Shown here: piece after piece, positions 1 through 22,062 of the stretch | How the letters are laid out: each line of letters starts with the position of its first letter | Numbering within the stretch: the first letter of the stretch is position 1 | Assembly (NCBI GenBank): GCA_031372065.1 | Contig: JANMKN010000120.1 | Location: forward strand, 1-22,062 | Reading direction: 5' to 3' | DNA from: Abditibacteriaceae bacterium | Lineage (GTDB): Bacteria; Armatimonadota; Abditibacteriia; Abditibacteriales; Abditibacteriaceae | DNA: 22,062 nucleotides | Notes under the pieces: model-generated | The model's input: the letters and a program-made list of their open reading frames with translations, nothing else | Database searches by the model: none | Told to the model about the DNA's origin: nothing | Position numbers and translations under genes: made by a program

Positions 1-135
1 AAATAGCAGAAAAATAGAAAGAAAAGTGGATGCAAGCAGCGAAATCGTTGAGAGAAGAACCGTCCTTCTCCCTCTGCATCCTCCACATTTTTCCTAACGA
101 ACACAACGAATTTCTCGCTGCGTGAAGACAGACTC

Positions 136-861
136 TTACACTCGTCCTGCAATAACATCGAGCAGCAATTGCGGATTGTTGCTGCCGATGCCATCTACGC
201 CCAAATCAATGGCCCATTTCATGCGTTCGATTTCGTCAATGTTCCACACGCGCGCATATAAACCGGCGGCGTGAACGCGGTCAACCCATTCGCGCGTGGC
301 TAATTTGTGATTCAAATGCACGCCGCCCGCGCCGATGCGCAGGGCGATTTCTAACGGGTCGGGTTCCAATTTCGCCGTTAAAAAAGCCGAGGTCACTTGC
401 GGTAGTAATTGAATCGCTTCGGCCAATTGCGCTTCGTCGAAACTGCTCAAAACCACTTTGCCGGTGATATTATTTTGCAAAATCATTTCGACTGTCGGTG
501 CGGCTGTTTGGAGGCCTTTGAGTTCAATTTGCAGCATGGTTTTGCCACTGCTTTGCCAGTGTTCTTGAAATAAATCAATCACTTCTTGTAAAAGCGGCAC
601 GCGTTCGCCTTGTCCAGCATCGAGTTGCTGAATTTGCGCCGCGTCCATTTCGGCAATGGCGCCTCTGCCATTAGTGGTGCGGTCAACAAGGGCATCGTGC
701 ATGACGATGAGTTTTTGATCGCGCGATAAATGAACATCCAATTCAATGCGCGCCGCGCCCAAAGTTAGCGCATAACGAAAACCGCGCAAAGTATTTTCCG
801 GTTCAATGGCCGCCGCGCCGCGATGGGCTGTTACTTCGACGGTTTCAACAAGTCGTGGCAT
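136..861 (-). CDS. Glycerophosphodiester phosphodiesterase (GDPD family)
   Basis: Motifs AHRG, PENTL, ELDVH, HD-x-x-VDRTT, IELK, SSF, GVDGI. Start moved from 972 to the ATG at 861 (MPRLVE...), which overlaps the upstream TGA stop (TGATG coupling). Confidence 0.92.
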   Translation of the reverse strand: MPRLVETVEVTAHRGAAAIEPENTLRGFRYALTLGAARIELDVHLSRDQKLIVMHDALVDRTTNGRGAIAEMDAAQIQQLDAGQGERVPLLQEVIDLFQEHWQSSGKTMLQIELKGLQTAAPTVEMILQNNITGKVVLSSFDEAQLAEAIQLLPQVTSAFLTAKLEPDPLEIALRIGAGGVHLNHKLATREWVDRVHAAGLYARVWNIDEIERMKWAIDLGVDGIGSNNPQLLLDVIAGRV

Positions 862-3560
862 CAATCGTCGTCCTCTTTGTCTTTCACCAAGGAAACATAA
901 CGCGCCGGATAAGGCGCTTTGGAGCCTTTGCGATTTGTCCACAAAATGCGATTCAATAAATCGTCCGGGCAAGCATCAATTTTGTCCAAAGGCAACTTCG
1001 CCGAGATTTCGGCATAGCGTTTTTGCACCGGGTCGGCTAATGCGCGCGGCGCGGGATTTAATTGGTCAAGTGGAACGTTATTCGGCACGGCATCGAAAGG
1101 CGTGAAATCGGGCGCGTCGGAAAAGCAATCATAGAGCGGCGTGGCGATGGCGTCCATCATGTTCATCGGCGGCAAGCCGAGAATCAGTTCCATCGTATGC
1201 AACAGCGCCGGTTGATTATATTGTGTGCTGACAACAGCTTTGCGCTTGGTATAAGGGCTAACGACATAAGCCGTAGTGCGATAGCCGCTGACGTGATCCC
1301 AACCGTTTTGCGGGTCGTCTTCGATGGCGAAAATGCACGTCTCTTTCCAGAATTTACTGTGGCTAACCGCTTCCACGATGCGCCCCATAGCCAAATCGTT
1401 ATCAGCAACGTGCGCGGCGGGTGTTGGCATTCCCGGACTGGTGCCCGATGTGTGATCGTTGGGCAAACAAATGATAGTGAAATTCGGCATTTCGCCGCTT
1501 TTTTCAAAGGCTTTCAATTCTTCGATGAACTTGGCGGCGCGCACCACATCCGGCACGCGCATATTCCAGCCGACGGTATCGGTTTTGATGTGCGCTCGCA
1601 GCGATTCGATGGCCGGACGGCACGAAATTTTGGTTTCTTTGCCGCCTTTTAGGAAATCGTCGTAATATTCTTTAAAAGTCGGCTTGCCTTTGCGATTGCC
1701 GTCCATCCAACCGGCTTCTTCGATGGTAAATTCGCCGTAATCGCGCACCGTTTTGCCGTGTTTAAGAACGTTATCCCAAATAAAACCTGTCGGCGAATAC
1801 GCCATTGCATCCACATCGCTGTCGCTCATGCCATCAGGATAAGAGCGCGGAAAACCCGCGAACGAACGCTCCATATAATCGGTGGCAAAACCTGTATCAG
1901 CCCATTGATGTCCATCGGCGCTGAGAATGCCGGAGCAATATGTATTGTCCAACAAGGTAAATTCGCGCGCTATTTTATGCTGATTGGGCGTGATGTTTTC
2001 GCCGAAAATGCACAGCGACGCATCGCCGTTGCCTTCTTTGATGTCGCCCAAAACCTGATCGTAAGTGCGGTTTTCCTTGATGATGTAAACGACGTGTTTG
2101 AAAACCGAAGGCTCGCCAACACGCTGCGGAATGGGGCGAGGCGGCTGATTGGGGCGCGCCTCCAACTTCGCCACATTGGTCATGGCGCGACGTGTGTTCC
2201 AATCTACCACGCCGCTATAATGCGCCAGTTGCTCGGCATTAGGCAAAGGAATCAGCGACAGTGTGCCGAAATACTGATGCGTGTTATATTTAATCGGCGC
2301 GCCAGAGGCCACCGGATGTCCCGAACCAACGCCTTTGATGTTGGCGACGTGCAGCATTTTTCGATTTTCATCGTAAGCTAACGCGCCGGGAAACCAACCT
2401 GTCGGAATCTTACCCATAACGCGGCAGCGTCCGGCGCGAAAGGCAATTTGTGTCACGCAGTTGCGCGTGCCGAGCGCCACAAAAAGTCGTTGTCCATCGG
2501 TCGAGAAAGCTAAAGCATTCGGGCTGGAGCCGAATAAATCATCTTCGCGCAGCGAAACCGTTTCGACAATTTTATCAGTTCGTGTATCAAGAACACTAAG
2601 CGTATCTTCGCCCGCGTTGGCGACTACTAAATGTTTTTTGTCGGGCGAAAGCGCAAGGGCGCTGGCGTGCTTGCCGGTGAGAATTTCCTGTGCTGTGCCA
2701 CTTTTTAAATCAATAATTGAAAGCGAACCTTCCGAAGCGATATGGCGAATCGGATCAACGCGCACAACGGTGCCGCGCCCCGCCGGGCCGGTTGTGCTTT
2801 TGTCGTCCGCAACGCGTCCGCCCCAGTTGGAAACGTAGGCTTTGCCATTGAGCAAAAGCACATCGTAAGGCAACGCGCCGGTTTCCATGCGCCGCAAAAC
2901 TTTGCCGCTTTGCGCGTCCATTTCCAGTAAGCCATTCGATAAATTGGCGCAAACGTAAAGCGTTTTTCCGTCGCCCGAAAGCGCCAAACCAGCGGGAATC
3001 TCGGCTTTGCGCTGCGCCAGTTTGGTTTCGGGCAGCGCCAGCGAAAGTTGCGGTGTAATTTTGCCGTTTTCGACGCCGAAAATTTTGATGCTGCCGTTTA
3101 CATTGGATAGATAAATTTTCGTCCCATCGGGCGAAAATAGAAGGCCGGTAAAGGAAAGCTGGCCGTTTTTATCGGGTTCGAGAATGTGATCGGAAACCGG
3201 CACGTCCGGCTTGTTTTTCTCGGATGGCAGCGTCACGCGCTGCAAAATCGCGCCGTTTTGCGGGTCAATCGCTAAAAGTTCATTGGTTTTGCCCGAAGTG
3301 ATCAGCATTTTGCCGTCGGGACTGAGCGCCAAAGCTTGCGGGCGCATATTTCGCAATTCGACTTGCTTTCCCGCTGGCGAAATCGTTTGATTGACCGGCA
3401 AAACCGTGCGCCCGTTGCCTTGCGGCCCCACAGTTTCGCGGCTGCCCATCCACAAATTATCGCCTGCTTCACCCTTGTGCGGCTGCATCAAAACTGCGCC
3501 GCCAACTGCCAGCAATAAAAGTCCGCCTGCGATGGCAATTCCGACTTTGGAAGTTTGCAT
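861..3560 (-). CDS. Secreted YVTN/YncE beta-propeller plus phosphoesterase (alkaline phosphatase superfamily, phospholipase C-like) protein
   Basis: Hydrophobic N-terminal signal; repeated P-x-ALALSPDG(K) propeller blades; C-terminal HVVYIIKENRTYDQVLGD, SADGHQW, LPNDHT, ADNDLA and EDDPQNGWDHV motifs. Confidence 0.85.
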   Translation of the reverse strand: MQTSKVGIAIAGGLLLLAVGGAVLMQPHKGEAGDNLWMGSRETVGPQGNGRTVLPVNQTISPAGKQVELRNMRPQALALSPDGKMLITSGKTNELLAIDPQNGAILQRVTLPSEKNKPDVPVSDHILEPDKNGQLSFTGLLFSPDGTKIYLSNVNGSIKIFGVENGKITPQLSLALPETKLAQRKAEIPAGLALSGDGKTLYVCANLSNGLLEMDAQSGKVLRRMETGALPYDVLLLNGKAYVSNWGGRVADDKSTTGPAGRGTVVRVDPIRHIASEGSLSIIDLKSGTAQEILTGKHASALALSPDKKHLVVANAGEDTLSVLDTRTDKIVETVSLREDDLFGSSPNALAFSTDGQRLFVALGTRNCVTQIAFRAGRCRVMGKIPTGWFPGALAYDENRKMLHVANIKGVGSGHPVASGAPIKYNTHQYFGTLSLIPLPNAEQLAHYSGVVDWNTRRAMTNVAKLEARPNQPPRPIPQRVGEPSVFKHVVYIIKENRTYDQVLGDIKEGNGDASLCIFGENITPNQHKIAREFTLLDNTYCSGILSADGHQWADTGFATDYMERSFAGFPRSYPDGMSDSDVDAMAYSPTGFIWDNVLKHGKTVRDYGEFTIEEAGWMDGNRKGKPTFKEYYDDFLKGGKETKISCRPAIESLRAHIKTDTVGWNMRVPDVVRAAKFIEELKAFEKSGEMPNFTIICLPNDHTSGTSPGMPTPAAHVADNDLAMGRIVEAVSHSKFWKETCIFAIEDDPQNGWDHVSGYRTTAYVVSPYTKRKAVVSTQYNQPALLHTMELILGLPPMNMMDAIATPLYDCFSDAPDFTPFDAVPNNVPLDQLNPAPRALADPVQKRYAEISAKLPLDKIDACPDDLLNRILWTNRKGSKAPYPARYVSLVKDKEDDD

Positions 3561-3579
3561 AAGTGTGGTTAGACAGACG

Positions 3580-3600
3580 ATTCACTGCCGAGACGCGGAG
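3580..3600 (+). repeat. Left arm of a 21-bp inverted repeat pair (partner 4359-4379)
   Basis: attcactgccgagacgcggag versus the reverse complement of 4359-4379, attcaccgccgagacgcagag (19/21 identical); continues as cgcacaaag. Confidence 0.8.
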
Positions 3601-3616
3601 CGCACAAAGAAGAAAC

Positions 3617-4336
3617 TTAGAGCGCGCCTGTTATTTCGCTTGTCTCTAAAAACTGTTTCTGACTGGCGGCATCTATCGGTTCATTATTGGCATTTAAGGC
3701 GGTAGAAATCATAGTCGAATTGATGATGCGGTGGACTTGTGAATTTGCAACAATTGTAGCTTGGTGCATCACGCCCAAAAAATTGAGGCTATTTTCTGCA
3801 TAGGGTAGCGAACTATTGTTGAGCAATAGAATATGCGGCTGGGCAGGATTGAATGCAGTTAATTGAGTAATGTAAGGCAACAATCTTTTTTCGTTGTCCG
3901 CGAACATCGGATTAAAATCCGTGAGTAACTTTTGCGGTGTAATATTCCAGTCGTAGGCGGCGCGCGAGTAGTCCGCAATCGAGAGTTCGCTTTTTACTTG
4001 CGATGCTTCGTAACCAAGCATCAAAAATGCTTCGTCTGGCGCGCCATCAAGATGGAATTTCGTTGTCACCTGTGAATCAAAGCGCCCCATAGAAAGGTAG
4101 ACGAGATGCTTTCCGTGCATTTCTTGATGCAATGTGCTGAGACGCATTTTCAAATTGCACATCAACGAACGCAATTCCTTTGATGAAACTTCTTCTCGAA
4201 ACGATAACAACGCTACTCCGGGTGCCTTAAAGTTCGTGCGAAAAACTTGAGCATAGACACGACGCAAAGTCACATCATCCCATGCATAATCGTCTGATCT
4301 ATTTTCTACACAAATATGATATTCCGATTCTTCCAT
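3617..4336 (-). CDS. Hypothetical protein, possible TauD/clavaminate-synthase-like Fe(II)/2-oxoglutarate oxygenase
   Basis: HxD (KFHLDGAP), distal His (GVMHQA) and a later Arg (HRIINST). Lower GC than neighbours. Start set at ATG 4336 (MEESEY) because the longer ORF start reads through the repeat arm and the upstream gene end. The ORF is solid; the function is tentative. Confidence 0.55.
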   Translation of the reverse strand: MEESEYHICVENRSDDYAWDDVTLRRVYAQVFRTNFKAPGVALLSFREEVSSKELRSLMCNLKMRLSTLHQEMHGKHLVYLSMGRFDSQVTTKFHLDGAPDEAFLMLGYEASQVKSELSIADYSRAAYDWNITPQKLLTDFNPMFADNEKRLLPYITQLTAFNPAQPHILLLNNSSLPYAENSLNFLGVMHQATIVANSQVHRIINSTMISTALNANNEPIDAASQKQFLETSEITGAL

Positions 4337-4358
4337 GCCATCGAAGTATATCGGGCTT

Positions 4359-4379
4359 CTCTGCGTCTCGGCGGTGAAT
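4359..4379 (-). repeat. Right arm of the 21-bp inverted repeat pair (partner 3580-3600)
   Basis: ctctgcgtctcggcggtgaat, directly abutting the stop codon of the dehydrogenase gene. Confidence 0.8.
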
Positions 4380-5330
4380 TCAAACCACATTTTGCGGCGT
4401 GCCGTTTAAAAACTGCCCCAAATTTTCGACGGCGATATTGAGCAGGCGCTGACGAGATTCGCGCGCGGACCAACTAAAATGCGGTGTGAGAAGGCAGTTC
4501 GGCGCGTGCAATAACGGATGATTTTCGGGCGGCGGCTCGGCACTTAAAACGTCCGCCGCGTAGCCTGCGATTTTGCCTTCGTGTAAAAAAAACGCTAAGT
4601 CTTCTTCGTTAATCAACAAACCGCGCGCCGTGTTGGTAAGTAGCGCCGATGGCTTGAAAAAGCGCAGCGTTTGCGCGTTGATAATTTCGCGCGTTTGCTC
4701 GGTCAGTGGGCAATGCAGCGAAACGACATCGGCTTGAGAAAGTGCTTGGTTTAAAGGCAATCGCGGAAATTCGTTACCTTCGTTTTCACGCCCCGGCAAT
4801 TGCGCGGCGATAATTTGCATTCCGAACGATTCGGCAATGTGCGCCACGCGTTTGCCGATGGCGCCAAGGCCGATAACCACTAAAGTTTTGCCGCCCAGAT
4901 CAATCAATGGCCCGTTCCAAAACGAAAAGGCGTCTTCCTTTTGCCATTGCCCGCTGCGAATGGCGGCATCGTGCGCGCCGACGCGATGGCAGAGTTCCAA
5001 AAGCAAAGCTATCGTAGTTTGCGCCACGAAATTCGTGCCGTAACCGGGCACATTGCAAACCGTGATGCCGCGCTGCCGCGCCGCTTGCACATCCACATTG
5101 TTATAGCCCGTCGCCAAAACACCGATGAATTTTAAATGCGGCGCGGCATCCATCGCTGCCGCGTTTATCAGCACTTTGTTGCTAAAAACTGCCTGCGCAT
5201 CGCTCATGCGTTCGATTACATTTTGCGGCGAAGAATTGTCGTGCAAAGTCACTGCGCCTAACGAGTGCAATGGCGACCAGTCCATATCGCCGGCATCTAA
5301 AGGGCGCGCATCAAGAACTACAATTTGCAT
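4380..5330 (-). CDS. D-2-hydroxyacid dehydrogenase (glycerate dehydrogenase/hydroxypyruvate reductase-like)
   Basis: ATGYNNVD, NVPGY, Rossmann GLGAIG, LHCPLT, NTARG, DVLSAEP and TPH motifs. Confidence 0.92.
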   Translation of the reverse strand: MQIVVLDARPLDAGDMDWSPLHSLGAVTLHDNSSPQNVIERMSDAQAVFSNKVLINAAAMDAAPHLKFIGVLATGYNNVDVQAARQRGITVCNVPGYGTNFVAQTTIALLLELCHRVGAHDAAIRSGQWQKEDAFSFWNGPLIDLGGKTLVVIGLGAIGKRVAHIAESFGMQIIAAQLPGRENEGNEFPRLPLNQALSQADVVSLHCPLTEQTREIINAQTLRFFKPSALLTNTARGLLINEEDLAFFLHEGKIAGYAADVLSAEPPPENHPLLHAPNCLLTPHFSWSARESRQRLLNIAVENLGQFLNGTPQNVV

Positions 5331-5366
5331 AATTTCTTTTTCAGAGGCCAGCGCCGTCTTTCAAAG

Positions 5367-6605
5367 CTACCACTTCAACTCTTTCAGTCGTCGTGCCGCT
5401 TCGATGGCGTTTTCGCGGGAATTGAAGGCCGAAACGCGGAAGTAGCCTTCGCCTTGATTGCCAAAGCCGCTGCCGGGCGTGATAACGACATTGGCTTCGT
5501 GCAGGAACTTATCGAAGACATCCCAACTGCTCATACCGCCGGGCGCGGCAAGCCAGATATACGGCGCATGAACGCCGCCGTAAACTTCAAAGCCTGCTTC
5601 GGTTGCGGCTTCGCGCAGAATTTTGGCGTTGCCCATGTAATGCTCGATTAAAGCCTTCACTTGCGCTTTGCCTGCGGGCGAATACAAGGCTTCGGCGGCG
5701 CGTTGCACCGGGTAGGAAACGCCATTGAATTTGGTGGTCGAGCGGCGCATCCACAAGGGGTGAATGAGAACTTTTTCGCCGCTTTTGGTGCTGCCTTTCA
5801 AGCCTTGCGGCACGACTGTCAAACCACAACGCACGCCGGTAAAGCCGCCGCTTTTGGAGAACGAGCGAAATTCGATGGCGCAATCGCGCGCGCCTTCGAT
5901 TTCGTATATCGAGCGCGGCAAATCCGGGTCAGAAATGTAATCGGCATAAGCCGCATCGAAGAAAATAATCGCGTCATTTTTGAGCGCGTAATCCACCCAT
6001 TCTTTGAGTTGCGCTTTGGTAGCGACTGTGCCGGTTGGGTTGTTCGGAAAGCACAAATAAACGATGTCCACTTTTTCGTTTGGCGGCGCGGCGATAAAAC
6101 CGTTTTCGCTGGTGCAAGGCAAGTAAACGAGGCCTGCATAGGAGCCATTTTCATTGGCCGGGCCGGTATGACCGGCCATGACGTTGGTGTCTACATAAAC
6201 CGGATACACCGGATCGGTGATCGCGATTTTATTGTCGTCTCCGAAGATGTCGAGAATGTTGGCCGTGTCGCATTTGGAGCCGTCGGAGACGAAAATTTCG
6301 TCGTCGGAAACCTCCACGCCGCGCGCGCGATATTCGTTTTGCGCGATGGCAGTGCGCAAAAAATCGTAGCCTTGTTCGGGGCCATAGCCTCGAAAGGTTT
6401 CGCGCTGACCGAGTTCATCGGTGGCTGCTTTGAGTGCGTCAATGGCGGCTTGCGGCAAAGGTTCGGTCACATCGCCGATGCCACAGCGAATAACACGCGA
6501 GGCTGCGTCGGGATGGGCGGCGCTCCATTCGCGCACGCGCCGCGCAATTTCGGGAAACAAATAACCGGCTTTGAGTTTGAGATAGTTGTCGTTGATGGTT
6601 GCCAT
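5367..6605 (-). CDS. dapL: LL-diaminopimelate aminotransferase
   Basis: N-terminal [58 protein letters not shown], and PLP lysine motif [12 protein letters not shown]. Confidence 0.96.
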
Positions 6606-6625
6606 GAGAAAATTCCTTCTATGGC

Positions 6626-6654
6626 AATGTAGCGCAGCAATCGCGCGAGGTCAA
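6626..6654 (-). promoter_or_regulatory. Putative sigma70 promoter of dapL
   Basis: Minus strand TTGACC-N17-TACATT, followed by an AGAAGGA Shine-Dalgarno before ATG 6605. Confidence 0.55.
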
Positions 6655-6667
6655 CTTACTAAAATCA

Positions 6668-7810
6668 TTATTTGGTGCGTTGTCGCCAAATTTTTTCTTT
6701 ATCATCAACTGAAATAATGAAATCACCTTTAGGCGTAAGATAAAAACGCCGCATCTTAGGAGCGCCCGGTAATTCCCGAACGAGTTTTCCCGTTAGCACA
6801 TCATGCACTTTGAATTTATGTATAGACTCGTTCCAGATATAGATTTCCCTGTCATCAGGGCCGAATGCCACACCGTTTAAAACGTGATCTTCATTGTATT
6901 CATTCGCATACTCGCCAGTGCCATTAGGAATTGTCCAAAGCAATTTAGCATCAGAGCAGCGAGCCATATGAAGTGGCCCTGTATCGCAGTCGTAACAAGG
7001 TGAATCGTAAATCACATATTCGCCGTTATGTGAAATCAGCACGTTGCTGGCGCCGCTTTCATCGCCGCCATCGCCATTGAATCCTTTTAACTTGTTTTTC
7101 GTTTCGCGTAAAAACTTGCCGGTTTTCGCATCCCAAACGCGAATGCCTTCGTAAAGAATTTGCACGAAATTGTCACTTTTCAGCGCATAACTCATGGCTG
7201 TTGGCGGCTCTTCACCGGCTTTTTCCAATTTCCAACGATGCAATAGGCCACCCGTTTTCAAATTCCATTCATAAGCCTCTGTTTTCGTCAGGAAGACAAC
7301 ACCACGTTTAGTTGGTGAGCCTTTTCCTTCACTGATTACACGTTTTATGTGATTGTATTTCAAAATTACACTGTCGAACCGTTCAACAGTTTTTAAAGAC
7401 TCACAATCGAAAATTTGGCCGGTCAATTCGACATCTTCTAATCCAGGAACAAAGCCAGCATTCCACAAAACAATTTGGTTCTCAGAGACAAAGCATGCTT
7501 TAGGCACACCAATTGGCGTGTATATTCTTATCTTTGTATCTTTCTTATTTGTTGCGTTGCTCCCAAATTTTAGAATGCGAAATTGAACGGGTTGGAGGAC
7601 TTTTGCTTGATTGTAGTCATCATACAAGAGAGAAACATAGAAAAAAGCAAAGCGATTAGAAACCGCTACGAGTTGACCGAATACATCTGCGTTGGCCTTC
7701 TCGTCACCGTTTTGGGCTAAAAGGGGCTGTAGTGATGCTTTCTGCCTTAGCACTTGAAATAGTGCAAGAGACAGCAAAATAAGAAAACAAAAGTAAAAAC
7801 GTCTTTTCAT
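6668..7810 (-). CDS. N-terminally anchored or secreted WD40-like beta-propeller protein
   Basis: Hydrophobic N-terminus; blade-like motifs EWNLKTGGLL, RVWDAKTGKFL, VHDVLTGKLV and VAFGPDD; GAGGA RBS just after the endonuclease stop; low GC. Confidence 0.65.
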   Translation of the reverse strand: MKRRFYFCFLILLSLALFQVLRQKASLQPLLAQNGDEKANADVFGQLVAVSNRFAFFYVSLLYDDYNQAKVLQPVQFRILKFGSNATNKKDTKIRIYTPIGVPKACFVSENQIVLWNAGFVPGLEDVELTGQIFDCESLKTVERFDSVILKYNHIKRVISEGKGSPTKRGVVFLTKTEAYEWNLKTGGLLHRWKLEKAGEEPPTAMSYALKSDNFVQILYEGIRVWDAKTGKFLRETKNKLKGFNGDGGDESGASNVLISHNGEYVIYDSPCYDCDTGPLHMARCSDAKLLWTIPNGTGEYANEYNEDHVLNGVAFGPDDREIYIWNESIHKFKVHDVLTGKLVRELPGAPKMRRFYLTPKGDFIISVDDKEKIWRQRTK

Positions 7811-7820
7811 ATATCCTCAG

Positions 7821-8762
7821 TTACAGCGAAACCATCCACCGTGCAATGGCGGCTAATTGGTCGTTGTTGGAAATGTTGGCGGCGTTGGTTAAGGTGCCGT
7901 TTTCGAGTTGATTCCAAATTTCTGTTGCCATGTCCGTCACGATGGCGTAGCCGAGAAAAAACGTGGCGGGCGTTAGGTCTTTGGTTTTAAAGGCGTCGCG
8001 GATGCGCGCCAATGAAGTGCGCGCAGTTTTCCAGTGTTCATCAGCGCCCGCCGGGTCAACGCCGCCTTTGAGTTCGCCGAGCGCGAGATATTTTTCGGGT
8101 GAGCCAATGGCAATGCGAAAATTGGAATATTGCCTTGCATCGGCGGAGATTAGCACTAAATCCACGTTTTTCAAGACAACAGGCACATCGAAATTGAAAA
8201 TTAAACTGCGCGGCGCGCCGTTTTTTGTCCACGTTAATGTGGTGGCTTCTAATTCGGCGTCGGCTAAATGGTCGCCTTGTTGCCACACGTTTTGCTTTTG
8301 CTGCCAGTAATATGGGATTTTTTCGAGCGAAAGCTGTGCAATCAGCGCGCGAATGACGATGCGCTGCGCCAAGATGCCCGTCGCGTTGCGCATGGCGCCG
8401 CCCAAGGCATCGCCGCGCGTCAGCAAAAAACGATGCACCAATTCTTCGCGCCAATCGGCGCCCGCCGGTTCGAGAAAGTTAGTGATAAATTCGCGGATGG
8501 CTAAAGTGCGCCCTTCGCCGCGAAAATAACGCGAGGATTTATCGGAAACGCCCGCCGCCGTTAATAAGGCTTCTTGCAATTCGGCTTTGTTTAATAATTC
8601 GGTGGGGCGATTCAGCGGCGCAACGGCGCTTTTCAGGGCGCGCGCTTCGGCAATCAGCGGCGCGGCTTTGCGATTCTTTTCCAAGGCCAACGCCACAAAT
8701 CCGCCGCGTGTGGCTTCGGTAGTTGTGATTAAATCCGCTGCGCTTTTGAGGTGGTCTTTCAT
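7821..8762 (-). CDS. Type II restriction endonuclease, AvaI/BsoBI family (family recognition site CYCGRG)
   Basis: Signature ALGELKGGVDPAGADEHWKTA, KNVDL, RFLLTRGDALGG and ALEKNR. Start set at ATG 8762 (MKDHLKS, 313 aa); the longer start translates the upstream repeat. Confidence 0.9.
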   Translation of the reverse strand: MKDHLKSAADLITTTEATRGGFVALALEKNRKAAPLIAEARALKSAVAPLNRPTELLNKAELQEALLTAAGVSDKSSRYFRGEGRTLAIREFITNFLEPAGADWREELVHRFLLTRGDALGGAMRNATGILAQRIVIRALIAQLSLEKIPYYWQQKQNVWQQGDHLADAELEATTLTWTKNGAPRSLIFNFDVPVVLKNVDLVLISADARQYSNFRIAIGSPEKYLALGELKGGVDPAGADEHWKTARTSLARIRDAFKTKDLTPATFFLGYAIVTDMATEIWNQLENGTLTNAANISNNDQLAAIARWMVSL

Positions 8763-8764
8763 AA

Positions 8765-8847
8765 AAACACAAAGTCCACAAAGGCTTCGCAAAGAAACAC
8801 AGAGGTAAATTTGTGGACTTTGTGTGATCTTTGTGGACTTTGTGTTT
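8765..8847. repeat. REP-like palindromic element (CACAAAG-type)
   Basis: Perfect 19-bp inverted repeat aaacacaaagtccacaaag (8765-8783) / ctttgtggactttgtgttt (8829-8847), plus a 16-bp direct copy tttgtggactttgtgt at 8810-8825. Confidence 0.85.
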
Positions 8848-8852
8848 AATGC

Positions 8853-9764
8853 TTAATCCAGCGATTTTAAGATGTTTTTATCGAGTTCGCCTTCAAAAAC
8901 CGTGGTGGCCGGGCCGGTCATGTAAACGTGATTATTGGTGGCCCATTCGATGTCTAAATCGCCGCCGGGCAAGTGCGCTGTGGCGCGCCGCGTGGCGCCG
9001 CTGATTTTGTTGTTAAGCGCTGCCGCCACGACGCTGGCACAGGCGCCGGTGCCGCAGGCCAAAGTATCGCCCGCGCCGCGTTCCCAGTGCCGCACCCAAA
9101 TTTTCTGCGGCGCCAAAACCTGCACGAAATGCACATTGGTGCGTTCGGGAAAGGCTTCGTGATGCTCGATTTGCAAGCCGATTTCTTTTAAAGGCACGTT
9201 TTCGACATCGTCCACGAAAATCACAACGTGCGGATTGCCCATCGAAACCGCTGTGATGCGAAAAATTTCGCCGTCCACATCTAACGCTTCGTTGACTACT
9301 TGACCATCGGCGTGTCCGTTGGTTTTCTCGCCCGGCACCATCGGAATTTGCGAACGCTGCAAGCGCGGCATTCCCATATCCACGCGCACTTTGAGCGGGT
9401 TGGAGCCGGGATGTGCGTCTTGCAATTCGATAAGTTGCAAGCCTTTGGAAGTCGCCACGGAAATTTCGCCTGTGGCGGCGCCGATGTCGAACAAATACTT
9501 GCCGAAACAGCGAATGCCATTGCCGCACATTTCCGATTCGCTGCCATCGGGATTGAACATCCGCATCCGATAATTGGCGTCGTCGTCGGGCAAAATAAAG
9601 ATCATGCCATCGCCGCCGACACCGAAATGCCGGTCGCAAACGGCCTCACTGAGCGCCGGTAATTTTTCTTCGGGCGGCAATGGTGTTTCCAAGCAATCCA
9701 CCATGATAAAGTCGTTGCCGAGGCCCTGCATTTTGACGAATTTGATAGTCGAAGACGAAGTCAT
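8853..9764 (-). CDS. dapF: Diaminopimelate epimerase
   Basis: KMQGLGNDF, DRHFGVGGDG, NPDGSESEMCGNGIRC, SMGNPH and WERGAGDTLACGTGACA, with both catalytic Cys present. Confidence 0.97.
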   Translation of the reverse strand: MTSSSTIKFVKMQGLGNDFIMVDCLETPLPPEEKLPALSEAVCDRHFGVGGDGMIFILPDDDANYRMRMFNPDGSESEMCGNGIRCFGKYLFDIGAATGEISVATSKGLQLIELQDAHPGSNPLKVRVDMGMPRLQRSQIPMVPGEKTNGHADGQVVNEALDVDGEIFRITAVSMGNPHVVIFVDDVENVPLKEIGLQIEHHEAFPERTNVHFVQVLAPQKIWVRHWERGAGDTLACGTGACASVVAAALNNKISGATRRATAHLPGGDLDIEWATNNHVYMTGPATTVFEGELDKNILKSLD

Positions 9765-9850
9765 ATGAAAAAAGCGATCTCCCGATGAGAAAGTTGTGGT
9801 GAAAATCCGTTTTTGATGTTACCACGACAGAGAGGCCCGGTGCGCGCCTT

Positions 9851-11295
<1,445 letters not shown>

Positions 11296-11310
11296 ACCGA
11301 CTCGGTAAAA

Positions 11311-11343
11311 GAAAACGCCTCGCTATAAAAGCGAGGCGTTTTC
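11311..11343. terminator. Rho-independent terminator after thiC (possibly bidirectional)
   Basis: Perfect 14-bp stem gaaaacgcctcgct / agcgaggcgttttc with a 5-nt loop and A/T tracts on both sides. Confidence 0.85.
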
Positions 11344-11442
11344 GTTTGCAAATTCGCTATAACGTGCTGTCTTTTTGGTGGTTGTAGGTGCTCTATTTGG
11401 CCCTCACCCCACCTGCCCAGAGGGCCAAATCCAAAGCGGCTC

Positions 11443-11497
11443 TTGACTTCTTGCGACTTTGATTTATAATGATTTCCAATCTGAGTTATGTAAGGAG
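11443..11497 (+). promoter_or_regulatory. Near-consensus sigma70 promoter and RBS for the 11503 gene
   Basis: TTGACT (11443-11448)-N16-TATAAT (11465-11470); TAAGGAG at 11491-11497. Confidence 0.75.
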
Positions 11498-11502
11498 TTG
11501 CT

Positions 11503-12231
11503 ATGTCTGATTTAAGGACGATTGAGGCGATTAAAGACGCCAAGTTGATACTCTCCGTAGATGATTTGCGCTTAACAACCGACCCCTTCAAATTGTCTGC
11601 GCCTTTGCGCACTTTGCTCGCAGACCGCTTGCAGGAAGCGCAAGATGCCAGCAGTGGGGTTTCGCTCAGTGAAGGCGGACGCACCGAAGGCTCCGGCGAT
11701 TTGCGCGCGGCGCTCAATGCTTTGGAAGTGCTGGTGCGCGATGGTTACAAATTCATCGCGGCCATTGCCTCCTACGAAATCACGCCGCCGCAACGCGCCG
11801 CGCTTTTCGAAAAATACGGCTGGGAACAAGGCGAACTCGGCGATTTTCCCGATGATCGCATCACTGACCTCGCCGCAAAAGCCGCTTTAGCCACGCCGCA
11901 AATCAGCGAAACCCGATTTCGCTATCCAGCAGAGTTGCTGCTTCGCCTTAAAGACGGCCTGAAACTGGTGGATGATTTGAAGCCTTCGGCCAGCACCGGA
12001 GACCGCGAAGGCGCCGTAGATGAGCGCAACGATGACCGCACTTTGTTGGAAAAAGCTGTCGCCCGCGCCCGTTTTTTCTATTGTCAGGCCAGCGACGCCA
12101 CCGACCAAACGCCCGAACTTTCGAAAATCGGAATGCAACCGCGCCGCGACAGAGGCACCGTGCAGCACGCCAATTCGCAATCCGCTAACAGCGCCGTCGG
12201 CAACCCGTCCGAGGGCACAAATCCCGTCTGA
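11503..12231 (+). CDS. Uncharacterised, probably alpha-helical protein with an internal two-fold repeat
   Basis: 242-aa ORF with strong promoter and RBS. Residues 29-84 align with 139-192 (about 15 identities, one 2-aa gap). No family recognised. Confidence 0.85.
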   Translation: MSDLRTIEAIKDAKLILSVDDLRLTTDPFKLSAPLRTLLADRLQEAQDASSGVSLSEGGRTEGSGDLRAALNALEVLVRDGYKFIAAIASYEITPPQRAALFEKYGWEQGELGDFPDDRITDLAAKAALATPQISETRFRYPAELLLRLKDGLKLVDDLKPSASTGDREGAVDERNDDRTLLEKAVARARFFYCQASDATDQTPELSKIGMQPRRDRGTVQHANSQSANSAVGNPSEGTNPV

Positions 12232-12502
12232 CCGCCCTGTTTTTGGGTTCAAATAGCTATGGAAATCGCAAACACGCGGGGTTTTGCGATTTCTATAGCT
12301 ATCCGAACCCAAACACGCAGGGTTTTGCGGTTTTTATAGCTATCGAAACGCCAAACACGCAAGGTTTTACGATTGCTATAGGCATCGAAACGTCAAACTG
12401 CCAGCGGTTTGCGGTTCCCAGAGCATCGCAAAGGTGAAAGCCGCAGGATTTTGGCCGCCGATAGCTATAAAAACGCTAAAAACGCCCGTTTTTGACGTTT
12501 TA
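12232..12502. repeat. Non-coding tandem array, ~42-bp period, ~6 units, two alternating conserved boxes with dyad symmetry
   Basis: ATAGCTAT-type boxes start at 12253, 12295, 12336, 12378 (ATAGGCAT), 12420 (degenerate) and 12461, with spacings 42, 41, 42, 42, 41. They alternate with AAACACGCRRGGTTTT-type boxes. Confidence 0.9.
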
Positions 12503-12531
12503 AACCCAAGTTGACGGCCAAAAGTAGAAAA

Positions 12532-12729
12532 ATGGACGAAGAACTCAAACGCGAAATTTGGCTTTTTATGGACGAACACCGCGCGCGGGCGCTGTGGTGG
12601 ATGCGTTCCGATTATTACCCGCAAAACGCCGAGCAAGCGCGCGACGTTTTACGAAGCATCGCGCGTCGTTGCACGCGTGCCGATTGGATTAAAACTCGCC
12701 AATTGATGCAGCGCCTCGCCTCACAATAA
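12532..12729 (+). CDS. Small protein, putative antitoxin partner of the downstream nucleotidyltransferase
   Basis: 65-aa ORF from ATG 12532 (MDEELK...ALWWMRSDYYP...); its stop overlaps the next start (TAATG). Confidence 0.65.
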   Translation: MDEELKREIWLFMDEHRARALWWMRSDYYPQNAEQARDVLRSIARRCTRADWIKTRQLMQRLASQ

Positions 12730-13550
12730 TGGGCCTTTCTCCGTTTCAAATCGAAGTTTGCCGCTTGCTGGGCGAAGCGCGGCGCACGCGCGGCGAAAGC
12801 TACGTCGCTGGAGGCGCGGTGCTCAACGTGCTGCTGGAAGCGCCGCGCCTTTCAAAGGACGTGGACTTGTTTCACGACAGCGAACAAGCCCTGCGCGCCA
12901 CATGGCTGCGTGACAGCGAACTCTTGCAGCAGAACAGTTACATTTTGCAACTCGTCGTCGAGCGCCCTTCGTTTGTGGAGATGGTAGTGGCGCGCGGCGA
13001 ACAAAGCACCAGTTTGCAATGGGTTCAAGACAGCGCGTGGCGCTTTTTCCCGCTCCTGGAACATCCGCTTTTGGGCCTCACGCTGCATCCCTTCGACGTG
13101 GCGACCAACAAAATACTCGCACTGGTTGGCCGCATTGAGCCGCGCGATTGGATTGACACTCTCACCTGCCACGAAAAGCTGCAACCGTTTGGGCTACTCA
13201 CTTGGGCCTCGTGCGGCAAAGACGAAGGCTGGACGCCTGATATGATTTTCGAACACGCGGCCCGCTCGGTGCGTTTTTCGCCGGACAAACTGGCGCAACT
13301 TGCCTTCGATGGCACGCCACCGAATCCTATCGAACTCGGCCAAAAATGGCGCGCGATGTTAGCGCAGGCGCACGAAATCTTGGAAATCCTGCCGCCCGAA
13401 GAAGTCGGCAAGTGCGTGATGAACGCCGATGGGACACTGTGCAATCTCGGCCCGCACGAACTGCAAACGGCGCTGCAAAACGGCGTGCTACGCTTTCACG
13501 AAGGCCATATCTGCGGTGCTTGGCCGCAAATTGTGCAAGGCAAACCTTAG
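12729..13550 (+). CDS. AbiEii/AbiGii-family nucleotidyltransferase (type IV TA toxin-like)
   Basis: YVAGGAVL...RLSKDVDLF (GG, RxSxDxD) and NKILALVGR...RDWID (KxxA..R, RDxxD) motifs. Confidence 0.85.
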   Translation: MGLSPFQIEVCRLLGEARRTRGESYVAGGAVLNVLLEAPRLSKDVDLFHDSEQALRATWLRDSELLQQNSYILQLVVERPSFVEMVVARGEQSTSLQWVQDSAWRFFPLLEHPLLGLTLHPFDVATNKILALVGRIEPRDWIDTLTCHEKLQPFGLLTWASCGKDEGWTPDMIFEHAARSVRFSPDKLAQLAFDGTPPNPIELGQKWRAMLAQAHEILEILPPEEVGKCVMNADGTLCNLGPHELQTALQNGVLRFHEGHICGAWPQIVQGKP

Positions 13551-13555
13551 AATCA

Positions 13556-13699
13556 GTTTGAGAATAGCCGCTAATCTTCGATTCGCGAACTTCGTTTCGC
13601 TCTGCCCAGAGGGCACCCGACGACGCCATTTTTCAGTTAAATGGCGTCGTTTTGGCGTTTGTTTTTGCGCCGCCGCAGCGGTAGCGGCTATTCTCAGAC
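13556..13699. mobile_element. MITE-like element with terminal inverted repeats
   Basis: gtttgagaatagccgcta (13556-13573) versus the reverse complement of 13682-13699, gtctgagaatagccgcta (17/18, 15 contiguous). Non-coding, fills the gap between convergent genes. Confidence 0.6.
13620..13653 (+). terminator. Terminator-like hairpin inside the MITE-like element
   Basis: Perfect 12-bp stem acgacgccattt / aaatggcgtcgt with a 7-nt loop, followed by T-rich sequence. Confidence 0.6.
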
Positions 13700-13703
13700 C
13701 TTC

Positions 13704-15908
13704 TTATGGTTTCCAGCGATACATGAGGATTTTGGCTTTGTAATCGTCTTCGAGAAAGACGATGTATTCGCCGTCTTTGCGTTGATGGGCGCGCAGGCAT
13801 TCGCGGATGTCCTGCAAACCGATTTCGCCGATGTCGGCACTCGGTTCCATCCAGCCGACGTTTTGGCCGTCCGAGGCGCGAAAAACTTCGATGTGGCCGG
13901 TTTTGTAGCCGATTTGCTTGCCCGCGCCCGTATAAGGCACGAAAACGTAGTCGCCCGCCACATCAAAGCCCATTGGCTCGCACGATTCGTGGCCGCTGGA
14001 GCCTTTTTGATACGGCGCCACGATCTGCCAGCGCAGTTTTTTCTCGCCCTTTAGCCAGCCATTATAACGCGCCATGACCGGCCCCATTGGTTTCCAGTGT
14101 TGGTTTTTATCGGCGCCTTTAGTGCCGCCCAAATAAAGCGTGTCGGTTTTCACATCGTAGCGCACGCGCTTGACTTCCGAAAACTCTTTGGCGTGTGGCC
14201 ACGTTTGCATTGTGGCATAGGTCCAATGTGGCAACCCATTTTTTACCTCGCACGGAAAGTAGCGCAGGCCTGATTTTTCGGTTGCTAACCAGACGCCGCC
14301 GTTTCTGTCCACCCACCAGCCTTGCGCGGATGGCGCGTCGGTTTCGCGCGAGTCGTATTCATCTCCTTGGAAAGCTCCGGCTCCATAGATATCGCGCCAA
14401 ATCCATTCACCTTTGGCCGGCTGACCTGGCGGCCAGTTATCGTCGTTTTTCAAGTGGCGCTTTGCAAAAAGTGCTTGGAACACGGCAAGTTCTCCATCGA
14501 AGCGATAGGCTTGTAAATGCTCGGCGTTCATGTCGTTGACAAAGAGGATTCGTTTCCCACCAATGCGGCGCACCCAGGCGCCTGCCGACGAGATGTGCTG
14601 GCGCGGGTCATGGGCGTTTTTATACGGGCTAAAGGTGTAAGCCTCATATTTCCAGGCCGCCGCGCCGCGCTTTGAGTAGTCGTAAGAAAAGCGCTCTTCT
14701 TTGGTGAAAATCTGCGTATCGTCGGCGGGGTCAACATCAGCCATGTCCACGAAATTGAGGCCAAATAGCCGCCATCGCAATTTGTTTTGAGAATTGTAGC
14801 TTTCGAGGACGGTGCTGCCGCCTCCTGTTGAGCCGCGATGTGCGACGTAAAAATTGCCCCTTGCGTCAGAAGCAACGGCGGATAGATTGTTGAAGCGCAG
14901 GTCACCAAACTTGCCGTCAGGTGAAGAGAAAATTCCAAAACTCTCCCCTATAATTGAGTTCCGTCCGCTTTCGGTATTGAGGCGAAAAATACGCTGCTCT
15001 ACTCCTTCATCTGGGATCAAGAACGTGCCGGGGGGAAAAGCAGCCAGACTTTGTATATTAATCTCGAAGCCGCCGAACCGGCCTTCCTGCATTGTCCCAT
15101 CGCGATCAAACTTCACCAAGGATTTTTGAACGATAGTTCTACTTTGGGGAAGAATAGCGCCATTGTCATCAGTGAACACAGCACCATTTAAAAGAGCCTC
15201 CTCCGAAGCTTCATGTAACATCCATAACGTGCCGTCTGAATCTAATCGCAGCCAACCAGGATTTTTCACATTTGTTTTTCTAATGAGCGCCATGGTTTCG
15301 GCGTCGTAGATTTTGATGGTGTTGTCCGCCGGACATGAAACATAAAGGCGTTTTCCATCGGCGGCGATGCCAGGCAGGTCTTGCACTTTATCGTTGTCAT
15401 CCACTTCGGCGACGATTAAAAACGCGCCTTTCAAGGTGCCGCCCGCGCCGCCCTTGGCTCCTGCAAAGGGCGCGGCCTTGCGAATATCATCCAAGGGGCG
15501 GCGCGAAATGCCGAGCCATTGCTTGCCTTTGGGCGGCCAAGTGGAAAGATCATTCAAGCCGCCGCCTTCGTTTTGCATACGGCAACCGATGAAAAGATAT
15601 TTGCTGTTGCACGCGATGGCTTTGCCGCCGGTTGCGCCCCAACCGTGCGTGTGTCCGGCGTTGCCGAGAACTTTGCCGTCTTTGAATTCCGTGACGTTGC
15701 CGCCTGCTTCTTCCCAGAAGGTATTGGAAAAAACGCGGCCATCGGGCGTGGCGCACAGCGCATCAATATCCTGCGGGACGTGCTTGCCATCGCCGCCGGG
15801 ATACGAATTGCCAATCCACGTTACATTCGCGGGCAATTTATCGGCGGATTTGACCGCAGAAACCCCGCAGAACGCGCAGGCGAAGAGCAGAAAAAAGAAT
15901 CGTTTCAT
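13704..15908 (-). CDS. Secreted beta-propeller-like (NHL/SMP-30-like) hypothetical protein
   Basis: Signal peptide MKRFFFLLFACAFCGVSAVKSA; blade-like motifs ALCATPDGRVF, GIAADGKRLYVS, LRLDSDGTLW and AVASDARGNFYVA. Confidence 0.7.
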   Translation of the reverse strand: MKRFFFLLFACAFCGVSAVKSADKLPANVTWIGNSYPGGDGKHVPQDIDALCATPDGRVFSNTFWEEAGGNVTEFKDGKVLGNAGHTHGWGATGGKAIACNSKYLFIGCRMQNEGGGLNDLSTWPPKGKQWLGISRRPLDDIRKAAPFAGAKGGAGGTLKGAFLIVAEVDDNDKVQDLPGIAADGKRLYVSCPADNTIKIYDAETMALIRKTNVKNPGWLRLDSDGTLWMLHEASEEALLNGAVFTDDNGAILPQSRTIVQKSLVKFDRDGTMQEGRFGGFEINIQSLAAFPPGTFLIPDEGVEQRIFRLNTESGRNSIIGESFGIFSSPDGKFGDLRFNNLSAVASDARGNFYVAHRGSTGGGSTVLESYNSQNKLRWRLFGLNFVDMADVDPADDTQIFTKEERFSYDYSKRGAAAWKYEAYTFSPYKNAHDPRQHISSAGAWVRRIGGKRILFVNDMNAEHLQAYRFDGELAVFQALFAKRHLKNDDNWPPGQPAKGEWIWRDIYGAGAFQGDEYDSRETDAPSAQGWWVDRNGGVWLATEKSGLRYFPCEVKNGLPHWTYATMQTWPHAKEFSEVKRVRYDVKTDTLYLGGTKGADKNQHWKPMGPVMARYNGWLKGEKKLRWQIVAPYQKGSSGHESCEPMGFDVAGDYVFVPYTGAGKQIGYKTGHIEVFRASDGQNVGWMEPSADIGEIGLQDIRECLRAHQRKDGEYIVFLEDDYKAKILMYRWKP

Positions 15909-15951
15909 AGCTTTGTTTTCGATGAATCCACCAATTTGACTTTTTGCTCCC

Positions 15952-15980
15952 TTGCATTGGCATTGGGAGCGCGTTACAAT
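15952..15980 (+). promoter_or_regulatory. Putative sigma70 promoter of the TPR/beta-barrel operon
   Basis: TTGCAT-N17-TACAAT, overlapped by a short inverted repeat gctccc (15946-15951) / gggagc (15965-15970). Confidence 0.5.
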
Positions 15981-16087
15981 GCGATTTGTTGCCTCTTATT
16001 TGAATTGTCTCGCTGGCAGATGACCTTCATGGAATCTGCACCAGCGCCGTTGTTATCAGTCGCATTCTTTATTTTGGGGAGGCGTTT

Positions 16088-17713
16088 ATGACCGCTCCAT
16101 CGCAACGAAACCGTTTCAAACGAAGCCGTTGCCGCTGCCGCAAAAATTTGCAGGACACCCAAGGCCAATTCCAAGCACATTGGAGTTTAATTGTTGTCCT
16201 GCTCTGCTGGAACCTTCTCCCTTTTAGCACGCCGCTAAGAGCCGCCGAATCCCCACCGTGGCTTCAGGAAGGATACGCCCACTTGCAATCCGGGCGTTAT
16301 GCGGAAGCGGCCCAACGCTTTCAGGCAGCGTCGCAAGCCAATCCTCAAGATTACACCGCTGCCTTTTTCAGCGGCGTGAGCCTTAACCGTCTGGGCCAGC
16401 ACGAAGCCGCTTTGCGCTATTTATCGCAGATTATCCCCAGCGAGACCACGCCGGTAGAATTGGACTTTGAGCGCGGTTGGGCCTTATTGGGCACCAAACA
16501 ATGGAAGGAAGCCATTGCCGCGCTCGAACGCTACGAAAAAGCGACGCCCGGACGCGGCCAGACCAGCGAATTTATAGGGCGCGCTTATTTTGGCTTGGAG
16601 CAATGGGATCAAGCGGAAACGCTACTCAAGCAAGCCGTTGAGCGCGACAACCGTTTACAAGCCTCCGCCACTTATTATTTGGCGCAAATCGCCGCCAGAC
16701 GTGGCGAACCCCAACAAGCCAGCGCCTTATGGACAGCGTTGTTAAACGATTTTCCCAACTCGCCGTTAAGTCGCGCGGCGCGTGGCAGCGGCCTCAAAAC
16801 CGACGGCTTGGATGATATAACGGGCCTGCTTTCAGCGCCGGATGCCTCGCAAAAACCTTATGAATTTTCCATACGGGCCGGCGGCGGCTACAACAGCAAC
16901 GTTATCGCGCTCGGCGATGGCATTCCTTTGCCGGTAGATATTTCGCGTCGCAGTTCGCCGCTGTTGAATTTTGGTCTCAGCGCGGCTTACAAAAAAGCGC
17001 CGCCCGCAGGTAGCCGCTCAACTTGGCGCTTGGGATATGATTTCGCCGCCGATATTTATCCATCGGTGCAAAGCGCGAATTTGCAAACGCACTTTCTTAG
17101 CTTCGATTACGGCACGCCGATAGGCAAAAAATGGTCAGGCGGTTTGCGACTGGCCGATCAATTTTCGTTCATTGGCGGCAGTCGTTTTTCCAATCAGCTT
17201 TTGCTGCGTCCCGCCCTTGCTTATCGCCACAGCGACAAGGCCGCCACCGAGTTGGCTTATTCTTTGACCAACGCGAAATATTATTTTGCCACCGCAGCGG
17301 TGCAAGACCGCGATGGAACGAATCATGTGCTGGGCCTGACGCATTTCTGGCGACAAAAACGCTGGCAACTCAACGCCGGAGTGTTTCATGCCATAAACGG
17401 GGCTGATGGAGCCGATTTCGATTTCGATGCCAATGGTTTGGTGCTGGGTGCTTCGCATCCTTTGGGCAAGCGCAGCATGGCAAATTTTGTTTTCAGCCAC
17501 ACTCGCGAACGCTATGACAATCCCAACAGCGCTAACGGTTTCACGGCTCCGCGCCGCGATAATCGCAGCGCTTTGGCACTGCAACTCACGCATTCGTTAA
17601 GCGACTCAACCAGTTTTTACGCACAATACAGCTTTAACAAGGCCAGTTCCAACATCGCCGTCTTCGATTACAAGCAGCACGTTATCAGCGGCGGTCTCAA
17701 TTATCGGTTTTGA
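16088..17713 (+). CDS. TPR-domain outer-membrane beta-barrel protein (Slam/DUF560-like)
   Basis: Signal-like segment ending PLRA; several TPR units (G...L..G.Y.EA...F..A....P); C-terminal ~290 aa of amphipathic strands starting GGGYNSNV and ending in the BAM-type LNYRF. Confidence 0.75.
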   Translation: MTAPSQRNRFKRSRCRCRKNLQDTQGQFQAHWSLIVVLLCWNLLPFSTPLRAAESPPWLQEGYAHLQSGRYAEAAQRFQAASQANPQDYTAAFFSGVSLNRLGQHEAALRYLSQIIPSETTPVELDFERGWALLGTKQWKEAIAALERYEKATPGRGQTSEFIGRAYFGLEQWDQAETLLKQAVERDNRLQASATYYLAQIAARRGEPQQASALWTALLNDFPNSPLSRAARGSGLKTDGLDDITGLLSAPDASQKPYEFSIRAGGGYNSNVIALGDGIPLPVDISRRSSPLLNFGLSAAYKKAPPAGSRSTWRLGYDFAADIYPSVQSANLQTHFLSFDYGTPIGKKWSGGLRLADQFSFIGGSRFSNQLLLRPALAYRHSDKAATELAYSLTNAKYYFATAAVQDRDGTNHVLGLTHFWRQKRWQLNAGVFHAINGADGADFDFDANGLVLGASHPLGKRSMANFVFSHTRERYDNPNSANGFTAPRRDNRSALALQLTHSLSDSTSFYAQYSFNKASSNIAVFDYKQHVISGGLNYRF

Positions 17714-17743
17714 ACTTCAGCAGCGTTTCAAGGAGGACACATT

Positions 17744-18259
17744 ATGCAACGCAACGATTCGATGAAAAGGACAAAAGTGGGCTTGACAGCGAGCCTTTTG
17801 CTGCTCGGCGGGGCATTTTTTGCCATGCCTGCACAGGCGCAAACCGAGTCGTATCGCATCACAGATGGGCCGGGGCAAGGCACGGTTCTCAACGCGACCA
17901 ACGGGCAAATTTTGCCCGGCAACAATGCCGGAACCAGTGCCGCTGGCGAAATTGAAAACCACGGCGGCAATTGCGATGGGCCGCATTATCATGGCGTGTT
18001 GCGCGGCCAGAATGATCCGAATCCTTTCTCGTGCGGCTGGGGCCATGTTGCGCTTTTGGTGCTGCCCAACGGCGTAACTACCATGCAGCATTTGGCGCAA
18101 ACGGCACAACCCACCATTTCGCGCGGCCCGACGTTGCGCTCGCCCGTGTTTATCGCTCAGGCCTTGCAACAATCGGATGCCACCAATGCCTCACTGCCCG
18201 CTTTGACGTTTGCCAATCCGGTGTTTCAAAACCTTGACCTCACGCAAAAACCGCGCTAA
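17744..18259 (+). CDS. Small secreted His/Cys-containing hypothetical protein
   Basis: AAGGAGG RBS; signal peptide ending PAQA; NHGGNCDGPHYHG and CGWGH motifs. Confidence 0.75.
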   Translation: MQRNDSMKRTKVGLTASLLLLGGAFFAMPAQAQTESYRITDGPGQGTVLNATNGQILPGNNAGTSAAGEIENHGGNCDGPHYHGVLRGQNDPNPFSCGWGHVALLVLPNGVTTMQHLAQTAQPTISRGPTLRSPVFIAQALQQSDATNASLPALTFANPVFQNLDLTQKPR

Positions 18260-18283
18260 AGCAAAACGCCAAGGAGGTGCGCC

Positions 18284-20392
18284 ATGAAAACTCTGCGATT
18301 CACGTTAGTTATGCTGTTCGTCGTGGCATTGTGGCGTCCGGCCTATGCCGATGGCATTTTGCCGGGGCCGTTTGACGACTACATTGATAAATGGGGACTT
18401 GGCGGCTATCCCGACTCCGATACATCGGTGCAAGTCAAACCGGGTGATGACACGCCTGCTGCGCAGAATATTCAACAGGCCATAGATTTCCTGCGCGACA
18501 TCGGCGACACCGAAATGGCGGACGATTTAACGGAGTGGTTCAGCGAAGGCTGGGTCAAAGGCAGCAAAATTTTTCGCGATCCGAATCCCGGTGGCAACGC
18601 CGACACCAACACCGTTGGCACTATCACCATTTCCGACAGCGGCATCGGCGCCAAGAATGTTTTCGATCCCGTCAAGGATTTCGATAGCATTGTGACCTTA
18701 GCGCGGACGCTAACCCACGAAATGACACACGTTCATCAAAACGTCATCTGGAAAGGCTTTAATTCGATTGAAACCCTCAATAGCGTGCAAGATCATGAAG
18801 TCGAAGGCTGGGAAGTAGGCTTAGATGCCCTGCGCCGCTGGCATGATGTTTTGTGGTTGCGCTACTTCGAGGAAAAAGACCCCGCTAAAAAAGTCGCGCT
18901 TGCACACCAGTTGCAAACCGTTGCCAACGTGGAAGTAGGGACGTGGGGCGATTACGCGGAAAACAAATTTTACGGCGTGGATGGCAAACAATACGCCGAG
19001 CAGCGCGCTGAGGCCACAGAAAACGCAAAATATGGCGATATGCGCTTGCGCACGGCAACGCAGGAATTAAAACGCACGCAGGAAGCCGAAGCACAAGCCA
19101 AAGCCGCAGAAGCGGCGGCCATCCGCGCCGCCCAATACGCGCGCGAGCAGACTAACACCCGCTTGCGCGTCGAAGCCGAACAAAAAGCCGCGCAATTAAA
19201 AGCCGAGGCTGACGCAAAACAGGAAGCCTATCGCCGGGCCGTCGAAGCTGTGCGCCGCGCCGAGCAGGACGAGCGCAACCGCGCCGAAGCACAGCAATTG
19301 CGCCACGATGCCAATCGTTTAGATGGCCCGGCGGCCACGTCAGAGCGACAAGAGAACGACTGGCGCGATTTGGAGCGAGATGCGCGCGAGGACGCCCGCC
19401 GCAACCGCGAACGCGCCCGCGAATGGCGGCGCGAAGGCCGCGAAGACTGGGCCAAAGAATGGGAAGAAGAAGCGCGCCGCGATGAAGCCGAAGCCGCGCG
19501 CCGCGCCGAAGAAGCCAAACGTCTCGAAGAAGAAGCCCGAAAACTCAGAGAACGCGCCAAAGAACTGCGCGACAAAGCGGCCCAATTGTCTCCGCAGCAA
19601 GTCAGTCAATTGCTGCCCCAAATTCATCAGGAAGTGGAAACTTTACTGGCGAAAGCGCCGCATTCGCCGCGTGCCGACGATTTGGAAGTCTCGCTGCAAG
19701 GTGAAAACCGTTCGGCAGGTGATATTTTTACTTGCACCTTTACCAATCACAGTGACCAGACTTTGTTAGCTGCCTTGCCTGTAGGCTTGGTCTTGACGCC
19801 GCGCAACGGCGCTTATCAAAGCATGATTATCGGCCAAACCGCAGCCGTCACTTTGCCGCCGGGCACCAGCTCCACCATAAAATTGGATGGTTTTTGCCTT
19901 GACCCCGGTAAATTGCCCCCACCGGCAGCGATGCCCGCCGCGCCTGCCATCGCGCGGCAACCAAAGCCCCATTTTGTGCTGGTAGCCGCTGGAAAACCGG
20001 CGGCAAAGGCCAATTCACGCCGTCCTGCATGGCAAAAAGCCGGTGCCGTGTTCAATTGGGGCGTCGCTTTTGGCCCGGTTCAGCAAAAACAGATGGCACC
20101 CTATGTCGCCATCGTGCGCGCCGGAAATGAAATGGATAATTTGGGTAAATTAGCTCCCGGCATTCAAGACCCGAAGTCGTATCGCACAACGGTCATTCAG
20201 CGCGCCCTCTGGTTGCAATCCACCAAAGGCACACCGCAGCAATTAGGCAAAGCCGCACTGCAAAAAGAGATCGCCGCCCAAATCGCCAAATTGCCAGCAG
20301 AACAACGCCCCGCGCCGCAAGCGCAGAGCCAAGCCGTAGAGCGCATCTGGGCCGATGTGCAAATGGTGCTGCAAATGGCCGGTCTTAAATAG
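18284..20392 (+). CDS. Secreted multidomain protein: HExxH metallopeptidase-like domain, coiled coil, thioester-domain-like C-terminus
   Basis: AAGGAGG RBS; signal peptide ending PAYA; THEMTH followed by HEVEGW; E/R/A-rich helix at about aa 235-435; GFCLDP (Cys538) and VIQRALW (Gln639). Confidence 0.7.
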   Translation: MKTLRFTLVMLFVVALWRPAYADGILPGPFDDYIDKWGLGGYPDSDTSVQVKPGDDTPAAQNIQQAIDFLRDIGDTEMADDLTEWFSEGWVKGSKIFRDPNPGGNADTNTVGTITISDSGIGAKNVFDPVKDFDSIVTLARTLTHEMTHVHQNVIWKGFNSIETLNSVQDHEVEGWEVGLDALRRWHDVLWLRYFEEKDPAKKVALAHQLQTVANVEVGTWGDYAENKFYGVDGKQYAEQRAEATENAKYGDMRLRTATQELKRTQEAEAQAKAAEAAAIRAAQYAREQTNTRLRVEAEQKAAQLKAEADAKQEAYRRAVEAVRRAEQDERNRAEAQQLRHDANRLDGPAATSERQENDWRDLERDAREDARRNRERAREWRREGREDWAKEWEEEARRDEAEAARRAEEAKRLEEEARKLRERAKELRDKAAQLSPQQVSQLLPQIHQEVETLLAKAPHSPRADDLEVSLQGENRSAGDIFTCTFTNHSDQTLLAALPVGLVLTPRNGAYQSMIIGQTAAVTLPPGTSSTIKLDGFCLDPGKLPPPAAMPAAPAIARQPKPHFVLVAAGKPAAKANSRRPAWQKAGAVFNWGVAFGPVQQKQMAPYVAIVRAGNEMDNLGKLAPGIQDPKSYRTTVIQRALWLQSTKGTPQQLGKAALQKEIAAQIAKLPAEQRPAPQAQSQAVERIWADVQMVLQMAGLK

Positions 20393-20442
20393 AAGCAATC
20401 GCATTGCTTCATTCCCCCCTCTTTAAAGAAGCGAGGCTGGCT

Positions 20443-21003
20443 TTACAGTCCCGACACGTAGGGCCGAAAAACGTAATCACTTTCGGACTGCGCAGCGTGG
20501 CACGACTGGCAGTTTTCCAATTTGCCGCGCTGGTAAACCTTTTTGCCGACGCCATCGGTGACAAGATATTCCCAGTCACCTTTTTTCGGGTCGTAACCAG
20601 CGCGCTGCTTAATCATCACCGTCAAAAGTTCCGGTTTTGTGCTGTCTTTGGCGGGCAGTTTCTCTTTGACAATCACGCTGCCTTCGGGAAAGTGTGGATT
20701 CGTCGCTTGAAACATCGCCGCGCGGCCCTTTTCGTTGACGAAAACGCGAACAAACTTGCTTTTGGTGTGCGGATGCGAACTTTTGAAGGAAAGTGGCGCA
20801 GATGAACGAACCGCACACTTCGCTGCCGTGCGCGCACTCATGGCGAAGGATTGCGGGTTGACGAGCGTCCATTTTTTGTAATCCGCAATCTCTGGCGCTG
20901 TTAAAGTCTGCTGGGAAACCGGCTTTTTGCCCGCGCCAAAAGTCACGGCACCGAGGCTACAAAGCAGACTTACCAAAATCAGGCACTGCCATTTCGTTTG
21001 CAT
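20443..21003 (-). CDS. Cytochrome P460 / c'-beta family protein
   Basis: Signal peptide; FPEGSVIVKE, TVMIK, GDWEY and C-terminal CQSCH...DYVF; AAGGAG RBS. Confidence 0.85.
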   Translation of the reverse strand: MQTKWQCLILVSLLCSLGAVTFGAGKKPVSQQTLTAPEIADYKKWTLVNPQSFAMSARTAAKCAVRSSAPLSFKSSHPHTKSKFVRVFVNEKGRAAMFQATNPHFPEGSVIVKEKLPAKDSTKPELLTVMIKQRAGYDPKKGDWEYLVTDGVGKKVYQRGKLENCQSCHAAQSESDYVFRPYVSGL

Positions 21004-21181
21004 GAAAGCTCCTTAGAAATTTGTGTTTCTGGCAATTTGAGAGCAACTCCGAAGTGGTTGAGTTGCGCAAAACGCGCTATCGAACTGCCGTTTTCAAGGC
21101 GCAACAGCGATATTTTCTTGTCTTTGGGAGTTGTCGCTAACCCCAGACTATCACGCCAAACGCGCCACCTGAACCGGCACT

Positions 21182-21213
21182 AAAAAGCGCGCCTCTCGCT
21201 TGAGAAACGCGCT
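21182..21213 (-). terminator. Rho-independent terminator downstream of the 21299-21679 gene
   Basis: Minus-strand agcgcgtttctc-aagc-gagaggcgcgct (12 bp with two G-U pairs) followed by TTTT. Confidence 0.7.
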
Positions 21214-21298
21214 GCTTATTGAAAACGGAATCAACTGCTAAAACGAGACATCCTGCCAACATAGTCTCTTGTTATCTTGCTGTTTGACGCTTTCGCGC

Positions 21299-21679
21299 TC
21301 AAGATGTCGAGTTCTTGTAAAGTAAGACAAGAACAGCGATGACGTTGAATATAGCACCAAAGAAAAACCATAGAAGTGCATTCCTTTTAGTATTTTGTGC
21401 CCATAGAGCGCAGAAAGCACCAAACAGAATAGCTACTCCGCCTGTGCTTACGTTGGAATTGACTGGCGAAACAGGTTTGGGCTTGCTTCTCGAACTTAAA
21501 ACGTCAATTCGCTCATCTAAAATCTTGACCTGCTGCTTTAACTTTTTTACTTCCTGTTGTAGCGCCTCTGGATTTGGTGTAGGCGTGGGAGTCCTTTGCT
21601 GCGCTTGCACCAACGGACAACAAAGAACAGCGACGAGCAATAAGCACAAATAAGTCAGAGATTTGCGAAGCTGTATCAT
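21299..21679 (-). CDS. Small membrane protein (signal peptide, short coiled coil, two C-terminal TM helices)
   Basis: Start set at ATG 21679 (MIQLRKSLTYLCLLLVAVLCCPLVQA) with an upstream GGAAGGA; C-terminal FGAFCALWAQNTKRNALLWFFFGAIF; low GC. Confidence 0.65.
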   Translation of the reverse strand: MIQLRKSLTYLCLLLVAVLCCPLVQAQQRTPTPTPNPEALQQEVKKLKQQVKILDERIDVLSSRSKPKPVSPVNSNVSTGGVAILFGAFCALWAQNTKRNALLWFFFGAIFNVIAVLVLLYKNSTS

Positions 21680-22062
21680 GCAATTGATTGTATCAGTTCC
21701 TTCCAAGCGGCGCGCCGCGACAGAACAAGTTATTAAACCGCAGTTTCGTGACTTAATGCACAAAATAGTCTCGCCAAAGCGAGAAAAACCGCAAAATGCA
21801 ATTTGCGGTGAAATCAAGCGTCTGGCGGCGTAAAATCGTAAGTTCGCTTTGAGGGTGAAGTTCTGAAAATGGCAGCAGTTGGGCGGCAAACAGAGGCGCG
21901 AAATGCCAGCGAAAAATAAGGCAGCGCACTTTTATCAAAGAGCGGGCGCGTTGTAAAATAGATTAGGCAGTTGGGCTTATCAGTCTAATGAGAAAAGATG
22001 CCTGCGGCGTCCCACGGAGCATCTTTTTTCCGCGCTCGGAGCACCGTGGGGTGCCACGGGGT

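Follow-up and report, generated by a model that had tools for sequence, protein, structure and literature searches.

Why does an array of short, evenly spaced repeats lie directly behind a gene for a helical protein, and do the two work together? The locus belongs to an Abditibacteriaceae bacterium (GenBank assembly GCA_031372065.1, contig JANMKN010000120.1, positions 1 to 22,062; this whole 22,062-nt stretch is called the window). A preliminary description had proposed an undescribed protein-plus-repeat system, with the array either processed into small structured RNAs or serving as a helically phased DNA binding array. We find that gene and array belong to an undescribed pairing of arrays spaced strictly by 21 or 42 bases with an all-helical protein family. 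Judged from its sequence, the locus is a real, undescribed, non-guide protein–array system with putative binding. The proposal of novelty held up: no description of an array paired with a helical protein was found in the literature searched, subscription journals and supplements aside. Added here are the downstream and displaced arrangements of the array, its mirror-half anatomy, co-divergence of array and protein at a distance, a 10.5-bp conservation peak, and a link between array period and module duplication.

Results

The Locus and Its Surroundings

The features of the locus are collected in Table 1. A promoter scan found two sites against 0.7 expected, and the near-consensus match of the one listed agrees with the earlier view of a strongly promoted gene. 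That view also had the array beginning at the stop codon; the adjacency is real, and the start lies ∼8 nt past the stop.

Table 1. Features of the gene–array locus (positions in the window)
Feature	Position	Strand	Remarks
Sigma70-type promoter (predicted function), TTGACT-16-TATAAT	11443..11470	+	5′ of helical gene; 11/12 consensus matches
ORF for 242-aa protein, predicted all-helical	11503..12231	+	Two diverged ∼105-aa modules (about 1–112 and 113–220) plus a low-confidence tail
Non-coding array	12239..12503	.	Six 41–42-bp units, each made of two inverted ∼21-bp halves
78-nt inverted repeat, unusually perfect	12239..12316	.	Built by the first array units; A1 pairs with B2 and A2 with B1; 34-nt arms, 88% complementary
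Small ORF and AbiEii nucleotidyltransferase (type IV toxin-antitoxin-like pair)	12511..13550	+	Directly 3′ of array

The neighbors of the gene and its array are thiC and the AbiEii pair. The AbiEii ORF matches PF08843 at the Pfam cut-off (E 4e-6), the small ORF ahead of it belongs to no family in our scans, and the pair may possibly be cargo of the array system. Neither the helical gene nor the array follows thiC in any of three congeners (3/3), and the sequence beyond thiC is different in each of the four genomes compared, which marks the site as an insertion hot spot. One congener (G002) had no array in 400 kb sampled, where ∼19 would be expected at the rate of the source genome, and no match to the query family. 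In another, the 3′ end of thiC is present again in degenerate form ∼2.3 kb downstream (G001:C527:2544-2627; L084, L086).

Anatomy of the Array

The six units announced in the preliminary description are confirmed by six boxes starting at 12253, 12295, 12336, 12378, 12420, and 12461, with spacings of 42, 41, 42, 42, and 41. A period of 42 was assigned by TRF (scores 164/181) and recovered again by direct-repeat search. The two 41-bp spacings break any reading frame; the array is real and non-coding. Units near the gene had been thought the best conserved. This is true of the long box pattern, which is kept in the first three units only, but the ATAGCTAT box is exact in four of the six units, including the last.

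Dyads fall at the ATAGCTAT boxes and at the AAAC..GTTT boxes, one per ∼21 bp, and cutting the array at its dyads yields twelve ∼21-bp halves of a single motif in alternating orientation. The short segments between boxes had been listed as independent variable segments of two kinds, A and B. We compared them with random 9-mers (baseline identity 3.15 per 9 nt) and letter-shuffled segments (3.4–3.6), using 5000 draws each. Mean identity per 9 nt was 4.87 among A segments (reached by 0/5000 random and 0/5000 shuffled draws), 4.29 among B segments (2/5000 and 5/5000), and 4.69 between A and reverse-complemented B (0/5000 and 0/5000); between A and B on the same strand it was 2.93, which equals chance. 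The A and B segments are not independent spacers. They are drifted, degenerate copies of one ∼21-bp half-unit, with A reverse-complementary to B.

No second copy of the array was found by blastn in the 6.14-Mb source genome. It is not an assembly artefact, since a 2609-nt contig from run X1, possibly the assembly's own source, covers it with 0 differences, and a 688-nt contig from run X2 of the same study covers its first part, likewise with 0 differences. The six units fold at z = −8.05, and the 88% self-complementarity of the first 78 nt is far above the average of the array class described below.

The Helical Protein

The preliminary label of an unknown helical protein was apt: the 242-aa product matched no family in Pfam, NCBIfam, or PADLOC. 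The structure prediction and fold search suggested there gave a confident AF2 model (pLDDT 94), all-helical, with predicted helices at residues 4–21, 33–86, 95–104, 117–133, 143–163, and 166–196, one of them 54 residues long; they gave no significant fold match and no transposase or recombinase fold. The gene is not the orphan it had been taken for. Its homologues comprise 305 representatives at E ≤ 0.001, with six copies in the source genome, and hosts with names are Verrucomicrobiota and Planctomycetota MAGs. Within the source phylum the distribution is patchy (matches in 5 of 301 genomes), and searches of plasmids and phages returned no match.

Alignment of the N- with the C-terminal half by hhalign (90.7%, E 1.3e-6, 95 columns, score 38) lies far above the controls, where the reversed sequence scored 12 and the best of 12 shuffles 17.6; by this comparison, a helical module of ∼105 aa has been duplicated in tandem to make the protein. 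Many relatives carry a C-terminal FN3 domain (fn3 in 9 of 63 aligned members). The protein is acidic, with a pI of 4.9 and a net charge of −8 (family median −3). Among the positions kept in at least 60% of the 63 family sequences, 14 are Arg/Lys and none is His.

Two named helical families come near. DUF6261 (PF19775) is named in the nearest ESM Atlas clusters of the query protein (32–41% of members, score 0.90), but neither the protein nor its 63 relatives nor the source genome matches the PF19775 model. PQLLE (NF052641) gave a weak hit, far under its cut-off (E 0.0016), in another array-linked family of the source genome. By sequence, both would be at most look-alikes of the array-linked proteins.

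At two homologous loci (L033 and L038), a short inverted repeat and a presumably HicA-like ORF lie just 3′ of the helical gene. At a third (L014; G039:C142), the region 5′ of the helical gene holds what is presumably the end of a reverse transcriptase gene with a DGR-type template repeat.

Linkage and Co-divergence of Gene and Array

Within 700 nt of homologues, an array with a period of 41–43 bp was present on the upstream side in 13 of 51 flanks and on the downstream side in 2 of 53, against 0 of 46 far flanks (Fisher p 0.006; the loci are not independent). The idea that an array should lie directly downstream in each homologue therefore mostly fails, but the same type of array occurs upstream or a few kilobases away. 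After loci were added and duplicates removed (n = 64), 12 loci had an array upstream and 2 downstream, 31 had none within 700 nt, and 19 flanks were too short; one upstream positive (L006), which also supplies one of the five close pairs below and one of the promoter placements, comes from an unpublished genome (G302). One 21-row clade of homologues has no adjacent array. In the source genome, five of the six paralogues have an array, and the sixth has an array remnant, cut by a contig edge, that matches two solo arrays.

Longer flanks (20 stretches, 263 kb) revealed arrays 3–9 kb from five genes without a near array and one more beside a new gene; the other stretches contained none. The density of such displaced arrays (5 in ∼157 kb) is only modestly above background (2 in 360 kb, from four of the same genomes; p about 0.03).

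All adjacent arrays of the query family are 42-periodic, with identities of 0.10–0.43 at lag 21 and 0.55–0.87 at lag 42. Their sequence differs from locus to locus while the period stays constant, and most show inverted symmetry. Across 19 loci, array similarity was 0.77 for the five pairs with protein identity ≥0.6 and 0.46 for the 93 pairs with identity <0.35. In one pair (L173/L178), protein identity is 0.80 and array similarity 0.79, with the arrays 3.9 and 8.6 kb from their genes and different genes in between. Judged by these comparisons, array and protein diverge together in the query family; plain linkage would also yield co-divergence.

A Genome-Wide Class of Arrays

In the source genome, 255 segments have a period of 21 against 4 at 22, and 272 a period of 42 against 2 at 44. 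They merge into 287 arrays, of which 240 have a true period of 21 and 47 of 42, in 127 sequence families. Only 20 of the 287 are located within long ORFs, and the 42-bp arrays lack codon bias (0.413 against a null of 0.416; control repeats, 0.486 against 0.422). The array-linked proteins form at least nine orphan helical or FN3 families with 68 genes, each on a fixed side relative to its array. Within 400 nt of a recognized family gene lie 46 arrays; the majority of the 287 are not beside one. The preliminary description had held that a dispersed repeat unlinked to the gene family would count against the system. The class is indeed genome-wide, yet it is linked to genes: in 17 of 34 array families with at least three members, some array lies next to a helical-family gene, and the solos share the non-periodic flanks of that copy. 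As an example of such sharing, G000:C365:619-816 and six related arrays form a dispersed element whose non-periodic flanks of >100 nt, with a sigma70-like promoter, are common to the solos and the gene-bearing copy. In a Planctomycete, homologues of two array-linked families have 21-bp arrays, as in the source genome (two of three such loci).

Period is linked to protein architecture. Only families with a duplicated module, the query family and c6L, have 42-bp arrays in the source genome, and the single-module FN3 family has 21-bp arrays, as do all five families scored unduplicated whose arrays were measured (c3, c6S, c8, c13, and c15). Duplication does not force a period of 42, since family c1 is duplicated and has 21-bp arrays. 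Between the single-module FN3 family and the query family, the alignment reaches 96% (E 2e-9), partly through FN3; without FN3, the single module aligns weakly with the two query halves (10.7% and 21.6%). For c3, c8, and c18 no link to the shared module was recovered.

Defense cassettes lie between array and helical gene at several loci: an MvaI/BcnI restriction-modification (R-M) system (C94:7860-10981), DarTG (C95:5822-9238), and an Eco57I-like enzyme (C135:23744-28532) in the source genome and a type ISP R-M system in another (G304; L173:1933-7035). TIR-domain and type IIG R-M genes recur next to other arrays, and at L178 and L171 ordinary metabolic genes separate the displaced array from the helical gene.

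Phasing, Symmetry, and Promoters

Conservation along the arrays peaks at 10.5 bp, with a power of 0.228 against 0.10 in 181 arrays of period 21 and 0.133 against 0.046 in 29 of period 42; these arrays had no peak of comparable size at 3 or 7 nt. The query array alone has no 10.5-bp peak (0.08; six units, register set by hand). In the 42-bp arrays beside genes, complementarity about the dyads (0.59) is lower than direct identity at lag 42 (0.77), and the G-U:A-C ratio is 46:41, without bias. In 21-bp arrays the pooled ratio is 220:134, but it is 11:9 when counted by array. Unit identity falls smoothly with distance (0.77, 0.70, and 0.65 at one to three units).

Of 38 upstream arrays, eight, each of them of the 21-bp type, are separated from their gene by a sigma70 site, and seven have such a site ahead of the array. 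Promoters at solo arrays show no inward bias, with 11 pointing in and 14 away among 280 flank strands. For the query family in the source genome, a promoter precedes the array at C404, C277, and C34, and arrays of this family, the query array included, usually lie inside the predicted transcript. No Rfam family matched the array. The position of the query array in the predicted transcript, its fold (z −8), and the 88% complementarity of its first 78 nt would be in keeping with an RNA role.

Discussion

A Proposed Cognate DNA-Binding Platform

In plasmid centromeres and iteron systems (parC–ParR, sopC/parS–ParB, and RepA iterons), a helically phased array lies beside the gene for its binder, and site and protein co-diverge. 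By analogy, the system described here most likely works in the same manner. It differs in having no ribbon-helix-helix, helix-turn-helix, or winged-helix family and no NTPase or Rep partner nearby, and in being chromosomal, present in dozens per genome, and without a plasmid match.

We suggest that the helical protein and its array form a cognate double-stranded DNA-binding platform, with the protein probably binding its own array, a reading to which the patterns above give about an even chance. The array, non-coding and two-fold symmetric, would be a DNA element whose period is fixed at four turns and which offers many sites to the adjoining protein. Each ∼105-aa module would read one 21-bp half, that is two turns, on one face of B-DNA; the two-module protein would span one 42-bp unit, and about six copies might pack as a symmetric oligomer over ∼270 bp. 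The purpose of the complex is less sure than the binding. Least certainly, it could be a roadblock or silencer in cis, directed at its own promoter or at the genes beyond, such as the AbiEii pair here and R-M and DarTG cassettes elsewhere, and could also work in trans wherever a solo array of its family lies. The gene would be gained together with its array, and the two would spread as a lineage-specific module.

We favor DNA over RNA as the ligand because the array may lie upstream, downstream, or displaced; because pairing about the dyads falls below direct identity without a G-U bias in gene-adjacent 42-bp arrays; and because a sigma70 site can separate array from gene while promoters at solos point either way. 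Of the two branches in the preliminary description, the helically phased DNA array fits best, given the 10.5-bp peaks across the source-genome arrays and periods of 21 and 42 rather than 22 and 44. The platform also draws on the linkage and co-divergence of gene and array, the match of module number to period, the 14 conserved Arg/Lys positions, and congener G002, which lacks the protein family and, in the 400 kb sampled, any array. Against it stand the acidity of the protein, the lack of a significant fold match, the 31 of 64 loci without an array within 700 nt, the clade and the long flanks that have none, the modest excess of displaced arrays over background, the missing 10.5-bp peak in the query array, its place inside the predicted transcript with a highly self-complementary start, the pooled G-U excess in 21-bp arrays, the 21-bp arrays of duplicated family c1, and the weak module alignments without FN3.

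Alternative Explanations

The array and its non-periodic flanks could instead form the end, or the body, of a MITE-like element of the BrickBuilt or REP/RAYT kind. The helical protein would spread it, unaided or together with a host enzyme; each family would then have a single copy with the gene and several solos, and cargo would be captured between array and gene. This is compatible with DNA binding and makes mobility its purpose; we consider it unlikely. The gene-bearing copies in half of the larger array families, the long non-periodic flanks shared by solos, the absence of gene and array after thiC in all three congeners, the patchy distribution in the phylum, and the four cassettes between array and gene all speak for it. 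BrickBuilt, a minisatellite-MITE of Porphyromonas gingivalis with a 23-nt direct repeat, terminal inverted repeats, and target-site duplications, is likewise an intergenic tandem repeat with common leader and tail flanks, many copies per genome, and promoter elements, and so resembles the solo arrays (PMC4596501). However, the available text of that paper describes no cognate gene, whereas the arrays here have 21/42-bp periods, 127 families, and linked helical genes. Shared leaders and tails are seen in other array families of the source genome, and the query array is single-copy. Mobility also sits less well with the lack of a transposase or recombinase family or fold match and of a conserved His at the 60% level, with a query array that has no solo copies and a family without plasmid or phage matches, and with ordinary metabolic genes inside the other displaced cases. 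Alternatively, the arrays might be read by a host nucleoid protein or made by slippage under a two-turn constraint, the helical genes merely traveling in variable regions. Subirana and Messeguer reported bacterial tandem repeats of constant size and variable sequence (20–21 nt, a few of 40–41 nt, and 52 nt), ventured that a protein polymerizes on the repeat DNA, and proposed nucleoid-protein binding (PMC8161180). Their repeats have a fixed two-turn period, occur as many families per genome, and are non-coding and lineage-specific, and the source-genome arrays share all of these properties (lineage specificity in that a congener has none in 400 kb). They differ in that the available text describes no partner gene (the main text of PMC8161180 uses none of "adjacent," "upstream," and "palindrom"), whereas the arrays here are tied to gene families and those of the 42-bp type alternate by inversion. 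The many homologues without a nearby array, and the many arrays away from recognized family genes, would suit such a host reader. A fixed side and a family-specific period across phyla are hard to explain by a single one, as are the link between module duplication and the 42-bp period and the 127 array families in one genome, and we find this reading very unlikely.

The array might also act as RNA, co-transcribed with the gene and folded into long hairpins for the helical protein to bind or measure, either as a neutralizing RNA like that of type III toxin-antitoxin systems or as a scaffold. The predicted transcript, the strong fold, the specific complementarity of A1 with B2 and A2 with B1, the promoters before the array in three paralogues, and the pooled G-U excess in 21-bp arrays are in keeping with this. 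Good folding, however, is expected of any inverted array; the 42-bp arrays show no G-U bias and pair at their dyads less well than they match directly; arrays sometimes lie kilobases away or behind a promoter; and there is no Rfam family. A-form RNA has ∼11 bp per turn and B-DNA 10.5, and the array period fits 10.5. Type III systems (ToxIN, CptIN, and TenpIN) also combine a single protein gene with a tandem repeat array, in the order promoter, repeats, terminator, toxin, with one swapped toxIN locus noted in the available text (PMC3401426). The loci here keep no such order, with the query array downstream and those of relatives upstream, displaced, or behind a promoter, and they differ further in their degenerate symmetric units, an all-helical model, and the lack of a ToxN-like family: scans of Pfam, NCBIfam, and PADLOC found no ToxN, CptN, or TenpN endoribonuclease. 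An RNA role seems distinctly unlikely. More improbable by far is that each unit is a two-spacer guide RNA steering the protein to foreign DNA as in TIGR-Tas systems, a reading that is already largely refuted. The superficial layout invites it: like TIGR-Tas, the locus has an array beside one gene, upstream or downstream, with two repeats and two short segments (here ∼9 nt and only about half identical) per unit and a pseudo-two-fold symmetry (PMC12045711). Yet the segments are non-random mirror copies that would pair with one another. Compared with host sequence, as the preliminary description had suggested, split-guide 18-mers from the array gave one source-genome match against 0.82 expected, no excess. 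That description had seen no Nop-domain Tas gene, and PF01798 is indeed absent from the protein, its 63 aligned relatives, and the source genome, with four archaeal controls positive. The smooth decay of unit identity points to local duplication rather than spacer acquisition. By inspection against the available description of TIGR-Tas, the query boxes also lack the box C/D motifs common to its edge and loop repeats (PMC12045711).

Possible Implications of Cognate Binding

Beyond the DNA-binding platform at this locus, we tentatively entertain a wider reading that we think somewhat more apt to fail than to hold: a widespread, so far undescribed superfamily of modular helical DNA rulers with a single or duplicated ∼105-residue module, with or without FN3, two turns of B-DNA per module, each protein reading only its own fast-drifting array. 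Dozens of orthogonal pairs per genome would then spread selfishly, gate defense cassettes, or capture them. If true, this would account for the long-noted constant-period tandem repeats of bacteria and make the pairs a natural collection of orthogonal DNA binders that use a new recognition fold. Repeats of this kind, constant in period and variable in sequence, have been seen in many bacteria without a known reader, and the query locus and its genome offer candidate readers. They also offer a candidate structural rule in which each helical module reads two DNA turns and the duplicated module goes with symmetric units of 42 bp. Since one genome has 68 such genes and 287 arrays, and close pairs co-diverge, specificity becomes accessible by partner swaps. 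Should binding be confirmed, the DNA-recognition architecture would be one without a significant match among the solved structures searched; it would supply orthogonal parts and might represent a new mode of controlling or recruiting defense cassettes.

Other Features of the Window

No TPP riboswitch reached the Rfam gathering score before thiC (9764–9904). A gene for a BsoBI-family restriction endonuclease (PF09194, E 2e-121) occupies 7821–8792 on the minus strand, without an evident methyltransferase beside it, and is flanked by an ORF that is presumably DAP-epimerase-like and a beta-propeller-like ORF. At the start of this gene lies a single-copy 30-nt inverted repeat with 9-nt sub-repeats (8765–8847). 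An inverted, REP-like 21-nt pair at 3580–3600 and 4359–4379 brackets the ORF at 3617–4390, and its sequence has eight genome-wide copies when up to three mismatches are allowed.
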